A stretch of 64,000 bases of DNA from Cladosporium halotolerans (Eukaryota), in contig NW_027191504.1 in the NCBI RefSeq assembly GCF_011745625.1, positions 1-64,000 of the forward strand, in the 5' to 3' direction. Of this stretch, positions 1 through 64,000 are shown piece after piece (within the stretch, counting starts at the first letter, position 1; every line of letters begins with the position of its first letter). A program made the position numbers and the translations under genes. The notes beneath the pieces are model-generated. The model did not search any database. It was not told the DNA's origin and saw nothing but the letters and a program-made list of their open reading frames with translations.

Positions 1-2451
1 GGAGGGGGAGGTGGTGGGGTTGGGGTTTGTTGTTGTTGAGGTCTGTGCTGGGGGTTCGGTTCTGCTTGTCGTTATGGTGATGGCTGCTGGAGGGCCTGGT
101 GGTGGGCTTGGGGTTGCTCGAGGGGGAGGGCTGGGAGGGGTCGGTGAGACGGCTGGGGGGAGGGTGAAGTCTGCGTCTGTCGTTGTTGTGTCGGCTTCGC
201 TGTTGGGTGGGGTGCTGCTGGCGGCGGAGCTGCTGTCTTCCGTGATGCTGGTTGCTTGGTCGGGGTATTCGGTGGGGCTGGAGTGGATGTCTGGAGGGCC
301 GCCTTCTTCTTCTTTGCTGGTAGGAGAGTCTTCGCCCTCCTTGATGGTGTCCGTTTCTCTCTTGATGTCCTTTTTCTTCTTCGGCTTCTTGGTCTTTTTG
401 GCCTTCTTCTTTCTCTCCTCTTCCATTGCATCCGCAATTCTCTGCTTTCTCAGCTTCTCCCTCACTCGGTTCTTCATGCTTACCTCTCTGCCTTTCTTCG
501 ATTGCTTTGTTGCCACTGCTCTCGCGTCATCGCGGATATCTTTCTCGTGAGCTTTCTCCATTGCTCTCAGATTCCCTTTAGACTTTGCGTAATCGTACCG
601 CCTCCCGACTTCGAGAACTTTGTCTTTCCGGTCCTTCGCATACTGATTGATAGCTTCGGCTGCTGTGAGTTGAGCTGTTCGCGACGCGGTGACCTTGAAG
701 ATGACGCTGTACGTGCCCGGCTCCACGTCGTCCAACTCGGCGGAAACAGAACGCGTGAGAACCGCTGCATTGCCCGAGTTGTGCATGCTGCGGACCAAAT
801 ACCTGTCCGACCCCTTTTTGTAAACACGGAAGTGCAACGAGTACATATAACGCCCTTCGAGGCCGTAGAAGTACCGCTCATCCGGCTGCGAGAGCACGAT
901 GACCAGAGGTCCCCGCTCCGTCACAGTCAATTCGAATTCCGTATCGAGGTAGTCTGGCGTCCAAGGCACACTCACGCAAGTCCACTGCTGCGCGACTTTC
1001 CATTCTTTGTTGAACAGCCGCACACGATTGATATGGTGGAAGTGCTTGAGGAAGTCTTTGTAGGAGATCCAAAATACGCCGTCGTTGCCAAAGGCGTGTC
1101 CCAGCTTCGTCATGAGCTCCGGCGTCCACATCTTGCTGCCGTCGCTCCAGTCGCCTTCCCACTCACCCTCGCCCCAAGGATTACGCAGCTTGAGCAGCTT
1201 GAGGTCGCCTTCTTCATAGACCCGAAGGACCGTGTACGCATGGCCGCCGACGAAGCCTTTGGACGATTTGCTGTGCGTCCCGCCGCCGAAGAGGTAGAGC
1301 TCGTTGACTTTGCTCAGCTGCTCGGTCCAGAAGCGGTCTTTGTCCATGATGTCTTCAGGGTTGATGACGACGGCCACCCCACCGGTAAGGTCTTCGATAG
1401 CCTCGCTCGAGGAGCCGCCTTCGATGGCGCAGTAGTCCCCGTGGGCTTTGGCGTATGCCTTCTCGATCAGAGGCAGCCAGGTCTCGTCGGAGTTGCAGTG
1501 GCTGAAGTACAGAGCTTTCCCACCCCGCTGGAGAGTTTCTTTGAGCTTGTCGCTGTCATGTGGGAGGGACGTGCCTTCTCGTGATTTCCGGTTCCAGTCG
1601 CGGATGACGCTGAGTTCATCTTCGTTGCCAACTCGTAAGTAGAGCTGTTGGAATTATCAGTCTGTCAGCTTGAACCACTTTGCTATCGCTTTTTGCTGTT
1701 TACCTTGTCGTCTATGACTTCGTAGATCCATTCGCCATCTGTCAAAACCTATTAGAAATTCCGTTTAGGATAGCAATCAAAAGTGAAACACACCTCGATA
1801 GAACACGAACCCATACACGCCCACCTTCTCATTTCTCATCACACAAACATCATCAATCAACTCCTTCTTCGCACTGATCGCCATCAACGCCGCCAAAAAC
1901 CAACAATCGCCCCCGCTCCCCTGATGGATATCCGTCGGCGTCGCCCCATCGACGAAAAACTGCGGCTTGTCAAAAATATCCTCCACCCTCTTCACCCACG
2001 GCGGCGCATCGATCTCATCGACAGCACTACAGAACTCCCCCGCCAGATTCGTAAAGCAGTACGCGCTCTCCTCCGGATTGAACAGCGCGTCCCGATACTT
2101 CTGGTTCAGCCGCGTGCACTCCTCGACGATCGCCGCGACCTTCGCGCGGCACTCGGCGGCCGCCTGCTCCCAGGACGTCGCGGCGTTCTCCGCGACTCGC
2201 AGGCCGTCGGCGCCCGGGTCCGCGGCGATGGCGGCTTTCGTCGCCTCGAGCTTGCGCGAGGCGCGCGAGGTGCGTTTGGCGCGCTTGGGCTGCACGGACA
2301 GGAAGCGGTCCCAGGTTGGGTAGAAGTAGTCTGTCTTTGCTGGGGCGGAGGGGGGTTTGGGCGCGGTGTCTTTCACCAGGCGCACGGCGATGGGGAGGGG
2401 TTCGGGCTCGGGTTCGGTCATTACGGTGCGGATGGTTACGAGGCCTTTCAT
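1..2451 (-). CDS. Calpain-like cysteine protease (peptidase C2), 3' end outside window; exons 2451-1794, 1738-1704, 1644-<1
   Basis: Catalytic motifs QGSGGDCWF (Cys), GGHAYTVL (His) and LRNPWG (Asn), plus WEGDWSD and DGVFWISY. GT-AG introns join YGFVFYR|DGEWIYEVIDDK|LYLRVG. The frame stays open to position 1 (Lys/Glu-rich, then Pro/Thr-rich tail). Confidence 0.92.
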
Positions 2452-5400
2452 TGTGTTGCTTGGGGGTTGAGGCTATGGGTGAGGGATGGGGTGATGGATC
2501 GCGCGTTGGCGCTGGGAGGGGAGAATGGGAAGTGAGAGGGGAGTGTTTGGGAGGAGCATATCTTCGGCGCGGCCGTGGGATGTCTTACTGTAGGCAACAC
2601 GGCTCAGCAGCGAGGCGCCACTCTCGACGTGCATGTGTTCGTGCGACCCCAAAGAGTGCAGCTGCGCAGGCATGTGCGGAAGGCCAATCGAGCTCGCGTT
2701 GCCTGATATACCCTCTGCACTGTACTTATGCATATCATCGTCAGCCAGCAGGCAGGACGAATGAGCGCGTGGAGTCGGGGTGGCAACCAGTACGTGGCGA
2801 TCCATACGTGAGGCGACTCATTCTGAACCGGTGAAGCTCCGGACTCGCACGGTTGGACTGCGTGCAAGTATGTGGTGGCGCGGCTTGCTGGCCGGTGAGG
2901 CTGACATGTGTTGTCCTGGTCAGATGTCCTTCGAGAGCGGAACTCCGACTCTGTCCTCGACGAGACGTGCCAAACTCATGTCCATCTCTGATCAAGCACC
3001 CCAGAATCCACGATGTGACCTGGATGGCGATTCCCCCCTCTGCACTATCGAGCAGTGGTTGTTCCTCTAGGAGAACCACAGAATTGTTGTTAATGCATCG
3101 GGCCAGACCGCAGCAGCTCGATCCTGCACCTGAGCGCCATCTCCGTGGCCCCGCTAGAACCAAGAGCCGCGTCACTCAGCTACCAGCAGGACATATCTTG
3201 TGTTCGAGGCCAAGTGACAAGCCTGGCTTTTGCGACACAAAACCTTTCTGAAAACCTCGTGCAAGCACCAGATACGGCAGTGTCTTGCCACAAGCTGCGG
3301 TCGTGCTACGCTGCAGCCATGTTGACACGCGGTGTCAAGCTATCTTGGAGCGAGAGCAAGCTGTGCCAGATCTCACCAACACTGATTGCTACTCCCTGCC
3401 ACGTGATCGAATTCTCAGTCTGATTGTAAAGTTTCAGAGTCGAGAGCTTCATCAGCAATATAAGAAAGGAGAGTCATTGGCAAAACAGGGAGGCTCAAGT
3501 CAGCATCCATGTATAGGATCAGTACTTTGTGCCTGAGGCGAGAATTATGTGCCGCTGCGCATCACGTGCTATCGAGCACAGGTACCGGTCGACCGGATGA
3601 ACGGTTGACTACTCTCGCCTCGTCAAATACAAGATACATCATGTCGTGCCAAGTATGGCGATACAAGCCATATGACACGTGGAGTGCACGTAGCTTACAC
3701 GTACTGTGACCGCCGCGTTTTTCAAGAAGGCTGGCATGTCTGGCTGTCCACGCACACACCAAAGCTATACGACCTCATACGTTGAGCTTATGATCTTCAT
3801 AAAACCCCGCAATGCCAACCTCTGGGAAGGCTAGGAGCGATAATTGAACCATACCTATACTGCTGTGCCCGGTTGTCGGGCCGCTGAGCGAGCTCTCCAA
3901 CCACGCCAATAGACACGTCTATATACCGGGCTTTTATGGTAACGGCCCCAGCGATATCGCCAGCAAACGGGCGAACGCCCGGAGCCAGCAACACGCGCGC
4001 TTTATCGTCGGAAACCGTCGGCGGATTTTCGCACCTCCGTTTCTTCACGTTCGCATGAGTCTGGGGCGCTTGTGGCTCGGAAGTCTGGACGCGCTGCACG
4101 GCGGCCCAAAGTCAGGCCACGGGTGCAGTCTGGCTGGTGGTGGCACCCCTCCTCCTGCATCGACGACGCGAACTATCACTGCAGCACACGGGCAGAAAGA
4201 GCCAGAGCAGAGTTTTCATTGGCCTGCGGCTGCATGATATTGCACAGTGATATGCTTCGATGGAAGTCCGCCTCGGAACGCTCCCCTTTGCGCGGTCCGT
4301 GAAGTCTGCTGGGAAACACTTGCCCTGAGCGCAGGGCTGGTCTTGTGCGCCATGTCCGCATTGGCTCTTCCATATTTACCGTGGCAGAAGCTCGCCATGG
4401 CTGGCAGCGTGGGCGCCGCAAAGCATGTTCTCAGGAGGCCAGGCGGTGTTCGCAGGTGATTGGCCACGGCATGCGACTCACGGTACAGGCGCGTGGCGTT
4501 CCGTCGGCGAGAGATAGAGTTTTGAAGTCTCCAACACATGGGAACGTTTGTTTCCAGATGAGGAAACAGACCTGCGGGGTTTATTTCATACGAAGTGGCA
4601 TCGTCGACGTTGGCCTGATTCGTGAAAGGGATTGCCGTGGTAGAAGCGCACGATGGCCAATCCTCGAGCTAGCAGCACCTTCGCGGAGGGTGGACGTCGG
4701 GGTATTCTTGTGCAGACGACTCTGGTGCACGAGCACACCGGCAGCAGCAGGCTGTCCGGACGATGATGCAGAGCCAAGGGTATGTACCGGCGACGATGTT
4801 TCACGTTGCTGGGTGCAGGCCTGCCCCCTCGAGCGCTACGCCATCATGCAGCCATCCATCCATACTTTTGCACCGCGCACAAGAATAGAGATGGCACGCT
4901 CGAGCACACCTCCGCACCGCATTATTGTGTTCAGGGAGGCCGCCGCCGCCCTAGCCTCTCGCCCCGTCCCATTCTTTCTCGTCGGCGCGCTCAAGCGCGC
5001 AGATAGCGCGCCCCCGGCCAGTCGATCCCTTGATCCCCAGCGTCGCGCAAGCTTCAACCCGCCTGCCCGCCCCCTGTTGCGGCCCTGCCCTGGCCTGACC
5101 CTGAACGGTGGCACTGAGACTCTCCACCCTTCCACCGCACCCACCGCACCCACTGGCCGCGGCTTCAGCACCTCAGCATTCCTGAGCCATCACCTGAACC
5201 TGTCGCACTCGCCCAGCCTGCGCGCGAACGCCTATACCACCCACAACACTATAGCGACGCGCGACCTGCCGACTGCTCGCTTGTGCCTGTCGCTCTCCGC
5301 CTCTCCCTGCTCTGCGGCCCGCCGTGCATCTCTGTCTCCATCTTTCTCTCCTCCAGGCACAACAGCACACGCACACGCACACGCACCCTGTCTCGCCACG

Positions 5401-5936
5401 CCTGCGCGACGCTTTCGTGACAACCACCGACACCCTTCCTATCTCTCTTTAGCCCAAGGACCCGAATTACTCTCAACCAGACGGGTCGACCACCTCACCT
5501 GCTTGCGCATTGCAGAGGACGAATCATAAAGCAAATCGCTGCAAGATCACGACTACCGCCCAGACAGCTGCACTGCGAACCATTCGAGCTATGGACATGA
5601 TTGCGCCGCAGAGTGGCACCTCCACCAAGCTTTGAGCCGCGGTCGCACGACATCGATCGGAAAGCCGCAGTTGCATCCCGCCTTCGTGTCACTTCGCGGG
5701 CGACAGGAGCCGCATCCTCACTTGCTACCATTTTCCGTCATCCCGCCGCCAATAGCAGCTTGTGTAGCTGCACGATCCTAAAGCAGCCCCTTCGCGCCCA
5801 AATCCCTGCCTCTGGCGCATGAAGAGAGCGCACACAACGTGTTCAGGTGCATCCGAGGTGGGAGTTGTAGGGCTGCAGAACAGGCGCGTGGTCTTCGACG
5901 GCTGTGCGCCTGCATTCGGTTTCGAGGGCAGACGCC

Positions 5937-8900
5937 ATGATGCATGGCAGCAACGCCTCTGTCTCGGCGGTTGAAGGTCCAGGAAGCTCCACTGTTTCCA
6001 AACACCATCGCGCGTCAACGCGACCCAAGTCGAGCTCTTCGGCGAACACAGTCAAGCGCACCGGCTCACTAAGCTCACCTTCAAGTAGCGCACGCAACTC
6101 TGTACTCCCAATGGGCTCGCAAAGCCCCGGAGACACCTCCCTGATCGCCTTGCGCCTCGCTGGAGGCGCAACTTCACAAAGCAAAAGAAGAAGGAGCAGT
6201 GCAATGGAGGGAGACAAGCCTACGGTCGATGGTCTGGGCAACTTGAACCGCTGGTCGCAATCTACAGATGCTAGCGCTTCATCACCCAACTCTCGCAGAA
6301 AGCGAGCCAGCAGTGGTGCCGCTTTGCCCGGGCTTGGGTCCCAGCCAATGTCACCTCCAAGGGCCTCTCGACAGCTCATCGACCACTCTCCGCGCGCGAG
6401 CCCTAGCAGGAAGAATGGTCAAGGTCTCTTTTCACAATACTCGCCAGCGGCTAGTCCCGCAAGAGGCCGAAGGCAGGTGTCTAACCCGACCAACAGCATT
6501 CCCGTGAGACCGCATCCTTCACTTTACACGACATCATCACATGCAGACGCAAACGACACGGAGTCACCCTCAACTGTGAACACAATGACACCTTTATCAT
6601 CCGGCCAGGCGACACCTTCGACACATTCATCATACGCTCATGATTACTTCGGCGGCGATGCCTCACCTCAGGAGACTATGAAGGGTCACCGACCTACGAT
6701 GTCACGCAACCTAACATCACCCGGCGCTGCTTTGAACTACTCGCGCATGCCTCGCACGGAAGCTTTGCAAGAGTCGGCGCATCGGAGGAGGCAGTCGGAA
6801 ATGTTAGGTGTACCGGACAATGATACCCGCCCGACAACAGCTACAGGAGCAACAGATAAATCAGGCGAGCGACGGCCACGAACAAGAGAGCGAACAGAGA
6901 AGGACAAGAAGGCCATGCTGTCAAAGGCACTGCAGAAGGCGAACACTGCGGTATTATTGGATAATGCACAGAATTTCGAGGCGGCATTGGAAGCGTACAG
7001 TGATGCTTGCCGACTGCTGCAGCAGGTCATGGACCGCAGCTCAGGCGCAGAGGATAAGCGGAAACTGGAAGCGATTCGGGTCACATACACTACCCGCATT
7101 GAAGAGCTTCAGGAGTTGGAGGACAGCCAGCCGCAAACACGCATGGAAAAAGGTCTGCCTTCGCGGCCACTGAGCGATGACGGCAGCGTTAAGAGCCCTG
7201 AAATCGATCGCTCTAGCCCGGTGGAGGAGTCAAGTGAATTGGTCGAAGAGCCTACGGTGATTGAGACAGCGAGGATGACACGCATCGTCGATGTCCCGCA
7301 ACTCTCGCAACCCGTGGGTAACAGGGACAGCTTCTTTTCGAGAACGCTCGCGGACGTCGAGCGAGCTGGTTCCAGTAACGGAGACTCATCGAGAGCACCC
7401 TGGCACTCGTCGCATTACCAAACGGAAGATGGCCAAAGCCAGAGATCCGAGTTTCCCATTGACGCGAACACCGCCCGACTTCCGCCACCGGACAATCCGC
7501 GGAACACATACATGCCTGCGCCGCTTCTGCCTCGTAAGCAGTCTTCTCCCACCTTGGACTCCGCAAATGATTCAGAATGGGGCCAGCTGGAGCGTGAGAC
7601 ACCTTCGCAACAGCCAGAAGACGCTTCAAGAGATCGAGCAGAGAGCAACGCGTCGGTTTCATGGCTGGACACGATCGACGAGTCTGGGTCTTCGTCTTCG
7701 TCGGTGCACTCTGTGTCCTCGGACAGTGGGCTACACCGAAAGCACATCAGGAACCAGACGGCGGAGACGGATCCTGATTTCGACGCGGCGTTCGACGCGG
7801 CCGTGGAGGCAGCATACAACGAAGGTTTGGAGCCGGATCTCGATGAGCCATCTCGACGGCAGACTATTCAGCCTAATGGGCAACGAAACATGAGCTTTGA
7901 CGAAGACGTATCTCCCAAGGATCTGCGCAACATAGAGCAAGACTTTGATGACGAGGAGGAAGAGCGGATACTGAACGAATTTACGCAAGACTACGGCCAC
8001 GGGTTTAACTTCGACTTGCAATCGAAGTCAGCCCTTCCCAGGCAATCCGATTCGAGCGGGTATTCTCGAAGCACGTGGCAGAGCTCGCAGGTCTCTGACC
8101 GCAATACCGCTGGGTCGTCGCTGTCTACTGTTCCTGAGACCTCGTTGTCAGCACGCTTCTCTGGCAAACCTGCAAGCACGATCTCTTCCACGAACACCGT
8201 CCGAGCAGATGCTCCTCCAGGCCCACCGCCTACGAGCGCCCTACCGCAGCCTCCCAGCCCGAACGACAAGCGTGCTTCCACCGTACGCAATAGGCGCTTG
8301 TCCGGCCAGAACCCCAAACAGCTTCGAATCGAGACCACTGGCCCGCGGTCGGTTAGCCGAAAGCGGGCATCAACATTCCATCACTCTCCTAGTGCATCTA
8401 TGACCGATGAAGAGCAACGAAACAGGATCTTCGGAAGTGACGTACTGATTGGTGCTCCATTGGAAGCTTCGACGTCGGATGTGCAGCATGAAAATGTTCT
8501 GCACTCACCGCCATACATCGATATCAGGTCTCAGCCTTCGATCGGCAATCTAGCCTCGAGCGCAGCATCACAGGAGCTGGGTGATGATGATGAGAACCCT
8601 GGTGAGCTTCGACCCAGTAAGCCGAATCTGTTCCGGAAGAACAAGTCCTCGCTTAGTCTGCGAGATCATCAATTCGGCTTGCCTCTGAGAGATGATTTTG
8701 ATCAACCAGCCTCCACACCTATGAGTGCAACTTTCGCGACGCTGAGGGCCAAGCAGAGCCTAGAACCTCTCACGTCTCAGCGTAGCAACTTCCCGATGCC
8801 TGCCATGCCAGGCATGGATGGCCAACAGGTCAACGGGGCGTACCTGTTTGACACGTCACTGTCAGCCTCACACCCACCCTCCTCGCCTAGAAGCCCTTCA

Positions 8901-10388
8901 GAAGTGTCACAACCTGCTGGCCTCGAGCCCTGCCCAGAATCTTTCCTTCTCCGTCCTTTCTGGCTAATGCGCGCTATCGGCTCGTCGATCACTCATCCTC
9001 GGGGTGGCTTCGTGACGAGCCGCCTGTTCGTACCACGTGATGTGTGGCAGACCCGTGGCGTCAAGCTCAAGTCGATGGACGAGAAGATCGCGAACTGCGA
9101 CCTGCTCACCGCCGCTCTGGGGCGAATTGCGGGCGTCGACACGTACGATGCAGACGCCGTGATGGAGGAGCTGCAAGGATTCGAAGAGGTCATGGAGCGC
9201 GTGCAAGCGACGCTCACTAAGAAGCTCGGCTCTGACGTCGGCGTCCACGGCGCCATGTCCATGTTCAGGGATGCGGGCTCCATGGGCGCCAACGGCAGCT
9301 CGAGTGCGGCTCCAAACTCCGACGCCGCCAGCACGACAGACAAGGCCGCGAAGTCCAATTCCGGCAAGTCGTACCTCTCGTCCTGGCGCAAGCTCCGCAA
9401 CAAGAGTTCCGGCACACCGCTGTCGGGCAACCACTCCGCCAAATCCGGCACGGGCGCTGCTTCGATCATTGATCGATCAGAACTGCAGACCATGGCCTCG
9501 GTGCCCATGACGAGCTACATCCCCGTCGAGCGCAGAGGACAGAAGTCCGCGCCGAATCTCAAGAACATGGTGTTCGAAGGCCCACAGAAGGACTACATGG
9601 GCAGCCTTGCACGCCTGGTGCAAGGCATCGCCATCCTCGGTAAGTCGGATCACATTTCCTCTCCCCCTTCTCTCTGAGTCACACAGTGCATACCGCTCGC
9701 TCTCTCGCTCGCGCTGCCCGTCCAAAACACCCTCAAAAACCCCACCGCCTCGCTTAGGCTCTAGCGCGCGAATCCGTCCAAATGCAGGACGTTGTTGCCG
9801 CCGGACCCTGCTCCCCGACTTCTCGCAGAGCCCAAAACAGGCATCATCCTGGTTGCCGGCTTACGCTCGCTTGCACGTCTGCTCGGTCGGAAAAAGAAAG
9901 ATCGACGTCGACGACGCATCCCGCGAGCGGAGAGAAAGGCAAAAAGAAAAGACCCGCAAAGCCCTCCAGATCAGCGCCGAAACACCCTTCGCTTAAGCAC
10001 CCTTGCCCTCGCACCTGCCCACCCGACCAACGCTCCAGCGAGGAAAATCCCACCACCCCACCCCACCTCACCCGGCCCGCCACATCACCCAGCACATCAT
10101 CTCTCCCAGCCCTAAACCCTCGCCTGCGGCCACACCACACAAAACAACCACCAAAACACTCCCCCAACCACTCCTCGCTAACGTCCCTCTGTGTTCCTAG
10201 ACCAAATCGCCCGCCAAGTCGAAGACCCGGGCCTGAAGCACAGCTCGCAGACGCACGTGGGGCTGGAGCTCAGCATCCGGCACGCGGCGGAGTTCTTCGC
10301 GTTTTACGTCTGCCGCTTCGTGCTGGCGGACTTGGGAGTGTTGATGGATAAGTTTGTCAAGAGGGGGACGGAGTGGGCGCTTGCTTGA
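5937..10388 (+). CDS. MIT-domain-containing fungal protein; exons 5937-9639 and 10201-10388
   Basis: 1257-aa ORF containing a MIT-like three-helix segment (KAMLSKALQKANTAVLLDNAQNFEAALEAYSDAC...YTTRIEEL) and an ordered C-terminal block (EPCPESFLLRPFWLMR). Donor GTAAGT at 9640 and GCTAAC...CCTAG acceptor at 10200 continue the frame (ILDQIARQVEDPGLKHSS...WALA*). Confidence 0.88.
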
Positions 10389-11611
10389 TTTGACATTAGA
10401 TTTTTTGGGGATGGGGATGGGGAGGGAGGAGGGAGTTTTGGGAGTTTTTGGTTTTTTTTCGGTTTGGTGGTTGGTCTTTGATGGGCTTCGCGATGATATC
10501 CCCCCCTTCCGAACGGTTCCGCTCGTTTATACTGCACTGCCTACGCTTGAGGAAGATATCGATATTGCTTTCGGGTTTTGGTTCTTGGGTTCAGTCGTCT
10601 TTTTTCGGCATGGGTTTGGGCATGGGACAGGATGGGTTAGATCTAGATCTAGAGGTAGAAGTAGATGAAGAACAAGACAGAATAGAGGAACACCGAGGGT
10701 GGGAAAATGAGAAAGCGATGGGCATGGTTATGATTTTCGGTCTGAAGGCGATGTCGTATCGTTTTATTCGATGAAACACCGTTTTTCGATGAGGATACTA
10801 AATCAATAAATGGATATCCTGTGCCCTTCTTGTAAGCCGAATTGTTTCCGTGAGTCGTGCATGCATGCGACTTCCTCCCATTCGGCTCGTCTTCCCTCGC
10901 CGAATGTTTCTCGTTCGACGGAGCGAGCGAATCGCTGCCTGCGCGATCCCTCGCTGCTGCGTCTCCTCGTACTCGATCGAGGCAGTCGAGCGTATAACAC
11001 CGCGACGCCGTCGATCGGCTCCGGACCAACCGAGTCGGACTCGACGCCTCGCCAAGAAGCGCGGTTTCCCATTCTACACGCCCGCGCAGCGAGCTTGCAG
11101 ACTGAGGTCGATGCGGATGCAATTGGAGTTTTGAAGGTTGAGGTCCGAACTGGGTGAGACGACCTGCGTCTCGCCGGGGAGGGTTGGATGGATGGGTGGA
11201 TGGTTGGTTGGTTTGATGTCGTGGCCGTTAGACTCGGCCAGCGAGTGTGATGTGAGGTGGAGACAGAGGTGGATGCAGAAGCCGTTCAGCGTCTTTAGGC
11301 GTCGACCGGCGAGCTGGAGATGGTTGGGTTTGGACGGGTTGGGTATCGAGGGTCGTGGCGGGTCGTGGACGTTTTCGTCGTGACGGGGCGATCCGGGCCC
11401 GGGTTGGCGTGATAGTTGAGGTTGGTTCAGGTGCGAGATTAAGAGTTGTGGTAGAGTCATGAAGGGCGGTAGGGTGGAGTGTGTGGGCTCGGACAGTCCT
11501 GCGTCTGGAGCCTAGTGTCGGGGTCTGGGAGTGGTGTTAGCTGCTGTCGACTGAGTTGATCGTTCATCGTGCTTACTTTACTACGCTGAATCGATGGGAC
11601 GATCGTCTCAT

Positions 11612-11842
11612 TCAGCCGGCTTTTTTCGGAGCTGTCATGCTCTTCAGCATGGCTTCTTTGCAGGCCGAATGGCCGCAGACGACCCGTTGCAGGGCTTGAA
11701 AGCGTTGGATATCGTTGGAGACGCCTTGGAGGAAAGACTGGTAGACGATATTGGAAGGGTCGTTGGTTTGCTTTGTTTTCGAAGCGGAAGTTGTGGAGCC
11801 GTTGTTGGCCAGGTAGATGCAGAAGGTAAGGTCCATGGCCAT
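11612..11842 (-). CDS. Candidate small protein (76 aa, MAMDLTFCIYLANN...)
   Basis: ATG in good context (ccacaATGg), a C/A-rich leader and TATAA at about 12049-12053 on the minus strand. It lies in an otherwise gene-free 4.5 kb gap. No homology recognised. Confidence 0.4.
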   Translation of the reverse strand: MAMDLTFCIYLANNGSTTSASKTKQTNDPSNIVYQSFLQGVSNDIQRFQALQRVVCGHSACKEAMLKSMTAPKKAG

Positions 11843-14800
11843 TGTGGTTTCAAGCAGGGATGGATGTTCGGAGTGGTGTTTGGGATGAAATGAGACGGAG
11901 AGTGATTGATGCGATGGTGCGGTGTGGGATGATGTAAGGTGGTGACGATGGAGGTATGGAATGGAAAGTCAAAAGAGGTGCTCAAGGAGTAGGAGTAGGA
12001 AGGTCGACGGTTGATCGCCGTTGGAAGTAGGCGGACGAAGGTTTGACCTTATAGGAACGGGCGACCCACCCGGGCGTCGCAGTCGCAGCGAGAAGTCTGC
12101 GTGCGCTGCCAGCAATCTCGTCTATAGTCTTCCACATCGGCGTCTCGTCAAAGCGCGCACAGGACTCCACGCCCAACGGCAGGCGCAGCACACGAGTGCC
12201 GTCACGCGGCCCCAATCCAGCTGGAGGGTCAGGCCAACCCGCTCCGGATGCTTGGGAAAGCGTGGTTCGCGCGAAGCCCCCGACCAGCCGTGATGGCAGG
12301 AAGATGCGGAGGATGGGCCAGCGCCCGGCCGCGCACTCTATTCGTGTCGCGGGCGAGGCTGGGCGCGCATCGTCTTGACTGCGCGGGCGCGCGGGTAGGG
12401 CGAATGTCGCATGTCGCAGGCCCTCGTGGCGGATGTCAATCAACGTCAGCGTCGCAGGGCTTCAGGGCAGAGTGAGGTGCGGCAGCGCTGCTGTCTACGC
12501 GAAGCACACGCACACGCGACCGACAAGGATGCCGGGCCCTGCCGGCTGGCCGGGATGGCGGGACCGCGAGGGCGGCGAGACTCGCGATCTGGGGAGCAAG
12601 CGAGTACTAGGTAGCACGTTAAGGTACTATTATAGATATTACCGCTCGTTTGACGCGCGTGAGGGAAAATTGGCGGCGACGGCACGAGAAGAAGCCTGCG
12701 CGCGCTGGCTCGCGAGGGCCATCCATCTGCCATCTGCCGCGAAGCTGCTGCCGCCGCCGGCACCTCGCGCGGGATGTGCAGGCGAGCAGGCGAGCAGGCG
12801 AGGGTGCGGTCAGCACCTCATCAGGCCCGCAACAGCTGCCGCAACCGACGACACGCTGGCTGCTGTCTGACTGTCCGTCGCCTTAGCCGCGAAGGCGATC
12901 GCTCGCTTCGCCGGCCGTGAGCTCACACGCGCGGCCCTTGGATGGTCGCCTACAGAGTGTGGGCCGCACGCACGCGGTGTGCGAGTGTCCTCTAGACTTT
13001 AGTCCAGCAGTAACGGTCATTGCCGAGCGCTCCAATGGGGGACCTCCTGCGGGCATGGACAGGGCACTCTGGCCGGCGACGGCGACGATGCGACGTCGTG
13101 ATGGAGGGTTCGGTAGCGAGGCAGGGCCAGGGCTGCTGCGACTCCACCGCAGGGACGATCGCCGACGGGTGTGGCGGTGGTTGTTGTGGCATGGCGGAGG
13201 GCAGCCAAGGGCCTTACCTTGAGGTTGTAGCTTGCTCTCGTTCTCGAAGCCTTCCACCCGCCGGCTGGCGCAGCCGGGCGAGGGCGAGGGCTCGCTGCGA
13301 GGCATCGCCCAATATAAATCGATGAAACAGGCTCGAGATCTGAGACGGCGGGCCTGCGGTCCTGCTTGATTTACCGCTCCGCAAAGGGCGCGCAGACGGG
13401 CATGATTGCTGAAGTCTACAATAGACGAGGCGCATGCGCGGTGAAACAGGTCGCTTAGAGACGCAGGCGACCGCGATCTGCAGCCATGCGGCAGCGATGG
13501 AGCCTTGGAGCGCGCACCAGCAGGCTCGACGCAGCGCGCTGCACGTCAGGACAGGGCACGCGCGTGGGCGTAGAGCAGGTACATGCAGCACACGGGCCTT
13601 GGCATGGGCGTGCAGTATGTACATGGTAGTGGCACTGTTAGGTAGTGTCGTAGTGCCTGGGTGGTAATAACTCAAACACGGGCAGCAGAGCTCCCGCGCA
13701 TGGGCATACCGCGGGGCAGGCAAACACGAGTCGCGAGCATGGGTGTGTGCTATGCTGCTATGCACGCTGCAAGGCGCGGCCCAGACCCATCGCCCGCCAA
13801 AGCGCATGTTCCGAGACGGCCACGGCTGCGCGATCACCACCGCCCAAGGTACGTGGGCTTCGCAAGGCCAGCGTAACTCGCCAGCGACACTCTCTCACCC
13901 ACCTCAACACGCCGAGCACGCTCTCACTACCACGACTACCTCTGAACTAATGGAGTCTCGCGGCTCGCTTGCGTGCCGAGGGTGCCAGCGTGTGGAGACA
14001 GGCCCGCGGTGTCCGCCAGCCAGTCGCCGCCGCCCATCACCTCGTGTTGTCTCGTTTGCGCCTAGCGGAGGCTTGGTCCTCTCTTCGGACTCTGCACATC
14101 CGAAGCATCGTCGCCGTCTCGTGCGTCAACGGCCGCGCTGCAACGCTCGAGACAGCTCTCCGGGGCATCCGTGGGCGGCTCGCGCCTTTGTTGTTCGCTC
14201 AATGTCTTCTGACATATCTACTGTACCGCCTGCCGCAGCAGCCTCAGGAAACGCGCAGTGCAGGCGACGACGTGAGGCCGCCGACCGCCGCGCTGCTGCA
14301 GCACACCCAGCGCGCGTCTCGGCGGCCGAGAGCAGCAGCCCTCTTCGGCAATCTCATGACGGTGATCAGCATAGCCTTTACAGTGGGGACGCGCCCGCTG
14401 CCAACCGATCCTTAGGCCATCGCCATCAATAAGCAACTGAATCCTTCCAACCTTGCGTTGATTTTTCTTCGCTCCCATGTAACCGCACGTCTGGCCTGGT
14501 CAATGGCGGCAGTGTGACCACTTCTCAGACCTCTCGAGCGCGCAACTCGACCACTGCCTCCCATCCGAGTCACACGGCCATTCCGTATCGACCGTCGCAG
14601 GAAGTCGCGAACGCCAGGGACTTACTGGATTCGGTATCCACCCCGGGCTGCTGAACGACGCCCTCACGGCCCTGTCCGGCGCCATCCTTTTTACCCTGTC
14701 AGCACACAAGCGGTCGATCATCTGAAGACGACTTCCCTGACCTGCAGACAGCGGCAAGTGCCGTATTTCGCTTCAATTGAAAGACGACGCACCGAGGTCC

Positions 14801-14954
14801 GAAACAGGCCTTCACATTACCAACTCGGGCTGGGCTCCAGAACTCGCTTGACAATCGTACAAGCGACACGCCAAGTTGGGCATTCTTCGATAAACTGGGA
14901 TCGGCTCCGCTGCTTCGCAAACGATATCTCCCAGGCGAGAACATCCACGCGAAC

Positions 14955-16932
14955 ATGGTCTCCTACCTGATCCTGGCCATCGTAGGCCTCGCGTTCGCCT
15001 ACGTGGCCAACACCGTCCGATGCTTTGCCGTCAACCTCGCCGCGGCGAAGAAGTCAGGGCTTCCCTACGTTTGCATGCCGGTCTACACGTTCAATCGATT
15101 CTGGCTGAGCACGCACTTGATATGGCTGCCCTTGTGCAAGAAGATCCTGCCGGCCTCCTGGCTGACGTGGACAGAGTATGTGCCGCCTCTGGTGTTGTCC
15201 CTTTCTTAAGTAAGCTGCATAGAAGCTAACGTCAGCTTGCAGCTTCGCCATCCCGGACTGGGGATGGACGCAAAAGCACGGTATCTACGAGAAGCTGGGG
15301 TGTGACATGTTCATCGTCGTCTCTCCGGGCAAGAACCTATTGGCAGTAGCAGACGCGGATGCCGTCAATCAAATCACCACTCGTCGTACTGACTTCCCCA
15401 AGCCCATCGATCTTTATGGATCGTTGGATGTCTTCGGCAAGAACGTTGTCTCCACCGAGGGCGCGATATGGCGTCACCACCGCAAGATCACCAGCCCGCC
15501 ATTCACCGAGCGCAACAATCGCGTCGTCTGGGAGGAGTCTCTCCGTCAGGCGAAGTCGATGATGGCTGGATGGATGAAGCCTGACGATGAAGTCAGCAAG
15601 CCTCTGCACGATGTATCCGACCAGATGATGCGTCTCAGTCTGCATGTCATCTCTCTTGCCGGCTTCGGTGTTCGTCTCACTTGGCCTCACGAGGATGAGG
15701 GTCCTCAGAAACCTCCACCCGGTCACTCCCTCACGTTCAAGGATGCACTCACCCTGCTCCTCGATAATCTGCTTGTCGTTCTCGTGTTCCCCAAATGGAT
15801 GATGAAGTGGGCTCCGAACAAGACCCTCAACGAAACCTACGAAGCCTACACCGAATGGTACAAGTACATGCGCGAGATGTACAATAAGAAGCTCGACGAT
15901 GTCACCAGCGGCCGCGCAGGCGACGGCATGGACCTCATGGGCGCCCTGGTCCGCGGCGCCGGCTACTCCGCCGACTCCCCCCCAGACACCCCAACCATGA
16001 ACGAGAAAAAGCCCGGCAACCCCAACCCTTCCAAGCCCATCCTGACCGAAGACGAAATCCTCGGCAACGCCTTCGTCTTCATCCTCGCCGGCCACGAAAC
16101 CGCCGCCAACACAATCCACTTCGCCAGCGTCTTCCTCGCCATGCACCCGTCCTCCCAGCGCCGCCTGCAGCAAGACCTCGACGCCATCCTCGGCGACCGC
16201 CCGAGCTCCGAGTGGGACTACGACGACGACGTCCCCAAGCTCTTCGGCAGCATGTGCGGCGCCGTCATGAACGAGGAGCTCCGCGTCCTGCCCCCCGTCG
16301 TTGGCATCCCCAAGACCACCGCCCAGGGCGTCCCGCAGGGCCTCTCCGCCGCGGGCCGCCACTACTCCGTCCCCGCCGGCTGCTTCGTCAGCCTCAGCAC
16401 CGCCGGCCTGCACCGCAACCCCAAGTACTGGCCGCACACGGACCTCGAGGACCTGAACAATTTCCGCCCGGAGCGCTGGCTGCTCGACGACGAGGCGCAG
16501 CAGTCCGCCTCCTCCGACTCTCAAGCCCAAGAGCAAGGACCCGACAAGGAGGGCCCGGACACGCGCCCCGACACGGCCTCCACGCTCTTCCGCCCCCTCA
16601 AGGGCTCCTACGTCCCGTTCTCCGACGGCTACCGCAGCTGCCTCGGCCGGCGCTTCGGGCAGGTCGAGATCCTGGCCGTGCTGGCGACGATCTTCAAGAC
16701 CTGGAGCGTCGAGCTCGATGTCAGCATGTTTCTGCGCGAGGGCGAGAGCGAGGAGACGCTAGGCGCGGAGCGCAAGAGGGAGGTCTGGCGCTTGGCGGAC
16801 GAGAGGGCTAGGGAGCTGATGAGGACGGGCATGGGGACTATTGTCACGATTCAGTTGAGGGGGGAGAAGGTGCCGTTGAGGTTTGTGCGGAGGGGCGGGG
16901 AGAGGTTTGGGGCGGGGGTTGTGGGGAAGTGA
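14955..16932 (+). CDS. Cytochrome P450 monooxygenase; exons 14955-15175 and 15243-16932
   Basis: N-terminal membrane anchor, I-helix AGHETAA, EELR (ExxR), PERW and heme motif FSDGYRSCLG. Intron GTATGT...GCTAAC...CAG restores the frame. Confidence 0.96.
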
Positions 16933-17316
16933 ACTTGTGGGGTTAGGGAGAGGGCGAGGTGTGATGGAGGGTTGATATTATGATTTCCTTCTTCTTGCCA
17001 AGGGGATTGGGACGGGCGGCGGGATCCTTGGGGTTCTGTGCCCTTGGCTTGTGGGAGGTTGTGTGATACTTTCTTTTTTTTTCTATGCACCGTAGATTGT
17101 ATGTTAGATATATATCACGGCCGACGACAACGACGACGACGACCGATCGATCTGCGACGATTCGGCGGCCAGCTGCCGCTTAGACCGGCACACGGGCTTC
17201 GATTGAAAGCCTCCCGAGCAAGAGACGCGACATACATAGACCAGAGACGAATGCTCCTGACATGAACATCAAATCTCATCCCTCCTGCCTAATACACGGA
17301 CGCCAGAGTACCTATC

Positions 17317-18811
17317 TCATTTCTCTTCCGAGGTGAAGTAAGGATGCTTCAAGGCCTGATCGGAATCAAAATCAGCACACTTCGCTCTCGAGTCTTTTTT
17401 CAAAGCGTCCACTAAGACATACCTCTTCCGCCCTGAGCCTCCGCCCACTCTCAAAAACCACCAACTTGCTAACCAAACCCCTCGCCTCGGCCGTCGCGCC
17501 GGGCAGAATTTCCGCCCACGCCTTGCCCGCGTACCGCGTGAAGCGCATCTTGCCCCAGTCGGGGAGGGTGGGAGCTTCCTGTTCGACCACCACAATAATC
17601 AGCTTCCGCACCCCCAAAACAAAAGAAAGAACACGGCCAAAAAACTCACCGGCCAAACCCCCTCGTCCGGCGTCCCCAGCACCTCAAACATACTCTTGAT
17701 CAGCGCCAGCTCGCTGCCCAGATCCCCGGAGTCGAACAGCGTCCTCCCCCCCGCTCCTCCTCCCTTCAGTCCCCCGGAAGCGTACCCCACGACCTCGGCA
17801 GCCACGCACCCCGCCGCCCACAAATCCACCTCGCCCCCGTACCCCGCGCGCCCGAACAGAAGCTCCGGAGGGCGGTAGCTCGTCGTCCCGACTTCCAAAT
17901 GCTTCGCTTCGGCCGGCTCGCTGCCCGGATCGCTGGCGCTCCAGGCGGTGCCGAAGTCGGAGAGGTAGGCTGGGCCGCTGGGGGTGGCGAGCAGGATGTT
18001 GGAGGGCTTGACGTCGCGGTGGATTATTCCTTGCGAATGGAGGTGGGCGAGGGCTGTGAAGAGGGCGTGGAGGACTGGGCGAGCGGAGGCGTGGGGCAGC
18101 CTGTGGGTGGCGAGGAGGGTGGAGAGGGGGTGGGGGAGGAAGGGGAGGGCGAGGATGAGGTTGGTGCTCGGGCCGGATTGCTGGGTGAAGGTGGAGAGGA
18201 GGGGGATGATGTTGGGGGCTTTGCTGGAGGTTAGGGCGGTTAGGAGGCGGGCTTCGCGGTGGGAGTCGTGCGGGGCGGGGAGCGTGGAGGGCGTGGTGAT
18301 TTTGAGGGCGACGAGGGTGTTGGTTTTGGGGTCGAGGGCGCGGTGGATGCTGGAGAAGAGGCCGTCTTGGTGGTGGGTTGCGTTGGTGTAGGGGCCGATG
18401 CGGGCGCCGTCGGTGGGGAGGTTGAGGGTGTTTCGTTCGGGGGTGGAGTGGTCTGAGGTTGCGGGTGGGGGTGTTGCTGCTGCTAGGAGGGTTCCGATCG
18501 ATTTCGCGCAGAGTTCGTGGTATTCGGTCTTGGGGGGTTCGTCAATAGGATATGTTGGGAGATCGGATGGTGTTGGCTTACCAGAGTCATAGCAAGCTTT
18601 CGTGCGTTTGCTTCTTCGGACTTGGCATGTTTGGTGGCATCGGTCGGCGGGCAATCAGGGTGGGCTTTTTTGTATGCTTCCGTGCTATGTATTATTAGTT
18701 TCGTGTGTCTGCATTTTGATATCGATTTCGGACACTCACTTGCATTTTCGAAGTGACAGATAATCGATCAGAGAATGTAAGTGATTTCTGCCAATTGTCT
18801 TGAGCAGCCAT
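17317..18811 (-). CDS. CMGC Ser/Thr kinase, CDK-activating-kinase (Csk1/Cak1)-like, with N-terminal helical extension; exons 18811-18744, 18684-18582, 18528-17650, 17578-17423, 17355-17317
   Basis: Motifs VALK, HRDVKPSN, DFG, VGTTSYRPPELLFG, DLWAAGC and ALKHPYF. Lacks the canonical GxGxxG loop, as monomeric CAKs do. Exons joined manually; intron 1 needs a GC donor. Confidence 0.85.
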
Positions 18812-18984
18812 TTTGACCGGTGGCTCAATATGATAAATCAAGAATCAAAGAATAATGTTTTGCTTGGGTCAACGAGGTGAAGTGTCGTATCACCTACGAG
18901 ACGTGGTGGTGTGAGATTGCAGCCTGAGGCATCCAACTGATGACGAGGTCGCGACTGCCTCGCGACTCCAGAGGCAGCTGTTGA

Positions 18985-18990
18985 AGCTCC
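18985..18990 (-). promoter_or_regulatory. GGAGCT motif (candidate Rpn4-type proteasome element) upstream of PRE2
   Basis: AGCTCC on the + strand about 130 bp before the PRE2 ATG; a GGTGGC core is also present at about 18819. A hexamer can occur by chance. Confidence 0.3.
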
Positions 18991-19121
18991 ATCAGCGTAC
19001 TGCATCCAACAACACCACCTCCAAACGCATCCTCCCCGCCGTATCAACGCCATCCATATACATCCTCCTCACTCCACGCCACTCCGAATCTCTCGCCCGA
19101 TCAACACCTACACCCAGCAAG

Positions 19122-20045
19122 ATGGATGCGCTCGTAGCGCAGCACTCCCGCTCTCAGCACGCCGCTGAGGGCTACTCGGAAGATGAGATGCAGCAACAGA
19201 TGTCCGCCGACCTCGCACAGCCTCTGTCACTACAGTTCGCGCTTCCTCCCACCGCCTCGCCCTCACAATGGCTGCGCGCCATGACCGACGACCACTCCAA
19301 CCCGCAGTGTCCCATCAAGATCGCCCACGGAACAACCACCCTGGCCTTCCGCCACAAGGGCGGCATCGTCGTCGCCACGGATTCGAGAGCCACAGCCGGA
19401 GACTGGATCGCCAGTCAGACGGTCAAGAAGGTCATCGAGATCAACAGCTGTCTGCTCGGCACCATGGCCGGTGGTGCAGCCGTACGTTCATCACACCCAC
19501 TCACCACTTCCCTCCACTAGCCGTCACACTAACACCTCCCCCAGGACTGCCAATACTGGCTCGCTTACCTCGGCATGCAATGCCGCCTGCACGAGCTCCG
19601 GCACAAGCGCCGCATCTCCGTCGCCGCCGCGTCCAAAATCCTTGCCAACCTCGTCTACAGCTACAAAGGCATGGGCCTGTCCATGGGAACCATGTGCGCC
19701 GGCGTCACGCCCTCCGAGGGTCCCGCGCTCTACTACATCGACAGCGACGGCACGCGGCTGGCGGGCAATCTGTTCTGCGTGGGATCCGGGCAGACGTTCG
19801 CGTACGGCGTGCTCGACGCCGAGTACCACTACGACATGGAGGACGCAGAGGCGCTGGAGCTGGGCAAGCGCAGCATTCTCGCGGCCACGCACAGGGATGC
19901 CTTCTCCGGTGGTTACATCAATCTGTACCATGTGAAGGAGGACGGATGGGTGAAGCATGGATTCATGGATACCAACCCCATTTTCTGGGAGACGAAGTTG
20001 AAGAAGGGCGAGTTCAGCAATGTTACGTCCAAGATGGATGAGTAA
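19122..20045 (+). CDS. PRE2: 20S proteasome subunit beta5; exons 19122-19481 and 19545-20045
   Basis: Propeptide followed by [31 protein letters not shown] and [26 protein letters not shown]. Confidence 0.97.
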
Positions 20046-21622
20046 GGATATGTGAGAGGTGGATAAGGACGAATGGAGGTGCGCGGGCACAGTTGTGAGT
20101 CCGCGAGATGTAATTCTAGAGGCTCGTGTTATCATAAACTAGCTCATGAGGTCGGGCTGTCAGACAGTCCGCAATTGCATACATTCCAACAGATAATTGT
20201 CCCAGCCGCGCCAGCAACTCTCGCCCGCTACGGCTCCGTCATCTCCATTGACAACTTTCTCACAAATGCAAAGCCAAAGCAGCCGCCGTGCCAAATCTGG
20301 TCCGAGACGCTCTGGGTTCACTTCGGGCTCAGATGGGATCAAATGAACAGAAGTGGTGAAAGTAATAGTAGCGGCGTCCCTCGACCAAACAATGCACCTC
20401 GCCCAATCAACGCCTTACTGCGCCAACCAACCATCGTCGATCTCCGACTTCGTCAATCTGATTTCCCCTGGTCTCCTTATCCAACAGCGAGTTACGGATT
20501 TGGACGCGATCCATGGAATCCTACCATTTGCGAGGAAACAAGACAAAGTAGTGAAGCTTGCATTTGGAACACCTCACTCGCCCTTCTACGTACTCCAAAA
20601 GCCCGCATGGTAACAGTAAGAAAGCTCAGAGACCGGTTCGAAGAAGCCACTGCGTACTTGTCACGCCTCGCCATGTGCAAGCCAAATCAACGCGACAGAT
20701 GACAGGAGACGATCGAACAAAACAATCTCAAAAATTGGGTGGCTAGGTAGGCATCACACCTTATTCAACGCCCTTGGCAAAAAAAAAAAAAATAGCCCAC
20801 CAACCCAACCCAACAAAAGCCGCCAAACTCCCCTCGCTGCCGAAGACATAAAGCGTCCGCCCAGAAGTCCATACCTTAGACACGAGAAATCAACAAGAGA
20901 AAACGAGCCCAACCCGAGACTTGGGACATCGCCCGCCTCTCGCGCGTGGAAACCAAAGAAGCCCAAAAACAATAATAATAAGAGGCAAGCGGAAACAGAA
21001 ATTCGCAAGAGAGAAAAGAACAAAAAGCCGATTTGTAGAAGATGAGTATCGCTCCTCAGTCCAGGGGTCCGGCTTTCCCTCTCTCCCCCTTTCAACCTCG
21101 TCTTCCGCCTCGTCAAACGAGCCAAGCCAAGCCTCCTCGACGGTGGATGTCGCTCTTCTCAGCCATCTGCGCCGACACTGTGTAGACGGGATGGGATCTT
21201 CCACGCCCGTCGGCGGGCTGAGCTCCTCGTTCGAAGAGAACCTTTACCCCTCCATCTTTCCTCTTTCTCAACCAACCGACAAACCCGCGTTGAGAACAAA
21301 ACAAACCAAGACAAATCAGAGAAAGAAAAAAGAATAGACCTCCTCGGCGTCCCATATGTACACATTATATACAAATCGCCCGCAAAACGCCTCGCGCGGA
21401 TCTCGCTCGCTCGCTCAGATCGCTTCCGCCGACTCCAACTCCTACTCCAACTCCCATCCATCTTTCCTCCCTCCCCTTTTAAATGAATAAACCTCCCCTC
21501 CCAGTTCCACGGCCGTTAAGAATGGCAAGGTAAGGTGAGGTATTTGATCAAAAACTCTCAAAAAAACGTCTCTTCTTTCACATTCCCGTCCCCAATCCTT
21601 CTCCTCCTGACCAAAGCTCAGC

Positions 21623-23882
21623 TCACCGCGGCCTCCCCATGCCCCCCTGGTGCATCCCCCCATGCTGCTGCTGCTGGCCCATGTGCCCCGGCGGCGCGCC
21701 GTAAAGCTGCTGCCTCTTCGCGTCGCCCATATCCGGCTGCCCGCCCGAGATGTCCGAGATGCCCCTCCTGTGCTGCTGGTGCTGGTGCTGCTGCGGTTGC
21801 GGGGGTCTCGGCCCTAAACCCCCCGGCGGCAAACCGGCGTACATGGGCGCCTGGACCGGCGGCGGCGGCATGCCGGCCGCGCCCTGCTGGGGCCCGAGGG
21901 CGTAGGGCGCGGGGCCTCCTTGCAGGTAGGGGTCTTCGGGGTGCGGGGCGGTGGCGCTGACGGGGGAGACGCCGAGGGGTCCCGGGCCGGGGGAGTTCCA
22001 GTTGCTGACGGTTGCGGGGGAGGTGGCGGGGGAGTCGTCGGAGCGGTAGGAGCGCTTTGCGGGGGCGGGGGCGACGGCGGCGGAGGGGTTCGGGTGGGGA
22101 GGGTTCATTTCGAGGGAGGGGGGCTGGGGGTGTTTTTTGAGGTGGCCCAGGTGCTTTTCGAGCATGCTGAGGAGGCCCTCTTTTGTGAAGGGTTTGGGGA
22201 GGACGTCGTTCATTCCTGGGAGGGATGGGGTTAGTGGGAGGGAGAGGAAGGGATTGGAGGACTTTCAAGGGCTTACCGTGCTGGAAGTACATCGCGATGT
22301 CGTCGCTGCGGATGTTCGATGTCATGGCGATGATGGGGGTGTGGTCGAATTGGCGGATGAGGTGGGTGGCGGAGACGCCGTCCAGATTGGGCATGATGAT
22401 GTCCATGAGCACGAGGTCGTATTTCGAGCCGGCGTTGAGTTTGTTGACCGCCTCTAGACCATCCAGGGCGCTGTCGACGTGGCATTGGAATGCGTACAAG
22501 AACTTCCCACCGATGCGCCTGCACGTCTGGTCGTCTTCCACGAGGAGAATTTGCGGCTGGCGGCTCCAGCCTGGATCTACGGCGGAGCTCTTCTTACGTC
22601 CCTCCGTCTGTTGCAGGCTGGGTTCTGATGCTTTCGGAGGTTCGACGTATGGGATGTTGTGGATGTGGCCGCTGTACATAGGGTCGATGCCCTGGTTGTT
22701 TCCGATCGGATAGACCATATTATCGAGGTCACCATATGAAACGGAAGTTGAGGAAGTCGCAGAGTGCGGCGCAGCGCCTCTGCTAGATGAGCGAGTGCCA
22801 TTGATGGGAGGTGGTGTTGTGAAGGAAGCGTTCATGCGCATGTGTTGCTCGTTGAGCTGTTCCAGCTTGTTGCTGTTCAGCATGTGGTCGGCATTGACTT
22901 CGCTCAGCAGCTTAGAAGCGTGCTGCAAAGGCGACGCGGGTACGTCTTCCTCTGTGGGAGGCAGGCGTCTCTCGGCGGGCTCTTCTGGGGCGACGCCATT
23001 GATTGCGCCGTTGGTGTGTGAGCCAAACGGAATGTTGACCCGACTTTCTCTTCGTCGCTGGGCGTCGACTGAAGTCAGGAAGTTCATGACATAACCCATG
23101 ACATGCTCGTGGTTGACGACAGTCTTCTGCACGCCGATCAATTCTTGCAAGAGCATGGAATGGTGCATGCTGAGCTCGTTATATCTCTCCTGCAACTGCT
23201 GGAGCTGCTGTTGGGTGGCGACAAGTTGGCTGTTGAAAAGATCCATCTGCTGAGTGGGCACAATGTCTTCCGGCATAACATTGGGCTTCCTGGGAGCCGG
23301 TGCCTTTCGTCTGATGTTATCGAGGGCATCCTTGTTGTTCATCTTGAAGTCGGGGTGTTTGAATTCCCAGGCCTGAAAGTGTTAGCTACGCGTCGCACTC
23401 GCACATATTTTCAAGCCCAACTCATACCCCAATGCCGTACGGCGAAGCACCACCTTCCTCGTTATTGTGCCTGACTTTGTGAAAGTCGTACTTGTTAAGC
23501 TGACGCACGAAACTGGCGAAGTTGCTGTGCTTGAAGTGTTTCGGGAGGATGTGTTTGGTGAATTTCTCGTTCTGCGCGTGAGAGACATCAGCCATTGCGC
23601 TCTGCCAGGCATTGAATCGCTCGCGCTCGTGTCCTTACCTCCAGCACGACGAAGCTGTCGCCCTCGTTCCCCCAGCGCACCACGCTCTCGTCCTGCGGGT
23701 TCTCCAACATCCTGTGAAAACGATTGTGAGCAAGCGCATTGGCGCGCAATTGCGGTCGAGTGCTTACTTGTAGAGTTTGCGCACCTGTTTATGCGGTCAG
23801 TGGGCAGGATACTACGCGTGGATCGGGGCGCACTCACGAAGTCGCTGGAACTATTGGCCGACTGGCCGGCGTTTCCGTCCAT
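21623..23882 (-). CDS. SKN7: Stress response regulator with HSF-type DNA-binding domain, coiled coil and receiver domain (Skn7/SrrA/Prr1); six exons including a 17-nt micro-exon at 23768-23784
   Basis: [37 protein letters not shown], receiver ILLVEDD...[14 protein letters not shown]...IIAMT...[10 protein letters not shown]. All introns are GT-AG. Confidence 0.95.
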
Positions 23883-24825
23883 GGTTGCAGATGTCGCGCG
23901 GCGCACGCCTCGGCAGTCTTCACTCGGGCTCTGGTGTTGCGCGCGACTCGAGTCGGGCAGGGTGTGTCGGCGGACAAAAGCGCAGTCAGGACGCTATGTC
24001 ATGTGCGCCCGGCCGTGTGTAGGCGCGCCGGCGGGCTGGCGTGGGCGGCGTGGGCAGCGTGGGTTGGCGAGGGACGGGAAGGGTGTGCGACTGCCAGACT
24101 GCGTGGTGCAGGAGTCGGCGATACGGCAGGTGGACAGAAGGCGGATCGAATGGGCGCACGGCGGCGGGTGAAGATGGAGTTGAGACACGGCCTTGGGCCA
24201 GGTTCAAGGCAGGGCAGCGCAGCGCAGGACGGCGAGAATGGGAGTCGGCCGGGGGTGACAGCGATGAGCTGGTGGCTTGCGAAGCTACCGTGGCGGTGGA
24301 ATGAACCCGGACTTTCCGCGCGCGCAACTCGGCAGCAGGGGGGCGTGGGAGCAGCGACGGGCGGCAGATGGTATGGCGGGGGTGTGTGGCGAGGGAGATG
24401 GAGACAGAGATGGAGACGGAGATGGAGCAGCAGATGCGAGACAAGTGGGAGGAGGAACAACAACGTGGTGGGGCGGCGGCGACAGAACTCCTCGCCCTCG
24501 TGCGGCTGGGCTGCTGGTGCTGGCACTCGGTGGAGGAAGGTGAAAGCAACGCAGGACGCACGGCAGCGGGCAGCCTGTCAGCCTGGCAGCCTGGCAGCCT
24601 TGGACAGCCGGGGCAGGGCAGGGCAGAGAGGAGAGGGAGCCACAGCGCGCAGGGCGGCAGACCAACCGAGCGACGGCAGCGCTGGAGCGGGCGCCCATCC
24701 AGCGTCGGGGGTGGCACTGGTGGGTGGAAGATGCCGGCGGCTCGTGGCGTGCCATGGTGGATGCCGCCATGGTGGATGCGCCCATGCCGCCGCGCTGCCC
24801 TGCGCCCACGACCAGCTGCCACCGG

Positions 24826-24865
24826 CCAGCAGCAGCCAGCAGCAGCCAGCAGCAGCCAGCAGCAG
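24826..24865. repeat. Tandem repeat (CCAGCAGCAG)x4 in the SKN7/peroxiredoxin divergent intergenic region
   Basis: Directly visible. A 15-bp duplication (GCCATGGTGGATGCC/G) lies just upstream at about 24750-24780. Confidence 0.8.
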
Positions 24866-25744
24866 AGCCAGGAGCCACCAAGCCACGCCCGGCACCGCGC
24901 TGCCCTCGACGCCTCTGTCCTCACTTCTCAGTAGTCTACCTTAATTACCCTCGAACGAGCCTGATCGCCCCGCCGCTTCTGCATGCCCTCGTCCGCGCCC
25001 TCGCCCGCGCTGCCTTCTCGCTGCAACCCAATCCGCCCCTCTCAAACTCTGCCCGCCGCACCCTGCCCGTCCTTCGTCCCGAATCGGCCTGCCCGCGCGC
25101 AATCCTGCCGCCGACCGCAACCCCATCGGCCTGGCGCTCGCTTGCTCGACGCCCGGATCGACCACGGCCATCTACCTTATCTTGAAGCATGATTCCAGCG
25201 CGCCGCGCAGGCGGCGCCTCGCCGTCGATCGCTGCATTACCCTGATCCAGCCTCAGCTTCCCCTCCCCTCTTCACGCCGCTCGCCATGTCGCAATATCTC
25301 TCCGACTGCAGGTACCCTCGGCGCGCCGTCGCTGCGATGCTCCCAGCGCCGCCGCGCTCCCAGCCGTCTGCGCAGCCCGTCGCCCGTCGCCCGCGCCCAC
25401 GCCGCCGACCTCTCGGGAGCGGTGCCTAGCGAGCATGGCTGAATCAGCCTTTCCCCATCGCCCTCCTCACCACGAGACGGCCGCCGCCACATCCAGACCC
25501 GGCACGCCGCAGCGGAGCGCCATCCGCCAGCGATCACCTCCGCCAAGCCGCCACGCCCACCCCACGCGAGCCAATGGCTGCTGACGTCGGCGCATCCCAG
25601 CGCGCGCTAGCACCAAAGCGTGACGAGCCCTCACCTGTCTATACCGACTATGCCACTTTCACCCACCTGTCTCCCACCTCACCTCCCCGAACCCCCGTCC
25701 CCATCCTCCGCATCCGCACCCGCAGAGCGAAAGCAAAAAAAAAC

Positions 25745-26618
25745 ATGTTCGCCACCCGCCGTTTCGCCTCGGCCGCCCCGCGCGCCATTGGCGCCGCCCG
25801 CTCCTTCCAGTCGTCGGCGCGCTTCAACGTCGCCGTGGGCGACTCCATCCCCAGCGTCGACCTGGTCGAGTCCTCGCCCGGCAACAAGGTCGACCTCGCC
25901 AAGGAGCTCAAGACCGGCAAGGGTGTCGTCGTCGGTGTGCCGGCCGCCTTCAGTATGCTTATGCTTTCCCCGCCCACCCACGGTACGAGTGATTCGTCGT
26001 ACCTGCGGCTGACACGCATCCTCCCCGACCCAAAGGCCCGGCGTGTTCCAGCTCCCACGTGCCCGGTTATGTCAACCACCCGGCGCTGAAGAACGCCGGC
26101 AAGGTGTTTGTCGTTTCCGTCAACGACCCTTTCGTGTAAGTCGTATTGCTCGTAACGCTGTTCGCACTTCCCACCTTCCCGAATAGTCACCACGCAAACA
26201 ACCCCCTCCCCTCCCCATACCACCCTTCTAACAAAACCTCCCACCAGCATGGGCGCCTGGGCCACCGCCCTCGACCCCACCGGCAGCAGCGGCATCCGCT
26301 TCCTCGCCGACCCGCACGGCGCCCTGACCTCCGCCCTCGACCTGTCCTTCGACAGCGCCGCCATCTTCGGCAACGCCCGCAGCAAGCGCTACGCCCTCGT
26401 GGTCGAGGACGGCAAGGTCGTCCAGGCCCACGTCGAGCCCGACAACACTGGATTGAACGGTGAGTTCCGTCCTCATGTTTCCCTTTTTGCCTTTTCCTGC
26501 CTTGGCGGCAGTGGAAGGATTCGAAGTCTCTGGGACCTGGGTTTGCTTCCGTTGGCCACGTGCGCTGACGCGGGTTTGCGTTTGTTTAGTGAGCGCCGCT
26601 GAGAAGGTGCTGGGTTAA
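25745..26618 (+). CDS. Prx5/Ahp1/Pmp20-type peroxiredoxin (Redoxin) with probable mitochondrial presequence; four exons
   Basis: Arg/Ala/Ser-rich N-terminus MFATRRFASAAPRAIGAARSF, then GVPAAFS|PACSSSHVPGY (peroxidatic Cys), SVNDPFV|MGAW, RFLADP, RSKRYALVVEDG and VSAAEKVLG*. Confidence 0.93.
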
Positions 26619-27603
26619 GGCTTGAGCTTGTCGAGCGTGGTTTTGTCTTATCGCAAGTTGGACGTGAGGGGATCTAGACTTCGAGAGAAAGTCTTGGGGA
26701 AATGAAGAGTGAGAGTTGGACATGGCTTGACTTGTCCGTTTGTACAACAAAACGAATGTACTTCTGCATCATCAAAACCGCAACCGCGACTTCCCAACGC
26801 CAAATCCCAAACCCCCCAAGACCCATATCCCCAAGGGGGAGCTCACCTGTCCCAAACCCTCTCGAGCAGACTTCCCTGGCAAGCCAAACAGGCCGCAGGA
26901 ATCCCATGCATCCAGATACAGCACCCCTCCAACCCACCTCCCTTCGCGGCCCTCCGAAATCGAAACCTTCAGGACCAACCCCGCCCCGCACCGCCCCGCC
27001 CAGCACGTGCGACTAGTGCTAAGTAGGCACTGACTACTAACTCTCCAACGGGCGGAGAATACTCCCACTCCCACTCCCCACCCACATCCCTGCACATCTG
27101 TCCCGTGTTTTCCTTCCGCGTCACGTGCGGGAGAGCACAAGGGCTTGCTTTGTGGACTAGCCTGTTAGAATTGGGGACTACGAGCTTGGCGATGAGCAGT
27201 CGATGAGCAGTCGATGCGCTGCGGAGTGGGAAGGTCTGAGCGAGTCGGTCTGGCGGGATGGCTGGCGGAATTTTCGAAGTGACTGAACGCATAGGGCATT
27301 GTTCGAGTTCGAGCGGGGCCTTGGGCTGTCGTTTTGTCGTCGATTGATCGATGGGGACAGTGAGCAAGCAAGGGAAGGGGTTCGACGATGACGAGGACGG
27401 TGACGGTGACGGTGGTAGTAGGCTCCTTCCTATACACGAGTGTATCTACATAGCGAAGCTCAAAAGAAAAAGAAAAAAAAAAGCAATCCCTCATCTTCCA
27501 TCACAAAATAAACAAGCAAACCATACCATAGAGACAAGTCAACGAAAAAAACATCGAGGGTATCACAACAACCGCTCCCCACCATATCCCACGTCACCTC
27601 ACC

Positions 27604-30555
27604 TCACTTCCCAACATAACTCCCCCCCACAACCCTCCTGCTCCCCCCACAAACCCTCCACCCACCCCCAACCTCCTCGTCAGCGAACGGATCCGCCTCG
27701 CCGCCACTCTCCCCCCTAACACTAACCCCCACCGCAACACCCCCACCGCCCAACTCCCACCTAGCCTCCACAGCCCCGCCCCTCGCCTCGCCCTCCGTCG
27801 CAAACCGCGCGAGCAGCTTCGCCGGCGCCGCGCCGGGCATCAGAACAACATCGCCCAGCGGCCAGAAAATCAAGCTCCGGTCGCGCGAAAAGGTCCCCAC
27901 GGGTTTGGAGAGGCAAGACGAAGCTTTGGCGCCGTCGAGCGAGAGGGCGAGGACGACGTTCGAGAGGGCCAGGGGCTCGGTGGTCTGGTAAGCCGGGTTC
28001 AGGCTGTAGGAGAGGATGATGGAGGTCTGGGCTGGTTCGATCTTGGTCGCGAGGGAGAGGAGCAGCGGCGCGGCGGAGGCGCCGGCGGGGGCTTGATATT
28101 TGAAGGCGACTTGGGGCTTGGCGAGGATGCTGGCGAGGGAGACGGCGTACTCGCCTTCCTTTTCTGGGACGGGGGAGATGAAGGCCGGGTTGGGGGCGAC
28201 TTTTTCGAGGCGGGAGAAGTTGTCGAGGCGGAGCGTGTCGGTGCCGAACGGGGTGGAGAAGTCGGGCGGGTTGTAGGCGAGGGCGATTTCGCCGATGAGG
28301 GAGGAGGAGGTGAGGGCGCCGTTTTCGAAGCGCGCGTTGACTGTTTCGATGATGGAGGTGTTGAGGCCGGGGTCGGTGAGGTCCGGGTGGCGGTGGGCGC
28401 CTTGGCTGCCGGTGCTGGTTAGGGAGCGGCCGGAGCGGATGGATTGGGTGTCGCCGGCGAGGTCGGCGCCCAGGCCGGGTTGGCGGGATGCTGGGCGGAA
28501 GGGAGAGCTGTTGTCTGCTGGGGAGAAGGGGGAGAAGGTGGAAGTCGCAAGCCCTCCTGCAGGGGAGAACCCGCCTGGCGAAGAGGGAGACGCGACGGGG
28601 GGTGAGGCAATGTTGGTCTGCACGGGCTCTCGTGAAGTGGTCTCGGGAACCGGAGCTACTGGAGCAGGTGCGATCTCTGCCGCTTCAGTCTCAGGAATCT
28701 GCTGCTCTACGGGCGGCGGGATGTAGCTGTTGCGCATCTCACGGCGACCACGGACGGTGCCGAGTCTCTGAGGTGGCGCTTGCTATTGGGCAGTCAGTAC
28801 AATAATCACATCTCCTTCAATCCGTAGCACTTACCATTTGAAGCTTGTTTGCCATGCTGGCCATGGCAGCTTGCGCATCGGCGCCTTGTTCATCTTGGAT
28901 CGGCGCATTGCGAATGTTGACGTTGAACTGCGGAGGCACGTTCTCGCCAGACTCTGCAGCATCCTGCTGTGCCTGCGTGATCGGGTCCACATCCCTCGCA
29001 GGAACAGAGTAGCCCTCGCTGTCTTTCTCCGGCTCGGCGATGACAGGCGCCGCCGCCGGTTGCGGCTGAGTGGCTTGAGGAGGCTGCAAGTCTGCGAGGT
29101 CACCTTGGTGGCTGCCGTTGGGGATATTCGAAGCAATGGCCGCGGCGCCGCCGGCACCTGCGACTGCGCCTAGACCGGTGGCTGCAGCCACACCGTTTAC
29201 GCCAGAACCGTGGCTCTCCTGTGGTGGCGGCGACGGGCTACGAGGTTCGTGACTCGGGCGGCTCGACGACGACTCCAAGATCTCGCTACCCGCTCGCAAT
29301 GGTGAGTGCGGCCTTTGCTGTTCGCCAGGTGGGGCGAGATTGGGGGTATCTTTCGAACCACCCAGCCTTCCTTTGAACGAGTTGAACGGCGATGCTTTAG
29401 GCCTTCTTTCAGGCGACTCCGACATGGATGCCAATTGCTGGGGATGCTTGCTTTCCCTGTTTCGTCGTCCCATAACAGTGCCGAGTCTCTTGAGACCCTT
29501 GAGCGGGCCCTTCTCCTTCTTCTCGGGTAAAGGCGCAGGCGCCTGGCCGTTCTCCTCGCTCGCATGCGAGACAGAACGACCCAGTGACGAGCCCGCAGTG
29601 CCTGTCCGAGATGGCGTGCCCATTGCAGGTCCAGACGAAGCGTGTGTAGGCGGCCTGTTTTCCACGGCCTGCAGGGCGAACGTCTTGATCTCATCCGCGG
29701 TCTCCACGTTGAGCAGGATGTTGAGAACCTGCTCTGCCGAGACGCGGTGCTTCTCCACCTGATCGACCTCGTGTGTCTGGAACTGCGTGAGGACATCCCT
29801 CAGGTGATTCCACCGCGACTCGTCTGCGGCCTGCAGGCTCTCGAACACGTACGGTGCCTGGGATTCCCACTGCGCCTGTGTTGTCTCCAGGTCCGAGGTC
29901 GCGCCTGCGACTTTGCTGGTGTCGCCTTTGCTGTGAAGCTTGTCTACCTTTTGCCTCGCGCGATCGACGTCGCGCGCGATGTGTCCCAGGTTCCCCTGCA
30001 TGTTTGCCATGGCCGTCATCTCACGGTTACTGCCGACGAACTCGCGCAGCGGCCGCTCGACGTCGACCTCGATCTTCGACGCGAGCAGCGAGTGCGACTC
30101 GGCCAGGTTCTCTGCCGAGTTCGTGAGAGTGTTCCATGGAGCCGCGAAGGTGCTGTGATCCAGTCAGCTTCCGAGCGATCGCATTGAGCCAGCCAAAACG
30201 CCCTACCCAAGGTCCGCGCCCTCAATGTTGCGCCTAGCGAGTTTCCGCAGGCCATTAGAGTACAACTCTTCCAAGCGTCGGCGCTCCTGCATCGCCAATC
30301 GTGTAAGCCCGTCGCTCCCGCGTGATTCATGAAAGCCAATGGCCCCGTCTCGTCCTTACTTGCAACCAATCCGCGATCTCGGTGTTCAGCCTGCCGACCT
30401 GCCTGACGCGATCGTTCAACACATCGACCGCCTGGCCCGGCTGCAAATTCGCCTGCGCAATCGTCAGCACCTCCCGCGACGATGTTTCTCTACGGTCCGC
30501 GCAGCGCGGACGCAGCGACACGCACCAGCATGGCGGGGTATTCGGTGCGCTCCAT
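27604..30555 (-). CDS. SYP1: Muniscin endocytic adaptor (F-BAR plus mu-homology domain), Syp1/FCHo; five exons
   Basis: MERTEYPAML|ANLQPGQAV...EIADWLQ|ERRRLEELY, WESQAPYVFESLQAADESRWNHLRDVLTQFQTHEVD, and muHD start GLNTSIIETVNARFENG...GEIALAYN. Confidence 0.9.
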
Positions 30556-31359
30556 GGCCACGGTGCGCGCGATCAGCGAGCGCTCAAAACGACTGTACAG
30601 ATATTATGGGCAGAAGGCCGTATGGAAGTATGCATGCGTGGGGGGGGGAGGGTGGTTGGGTGGTCGTTTGTTGCTATGTGGAAGCTGGGGACGGCCGGCC
30701 GCGGCGGCGGGCCTCGGGAGGTGAGGCTGCGGCTCGTTCGGTTGGTGACGAATCTCTGGGTTCGAGCTTCCAGGCCCTGCTCATCATCACGAATCATGCA
30801 CGGACAGAAGATGACCGGGACGAAACACAACAGTGCACGCTGTGAAACTTGCTGACGGTGATCTGTCTTCTTTAGGGATATATCAAGTATCAATGCTACG
30901 TGAGAGTGATGAGAATCCATATGGCAGTATTGCTGTGTGCAGTTCGACTACAGGTTTCAGGTGATGTAATTGTATCGAATGCGTCATCCGCGCAAGATGT
31001 ACTACACTGAACGGCGTAGTACGTTGTCATGCCCATGAATCGCTCACTCATGATAAGTCGTCAATGGCTACAGATACAGATAACGTAGGATTAATGAAAA
31101 GCATTTTCACAGATATTAATGCTCAAGCTTGGTGACAAAGCAGCTGTGCCGTAGGCGAATGATCTGGCAATCGGTTGTGTCAATAAAGGTTGGTGATTAA
31201 TGAGGGTCATAAATTGAGCAATGAGAACAGGTGATTTTATGATGCAGTAATTGGTATTATGCAATATGTGTTTGCTATTATACAATAAACATCAGAGCAT
31301 AACTCATTCTTCGTTAAAACCCATTCCGAGAGCGCCTTCCATTGCGACGTGATGTGCAG

Positions 31360-32049
31360 TTACTCGATGTCGATCTTCCTGAGAGCCGGGGCCGGGGCTT
31401 TCGGGACGACAATGGAAAGGATGCCGTCCTTCAGACTAGCCTTGACGGCTTCTTGGTCGACACGCTGCGGGAATGAGAACGAGCGTGCGAATGATCCCAC
31501 CGACCGCTCTGAGAACCAGTAGTTGGGAGCATCATCTTGCTGTGCTTGGGCAACTTCCTGAGATTGAGCTGCAGGCGCTTCCGAAGCGGCGGGCGTCTCG
31601 GCAGGTGTTGCGTCTGGGTTGGCGCCGGAGGCGGTGGCCTCGTCCTCGACGGAGGCCTTGTGGTAGTTGGTGGAGCTAGCGACGCTCTCAGTCTCGGCAG
31701 CGTCGGCTAGCTTCTGCTGCTCAGCCGGAGACTCGATAGAGGCTGGGCGGCGACCCTCTTCCCTCACAGATTCGGTACGGCCACGGATAGAAAGGGTGGT
31801 TGGGTCGGTGAACTCGATGTTGATGTCTTTCTGGGCGATTCCGGGAAGCTCGCCGTGAAGTTCGTAGGCGTCTTTGCTCTCCTTCATGTCAAAGCGTGGC
31901 TGGAAGGTTCGCATGGAGTTCGTGAAGGACGGGCCAGCGCGGCTAGCCATTACATTGGCATAGTCGTCCAAGAGGCGAAACAAGCCGGAGTCACCCCTGG
32001 AGAACAGAGGTGACAACTCGTGAGCGGCGAAGCGTGGGAAGAATGCCAT
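31360..32049 (-). CDS. hsp30: Small heat-shock protein (Hsp20/alpha-crystallin, Hsp30-like), intronless
   Basis: MAFFPRF, PRFDMKESKDAYELHGELPG, SERSVGSFARSFSFP and VKASLKDGILSIVVPK. Confidence 0.94.
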   Translation of the reverse strand: MAFFPRFAAHELSPLFSRGDSGLFRLLDDYANVMASRAGPSFTNSMRTFQPRFDMKESKDAYELHGELPGIAQKDINIEFTDPTTLSIRGRTESVREEGRRPASIESPAEQQKLADAAETESVASSTNYHKASVEDEATASGANPDATPAETPAASEAPAAQSQEVAQAQQDDAPNYWFSERSVGSFARSFSFPQRVDQEAVKASLKDGILSIVVPKAPAPALRKIDIE

Positions 32050-32192
32050 GTTGCGTGCTTGAGTTGGGATGGTCTTGCTGATGCGGCAGACTTGAGGCGT
32101 CGTGTTGTGGATGCGGTAGATCTGCATATGAGCGCTTTGATGATTCGTCTTGTTGTGATGATGAGACTGTAAGAGATGGCTCAGAGCACTTC

Positions 32193-32198
32193 TTTATA
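32193..32198 (-). promoter_or_regulatory. TATA box of the small HSP gene
   Basis: TATAAA on the minus strand about 145 bp upstream of the ATG. Confidence 0.65.
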
Positions 32199-32384
32199 CC
32201 TACCTGGCAGCCTACGTCGAACATGCTAGCAATTACCAGCTGTCTCTTGCTTACTCTCGTGATCACACTCACGATATGGCAAAGAAGTTGCTAGAGTGTG
32301 GCAATGATCCGGGAGCATCCACGGTAATTTCTGGCAGTCACTGGTAAGGACTAGGTACGTCTGACCAACATGTTTGTATGTAGC

Positions 32385-32410
32385 CTTCTAGAAGCTTCGA
32401 GGCTTTTCCA
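32385..32410. promoter_or_regulatory. Heat-shock element (HSE) upstream of the small HSP gene
   Basis: cTTCtaGAAgcTTCga gives three perfectly phased inverted nGAAn units at 32386-32398, about 340 bp upstream of the ATG. Confidence 0.8.
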
Positions 32411-32942
32411 AAGAGCGGCGGGTGAAGGGTGACAGCTTGGGTCACGTGGCTCTTCACATGCTGATGGGAGAGTGGCCGTTCTAGCAGGGTATGGTGCCTT
32501 GTGTATGGATGAGGGCGCTGCTTGCCGCCGTCCGGGCTTTGGGTTACTCGCAGCCAGAGGGTGGAGCGCAAGGATGAGGCGAAGAAGCGATATGGTGGAC
32601 TTGACCAATCGGGTAGACCCGCCGCTAGCTCCGGGACGCCAAGAGTCACAAGAGTCCCAACAATCACTGCCCACGACCTGGTAGATGAGCATCGCAGGTA
32701 ACCAACTGCTGGCCTGAAGGATATCACCGGACTATTAGGCCCTCCAAGCAGTAGTTGTAGATGGATGGTCTAGGGACGATGGTCGCACGCCACTTCTCTG
32801 TACTCCTTCTGAAAGTTGAGAGATCGAAGACGGACCTCTTGACTTGTGGGATTCAGCGCGTCACAGGTCTTTCAAACACGAAGAGGAACTGCCTTTGGGC
32901 ATAGCGGGTCAATTTTTCCTTGGTCACATTGCATGGTCGCTT

Positions 32943-34519
32943 CTACAGCCTCGCCTCCACCTCATGACTGGCAGTCTCACTCGGCTGAGATCTCTGAGTG
33001 CCTAGCCGAACAGCCTCCTCGAAAGTCTGCATGAACCGACACACATCGCCGAAAGTGTTGTACAAAGGCACAGGAGCAACACGGATGCACCCAGGCTTCC
33101 TCTTGTCGCAAATGATGCCAGCCGCTTCGAGCGACTTGCTGACTTCTTCCATCACCTCCTCGCGGAGCAGGACACTCAGTTGCGTTCCACGTTGCAGTGG
33201 GTCTGACGGTGTGATGATCTCGAACGGATAGCTGCCGTCGAATGTCCGCTCCGCGATCTGGTTCAGCAGGTGCTCAGCATACGCTGTGAGTAGGAGTGAT
33301 TTGGACCTCAGGTCTTTCATCGACGTCTGCTCGAAGACGGAAAGCGAAGCTGACAGGCAGGTGAGGTCGACAATTGAAGGATTGGACAGCTGGAAGCCCT
33401 GCGCTCCGGGGGTAGGTCTGAATTCTGGCAGGTCGTCAGCTAACCAAGGCTGAATGAGAAGGGACGTGCGGTGAGACTTACTGTTGTCCATCAAGAAGCG
33501 AGAGGACTTCTCATGGCCATACCAGCCCTTCAGAGCCTTGTTCTTCGCGCTGTCGCCGTGCTTCTCGTGCACGAAAGCACCCGCAATCGCACCAGCGCCA
33601 GCGTTCATGTACTTGTAAGTACACCAGCAGGCGAAGTCTACATCCCAGTCGTGCAGCTTCAATTCAACATTACCGGCCGCGTGAGCGAGATCCCAGCCGA
33701 TGGTTACACCCCGAGAGTGAGCGTGCTTGGTGATGGTGGGGATATCCAATAGCTGGCCGCTATAGTACTGGATTCCAGGAAGGAGGATCAGAGCCAGCTC
33801 GTCGGCATGTTGGTCGATGAGCGACAAAATCTTGGTGGTTGAGATAATGTAGCCCTCATCCGGTTCCACCTTCAGCATACAGTCCGCAGGACTGAGGCCG
33901 CGAGATTCGATTTGAGACTCGATCGCGTACTATTGCCGGGGTCAGCACAACCTACCATTTTCTGACAGATGCTGGGGATACTCACGTAGTCGCTGGGAAA
34001 TGGTCGCCACTCCAACATGATCTTGTTCTTCTTGCCCACCGGCTTGTAGAAAGCGGTCATCATCAGGTGCAGGTTGACGGTCAGCGTGTTCATGACCACA
34101 ATCTCCTCAGGCGCGGCGCCAACAATGTCCGCTGATTTCCTCGCACACTCCGCCGCCATGTCTTGGTAAGGCACCAGAGGCGAGTCCTCCAGCTGCGTGA
34201 AATGGCCGCCTACAGCGATGGACCCCCATGTCTGCAGGTAGGCTCCGAGGTATTCTGATACAGCCTTCGGTTGAAGGCCGAGCGAGTTGCCGCAGAAGTA
34301 GATGCTTTCATCGGATGGGCTGGACGCGGTGGCTCGCGTCTGCTCATTTTCGGCCAGACCTTTCCTTTTAAGCTGAGCTTTTGTGGGAACTACGAATTGG
34401 TCTCTGAAGGTCTTGGTGGAGTTGTCTAGTGATTGGGCAAAGTCCAGTGATTGTGTGTTCTCCGGCCACTCTACCACACCACCGTTGCGCAGGAGGCTGA
34501 TCGCATGCTGTGTGTCCAT
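32943..34519 (-). CDS. BNA5: Kynureninase (PLP-dependent); introns at about 33986-33931 and 33481-33425
   Basis: [53 protein letters not shown] (PLP Lys), GWYGH and [10 protein letters not shown]. Confidence 0.96.
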
Positions 34520-35025
34520 TGTGGCGTGTGTGAAGTCAAGAATATGTCGTTAACCGGCAAACGAAGAGGGGAGGCGGCATGCACTGAATATATGCAAGGG
34601 ATCGGACCGGAAGCTCTATCAACGTTTGCTGATCCGTTTGCTACAGCTGCATCCGACGCGAGAGAACCCAAGAGCACATCGGGATCAGGTACCCACATTT
34701 TTCGCGAGTCAAAGTATTGTTGGCTCACGTAATTAAATTCTCTAGAGCAACAGCCTATTGGCGAATAGTGGTACCGCACCCAAGCCGGCTTTCTGCAGGT
34801 GATTGTCACCTTCCCGATGCGACAAATTCACTCCACATCCGACGCCCCTTCCGCTTCCGTCGGAGCTTCACAAACTTCCGATGCTAAGCAATCCGACAGT
34901 GCTGAACAGAAGATGCGAGATGTGGTCAATTTACAATCGATACATATAACCTAATTGGATGCCATTTAGGACGAAAGTACGCTTTCACACGTCGTTTTCT
35001 TTTTTTCAGCGACATAGCATCAACC

Positions 35026-36341
35026 ATGAGTCCGCACAAAGTCGATCTTCTTCCTTCATCGTTGGCTCTTGCCTCCTATGGCATCTCTGAGAATGGTTTT
35101 CTTCCAGCAGAGCCTCCTCTACAACAGCTGCCTAATGCCTACTATCACCCTTGGGAACGTATCATCAGCCGACTCCCTGAGCTTCTCCGAGCAGGCCTGG
35201 TACGAGTACAAGTCGATGCGTTGCCGGTCCTCGACACAGTCCATCTGCACAACGAGGCCGACTTCCAGAGAGCGTATTCGATGCTTGCAGTTATAGCACA
35301 AGCGTACATTTGGCAAGGTCCCGAACCTTCGCAGGTAAGTCGAACGCGATCAGAACACCCTTCCGCTGAATCGATGCTAATGATCGCCAGCGTCTCCCTC
35401 CATCAATTTGCGTGCCTTTTTTGGAAGCAGCAAAGCGTTTAGAGGTCGTTCCGATTGCGACGTACGCTGCACTTAATCTCTGGAACTGGAGGCTTATACA
35501 AGATGGCACCGACCTGAAAGAGCCCGACAACATGGAAGCCCTGCACACCTTGACGGGCACTGACGATGAGTCTTGGTTCTTCATCATCTCTAACGCCATG
35601 GAAGCGAGAGCTGGGCCGATTATCCAAAGAAGTTTGGCGGCCATTGAGGCAGTTGGCCGGGACGAATCTGCAACTGTCGTTGATACCTTGAGATACTTCC
35701 GCCAACGGATCGACGAGATTGGCCAGCTGCTAGAGCGAATGGATGAGCGCTGCAGGCCACAGACGTTCTATCACGAGATCCGCCCGTTCCTCGCTGGTAG
35801 CATGAATATGGAGGGAGCCGGCCTGCCGAATGGCGTCTTTTACGATGAGGGTAACGGCAAGGGAACCTGGCACAAGTACAGAGGCGGGAGCAACGGCCAG
35901 AGCTCACTGCTGCAATTCTTCGACGCTGTCCTTGGAGTTAAGCATGAGAGATGTGGCGGCTTTCACTCCGAAATGCGAGAGTATATGCCAGGACCACACG
36001 CCAGATTCCTGCGCGATGTCGAAGCTATCGCCAACATTCGCGACTATGTTGACTGCCATCAGAAGAACTCGGATCTGGTCACTGCATACAACGAGGCCGT
36101 TGCGAGTTTAAGTGGCTTCCGCGACAAGCACATTCAGCTCGTGACAAGATACATCATCTTGCCAAGCAGGAAGGGCAAGCCGCAGCAGCAATCTGATCGC
36201 AAAAATCTGGCTACATCGTCGACTGCGCTCGTTGCCGGGAAGCACTCTGTTCAAGAGCTAGTCGGTACCGGAGGGACGAAGCTGATTCCTTTCTTGGGCA
36301 CATCGCGTGACGAGACTAGAGAAGCAGCAGTTGTACGATGA
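35026..36341 (+). CDS. BNA2: Indoleamine 2,3-dioxygenase; exons 35026-35334 and 35391-36341
   Basis: NGFLP, TYAALNLWNW, LTGTDDESWF, FYHEIRPFLAG, YRGGSNGQSS, MREYMPGPH, FRDKHIQLVTRYI (heme His) and GTGGT. Confidence 0.96.
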
Positions 36342-36430
36342 GACCCGTGAAGGAGCACGTAATCTTTTACCGCCTAAAAGCCATACCCAGGTAACCGCAA
36401 GCGGCTATTCGTGGGTAGGCTGCGCCGGCA

Positions 36431-38576
36431 CTAGATGGTTGATACACCGTTTATGTCGTACATTGGGAAAAGCGGTATGTCCGCCAAAGACCCATCGATC
36501 GTTTGTCGGCCCGGTTGCAGGAAATCTTGCAATCCCTCGTCGTTCTCGTTCTGCCAGGGTAGGGCGAAGAAATCGGCGTCATACATATTCCAGTCAAAGC
36601 CAGCATCGGGGGGTTGTTGATCTTGGTTTGGTGGCACGGAGGAGAAACTTGGCTCTCCCCTTCCAGCAGCTAACAATTCCGGTGAGGATGCCCTTCGACT
36701 TGTATCGGGCGGGATGAGGCCGAATAGTTGAGACGACGCTTGCTTTCGCTGGGAGCGCAGGTCAAGCTCTCGTTTTCGCGCCCGTTCAGTGGTAGTCTTC
36801 AGCAGCGTCTGTACGATCAGAACATACTGCCGTGCATGCGGGTCTACCTGAGCGAAATATTCGAGGCAATTAATGGAGGCTCTGCAGTTTTCTTCGAACG
36901 ATAAGCCTGACCTTCCAAGAACGCCGACTGCAAGGACCAGCGACGTAGTAAAAAGCCAGGATCTGAATAACGTTAGCTAGAAGAGACCTCGTGATGGCAG
37001 AAACAATCACTTACACTACGAGTGGCATCCTTCGTGGCATTTTTCCTGTATCTATAACACTCTGTAAGGTATCGACAAATGCTACGGCAGCGTCAAGTGC
37101 AGCATCCGCGAATTTGGCCTTTTCCACGTAGTCGTCTCTTGCTCCAGATGCCCTCATTGATGTTCCCAAATACTCGTAGACCTCGTATATTAGGAAAGGC
37201 CTGGTCAAAAGCATGATGCCATAGTAGTAAGAGCACAGTACTTGACAAGCACCTACGATTACTTCTCGCGTATGTGTGTCGGTAATTGATCCAGTAGCTA
37301 CATCAGTCAACGAGCGAAGCCAATGTGATGCCCATGTCTTGAGTTGGTGAGACACGAAGTTTGCGATTCTGAGAGAGATGCGCTTTCGCGAATAGACTTC
37401 CACGACGACGCGTTCAATGATCATGAACATCTGCACGCTCGCATCCAGAACGTCAAGAGTCCCATTGTTGGTGGCAGATTTGTATTTGACCGTGCAGTCC
37501 ACGTCCGACGTAGATGGCGGGCGTCCCAACATGGTGCTTATGAGCATATCTACTGCTCGGAGGCTTTTCCAGAGGCGATCTCTCACAGCATGCGTACCCG
37601 CCCCGAACGAAGCGTTCACGACGGTTCGGTGAAGGCCGATGGCATAGGCAGTGCGAGCAGCCAGAGAGAAATAGAGATATGCGCCGTTCGGTTGAAAAGC
37701 TCTCATCATGTACACCGCGACCAACGCAAAGCCTTGAACGGTCGCCACGTTCATGCTATCGGTCAATTTCGTCAGCAAGAGGTCTCTTGCGTGCTTGAAC
37801 CAAGCTTCCGCTTTTGGCTCATCCTTCTCTTGCACACCAATTGCAAGCACCAAGTAGTAGACTGCGGTCGACGCGTCATTGATTCGAGTCGATGTGCCAG
37901 CAGCCCAGCGTTTGACATCCTCAAGGAGTTGTTTGCTGTCAGACAGATGAACGAGCCCACTTGTAGCAACCAAGTATTCAGTAACAAGTGCTTCGACTTC
38001 GTCCAAACGTACTCTCGAATCGATGCGTCTTGATCCACCAACAGTCTCCGGCGGCGCAACCTCGATAAAAGAGTCTCTAGTTGCTTGCGCCAGAAACCCG
38101 TCCTGATCCGTCTCGGATGCGACGAGGTGTCTTACGGTCTGCAGAAATGAGATAGGCGCACAGTCTCCGATGAATATCACTTTGCCTTGGGCATCACGTA
38201 GCAGGCGTGCTTCCAACGGCACGTCGGTACCCTCGTGATGATCATCCCGGCTGATAGCAGGCGAAGTCGAAGGTCTGAGCTCGGTGTGATGTACTTCTGA
38301 TCGCCTGCTATGATCATCATTTGCTGCAGTGCGTGAGATCATTGGTGTTGCTTCACTCGCAGCATTGCCTATACTGCTGCGACGCGGCGTGTTGTTCGCC
38401 GATTGTGTCTGTCGGGGTTTCGGGCCCGAGAATGTACAAGAGTCGCTCCGGCCCTTGCGCGTGCAGTACGAACAAGGCAGTTCGCCATCACATTTGACCT
38501 TGCGTGCTTTGCAAAGATCGCACGCTGCCGAAACGCGGTCGACGCGGCGTCGTTTCTCCGATCGAGCGATATCCAT
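36431..38576 (-). CDS. Zn(II)2Cys6 transcription factor with fungal-specific TF domain; exons 38576-37015 and 36962-36431
   Basis: ACDLCKARKVKCDGELPCSYCTRKGRSDSC; middle homology region LAARTAYAIGLHR...RLWKSL...LGRP; acidic/aromatic C-terminus. Confidence 0.93.
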
Positions 38577-39620
38577 GACAAGTCCTAGCAGCAAGGAAGC
38601 ACGACGCGTGTGTCGGAAGGTGAACGGAAGCGAGACGGATGGGCTTTGCAATTTTCGGAACTTGGTTCCGTCGTCAATGGACAAGGTTTCTTGGCGCGAG
38701 GACTGGCTCAACCCGGCTTATCTGGATACGAATGATACGTACTCCATACGTATGTGCAGGCATCGACATCGTTATGTGGAGTATGAGATTTGATCATGAG
38801 AGGAAATTGATAGATGTATCTGATAGCTGAAAGACGCTCGTGGGGCGGAAATGGTGTGACTCAAATCCGAGTGACTGCGCAGAATGGCAATCTGGCTGCT
38901 TCCTCCGGATGAGAGGCTCTTTCATGGGGACCAAGGTCTCGATCTATTTCTTGTCGGCAGCAAAAGAGGTCGGATGCAATCTTGGCTCTGCCGTGATTCG
39001 AACACGGGTTAGCACGAACGTGGTCATCTGATTGCTCAGATGAAAATAGTGCTGTGATTACCTCTACACCACAGATCCTTGTAGATGCGCATAACCGTAT
39101 GTCTCGGCTGATGTCTTAAGAACGCAGCGATTTGAGACGAAGATTCATCAAGCCTTTACGTCACAGGTTCTCCCTGGCACCGAAGCAATGCTGTGTAGGT
39201 TGAATGCTCCCGGCGGTGCTGTGGCCGTTGTCATGGCTGAGCGACAGCCGATGCTCGGCACCATTTGGTTTATCTCGAGTCTGGATGCGAGATGGACCAC
39301 CGTACTGAGAGCAACAATAAGTCCGGGAGGCGTTGCTTTGACAGCTGATGGGTGACCGACGTCCGCACGTTCGACGTGTGTATATCTGCCGGAGGACGCG
39401 GCACATTGTGATACGGAGTGGTGTCCGTCTGGAAGATGTCGGTAGAATCTTCCTGATTAACCAGCATGAGACGATCGTGATGGACGGTGTACTTGTCGCA
39501 AAACGAGGCAAGAAACAATCCCAGCATAGTCCCGGAAGAGAGGAGCCACAGTTTCATGTGGGGGACACAGGGGTGGGTAGAGTAGAAATCAGCTCGAAGA
39601 CCTTGGCCCTTTCGAGCATT

Positions 39621-40276
39621 TCAGAAGATCCCCATTTTCTGACCCCATCCATCTCCCTTCGGATTGACCAGTACCTGAAACGGAAACGGATTCGCCTCGT
39701 TGGTCGTAATGGGTGGGATGTATCCTCGGTCCGCATTAACCACCTGCAGCACCCGCATCGCAGTCTCCTGCAAACCCGTCTCCATCCTCCTCCTGTTGCG
39801 CGCCGCTTCAGGCTCGCTCCTTGCGCCCGTCACAGAAACGTTCAGCACCCAGACCTCCCACACCGCCTCCTCGTCCGCCTTCGCGATAAACCAGCCGCTC
39901 TTCTTGCGCTTCTTCTCGAGGAACTGCACGACGATCAAGCCATGGGCGGGTTTTGAGGCGTGGTACTGGGGCGAGATTGGAGCGGTGGTGGTGTCGAGGG
40001 CGCGCAGTAGGGCTGTCGTACGGGTCTCGATCGTGTGCTCGATGTCGTCTTCGGTCACGTAAGGAAGGGTGGTGTCGAGGACGTCGTGGGTAGTTGGCAG
40101 GACGGGAGTGAACAGGCGGTGGAAGAAGATGGTATGGAGGATGCCTACCCTTGCGATCAACGCGTTGCAACAGAGTAAGGCGCCAGACAGTGATTGCTAC
40201 CTTTAACGACGTCTTTGACGTTGGTCCGGTCGGCAGATATGTCGAGGACTATCTCTGGTGGGCGGCGAGCTTCCAT
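39621..40276 (-). CDS. ATG101: Autophagy-related protein 101 (HORMA domain); exons 40276-40201 and 40144-39621
   Basis: VKDVVKG|ILHTIFFHR, WF finger (KKSGWF), WEVW and YIPPITTNEANPFPF. Confidence 0.9.
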
Positions 40277-40927
40277 GGTCACGATGGCGCTGAGTGATAC
40301 GGTTCTATTGGAATAGAAATGTTCCTGCAGTGGAACGGCTCGAAGAAAACATGCAGTGTTCCTTGGCCGAGAGGGTGACTGTTGTGTATTCGTGCAGGCG
40401 ATGGTGGTTGACCGATAAGAGAGGGGCACCCGATAGCATGACGCGACCGGTTCAACGGCCGACGCAGCCCGAGGCACCCGATGGTCAGCAGACGGCGTCA
40501 CATCGTCCGGATGAGATAAACGCAAACAAGCAATTCCGTAATATATAATTCGATTCGGGAAGTAAACGACCTCTGATGGTTTCACATTGCTCAAACCAAT
40601 TTTCAAAGAATTCCTTTACATTATCTGGGTATCTCAAATTTATGCACAGCACTCAAAGTCTGACAAGAATCAGCCGGACATGCACACAAACACGCCCCTT
40701 CACAAACCGCAAACCCATAGCCTGTCCTTTCGGCAGCACTAGGATTGGCAGATGCTGAGGTAGAAACAGACAGCCGAGAGGAAGAAAGATGTAGAATGCC
40801 AACAGCGCCTCCAAGTGCCTGCACCAGAGGCCTGAGACCGTAAGGTCATATCATTCGTTTTCGCATATGCCTCGTTTCGGGAAGGACGATCTAAGCTCTC
40901 GCTTCGTGATCGTTTATCAGGCCCGTT

Positions 40928-43171
40928 TCACGACACGCGCGGACGTTTGTCAGGCGTGCCCTGCTCGTCACCGGCAGGTGAAGTCCCACCGCTACTGACG
41001 CTCTCGACCCTGCCGCCGCCGTCGACTGGGTGCTCAGGTTGGAGCATGTTTTCACCTGTTTGGCCGTTATCGATCGGAAAATTGTTCGTGTTGACTCCTT
41101 GATTGTTTGAGTTTCCGAAGTCCCAATCGATCTGGCCGTCATCGTTGTCGAAGTTGAAATTTAGGTCGTTGTTGTCGTTGTCGAAGTTGATGAAATTGTT
41201 CGGATCAAAGTCGCCTGGTGCACCAGTAGGATCGAAGAAGCCACCTCCTTCGTTCGCGTCAGCGATGCCAGGGATGGTACCAGTCGGGCTCAGAGGCTGC
41301 AGTCTGCGGCTCAATTCGTGGACCTTGTTGTCCTGAGTTTTCTGCATGTTCGTCAAGATCTCGAGCTGTTTCTGCGTCTCCCTGAACTGATTCATATCAG
41401 GCATCGCCGGCGGGTTAGGCGAGACCAGGGCATTGTTGTTCGAGCCACCTTGCGAATTTGATATCATCGCAAGCATGTCCTCACGCTGTTGAGGTGTGAG
41501 CGGGGAGTTGCCGTTAGCTGTTTGGTAGTGGTCAAGCGCTGAGTTGAAGTCGAAGGATGGTGCTGCCGTATTGGGTGAAGACGCATTGGTGGCATTAACA
41601 CTGTTGATGAGGCTCATCATCTGGTCTGACTCTGGCGCTTGCGTCATGTCTGGTGTAGAGGCTTCGTTCTTAACTTGCGGACTCACCGAAGCCGCAAGTG
41701 GCTGAGAGCTTGTCGCACGTGAATGTCCAGCTCTAGTGACACGGTCTCCATTCATGGGACTGGCGGATGTCCTTGCAGAGCTGGGGGCTATGCGAGCGGG
41801 TGCTGATTGCTGTTGGTTCTGTGTAGGAGATGTTGCCGCAGGAGCAGGAAGAAGAAGCTGCGGCCGTTTAAACCGCTGCATCTGATTGTTCATCTCGGGA
41901 CCAGATTCAGTGAAGTCTTCGACAACGCTGCCCTGTTGTTGCTGATTGTTTTGCTGGGTCATGTTGCTGAACATGTTGACCAGGTTTTGGCCAGCTTGCC
42001 CCTCCATTGATCGGTTATAGAATGTTGCCAAGAATGTGAGGATTGCATTGATAGAATTTTCGTGTCTGTCGTGGAGCGCTTGGAACGCCGTGGCTTGTCG
42101 GTAAAAAGCGTCGTTCTGTTGTTTGAGCTGGGTGATCATGTCGGAGATGTACTTTTGGTGCTGTTGTAGCTTCTGCAGCTCTCGACGGACTGCGGACATT
42201 TCGTTCCGCGGCAGAGGCGCGAGTTCCGATGTTGAGCCAGCGATCCCCAACTCTCCTGGCGGCCTGTTTTCGGGGACAGGCGAGAAAGAGCGCTCGTCGT
42301 CGCTGTCATCGTTTTTGATGGTGTCATCTCGCTTTCTTTTGGTGCCGGACTTGCTTGCTGGCTTTTGGATGAGCCACAGTAGATCGGGGCGATTGCGCCG
42401 AAAATATGGGTGTGAATACATGCTCGGAGGCTTCACGCCTTTCCGAGCTTTCTCAGATTGCCGCAGGGATCCATCAGTAATGTTCACGGTCTTGTGGAAG
42501 CCGTACATGTTGAGTTGGCGAACGAAAGAAGCATAGTTGTTGTGCTTGAAGAGCTCCGGGATCAGAGTACGAGCGAATTCGTCTTCGTCAAGCACTATGA
42601 AAGACCGGCCGTCGTCTGACCAGCGAATGAGGCTTGTATTTCCGCTGTCGAGAAAACTGGTATCATAGTCAGTAGCTGTTCAAGACATTGTCTTTATCTC
42701 CTCTTACCTGCTCAGTTTCTGCACAAAGGGCGGAATCTGCTTTCGCTTTCCTTGCGCATCTCTTTTCGCCATTGCCACCCGCCTTTCGAGGTCCGCCTCG
42801 TTCTCCTCATCGTTTTGACCGCTCATATTGTTGTACCCTCCATTCCATTGCTCCTGTTGGGGAGGTACCTGGGGCGCAAGTTGGTGATTCCGCGCGCGGC
42901 GGACTAGATCCGTCGAAGGCGCAACCGGCGCCAGATTGCTGCCATAGGTCGGTGCCTGCGATGCGTTTATGCCAGCGGCAAACGCATTGGTGTCGTCTGG
43001 AAGAGGGTCTTGAAAAGACTGGTCAATGGGGTACTGCGTGAAGTCGAAGTTGCCGAAGTCGGCATTTTGCGGTATTTGAGAGTAGTCGAAGACGTTTTGC
43101 GCGCCAGGTTGCGGCATCATAGGCGACGCACCGGGTGCGGCTCGTTTTCTATTGGAAGGAGTGCGCTGCAT
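40928..43171 (-). CDS. HSF1: Heat shock transcription factor; exons 43171-42708 and 42656-40928
   Basis: [61 protein letters not shown], and trimerisation heptads ending HENSINAILTFLATFY. Confidence 0.94.
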
Positions 43172-44217
43172 TCTTGGTCGTTGCCTGTGGGCAACTGGAA
43201 GGCGAGCGGGATGAAAGCAGAAGGCACTGCTTTTTCGAGGGGCGCGCAAGGTCTTGGAGCACTGCTGGAGAAAATATGGGTGATGAACCGAGTTGGAAAC
43301 TTGGGCGCGAGAAAAGGTGATATAGGTGGTGCTGACAGACACAGACCACGCGATTTGTGCGGTCACAGGTCAGATGGAAGACCAGGCTGCCAATGCGCTG
43401 GCGACGTGGATGCGCATTCACCAGTGGTACATTGCGCGCGTGCGCAGAAGAGCAGTCAGAGAGACAATGTCAGGCAGACCGTTGTCCGTTCAGTTCTGCC
43501 TGTGACGCGGGTGAAGCTTCGGAAGGTGGTTGTGAAGGTGAGAGTCGGTGGTATGCGATATGCGATATGCGACGGGCTGGGCGGTGAGAGGACGGGAGCA
43601 GATTCGCGCGTGCGCGTGCAGTTTTGTTGTCGGATCGATGCGAGGCTTCCAGAGGCCGCGATGGCCAGCGAAGTGCACGTATGACACAGACGAGGCTCGT
43701 TCGTGCCCGAGGCCTCTGTCTTTGCTCACTTTTGCGTAAAGCCCGTAAAGCCGCCAAGACTGCCATCTCCGTCTGGGGATGGGCATCAGCCCTACGATGA
43801 CGACGTTGCCTGCTGCCTGCCGACGCCGATCAGACACTTCTCCTTTACTTCACTTCGAATACGTGCTGATGTAATGCAATGAACATGCTGAAGTTGCACT
43901 CTACCGACTTGTATCACCGCATTCATATCCTTGATCGGGACTTTCCATTACCAGACGAGTTCTGCTGATTGAAAGAACAACACCGCTTCTAAACCTTCGA
44001 GCTGAGCTAGTACCAACCACAAAGCTTATTGTCCCGTTCACATGCCACATGCGTAGCATGTATCGCAGGATACCACAATGTGAAACACCAAATTCCCTCG
44101 TTCCGCGCGCACCACTCCTTGCCGCTCCGTCCACGTGCGTTGCGTGTACCGCAGAACACCGCAATCAGAAATTCCAATCCCATACTTGAACATCGCCCAC
44201 ATCACTAACTGGTTTCC

Positions 44218-46041
44218 TCACAATTCTTCGCCACCGATACCGCCTTCAACCTCATCTTCGCCCTCAGCGTCAACCTCATCGTCATCCTCAGCACCTTCAC
44301 CAATCTGCTCGCCGCCTGTCTGACCGCCGCTGCCCAGGTGCCCTCCCATGCCACCACGCCAATCGCCCCTGCCCCCTCCGCCACCCATCTCCGTATCATG
44401 AAGAGATGAAGCAAAGGGAAGCCCACCGGTAATTGGGGCGAAACGCTGCCCAGAGGGTGCGGAAGTAGCGGGCGCTGGAGACGTGTTAGTTCGGGTTTCA
44501 ATCTTGGGATCCAAGGGAGACTTACCTAATTCCCTCAGTCTCGGGAACGGGTGTGGGCCCAGAGGCGTCAAGCCAGAGGCTGCTGTGCGTGGTTCAATCA
44601 AGGACTCACTTTTGCTGGTGAGTTTGATCTTACCTGGAACGCCGAAGGGCGGTGCCGGAGGTGCCATGCTACCTGGCGCCGGGAAGTGCCCGGGCGACGT
44701 GAAGGGAGCACTGTAGTGGGCCTGACTGTAGGGCGTCATTGTGCCCATGCTGGCAGTCGAAGGAAAGAAGCCTGTGGTCGAGGTGTTCTGCGGGAGACCT
44801 CGGCGCCTATGTTGGTGGAAGGACGGCATGCCGCCGGCACCCATAGGCCCCGGGACATTGAGCATTGGCACCACAACGGACTGATTGCTGACGGACTGCT
44901 GTTCTGGGTATGCTGGCACGACAAGCTGCGGTCCTTGATTGATGGGGTGGAGGCCTGGGTTGATGGGTTGAAAGCCTGGAGCACTGGACAAGCTGCGCAT
45001 GAAAACGGGCTCAACATCTGCCGATTTGACGCTGTCCATACGCTGTCTCTTCGAAGTATGTTTATCAGACGCTTTTGCGCCACGAATCGGTGAACCGGGT
45101 AAGTCTGATTTTGCCACGGTCCTCGCGGGCTTAGTTTCAGCATCATATATGCCGGACTCTCTCAAGACCTGCCGGGTTCTTGCGCGAAGCTTGGTCAAGC
45201 GTTCTTGAACTGCCTTGGGCGTCGGAGTTTCTTTGAAGTACTCAGCAATCTTCGGAAACTCGTGGCCAGCAATCTCGCGATGAAGACCGAACAAGAGAAG
45301 CGTGTAGTCATTTTCGACCGTCCAGCGAATCTTTGCCTTGGGGCCCGTGCGGTTCGGATTGATGGACCCACCATCCGTGTCCGGCGTACCCGGTGGAACC
45401 GCAAGTTGCGGTGGCTGTTGTGTATTCTCTGCTGGCGAGTTCCCATAACCGAAGTTCTCCTGAATACCGCCGGTGGCTCTGCTGGTTTCATTGGTAGTTG
45501 GCGGGTGGACGAAGCGGGTACCGAAGTTCCCTAGGCTGTGCGGAGTGGTTTGGAGCCCAGTAGCATCGATGAGTGGATTTTCAGCCGGTGAAGTGGCGTT
45601 CGGGCCTAATTGTTGTTCAACATGATAGCTTGAGATGGGACCAGGCCCAATCGCATTGTTGTAGGGCTGCAGAGAGACCAAATGAGGCACGTGGAGCTGA
45701 CTGTAACCAGGACCGGCCATGTGATGGGCGTACCCATCAGGCAGAGGAGTACGCTGGGCTCGATTAAGCCAGTGGCCCGCAAACGCAGTGCTGTATTGCC
45801 CGCCGCTCGAAGACATTGACGTGCTCGCAGCGCCACGACCACTGGGAGCACGATTCGGCGCCTCACCGGAGCCATCAACACAAAGATTGACCTGCTCATG
45901 CCCAGTAGCGCTGCTGTTACCAGGCTGCGTTACTTGCCTTATCTCGAACTGCTGCGATAAGGGGTCTTCAATGGAATGCACCACTTCCAAGCCAACGTTA
46001 CGTTTTGGAAGGTTCCAGAGGATGGACTGGTCTTGGTTCAT
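44218..46041 (-). CDS. Low-complexity protein with a small Myb/SANT-like helical domain; exon structure uncertain
   Basis: 607-aa ORF containing KIRWTVENDYTLLL...FPKIAEYF...TPKAVQERLTKLR. Two intron-like 51-nt segments lie near the 3' end. Confidence 0.65.
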   Translation of the reverse strand: MNQDQSILWNLPKRNVGLEVVHSIEDPLSQQFEIRQVTQPGNSSATGHEQVNLCVDGSGEAPNRAPSGRGAASTSMSSSGGQYSTAFAGHWLNRAQRTPLPDGYAHHMAGPGYSQLHVPHLVSLQPYNNAIGPGPISSYHVEQQLGPNATSPAENPLIDATGLQTTPHSLGNFGTRFVHPPTTNETSRATGGIQENFGYGNSPAENTQQPPQLAVPPGTPDTDGGSINPNRTGPKAKIRWTVENDYTLLLFGLHREIAGHEFPKIAEYFKETPTPKAVQERLTKLRARTRQVLRESGIYDAETKPARTVAKSDLPGSPIRGAKASDKHTSKRQRMDSVKSADVEPVFMRSLSSAPGFQPINPGLHPINQGPQLVVPAYPEQQSVSNQSVVVPMLNVPGPMGAGGMPSFHQHRRRGLPQNTSTTGFFPSTASMGTMTPYSQAHYSAPFTSPGHFPAPGSMAPPAPPFGVPGKIKLTSKSESLIEPRTAASGLTPLGPHPFPRLRELGKSPLDPKIETRTNTSPAPATSAPSGQRFAPITGGLPFASSLHDTEMGGGGGRGDWRGGMGGHLGSGGQTGGEQIGEGAEDDDEVDAEGEDEVEGGIGGEEL

Positions 46042-46866
46042 CTTGCCGGTGACGAGGAGGTGAGTGTTCGTTGATCTTTCGAGAGCGATGTCGATAGAGA
46101 CGAATTGCTATGAGTTGCGTGGTTGTAGATAACGAAGAGGCGGATGAAAGACAGTGAGCGGAAGCGAGAAGATTGTGTGCGACACAAGAACTTGCTCACG
46201 CGGGGTCATCAGCTGTAAGTGAATGAGAATGGAGGTGCAGCATTGGTCCGAGCGTGGTCAGAAGCACATGGCACTCCTACGGTTACATTCTGGCGACGCA
46301 TCTTCTAGAGCGAAGACAGACTCCTGACCCCACTGCTACCACTGCTACCTCAAGACTACCAACCGTTACATCGTCGAGGCATGTTGATTTGAGATACTGA
46401 GCTTACTTTGAGTGGTAGAGCGAGGCGAAGTCACGGCTTTGGATTATTCGCGGAATACATTGCTGCGGCAGCGGATGATTGTCCAAACATGCTGTATGGT
46501 GGAAGAATATAAAACGGTCGTACCTTCAATCCCAATTACTAGCCTACGCCACATGACTAATCAGTCAAATGTGTGAATATTAACATTGAATGAAACAAAA
46601 CAATATTCATTAGCTCATCATATCGACTCATCATCGCCAATGCGTGCTTTGATCTGAAGCTGAGGTGGGCATTTATTGATGCCTCAGGCATCCATATCAA
46701 ACATCAGCGAAATTTCCATGTCACATTTGAGAAGTGAGGTACAATCAGCCGTCGACAAAAAAATATTCCACACACTCTGGCTCACCTATAGCAGCAAACT
46801 GGGTAGCATTTGTCTTTGAACGGTACTCGAGCAATTTGGTCGACGTCTGTAGACGAAGCCTTCGCA

Positions 46867-48151
46867 ATGACGGACACAGACAAACAGCCCGTGGCCGCGC
46901 CAATAACCAACGATGCAAAACCCGAAACACAAGAAACTCCCGCCGCCGGTGCAAAGCCACCTCCCCAAGTGCTCGGCGATGATCTGAACTACGATGACCC
47001 GGACGCTCTCTTCAAAGAACTCAACCGCTCGCCCTTTTTCATGACTCAGCTCCCGGATGACGACGGCGAAGAGAACACGCTCGTCGAAGCGCTGAAAGCG
47101 ATGGCCTATGAGGGCACGCGCGATCAGATTGCCGAAAATTTCAAAACCCAGGGCAACGAGGCTGTAGGCGAGAAGCGGTGGTTCGACGCGCGGGAGTTCT
47201 ACTCCAAAGCCCTCGCCGCGCTGAAGGGCCCCAAGGTGCCCTCGCATCTGGAGGAAGGCGACCCGAGCATGAAGGTCGTCGAGATCGAAGACGAAGAGGA
47301 CGTAGAGAAGAAGGAGCGCGCTCTGGAAGAGGCTTGCTTGGCTAACAGGGCTCTCTGCCAGCTGGAGATGAGTATCTAACCCCTTCCCTTTCCGAGCAGA
47401 TGCCTCACGCCGCGTGCTAACAATCCCGGCCGCAGAGAACTACGGCTCGTGTAACAGAGATTGCGCCTCGACGCTCAAGCTCAACCCGCGCAACGTCAAA
47501 GCCTGGTACCGCGCTGCGTCCGCTTGTCTGGCGTTAGACAAGCTGTCGGAAGCGCTCGACGCAGCGGAGTGCGGCCTGCGTTTCGACCCGAACAGCAAGC
47601 CGCTCGACGCCATCAAAGCCAGAATAGAGAAGCGCGCGAAGGACGTCGAGGAGCTGAACCGGTGGCGGAAAGAGCGCGAAGAGCGCGCTGCTCGCGAGAC
47701 GTCGAATCTCAAGTTCGCTATTCGATCGCGCGGCATCCTCGCGCGTGAGACGGGGGATCCGCCCGATATGGAAGACGCAAAAATCAGCCTGGCGGATCCA
47801 AATGACCCAAAGTCGGTTCTCAGCTTTCCTGTCATCTTTCTTTACCCGATGGAGGCGCAGAGTGATTTCATCAAGGCTTGTGCAGAGGACGAGACGCTGG
47901 CTGATCACTTGGAGTACGTTCTGCCGCCGCCGTGGGACGAGAAGGCTGAGTATGCGCCCGAGGAGACGGAATGCTACATGGAGACTGTGTCTGGCGGTTT
48001 GATCAAAGCTGGCAAGAAGCTTATCTTGCTGAAGCTGCTGAGCGGTGGCAAGATCGAGGTCACAGATGGGTTGGTCAAAGTTAATGTGGTGCCGAAGAAA
48101 AAAGCTGCAGCGTTCATTGAGGAGTTCAAGAAGAGGAAAGGAAAGCAGTGA
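46867..48151 (+). CDS. CNS1: TPR co-chaperone of Hsp70/Hsp90 (Cns1/TTC4); exons 46867-47371 and 47436-48151
   Basis: ELNRSPFFMT, ALKAMAYEG, AENFKTQGNE, NRALCQLEM|KNYGSC, NVKAWYR and FPVIFLYP...QSDFI. Confidence 0.93.
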
Positions 48152-48444
48152 GGAGTAATGCGAAGCGGTAAAAGGCAGCTTCAATTGGTTGCAGGCGTTC
48201 CATGTCCAGCGCGAACGGTCAACGCAGCTCAATCGTGCTATGTCAGTAATCCTTTCGCTGAACAACGCCGACTTGGCCATGCAAAACGCTCCTCGCTATG
48301 CCTCTTAGTCCTCTGTCGCGCTCATGCAGTTCGCAGGGCCGACTTGCGCGTGCCGCATTTCGCTCTACGTGAACCTGCGACTTCCCTCTATCCACAGCAA
48401 GTCCCTTCACGTGAGCGCGTGAATTCCGACACCATTGGGTCGCA

Positions 48445-50419
48445 TCACGCTGTGTTACCATCACCAGCTTCCTCGCCGCCTTTCGTTTCCGTATCCACCT
48501 TCCGAGTCACATGCTCCATCACTCCCCAAATGACTGAGAATGCCCACATGCGGTGCTGCTGGTCGAAAATATCGAAGAAATCCGTGCGTTCCACGCGAGG
48601 TGTTGACCAGTCGCTCTCGACCGGCATAGGGTCCGGCATGACGCCTGTTGTGATGAAGTCGACATACGCCTCATGAACGGTCATCTTGAGAACCGCGATG
48701 TGGTGGAACACGCAGGATACCAGGAAAACCTATGAATGCATTAGTAGTGGCTCGACACCCGCGATGCGGTGGTGAAAGACTTACCTCGTCGTACTTCGAC
48801 CCAGGAACCTTGCCGACAGCCTTGTAGTCCAGCTTCGGGTTCCAAAGGCCAGCCTTGGGCTTCATCCTAGCATACAGCTTCTCCAGGTGCTGCGCTTTCT
48901 TCAGATTCCTTTCGGCTTCTTTCTCCTCCACCTTCATAGACTGAGACACTGTCGAGCTGTTCTCAATCGTCGCCTTCTTCTTCGCCAGCTCGTCCTCACG
49001 TAACTGCGTGGCTGGCAACTTGCCGCCAGGTCCGCCGCCCCATCGCTCCTTAGTGGCGTACCACTTGCCTTCTCCCGGAGTGACCGCGGTCTTCCCTTGG
49101 CGCCTGCGCTCCTGCGCCATCAAAAGCAGCGCCGCGACCTCTCTGAGAAGATCGTGCTCGCATTTGCGGTCGGAGAATTGGGCTACTCTGGCCGACAAGA
49201 AATCCAGCGTGTTCCGCTCCTGAATTCCGATGATGGGGCCTTCCAGTACGTTTGCTTTAGCTTTGTCCGGATTGATTGGGAGCCAGGAGACGAAGCCGGT
49301 GAGGCGTACGGGCTGTTCAAGATTGCCGACTTGTAACATGGGCGTGACGCGGCCGGGTGCAATGTACGGCTGGGAGACTCTGCACTGGAAGGCTGAGGCG
49401 ATGCCTCCGACGAAGGCGCGGACCATGTCGGCTCGGTGGACGTCGGGCATCTCGGCGCCGTTGCCTATGCGGCGGCCTTTGTAGCGTTGGACGACCTTTG
49501 TCAGTGTTGGTGCAGCGATCGGCGTCTCAATGGCGCTGGGGATGCTATCGCTTTGTGGCGGAGTACCAGTGCTTGTCGGAGTCGCCTGGTCTTGGGATGG
49601 TATTGAATCTGCGGTCTCCTGGCTTCCAGATTCTGCTGTTGGGAGATCGCCCGTAGGCTGATCGGTTGTCGTTTCTTTGCTCGATGAGTCGCTCAAAGAG
49701 CCGGTCCTAGGCCTCTTAGCTTCCTTTTGACCGTCTTCGAGGCTTTTATCAGCCTTCTCGGGCTCGACGTGGATGACGACGTCGAAGTACTGGTCGGCGC
49801 TCTTGTCCCAGTACGATGCCACGCTCTCCAGGTGCATCCAGAAATTGCGCATATGCGCGAGTCGTGGCGCCTGCTCATCAGGCCTCAGCTTCTTTGCGAG
49901 CGCCCTGAAGCCTGTGTCCAGACTGATGTCGAGCTCGGCGGCTCTCTCTTCGTACGCCTCCTCATTGCCGCTCGACGGCTGGAGGAAGCTGCTGCCGTCG
50001 TCTCTCGGCGGCAGGAGGGCGTCTGCGCGACACGGAAGGGGATGGTCGCAGTTCAGCGCGTCCAAGTGCCCGCGGAGAGGCGCCTCGGGCCTCTGCACGC
50101 TGGCGAGGAGGCGCGGGAGATTGGGCGGCGGGTGGTCATCACTCCACCCGACCGCAGGGCTCGTCGGCGCCCACGGAATGGTGACCGGCGTGGGCCTCTT
50201 CGGCGGCGCACGCTCTTCCTCGGGGTCGGGCCCCCCGATAACAGCACCTGCTTCCATTGCGTTAGCGAGCAGGTCGATTTCGTTGCCCAGGTCTTTCTCC
50301 TGGGACTTGGTGGTGGCGGTGGTGGTGGTGGCGGCGCTGCTACCGGCGCGGTTCCTCGTAAACCCGACGAACCAGCTCTTCTCCCTCGCCATGGTGGTGC
50401 GGCTGCGGTTGGAGCTCAT
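48445..50419 (-). CDS. Hypothetical fungal protein; exons 50419-48785 and 48729-48445
   Basis: 582-aa ORF spliced (GTAAGT...CATAG) to VFLVSCVFHHIAVLKM. Ordered motifs YKGRRIGNGAEMP, LREVAALLLMAQERRR and WYATKERWGGGPGG suggest a real conserved family. Function unknown. Confidence 0.8.
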
Positions 50420-51279
50420 GGTAGCAGCAGTTCAAGTGGCATTACTTGGAGAGAGTAAGAGAGAGTGAAGTCTGAAAGCGAACTTTTTATAAATGGAGGG
50501 GTGAAAGCCGCGATCACATGTCACATGATCGTCTTAGGCGCATGCGTGTGAAGTGAGGTTAGAGTAAGGTGCTACCTTCCGCGTCGCTCGCCTTTTCGCG
50601 ACGCATGTGCCATTGAGAGCAAAATCAATTAACACCCATGTGATAACATTTTCACGTGCTTTTCAGATCATCGAGACCACCATGTGATGAAGAGCACTTA
50701 CCGCCAAACATGCCCCCAAACATCTTGACCTGACGGAGGAGACACCTATTGTGTCAAAGCTGAGGACATAAGTCTCAAGCGCGATTGCTCCGGGTTCAAA
50801 GGATATGTATACGCAATCTAGAGAGAAGATATGTTGGTATTCGGTATGATACAAAGGCCTAAAGAATCTGTCGTCTGTCAACATGGCGCCGGTGTCACGA
50901 CATGCAGGTGGTGGCCGGGGTGTTGTTCGCAGGGATCCACAGAACTTGCAGCCGGCGCGCCCCTTCCGATCCACTGCATCGGGTCGATTGGTCGACCTCA
51001 CGCGAGCGCGCGCCTTAAGTTTTGGCCGGCATGTCGCGAAATTACCGCAGGATGAACGCTGTATTCTCAGCAAGAGTGTCGCAGAGGACATCCAGGCACA
51101 AGGGCAAAACAAGCGAGGTGTTGCAGCCCACCGTCAGGGTCTCGGATCCCGCTTTGCCCGGACTGGCCGGCCTTTTAACCCCTTGAGCGCCATGTGATAG
51201 CCATTCTTGAATAACAGATACGTGAACATCTCAAACTGGAAATCTCCAAAGGTCTATATTTTATGTGATCATCCTCCCC

Positions 51280-54200
51280 TTATTTCTTTTTAGAACCCTT
51301 ACCGCCCCTACCTTTTTTCTGCCCGCGTGCCTTGGCGCCACCCTTACCCTTGTCAGCGCCACCAGAGCCGCCGCTCATCATGACCCTCATAGTCTTGACC
51401 GGCACAATACCGACAACCTCAACCTCTTTCAATCCCCTGACTAGATCTGCCTCCCTCGGCCAAATCATCTCACGATCCTGACCAGTCAAGTCGACATTCT
51501 TCTTCTCCGCGCCGGCCTTGTTCCAGTTCGTCAAAATCTCCCTGATCGCCTTGCCCTTCTTCTGCTGGCCCGGCTGCAGCTTGACCTTGTACTTGTACTT
51601 GCCCATAGCGGTCCAGGGCGCGCAGACGGGGATGGCCTCGAGGATCTCGTCGCCGGGCAGCGGCGTGCCGACGAACGAGTCGAGCTGCGTCATCTGCGCG
51701 GTCTCTTCCTCGTCCAGGTCCTGCACGCCTTCCTCTAGATTCAGGCGGCGGATCTCCTCAGCTTCGAGCCCTTCCTTCTGCGCCTTCTCGTGCTGTGCAC
51801 GGCGGCGGGCACGAGCTTCTTCGGCTGTTTCCTTCGTGACGGTCTTCTCTGTTGTCTCAGCTTCGCGACGCTCTTCAGCTGCGCGGGAGCCGAGCAGCTT
51901 CATTGCCATCTCGCGGTCTTCCTCGTCTTGGTCGGCATACTTAGCAGCTTGCCTCTTCGCTTTGCCACGCTTGCCACGTGTTGGCTTCTTTTGCTTAGGT
52001 TGCGATTTAGACGATTGTGCTGCGCCTGCGCCTTTGCCGTTTTGCTTCTTCGACTCGCCATCCTTGGCATCTGCTTCCTGTTCTGCAGGCTCGCTAGCAT
52101 CCGGCTGGACGGCTTCTTGCTCTTCCGCTGACTCGTCATCGTCAGAATCATCATCGTCATCGCCAGCCGCCTCCTTGCTCTGTAGCGGGTTGGCTCTGAC
52201 AGCAGGCTCGTGATCCTCATGCACCGGCTCTTCAGTCTGCGCATCCGGGAAGTCATCGTCCTCATCCTCATCATGCTCCGCTTCGGCGCCCTCACGCCCA
52301 GCATCCGGGAACTCATCGTCTTCATCCGAGTCCCCAGCATCCGCCTGCTCCTGGGCAATCTCATCCATGACCTCCTTGTCGACCGCCGGCCCATCGTTCG
52401 CAGCCCCGCTCTTTCCCTCTCCCAGTCTGTTCTTGAAGTGCTTCGCCTTGCTCTCCTCACTGACCTGGAACAGCACACCAAACCCAAGCAGCAGCTGCGC
52501 AGGCGGCAGGAAGTTCTTCTTGCCCCTGATCATGAAACCGCCAGTGGTGAGGTACTCACCCGTGGGCGCGGTCTTGGAGACCTGGTCGCTGTTGACCCAC
52601 CAGGCGGACATGACAGCCTTGCTGTCCCAGGCGCTGCTGGTGCACACAGCCAGGTTGCCGGCCTGCGACAGCGTGGAAGGCGGGATGGGTGCCTCGGGCG
52701 TGGAGGGGTTGTTCTTGATGACGACGGACGCGGCGCCGTGCAAGTCAGCGTGCACGTATGCGTCGCCCTTGCGCAGGTAGCGGCGGTAGAGCGTCTCGTT
52801 CTGCTGGGCGTCTTTCCCCGCCAGTACGAGGTAGCCGTCGCTGGAGATGAAGTAGATGAACTTCTCGAACCACAGCTGCTTCCTGACAGGCCGCAGGACG
52901 TCTTTCTCTTGCTTGAGGTTCTTTTTGAGGTCCGCCAGGACTTTCTGCTCGGTGCTCTTGAGAGCCTTCTGCGAGGCTTGTGCGGTCTTTTCTTGCTTGA
53001 CGGTGGCCGTGCGCCGCTGGTCGTAGTAGAGCCTCGCGTTCGCCCAGGGTGATTGCGCGAGGTCGATGTCGATCGCGAGACGCTTGTCTTCAGCCTTCGG
53101 GCGACCTTTACCTGCAGGCGTGTCCTCGGCCTCTGAATCCGACGCCTCGCTGTCCGTCTCGTCCGCCATCTCTTCCTCGCCCACATCATCGTAACCAGAA
53201 AGTAACAGCGTGACCGTGTTCTCGTTCAACTTCAGCGGCAGCTTGATCGTCTGCGCCACAGGATTCTGCCTCGCCTGCTCGTTTTCGATCAAGCGGCCTA
53301 TATCCACCCAATCCATGCCCTGCGCGATCAAGCCATTGACCGCCGCGACGGCCTCCTCGACGCGCTCGACATTCGCCTCGATCGCCTGCGCCTTCTGCAC
53401 ATTCATGTCCGCCGTCTGCTGTAAGCCCTCGATGCGCTTCTCCTGCTCCTGTCGCGCCTGCTCGATCTTTCTGCGCGCAGCATCCTCGCGCTCCTGCAAT
53501 TTCGACTCAAGCCTCTGCCCTTCGATCGACGAGAAGAACTCATCCACAGCTTTGTTGAAGCCCTCGTATTCCAAAAACTCAACCCCCTCGCCCGCCAGCT
53601 GCGCGGGCTTGAACGGATGGAAATCCTCATAAAGCCATCCCTGCCTCTCCTCGCCCGCCTGCACCTCCACCTCCGCCTTGGGATCCTTCCTCTTCGCCAC
53701 AATGTACCCCTTCACAATATCCGCGCTCGTAATTTCCCTCAGCACCTCTCCCGCCCGCTCCAAACACCCCAGCAACTTTCCCAGCAGGCCTTCATCCTCC
53801 ACGATATCTTCCGGCGGCGTCTCGCGCGCGAACCCGCCCTCCAAGAGAACATGCTCGATCAGCACCGGCGGGAACTCCGTCGTCGTCACGGCCAGCGCCT
53901 TGCGCAGCGCGTCGCCCTTGCGCGCCTTCTGCTTCTTGCCCGGCTTGCTCGCTTCCTCTCTCTGCTTCTCGACGGCTCTGCTCAGCCCGCTGCGCACGCG
54001 CTCTTTCGTGAGCTCCGGCACGCCGCCGTAATTCTGCCTCAAATCCAAATCATACTTCAGCCCCAGCCGATACTGCTCGTGCTCCGCGCCCTCAGCCACA
54101 TTGCGCAGCAGCCCGAGGATCGTGCACTCGCCGTCCGTCAGCACGATATTGCCGCCGGCGTAGAACTCCAAGAAAAGCCTGTACAGCCCGTCGGAGAAGG

Positions 54201-54556
54201 TGATTTCGATGACTCTGTCGGTGCCCACCTGGCTGACGCCGGTCACTCTGCGGGTGCGCAGGAACTTGCGCAGGCGGGCGATGAAGGGCGAGGGGGCGGC
54301 GGCGGTCGTGCGCGCAAAGGCCGTCAGGTGCGCGCGGAAGCCGGAGTCGATGACGAGCTGCTCGCGGCGCTCGGGCTTGGCGAACTTGAGGAGGAAGATG
54401 CGCGAGGAGAGGTCGTAGACGTTCGCGAGGCGGAGGGAGACGAGTTGCGTTGAGAGCTCGTGGGCGATGATCTGGGTGGTCTTGTTAGTCTTGCGTGGGG
54501 GGTTGGGAAAGAGAAGAGCGTACCTTCACGTCCAAGGACGAGAAGCGCTGCTTCAT
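51280..54556 (-). CDS. RQC2: Ribosome quality control subunit Rqc2/Tae2/NEMF; exons 54556-54524 and 54471-51280
   Basis: MKQRFSSLDVK|IIAHEL, LRLANVYDL, DRVIEITF, EFYAGGNIVL, WFEKFIYFISSDGYLVLAGKDAQQNE, QVSKTAPTGEYL and KYKVKLQPG. Confidence 0.96.
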
Positions 54557-55044
54557 GGTTGCGGCAGCAGCGGTTTGTGAGATTGGTAGGTGGAAGGTGT
54601 CAAGAGTTGCTCGTGTGCGTGAAGGAAGTGAGGGGAGCTCAAAAAGTGACAGCTCGGGCGTGAGGTGAACGACGTCATGCGCGAGCCCCACCAGACGTCG
54701 AAGTCAACAGCAGGCCTCGTTTGCGGGCCTCACTTTTCGGCGGAATTCTAACCATAGGATGACAAGGGAAGATGAGAAGAGGCCCCCGATGGAAAATGAG
54801 AAGAGAAGGTTCTTTTCGAATTGCTCTCTAACGGCCACCTCGGGCGCGAGCAGCTAATATAACACTTTTTACGAAAGTCATAGGGGTCGAGATGTCTGTT
54901 CTCGCTAATACTGTACAAGTTCTTTGCGCCTTCTGCCACAAGAGGCATTCGCCGTCCTCCACTCGAATCCACGTCCAGCGCGATCCCAAATTACACGCGC
55001 TCGTCTCCAAATAGCTTACAAGTCTCCTAGGCCTCGAGTTCCGC

Positions 55045-58000
55045 CTAAATCAGCGGCTGGCTGAACTCCCTACTAGGGCGGCGGAACATCTCGGGGCTAG
55101 TAGCGACGAAAGATTCGCGCTTGCGCTTTTCGGGACTTGAAGGAAGTCCATGAGGAAGAGATCGCATCATCTCTGGGGACTTCGACATGGAGGCGGGAGG
55201 TTGGTAGAACGGGATCTGAGTCAGGCTGCCCCTGCGCTCGTCATCCTCAGGAAGCTGGAACTCGGAGAATGGCGCGGACTCGACCGTCTCGTGCACCTCC
55301 GGCTGTCCGCTGACTTGAGTCTGATCTTGGTCCTGCTGCTGATCTTCAACCTTGGAAACAATGTCGGACGCGGATGGCAGCTCGTGATGCACAAGTGGTG
55401 AAGGCGCGCCCTCCTGCTTCGCATCGTGGGAGCCATTCTCAAGTCCGTTCGCAGACCCATTTGGCGCTCCGGGAGGCGAAGATCCATCCTTCTGCTCGGT
55501 GAGACCGGACATCGAAACACCGCTGTCCACGCTTCCATCAACTGGTGGCGGGACACCCATAGGCATCATGCCACCGTTTTGCTGCTGGTAAGCTTGAATG
55601 AATCCGTCCCTTTGGCGGTTGAATGCTTGGATCGCGGCCAGCCCGGCATCTCCATTTTCGTCTCCGCCGTTCATGTCCAGAACCTCGGTGGCAATTTGCT
55701 CGAGCGAAGGAAGCGCGTAGAGTGGCGGACGCTCGGATGACGAGTGATTGGGCATCGGATACGGATTTGCAGATGCTGAGAAGGGTCCGTTGTTGGCAGA
55801 AGGCTCAGGGTACATGGAGAACAGACTCGGGTCGATCGGTGGCGCGCTGGTATTTGTTTGAGCCTGTTGCGCGGACTGTTGGTGGTTTTGATTCTCGTTC
55901 TGCTGCTGTTCGGGGTTGCCCTCTGAAGACGGCGGTCGGTAGAATTGGCCAGGAAGCTTATGGTAGACCTCAGGAGGAGCTTGGGGCGGTGTGACAGACG
56001 GCTTCGGTGTCCTTTGCTGGCCCATTGGCTTCAAGATTCCGTGCATTCCTTGCATCGATGAGGGCGCAGGCGACAATCCAGGCTCCGCAGGCTTCAGGCG
56101 CTTATTCGCATCAAGAGGGCTGCCGTCCTCTGCAGTGCGCTTCTTCGACGCTACAGAACCGCGAGGTATGGGCGACTCAGCTGCCTTGACAGGATCGACA
56201 TTGCCACTTTCATCGTGAATACATCTCCGCTGGCAAGGAATCAGTACATGGGCCACGTGACGATGGGTGGCAAGTTGAGAAACACTTACTTTGCTCTTGC
56301 GGCATTCGACGCAAGCCTTGCTGCGGCCGCGCTTGACATCGCCAAACATAGCCACACCGTTCATCGTCATTGGGATGTTGGCGTTGACATAAGCATTCGT
56401 ACCCGGTAAGGGGCTGTCGAACGGCTGCTCGCCATTGCTGTGCGGGGGTACAGTTGCCAACAGTCCGTTCGGTGTATGTGACTGAGGATCTCCATTAGTT
56501 TGCTGCTCGTCGATGCCGTTCTGATGAGATTGAGCCTGTTGCTCCCGCGCTTGCAGCGGAGAGACAGTGATGTTGTCACCCACCTCCGACGACTGCGGAA
56601 TAAAGAAACCGTCGGGTCCGCCACCCGACGCGAACTGAGGGTTGAAAGGAGGAGGGGTCGGCGCTTGCGTGACGAGGTCTTTGTGCTTGCATCTTATGCG
56701 GCGCTTGCGACAAGCATCGCACGCGACACGCTTCGGCCCCAGGACGGAGGTCTTCGGCGTGCTTAGAAATTGCCCGGGAAACGCACTCATCATCATCGCG
56801 GATGTGAGCGCACCACTTTGCGGTGATGTTTCGCCCGGCGATTGATGGGTTTGAGGGGGGTTTGCGGCGATGCGCGATGGCGACGATGATTTTGCAGGCA
56901 CTTCGCTGCCACCCTTGAAGTTCGCGTCGTTCAAGATCGAAGTGGCGTCCTCGGCTTTTCTCGGGGCCGGCCCGGGGCTCGCGGGAGTAGCCGCACTTGC
57001 CGCCGTCTCCTTAGCGGCCTTCTCGATCATTCGCTTGCTTTGCCGATCCGGTGCGACTTTCCAGGCTGCGATGGCTTCCTTGCGCTGCATCTCCTTGAGC
57101 GCACGCGCCGACAGCTTCTTCGGTTCGCCCATTTCCTTCGAGTTTGGCAGGACTGCGTCAGGGTGCGCCCACGCGGGAGGATCCTCGTTGCCGCGCTTCC
57201 ACGCCACCCAGAGCGCGAAGGTCTTGGCCACTTCCAGAGGTTCGCCGTAGCCTTTCGGGATAGAAGCGTTGACACGCTTGATCCGGTCAGCCGAAATTCC
57301 TTCGATGCGGCCTTGCACGAGCATGACGGTGCGGAAGATGAAGTTAACCAGATCAGGTAAGCCATCGATCTCTGCCTGGCTGTAGTAGCGAGTGCTCTGC
57401 GCGCCTTGCCTCTCGTCCTCTTGTGAAATTCGACCGTCGAAGTCCGTCCAGACAGGCGCCTCGCGGTGGAATTGCTTGCCCTCATAGAAATCTTGTGAGA
57501 CCGCTTGCGGGAGAGGGTCGTCCTTGAGGTACTTGATGGCAGTGTACCACATGATCCTTTGAAAATGCGGGTATCGAAATTTTTGCGGCGTGTTGTTATT
57601 CTTCTCGATGTCGACGATCCTGAACTGATTCTTGAACGACATCCGTGTGAGAAAGTTTCCGCCAATGACCAGGCTAGTCTCCGGAGTCCAGACTGCGTGG
57701 ATCCAGCCAGAAGGGATAAGCATCGTGTCACCTGCGTGCAGATCAACTCGATAACATTCCTTGGTAGTGTGCGGCAGGAATGTGAAATTCTGCTGAGGGC
57801 TGTCGTTCCAATCTTCGTAAGCTTTGAGATGCTTCGGCTTGGGCGGGATGAAGAAGAAAGTCTTTCTGCCCTTCAGAATGTGGTAATAGACACTGCTGCC
57901 TCCAAAATCGATGTGGAAATCCGTATAGCTGTCAGCAACGGACATCAGGCAGTAGAACTGAACTCTCGGAAATTTTCCCTTGTCGGTTTCCTCCTGAGGC

Positions 58001-60174
58001 CACACTTCATCTTGAAGGTCAATATCGCGGACCACCTTCGGCCGTCTGAGCAAGCGCCCGAGTTTCGTTTGCGACACTTCCAGACTGATGACGTTGCGGA
58101 TGGGCTTGTCGTCGCTGTCTTCTTCATAGTAATCCGCCCACTTTGCCAGGTTCATCTTGGCCCCCGAGTTCTGAGTTTTCACATCGATGACATCCAATCC
58201 GTAGTCTGGCCCGACCAAGTTGGCCACCTGTCGAACTGTCAAACCTTCAGGCATGACCATGTCCAGCTTGTCCTGGCCATCGTCTTTGACAGTGTCATAC
58301 TCCAGGTCTTCGGTCGCCACCATTTCCAGGTCTTCAACGCTTGTAGATGGTTTTGGCTCCTCTGAATTTCCATTGACCACCCCAGCTGCCTCAGCTTGTT
58401 TTTGCAGGTCCCAGGGTCGCGGATTCCAGGCTGCCGGTATGCAAATCGGCTCCACGAAAGCGCTGCTTTTCTCGAAGAACTCTCGCGTGACAAGCTCGGG
58501 AGCCATACGAGGGAAAGTCTCAGGATCGAAGGTGAATGTGCCGTCCTTGATCGGTTGAATGTAGTGGTGTTCGTTGCTGTCCTCACTTGTCTTGAGCACG
58601 CCGCGCTGAAGCTCCGCATAATCGACGCTCGTATGCGCTCGTGCGCTCTTGCGAACGTAGGTCGTCTTTCCATGAGCAGGCTCGCAGGTGCTGCAAAAGT
58701 ACTTGTCCACGTCGCGGACTTCGATGGCTTTCTTAAATCCAGCGCAGTCGACGTGGAACCACTTTTTACAGCCATTGCATGAGACCCACTCATCGAGCTC
58801 ACCCGAATGCTGATTTGATTCTCGCGTGCTGTTGCAGCTTGCGCAAATAGTTTCTGGCATGGCCCGATTCTGTTTCCTCGATGGCCGAGAAGGCGTTACT
58901 TCTCGCACGACCATGGGTATCTCGCGTGGGACAGATTGCGCGCGAGTGCCTACAGGGGCACGGTCGAGAGTCTCGGACGCTGTTGTCTCGCTTGCACTGT
59001 GTCGACGTCGAGTGTCCTGCTTCAACTCGAGTGCTGTCTCGGCAAAGACGTCTCGCGACTTTGCAGCTTTAGCGTTCGTCCTGTTTGCGCGCTTCGAAGT
59101 CGTCTTGTCTGTCGTAGATTTCTTCGTGCCAGCTCGAGGCTTTCCTTTCGGCCAGCCTCTCTTCTTCGGTGCATCAGAAGCTTCACTCATCACCACGTCT
59201 GTGCCAGACGCATACAATACGGACTCGTCGGGAGGTGTTTGTGTTTGATGAGGCTCTTTGGGACGCGCAGTAGCGTTTGGGGGCTGGAGCGACGGTATCG
59301 AGTCTGCCGTAGCGACATCATCACTCTGACGCCTTTCGCTCGCCGTCTTTGGACTCAAGCCTGCGCCTTCGCTGGTCCTCTGAGGTGAAGGGAGATTCGG
59401 CAGCGGGTATTGGTTAGGGTACGGATTAGGATTGAAAGGAGGAAGCAGAGGAGGATTCGTCGCCTTCGCGAGAGTTTCAACCGGGCGCTGGTTGTAAACA
59501 TCCGACGGGAAGCTGTTCGCGTGGGGCCTGACGCTGGGTGGAGGGTACGTCGGGGGCATTTTCACGTTTGATGCTGGCCAACCTCCAGTCCTGAAGTTCA
59601 ACAGCAACGCCGCCTCTTCCACGCGACTCTCGTAACTCGCCTGTCCGGTGGAAGCGCCATTAGGCCATCCGTTTGCCTCGTAGCTTGTAGCGGGCCTTGA
59701 AGCATACGGTCCAACCTGTGGGGAAGAGAAGTAGGCAGAGCGCGCACGCTTGTGCGGAGGCTCTGTCCTTGGTGGGTATGAGGGGTGAGCATGGCTGTGT
59801 CCGCTCGTCCTGTCTCTCGTTGGGGCAGTTGCGACAACGCTCGGACTCAGCGCGAGTGCTGCCTCAGCGAGAGTGTCGATGTTCGAGGGCTTTCGCCCAT
59901 GTCCTCTGTGGTAGTCGCTTTGTGCGCGCGCTCTTGTTGGTGTAGCCTTTGCGGCATTTTGCTGGCCAGGCTGCGGCTGCGGTCGCAGACCATGGCCGAG
60001 AGCGTTGTTGATGGTCGGCGGATAGTTGAAGCTGGGCTCAAGCGCCCGGAGCTTGGAGTGGGAGGGCGAGGGTGACAACGGCTCGACGTGTGCTCGAGGT
60101 GGCGTTGGCGAGCGACGAGGCTTCACGTAGCCCGCCGGGCGCTTGAAGTAGCGATTGTGCTCCGAAGCGTACAT
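55045..60174 (-). CDS. JHD1: PHD plus JmjC histone demethylase (Jhd1/KDM2-like) with C-terminal Cys/His zinc-binding-like motifs; intron 56289-56230
   Basis: PHD CASC...WVSCNGCKKWFHVDC...YFCSTC; JmjC YCLMSVADSYTDFHIDFGGSSVYYH...IPSGWIHAVWTP...GGNFL. Confidence 0.92.
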   Translation of the reverse strand: MYASEHNRYFKRPAGYVKPRRSPTPPRAHVEPLSPSPSHSKLRALEPSFNYPPTINNALGHGLRPQPQPGQQNAAKATPTRARAQSDYHRGHGRKPSNIDTLAEAALALSPSVVATAPTRDRTSGHSHAHPSYPPRTEPPHKRARSAYFSSPQVGPYASRPATSYEANGWPNGASTGQASYESRVEEAALLLNFRTGGWPASNVKMPPTYPPPSVRPHANSFPSDVYNQRPVETLAKATNPPLLPPFNPNPYPNQYPLPNLPSPQRTSEGAGLSPKTASERRQSDDVATADSIPSLQPPNATARPKEPHQTQTPPDESVLYASGTDVVMSEASDAPKKRGWPKGKPRAGTKKSTTDKTTSKRANRTNAKAAKSRDVFAETALELKQDTRRRHSASETTASETLDRAPVGTRAQSVPREIPMVVREVTPSRPSRKQNRAMPETICASCNSTRESNQHSGELDEWVSCNGCKKWFHVDCAGFKKAIEVRDVDKYFCSTCEPAHGKTTYVRKSARAHTSVDYAELQRGVLKTSEDSNEHHYIQPIKDGTFTFDPETFPRMAPELVTREFFEKSSAFVEPICIPAAWNPRPWDLQKQAEAAGVVNGNSEEPKPSTSVEDLEMVATEDLEYDTVKDDGQDKLDMVMPEGLTVRQVANLVGPDYGLDVIDVKTQNSGAKMNLAKWADYYEEDSDDKPIRNVISLEVSQTKLGRLLRRPKVVRDIDLQDEVWPQEETDKGKFPRVQFYCLMSVADSYTDFHIDFGGSSVYYHILKGRKTFFFIPPKPKHLKAYEDWNDSPQQNFTFLPHTTKECYRVDLHAGDTMLIPSGWIHAVWTPETSLVIGGNFLTRMSFKNQFRIVDIEKNNNTPQKFRYPHFQRIMWYTAIKYLKDDPLPQAVSQDFYEGKQFHREAPVWTDFDGRISQEDERQGAQSTRYYSQAEIDGLPDLVNFIFRTVMLVQGRIEGISADRIKRVNASIPKGYGEPLEVAKTFALWVAWKRGNEDPPAWAHPDAVLPNSKEMGEPKKLSARALKEMQRKEAIAAWKVAPDRQSKRMIEKAAKETAASAATPASPGPAPRKAEDATSILNDANFKGGSEVPAKSSSPSRIAANPPQTHQSPGETSPQSGALTSAMMMSAFPGQFLSTPKTSVLGPKRVACDACRKRRIRCKHKDLVTQAPTPPPFNPQFASGGGPDGFFIPQSSEVGDNITVSPLQAREQQAQSHQNGIDEQQTNGDPQSHTPNGLLATVPPHSNGEQPFDSPLPGTNAYVNANIPMTMNGVAMFGDVKRGRSKACVECRKSKVSVSQLATHRHVAHVLIPCQRRCIHDESGNVDPVKAAESPIPRGSVASKKRTAEDGSPLDANKRLKPAEPGLSPAPSSMQGMHGILKPMGQQRTPKPSVTPPQAPPEVYHKLPGQFYRPPSSEGNPEQQQNENQNHQQSAQQAQTNTSAPPIDPSLFSMYPEPSANNGPFSASANPYPMPNHSSSERPPLYALPSLEQIATEVLDMNGGDENGDAGLAAIQAFNRQRDGFIQAYQQQNGGMMPMGVPPPVDGSVDSGVSMSGLTEQKDGSSPPGAPNGSANGLENGSHDAKQEGAPSPLVHHELPSASDIVSKVEDQQQDQDQTQVSGQPEVHETVESAPFSEFQLPEDDERRGSLTQIPFYQPPASMSKSPEMMRSLPHGLPSSPEKRKRESFVATSPEMFRRPSREFSQPLI

Positions 60175-60998
60175 TGCGGCGCCGCGGTGAAGCCAGCGGA
60201 TGTCCGAGGATGGTGTCGGCGAAGCAGGGCGGGCGCGCCAACGCCGGGGAGCAGCCGGTTCAATTGGCACAATTCGCGGGAGGGTTTCAGGTCATAATCG
60301 AGTGGGTGATCGCGCGCGCAGGGTGTGCCAGGCAAGTGTGAGTCGTCGTAGAGGGTGCGCAAGGCCCGGTGAGTAGGCGGTGATGCCCCGCGTGCCCGCG
60401 ACGGTTACCCACTTGAGGTGGGCTGGGCTGGGTGAGGCCCGACTGAGACGCCGAGCGGAGGTGGGCGCGAGCTGCGAACGGCGATGCAGCGGCGGCAGCA
60501 CGGCGGCAATGGCGCGGGCGGGGAGATCAATAGGGCAACAGTGAGCAGTGGTATCGCTTTACGAGGGTGTGAGGTGTCTAGAGGGCGCGCGTGCTGCGGC
60601 GAGCGAGGTATGAGACAGACAGCAGCAGATCGCGCATTCCACCTGAGCCGCAGGCAAGCACCGGCAGCTGCTGCTTTGGCTTTGGCTCTGCCTGCTGCGG
60701 CGGCAAGCTCGGGACAGCCGACAGCCCCTGCCCAGTGCGTGCCTCAGTCATCAACTGCTCCGCACTTCGTCACGTGCGTCTGACGCGCTCCTTGCGGCTG
60801 GCATGCCTTGCTGCCTCATTGCTGCCTGACCGCAGCGCCGCAACGGCGACGACGCCGGCCCGTTGACGATCTGGCAGCACGTGCGCAGCTTCAGCGACTG
60901 CATGCGATCTCGTAATCTACCGTAGCCCACCACGCCCGCTCGCTATACCACACACAATCAACCACCCGCAATACCCCTCGAACAACACTAGCCAAGCT

Positions 60999-61498
60999 AT
61001 GAGCCGCAATTCCAGGCTTGCCCCAGAAGTGAACAGGCGAGTCCGCTCCCTCGTGTCATGCGACACCACCGGAACCTCCACCGACTAACAACCCACCAGA
61101 GCGCTCTTTGTCAAGAACCTCAGCTACACCGTCAGCACCGAAGAGCTCTTCGACCTCTTCGGCAAATTCGGTTCCATCAGGCACGCAAACCCCACACGCA
61201 ACACCTCCCGGCGCATCCGTCCCACTAACACCCCACTAGGCAGATCCGCCAGGGCATCGCGAACAACACCAAGGGCTCCGCGTACGTCGTCTATGAGGAC
61301 GTGAACGACGCCAAGAGCGCCTGCGACCGTCTGAACGGCTTCAACTTCCAGTCGCGCTACCTCGTCGTCCTCTACCACCAGCCCGAGAGGATGTCAAAAG
61401 CAGCCGCCGCGGCCGCGGCCGCCGCCTCCTCGTCAACAGATCTCGCCGAGCGCTCGGAGCACTTAGAAAAGCTCAAACAGGAGCATGGGGTCGCCTAG
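60999..61498 (+). CDS. SF3B6: Pre-mRNA branch-site protein p14 (SF3b14/SF3B6), RRM; exons 60999-61036, 61100-61180, 61240-61498
   Basis: Spliced product [87 protein letters not shown] matches the p14 family signature. The ORF track shows only the last part. Confidence 0.95.
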
Positions 61499-62354
61499 CG
61501 GTGCGCGGGAGCCGGCAGCAACAGCGAGGTTGGCATCAAGCGGAAGGACTCTGGCATCAGCGGCGCTGATAGCGAGGGCTCCGCTGCGGCTCCCATTGCG
61601 ATCAAGGATTTTGGCGAGAAAGTTGGAACCGGAGGCGGCGGCGGCAGCGTCACGACTACGGTCGTCGCGCCGGAAGGGAATGTTACGATATCGGCCCTCC
61701 CCAGGGACGGGCATATGAGTTATTGGAGGCGCGTCAAGGACAAGGCGTTCGGGAAAGTCCACGTTCGCTGTGGCAGGGCTTGAGGTTCAAGTGGCGTTCT
61801 TTGATTGATAATTTCGGCCATTCGGCTGGGTTTTCCTTTCTGCGGGTTGGAGAAGTCTATATCCCTCGCAACAACAATTCAGTTTTCGCTCTCGCGATTG
61901 CGTTGCGATTGCAAAGTTTGTTCATGGTGTTCTCCTATTGCAATCTCTTCATTTGCAATGGCTTGACATTGATTGAAGTCTGATAATATGCCCACAATCT
62001 CCGAGCAGGGTCCAGGGCTTAGAAGTGGGACATAAGCCTTCATGTTTCCCCCCCTTGCAGTAATTGATTACCCCAGTGACCCTAGATGGAGCTCGTTGTG
62101 GGCACCCTACTCCATACTATTGTAATGAGGTGCTTGAACAGCATTGTTCTCACTCTCGTGGATGTAAGGTCTGTGGACGTCCATCCGATGATACGCAATT
62201 GAGCAGAGCTGACAGAAAGCTTGATCAGTGGTTCAGACACAGAGCGGGCTGCTAGAGTCATTACAGCTTCGTATCCCATCTTGCATTCATGGACAATTCC
62301 TAATCGTGCTAATCTCTATCCACAGTATGCACAGTAAGCACAGCATATTCCCAT

Positions 62355-63368
62355 CTACGCCTTATCAGCCGGATACCTCACACCACCCTGCCTCCTCAAA
62401 TCACTCGTTACACCAATAACAATCTTCGAAATCCTCTCTAAATCCTCCGCAGCCTTAACATCCTTCTCGCCCACAATCCGCGCAAACTCCTCCGCCTCCT
62501 CCTCCATATTCACCTGCGCCTTCTCGTCCCTCAGCGGCCCCGCCAGCTCCTCGCTCTTCTTCGTCCTAGGGTCCCAGTGCACCACGCTCTTAATATCCGT
62601 CGTCGCATTCACACTGATCGTACCCTTCTCGCCGTACACCTCGCACGGCGCGAAGCTCTGGTAGCCCTTGGACTGGTTGATCTGCACGCCGAAGCCGTCG
62701 TACTGCAGCAGCACGACGCCGCCGCCGTCGACGCCCGTCGCGCAGATGAAGGGCACGTACGACTGCGCTTTGGGCGCGCCGAAGAGCGCCACCGCGAACG
62801 TGATCGGGTACACGCCGATGTCGACCAGGCTGCCGCCGCTGAAGTCGAGCGAGAAGATGTTCGGCACCTCGCCCGCGAGCACGTTGTTGTAGCGCGAGCT
62901 GTAGGAGGCGTACGTCAGGCTGGCGCCGTAGATGGGGCCCAGGCGCTGCTGGTCGACGATCAGGCTGCGGAGGAGCTTGTAGTTCGCTTCCTGAATGTGC
63001 CGGAAGGCTTCGATGAGGAAGACGTTGTGCTGCTTCGCGGTCTGGAACAGGTCGTCGAGCTCCGCGGGCGTCGACGTCGCGGGCTTCTCGAGGATGACGT
63101 GCTTGCCGGCTTGCAGGAGCTGTTTGGCGTGCGCGTGGTGGTGGGAGTTCGGGGAGGCGATGTAGACTGCTTGCATGTCCTTGTCGGCAGCGAGGCCGTC
63201 GAGCGAGGTGTACAGGTTCTTGCAGCCGAATTTGGCGCCGAAGGCTTCAGCTTGCTCTTGTTTGCGCGAGTAGACGGCGTGTAGCTGCCATTGGCCTTTC
63301 TTGGAGGCGGCTTTGATGAAGGCCTCGGTGATCCAGCCGGTGCCAATTGTGCCGAAGGTGATCGCCAT
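62355..63368 (-). CDS. Gfo/Idh/MocA family NAD(P)-dependent oxidoreductase, YgjR-like, intronless
   Basis: FGTIGTGWIT, AVYIASPNSHH, HVILEKP, YSSRY...PNIF...GGSLVDIGVY and C-terminal LRRQGGVRYPAD. Confidence 0.92.
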   Translation of the reverse strand: MAITFGTIGTGWITEAFIKAASKKGQWQLHAVYSRKQEQAEAFGAKFGCKNLYTSLDGLAADKDMQAVYIASPNSHHHAHAKQLLQAGKHVILEKPATSTPAELDDLFQTAKQHNVFLIEAFRHIQEANYKLLRSLIVDQQRLGPIYGASLTYASYSSRYNNVLAGEVPNIFSLDFSGGSLVDIGVYPITFAVALFGAPKAQSYVPFICATGVDGGGVVLLQYDGFGVQINQSKGYQSFAPCEVYGEKGTISVNATTDIKSVVHWDPRTKKSEELAGPLRDEKAQVNMEEEAEEFARIVGEKDVKAAEDLERISKIVIGVTSDLRRQGGVRYPADKA

Positions 63369-64000
63369 GTTTGTAAGTGTTTGAGGGGTGCCGGGAGAGT
63401 CGATGAAGAAGATTGACTATGGAGTGTAGGTACTGGAGGGTAAGAAGGATCAGAGAAAATAGATTTGTATGTACAGGTTCACAAGAAAGCCAAAGTGTCG
63501 TCAAAGGCGTGTGGACCTTCCTCCACAACAGCAGTTGAGACTCACAAAAGTTGAAGGAAGTGGGGGGCGATGACGGAGCGCGGGGCGCCAGCTCCAAAGC
63601 TCCAGGTCAAACAGTCGACATCATTTGCAACGGAAACATTCAACTAGTGGTCGATTCGGAGTGGACTTGCGTGTTCTCTTTGTTGTTTTTGAAGACAGCC
63701 ACTGATAGTGCAAATCTAAATTTGTGATTGACTTTGTGCCAGACATCACTCTGTTCGTCTTCGTTGATATCCTCTTTTGTTGAAAGCCGCAGCCTCAATA
63801 TCAACAACTCCCTTCCCTTCGACTCATTGGACAGCCACAAGACGACATTGGGAGCGAATCGCATGCGAAATGCGCCCAGGTATACCTGCATGATCTATAC
63901 ACACAAAGCACATTGTCAAACGCATCCATAACTACCGTGAAAGATTCGAAGCAGAAGCCCAGTAAATGGCCTTAAGATTGTAAGGGTTAGGGTTGGGGCA

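Follow-up and report, generated by a model that had tools for sequence, protein, structure and literature searches.

The window (the whole 64-kb stretch of DNA that was analysed) carries on its forward strand the gene for the spliceosomal protein p14 (SF3B6), composed of three coding exons and two short introns that both begin with GC and end with AG. The p14 gene lies between two open reading frames (ORFs) on the reverse strand. Coordinates are those of the window, and a slash in a donor motif marks the exon-intron boundary.

55045-60291, reverse strand: ORF of 1748 codons with JmjC, JHD, Cupin_8 and PHD-finger domains (Pfam)
60928..60998, forward strand: 5' UTR of p14, minimum extent; RNA contigs start at 60928 (X19), 60945 (X16) and 60967 (X15)
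60999..61036, forward strand: coding part of p14 exon 1; ATG at 60999, 12 residues and the first two bases of an arginine codon; the peptide matches orthologues
61037..61099, forward strand: p14 intron 1; 63 nt, GC-AG, phase 2, donor cag/GCGAGT, 3' end CAG
61084..61089, forward strand: branch-site motif ACTAAC of intron 1; branch A at 61088, 11 nt before the intron 3' end
61100..61180, forward strand: p14 exon 2; N-terminal part of the RRM, 26 residues, Pfam RRM_1 (E 3e-07), covered by RNA contigs
61181..61239, forward strand: p14 intron 2; 59 nt, GC-AG, phase 2, donor cag/GCACGC, 3' end TAG
61224..61229, forward strand: branch-site motif ACTAAC of intron 2; branch A at 61228, 11 nt before the intron 3' end
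61240..61498, forward strand: coding part of p14 exon 3; C-terminal part of the RRM, alanine-rich linker, C-terminal helix region and stop, Pfam RRM_1 (E 5.6e-06)
61499..61858, forward strand: 3' UTR of p14, approximate; contigs from two studies (X15 record 4 and X16 record 8) both stop at 61858
62355-63416, reverse strand: intron-less ORF of 353 codons with GFO_IDH_MocA N-terminal (E 1.9e-30) and C-terminal (E 3e-09) domains

According to the RNA contigs, the p14 mRNA spans at least 60928 to about 61858. Its upstream limits are ends of contigs and not mapped transcription starts, and the contig end shared by two studies at 61858 gives a slight hint of a poly(A) site. Two ORFs downstream (61499-61783, forward strand; 61463-61786, reverse strand) had no Pfam match and are covered by p14 mRNA contigs; they were therefore read as p14 3' UTR and rejected as genes.

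Judging from its domains, the upstream ORF at 55045-60291 is a putative histone demethylase-like gene of the JmjC/PHD type. This ORF and p14 are transcribed divergently, about 700 bp separate the end of its frame (60291) from the p14 ATG, and the interval is possibly a shared promoter region. In the C-terminal half of this ORF, the stretch …CRKSK/VSVSQ…/RRCIHD… looks by eye like an in-frame retained intron in a Zn2Cys6-like motif. The downstream ORF at 62355-63416, convergent with p14, has the domain make-up of a predicted NAD(P)-dependent oxidoreductase.

Identity of the p14 gene

Joined together, the three exons give 378 nt with a single open frame of 125 amino acids. Both introns are in phase 2, each inside an arginine codon. 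An open frame alone does not choose this model, since an enumeration of GT-AG and GC-AG models returned 977 two-intron combinations that leave the p14 frame open; the choice is made by homology and RNA. Open models with a single intron numbered three, each of them without exon 2. The intron coordinates and motifs given in a first-pass annotation of this DNA were all found in the sequence, and it had rightly placed the nearby GT dinucleotides in the wrong phase (GTCCGC at 61041 and GTTCCA at 61171, with the acceptors at 61099 and 61239). When aligned with P0003 (on 59 contigs) and P0017, which are complete spliced products of near-identical relatives, and with named p14 proteins of Pezizomycotina, both junctions are free of gaps, and the relatives follow the pattern ...FGKFG.[IV]R/QIRQG... 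across the junction of exons 2 and 3 (slash). Exon 2 covers positions 1-25 of the 70 positions of the Pfam RRM_1 profile (E 3e-07) and exon 3 covers positions 36-69 of 70 (E 5.6e-06), both above the cutoff, so the RRM lies in two pieces and intron 2 splits a single domain.

With exon 3 as the query, 643 homologues were found at E <= 0.001 among 645 candidates. These come from Dothideomycetes and other Pezizomycotina and bear the names 'pre-mRNA branch site protein p14' or 'Splicing factor 3B subunit 6-like'. The closest named relatives, at 57-73% identity over exon 3, are Dothideomycetes (for example Meristemomyces, Teratosphaeria and Hortaea), and unnamed metagenome proteins reach 86-89%. In a comparison with solved structures, human p14 (2f9d, 5z56 and others) accounts for the four best distinct sequences, at E 5.5e-15 to 7.6e-14, and the next RRM protein after p14 is HuC at E 3.8e-4. 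The Pfam match, the names of the homologues and the human structures agree with the earlier assignment: the gene is an expressed p14/SF3B6 orthologue of a Dothideomycete-like fungus, and its product is a subunit of the SF3b part of the U2 snRNP.

Human p14 binds a peptide of SF3B1 (SF3b155) and contacts the branch-point adenosine. The window protein resembles it in being a single RRM of about 125 amino acids, the exon 3 part of which aligns with human residues 47-97 (2f9d, E 5.5e-15), and it has in common with its Pezizomycotina orthologues the N-terminal motif ...PEVNR.LF.KNL.Y.... Compared with most named p14 orthologues, it has a longer alanine-rich insert behind the RRM, AAAAAAAAASSS, from which no functional difference is implied. 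This alanine run (window 61390-61432) differs in length among P0003, P0014, P0017 and loci L001-L010, and is a coding simple-repeat length polymorphism.

Both introns are removed at GC-AG

Contigs from three RNA runs of three studies (X16, X19 and X15) and from one DNA run (X3) were compared over positions 60300-62400. A skip of 63 bases at intron 1 (61033 to 61097, slack 3) and a skip of 59 bases at intron 2 (61178 to 61238, slack 5) are present in all three RNA runs, and five of five RNA contigs are spliced at each intron position. Within the slack, intron 1 can be placed as CA..AC, AG..CC, GG..CA or GC..AG, and intron 2 as AG..CT, GG..TA, GC..AG, CA..GG, AC..GC or CG..CA. GC..AG is the sole recognised intron type among these placements, which means that the introns are removed there, and the RNA contigs of three studies thereby confirm the proposed junctions of both introns. 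Neither an intron-retaining contig nor any cover of the intron interiors was found in the three RNA runs, bearing in mind that assembled contigs lose rare isoforms. Both introns are excised precisely at GC..AG, and each of the three independent RNA data sets yielded the mRNA in its fully spliced form.

The RNA strains are a few bases off the window (e.g. at 61288 and 61330, and a 3-base deletion at 61634), and the junctions and the donor bases come from different individuals and not from one. A DNA contig spanning 60300-61267 (X3 record 11) has the same bases as the window at 61037-61038 and at 61181-61182. It differs from the window upstream, at 60523, 60568, 60799 and 60828, and on account of these four differences it represents another strain. 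With both donors unchanged in this independent contig, they are not base-call errors.

Two kinds of RNA contig were found, one identical or nearly identical to the window and one with three differences in exon 1 and seven in exon 2. The diverged contigs have the same skips, and a second, related taxon is therefore spliced at both places as well. This second taxon was seen beside the window species in two RNA runs (X15 and X16) and, with diverged introns, in the DNA run (X3 record 12). Runs X2-X14 contained 70-85% of sampled words. Three changes in the 3' UTR (C>T at 61630, G>C at 61654 and the deletion at 61634) recur in all three RNA runs when set against the window, and X3 has none of them; these differences at 61630-61654 are strain variation.

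The branch motif of both introns is the U2-type ACTAAC, 11 nt from the acceptor. U12-type introns were considered and rejected from the sequence, as neither of the donors (GCGAGT, GCACGC) nor the ACTAAC motif resembles the U12 signals that are generally known.

Donor sites at orthologous loci

A profile of exon 3 was searched against JGI metagenome contigs, which gave 246 confirmed relatives, and the best 80 loci were analysed. At each locus the three exons were anchored by ungapped peptide matching and the intron ends were then read. Ten duplicate loci were removed, leaving 70 distinct loci (from the best 80 of 246) for the tally of donors.

Intron 1 position, 70 distinct loci: GT 16, GC 3, no intron 14, other exon structure 30, unresolved 7
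Intron 2 position, 70 distinct loci: GT 44, GC 0, no intron 22, unresolved 4

The ten closest loci among the best 80 of 246 have an exon 3 identity of 87-89%, and one of these, L006, is an intron-less transcript contig. The donor of intron 2 is GT in all nine of the closest genomic loci, namely GTATGC in L001-L003 and GTAAGC in L004, L005 and L007-L010. At intron 1, the donor is GTCCGT in L001-L003, GTGAGT in L004, GCGAGT in L007 and GCAAGT in L008 and in L009, which is the same as L010; intron 1 of L005 is cut off by the end of its contig. These donor readings of close relatives were confirmed by base-by-base alignment.

Thirteen of the 70 distinct loci from the best 80 of 246 have no intron at either place, and some of them may be transcripts. 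Genomic loci that are without both introns include L039 on a contig of 1,263,879 nt, L070 (239,294 nt), L072 (72,829 nt) and L029 (18,937 nt). L018, on a contig of 247,326 nt, is without intron 2, and L012 is without intron 1.

The first-pass annotation had drawn attention to the perfect branch sites of both introns. ACTAAC is indeed present in each, but among the orthologous loci an exact ACTAAC or GCTAAC was found in 15 of 19 branch motifs of intron 1 and 19 of 44 of intron 2, the rest being mostly CTGAC variants. Consensus branch sites are thus the norm among orthologues and do not distinguish the window gene.

In the window, retention of intron 1 leads to an in-frame TAA at 61086-61088, within the branch motif as had been pointed out before, and retention of intron 2 leads to a frameshift with a stop at 61305-61307. 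A TAA inside CTAAC is expected to be in frame in one of three frames. Intron 1 of L001 is 69 nt long with no in-frame stop, such that its retention would add 23 residues and no truncation. L007 and L008 have an intron 1 of 66 nt, also divisible by three, with an in-frame stop. With retention, the frame of L002, L003 and L009 runs past 60 codons before any stop. A premature stop upon retention is not conserved among orthologues.

Several database proteins (P0001, P0002, P0004, P0008, P0010, P0013 and P0014) start in the translated 3' part of intron 2 and continue into exon 3. They are unspliced ORFs from prokaryote-style calling on fungal contigs, some of which have been given the name 'pre-mRNA branch site protein p14' by JGI.

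Base rate and base composition

GC-AG introns make up 1.009% of annotated fungal introns in Table 1 of PMC7072748, and 0.77% of the 2604 inspected introns of F. graminearum reported in PMC3577648. Taking the published fungal rate as about 1%, both introns of a given two-intron gene would be GC in about 1 in 10,000 cases. With an assumed 10,000 genes or so, this would be of the order of one double-GC gene per fungal genome. The finding is unusual for one gene, and is not unusual for a scan of many windows.

The 64-kb window was also screened for introns ab initio, with the impossible 'donors' GA and GG as a false-positive control. A first screen gave GT 107, GC 151, GA 106 and GG 88 and did not discriminate. 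A strict screen gave GT 7, GC 3 (both p14 introns included), GA 3 and GG 3, so that the controls were equally frequent. The remaining GC candidate of the strict screen (43242-43344, forward strand, GCGCGC, 103 nt) is probably due to chance, given the equal frequency of the GA and GG false positives.

Fractions of C and T on the sense strand were as follows.

p14 third codon positions: C 0.57, T 0.06
p14 intron 1: C 0.44, T 0.13
p14 intron 2: C 0.51, T 0.08
Third positions of the neighbouring 1748-codon ORF: C 0.32, T 0.20

The sense strand of p14 is markedly C-rich and T-poor. Such a bias of C over T would make T>C changes likelier to arise and to persist in this gene. The bias itself may come from mutation, or from codon-usage selection acting on a well-expressed gene.

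Strength and history of the donors

Pairing of the donors with U1 was predicted using the general motif at the U1 5' end. The intron 1 donor of the window has a predicted pairing energy of -7.3 kcal/mol, compared with -11.7 for its GT version. The GT donor GTCCGT found at the intron 1 site in L001-L003 and L011 is predicted at -5.6 kcal/mol, and the GC donor of the window therefore pairs more strongly than this GT donor in the prediction. At -4.5 kcal/mol, the intron 2 donor of the window has the weakest predicted U1 pairing among close relatives, and is matched by the GT donor at intron 2 of L011 (-4.3 kcal/mol).

The consensus of fungal GC donors, as given for F. graminearum in PMC3577648, is AG/GCAAGT. 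Intron 1 (cag/GCGAGT; 7 of 9 positions, -7.3 kcal/mol) fits this F. graminearum consensus, and intron 2 (cag/GCACGC; 6 of 9 positions, -4.5 kcal/mol) does not, being off at +4 and +6. Like other fungal U2-type GC-AG introns, the p14 introns have GC at +1/+2 and AG at the 3' end, follow an exonic AG and contain a consensus branch site. They are unlike them in that both introns of one gene are GC-AG and in that intron 2 has neither the A at +4 nor the T at +6 that usually compensate. From the predicted pairing, some loss of splicing efficiency at the intron 2 donor is plausible.

A maximum-likelihood tree of the p14 gene region was rooted with L011 and L015. It groups the window, at bootstrap 78, with a sister clade of L004-L010 (bootstrap 100), and L001-L003 fall outside the window and L004-L010 (bootstrap 95). 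The window and the GC-carrying sister clade are separated by about 20% nucleotide divergence. At both intron positions, GT is present in the two outgroup loci and throughout L001-L003, which argues that GT is ancestral. Within the sister clade, the GT of L004 is nested among GC loci, so at least two changes are required at position +2 of intron 1. These could be either one gain of GC with a reversal in L004, or repeated gains. Among the loci read, GC at intron 1 is common only to the window lineage and this one sister clade, and GC at intron 2 is a single change private to the window lineage.

Discussion

We consider it likely that p14 has two ordinary U2-type GC-AG introns that came about through tolerated T>C transitions in a C-rich, T-poor gene. 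Each GC donor would descend from an ancestral GT whose T, at position +2 of the intron, underwent a transition to C. This is the most tolerated change that a donor can undergo, and the normal U1/U6 machinery would still recognise GC. Splicing would remain efficient owing to CAG at the exon end, G at both +1 and +5, the shortness of the introns and a consensus ACTAAC placed 11 nt from the acceptor. The change at intron 1 would be the older one, common to the window and its sister clade and flipped at least twice, and the change at intron 2 would be private to the window lineage. No special regulatory role is needed to account for two GC donors.

Some points count against drift. One is that both of the only two introns of p14 are GC, a coincidence of about 1 in 10,000, and that this occurs in the gene of a splicing factor. 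Another is the donor of intron 2, GCACGC, which is off consensus and has the weakest predicted U1 pairing among close relatives. The persistence of GC at intron 1 across a clade of about 20% divergence is compatible with selection and does not require it.

A comparable turnover of donors has been described in mammals by Churbanov et al. 2008 (PMC2490688), where 298 conversions of GT to GC were reported against 40 reversals. The p14 introns are alike in that GT gives way to GC at a positionally conserved intron with an occasional reversal, and unlike in that they concern a fungus and the scale of one genus-like clade. In the account given in PMC2490688, selection for alternative splicing was favoured, of which the pattern at p14 gives no sign.

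Selection could also have acted with p14 not sensing its own level, by fixing in this lineage a T>C transition at intron 2, and perhaps one at intron 1, for a lower or condition-dependent amount of p14 mRNA. The poor predicted pairing of the intron 2 donor, the weakest among close relatives, and the persistence of GC at intron 1 in several related taxa would fit such tuning. We nevertheless think it unlikely. The RNA contigs give no sign of reduced splicing, equally weak GT donors occur in relatives (intron 1 of L001-L003, -5.6 kcal/mol; intron 2 of L011, -4.3 kcal/mol), and the history of intron 1, with a reversal or with repeated gains, resembles drift.

The first-pass annotation had proposed a homeostatic circuit, in which the weak GC donors limit p14 splicing, spliceosome or SF3b activity shifts the extent of intron retention and nonsense-mediated decay (NMD) sets the level of p14. 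Autoregulation of splicing-factor genes through unproductive splicing is known in animals and plants (SR proteins, SmB and others), and p14 is similar in being a splicing-factor gene with suboptimal sites in which, in this one genome, retention leads to stops. A premature stop does follow in the window whichever intron is retained, the intron 2 donor is weak (-4.5 kcal/mol predicted), and GC donors are described as enriched in alternatively spliced genes of human, nematode and Arabidopsis (PMC2490688). The orthologues, however, carry ordinary GT donors, which the annotation itself had named as grounds for giving up the idea: GC was found in 0 of 44 donors of intron 2 and 3 of 19 of intron 1 (70 distinct loci, best 80 of 246), and L004 carries GT inside the GC clade. 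Furthermore, L039, L070, L072 and L029 are intron-less on long genomic contigs, the stop met upon retention is not conserved (the frame is open in L001 and runs past 60 codons in L002, L003 and L009), and consensus branch sites are general among orthologues. The three RNA runs held no retained-intron contig, a weak argument in that contigs lose rare forms. Known autoregulatory circuits rest on strongly conserved regulatory elements. The supposed elements of p14 are unlike these in that they are not conserved even in the closest relatives, and no unproductive p14 isoform is found among the assembled RNA contigs. In the literature library searched, nothing joins SF3B6 with GC-AG introns; the papers listed there on SF3B6, autoregulation and intron retention deal with human or mouse by their titles and the openings of their abstracts, which mention neither fungi nor the splicing of p14 itself. 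As a homeostatic circuit, the proposal is very unlikely to hold.

A young, lineage-specific form of feedback, in which the poor intron 2 donor together with GC drift would make p14 mRNA unusually dependent on strong branch-site recognition by the U2 snRNP and SF3b, of which p14 itself is a part, is in our view a highly improbable reading as well. Such feedback might be negative or positive on SF3b activity and would act via intron retention and NMD. Were this so, a core spliceosome gene would have evolved an autoregulatory loop only recently, which would be a rare occurrence, and the comparative data argue against it.

An artefact, be it GC donors produced by faulty base calls or assembly, true junctions that lie elsewhere or introns of the U12 type, is practically out of the question. 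Nothing was found in its favour, PMC7072748 noting in general that GC-AG introns are sometimes thrown out as annotation artefacts; against it, both donor bases recur in a DNA contig of another strain, the identical hexamer GCGAGT stands at the homologous intron 1 site of L007, the RNA joints of three studies are compatible with GC..AG alone, and the donors and ACTAAC branch sites are unlike U12-type signals as generally known.

Tolerated drift from GT to GC is thus the reading that we prefer for both introns of p14. For annotation, it means that gene finders which refuse GC donors will mis-annotate the p14 gene, and prokaryote-style calling has already left truncated p14 'proteins' in the databases (P0001, P0004, P0008, P0010, P0013 and P0014). 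For the evolution of these fungi, the locus offers a small, RNA-verified example of the turnover of GT and GC at positionally conserved introns, in which one gain is common to a clade, was reversed or repeated within it, and was followed at the other intron by a gain private to one lineage.
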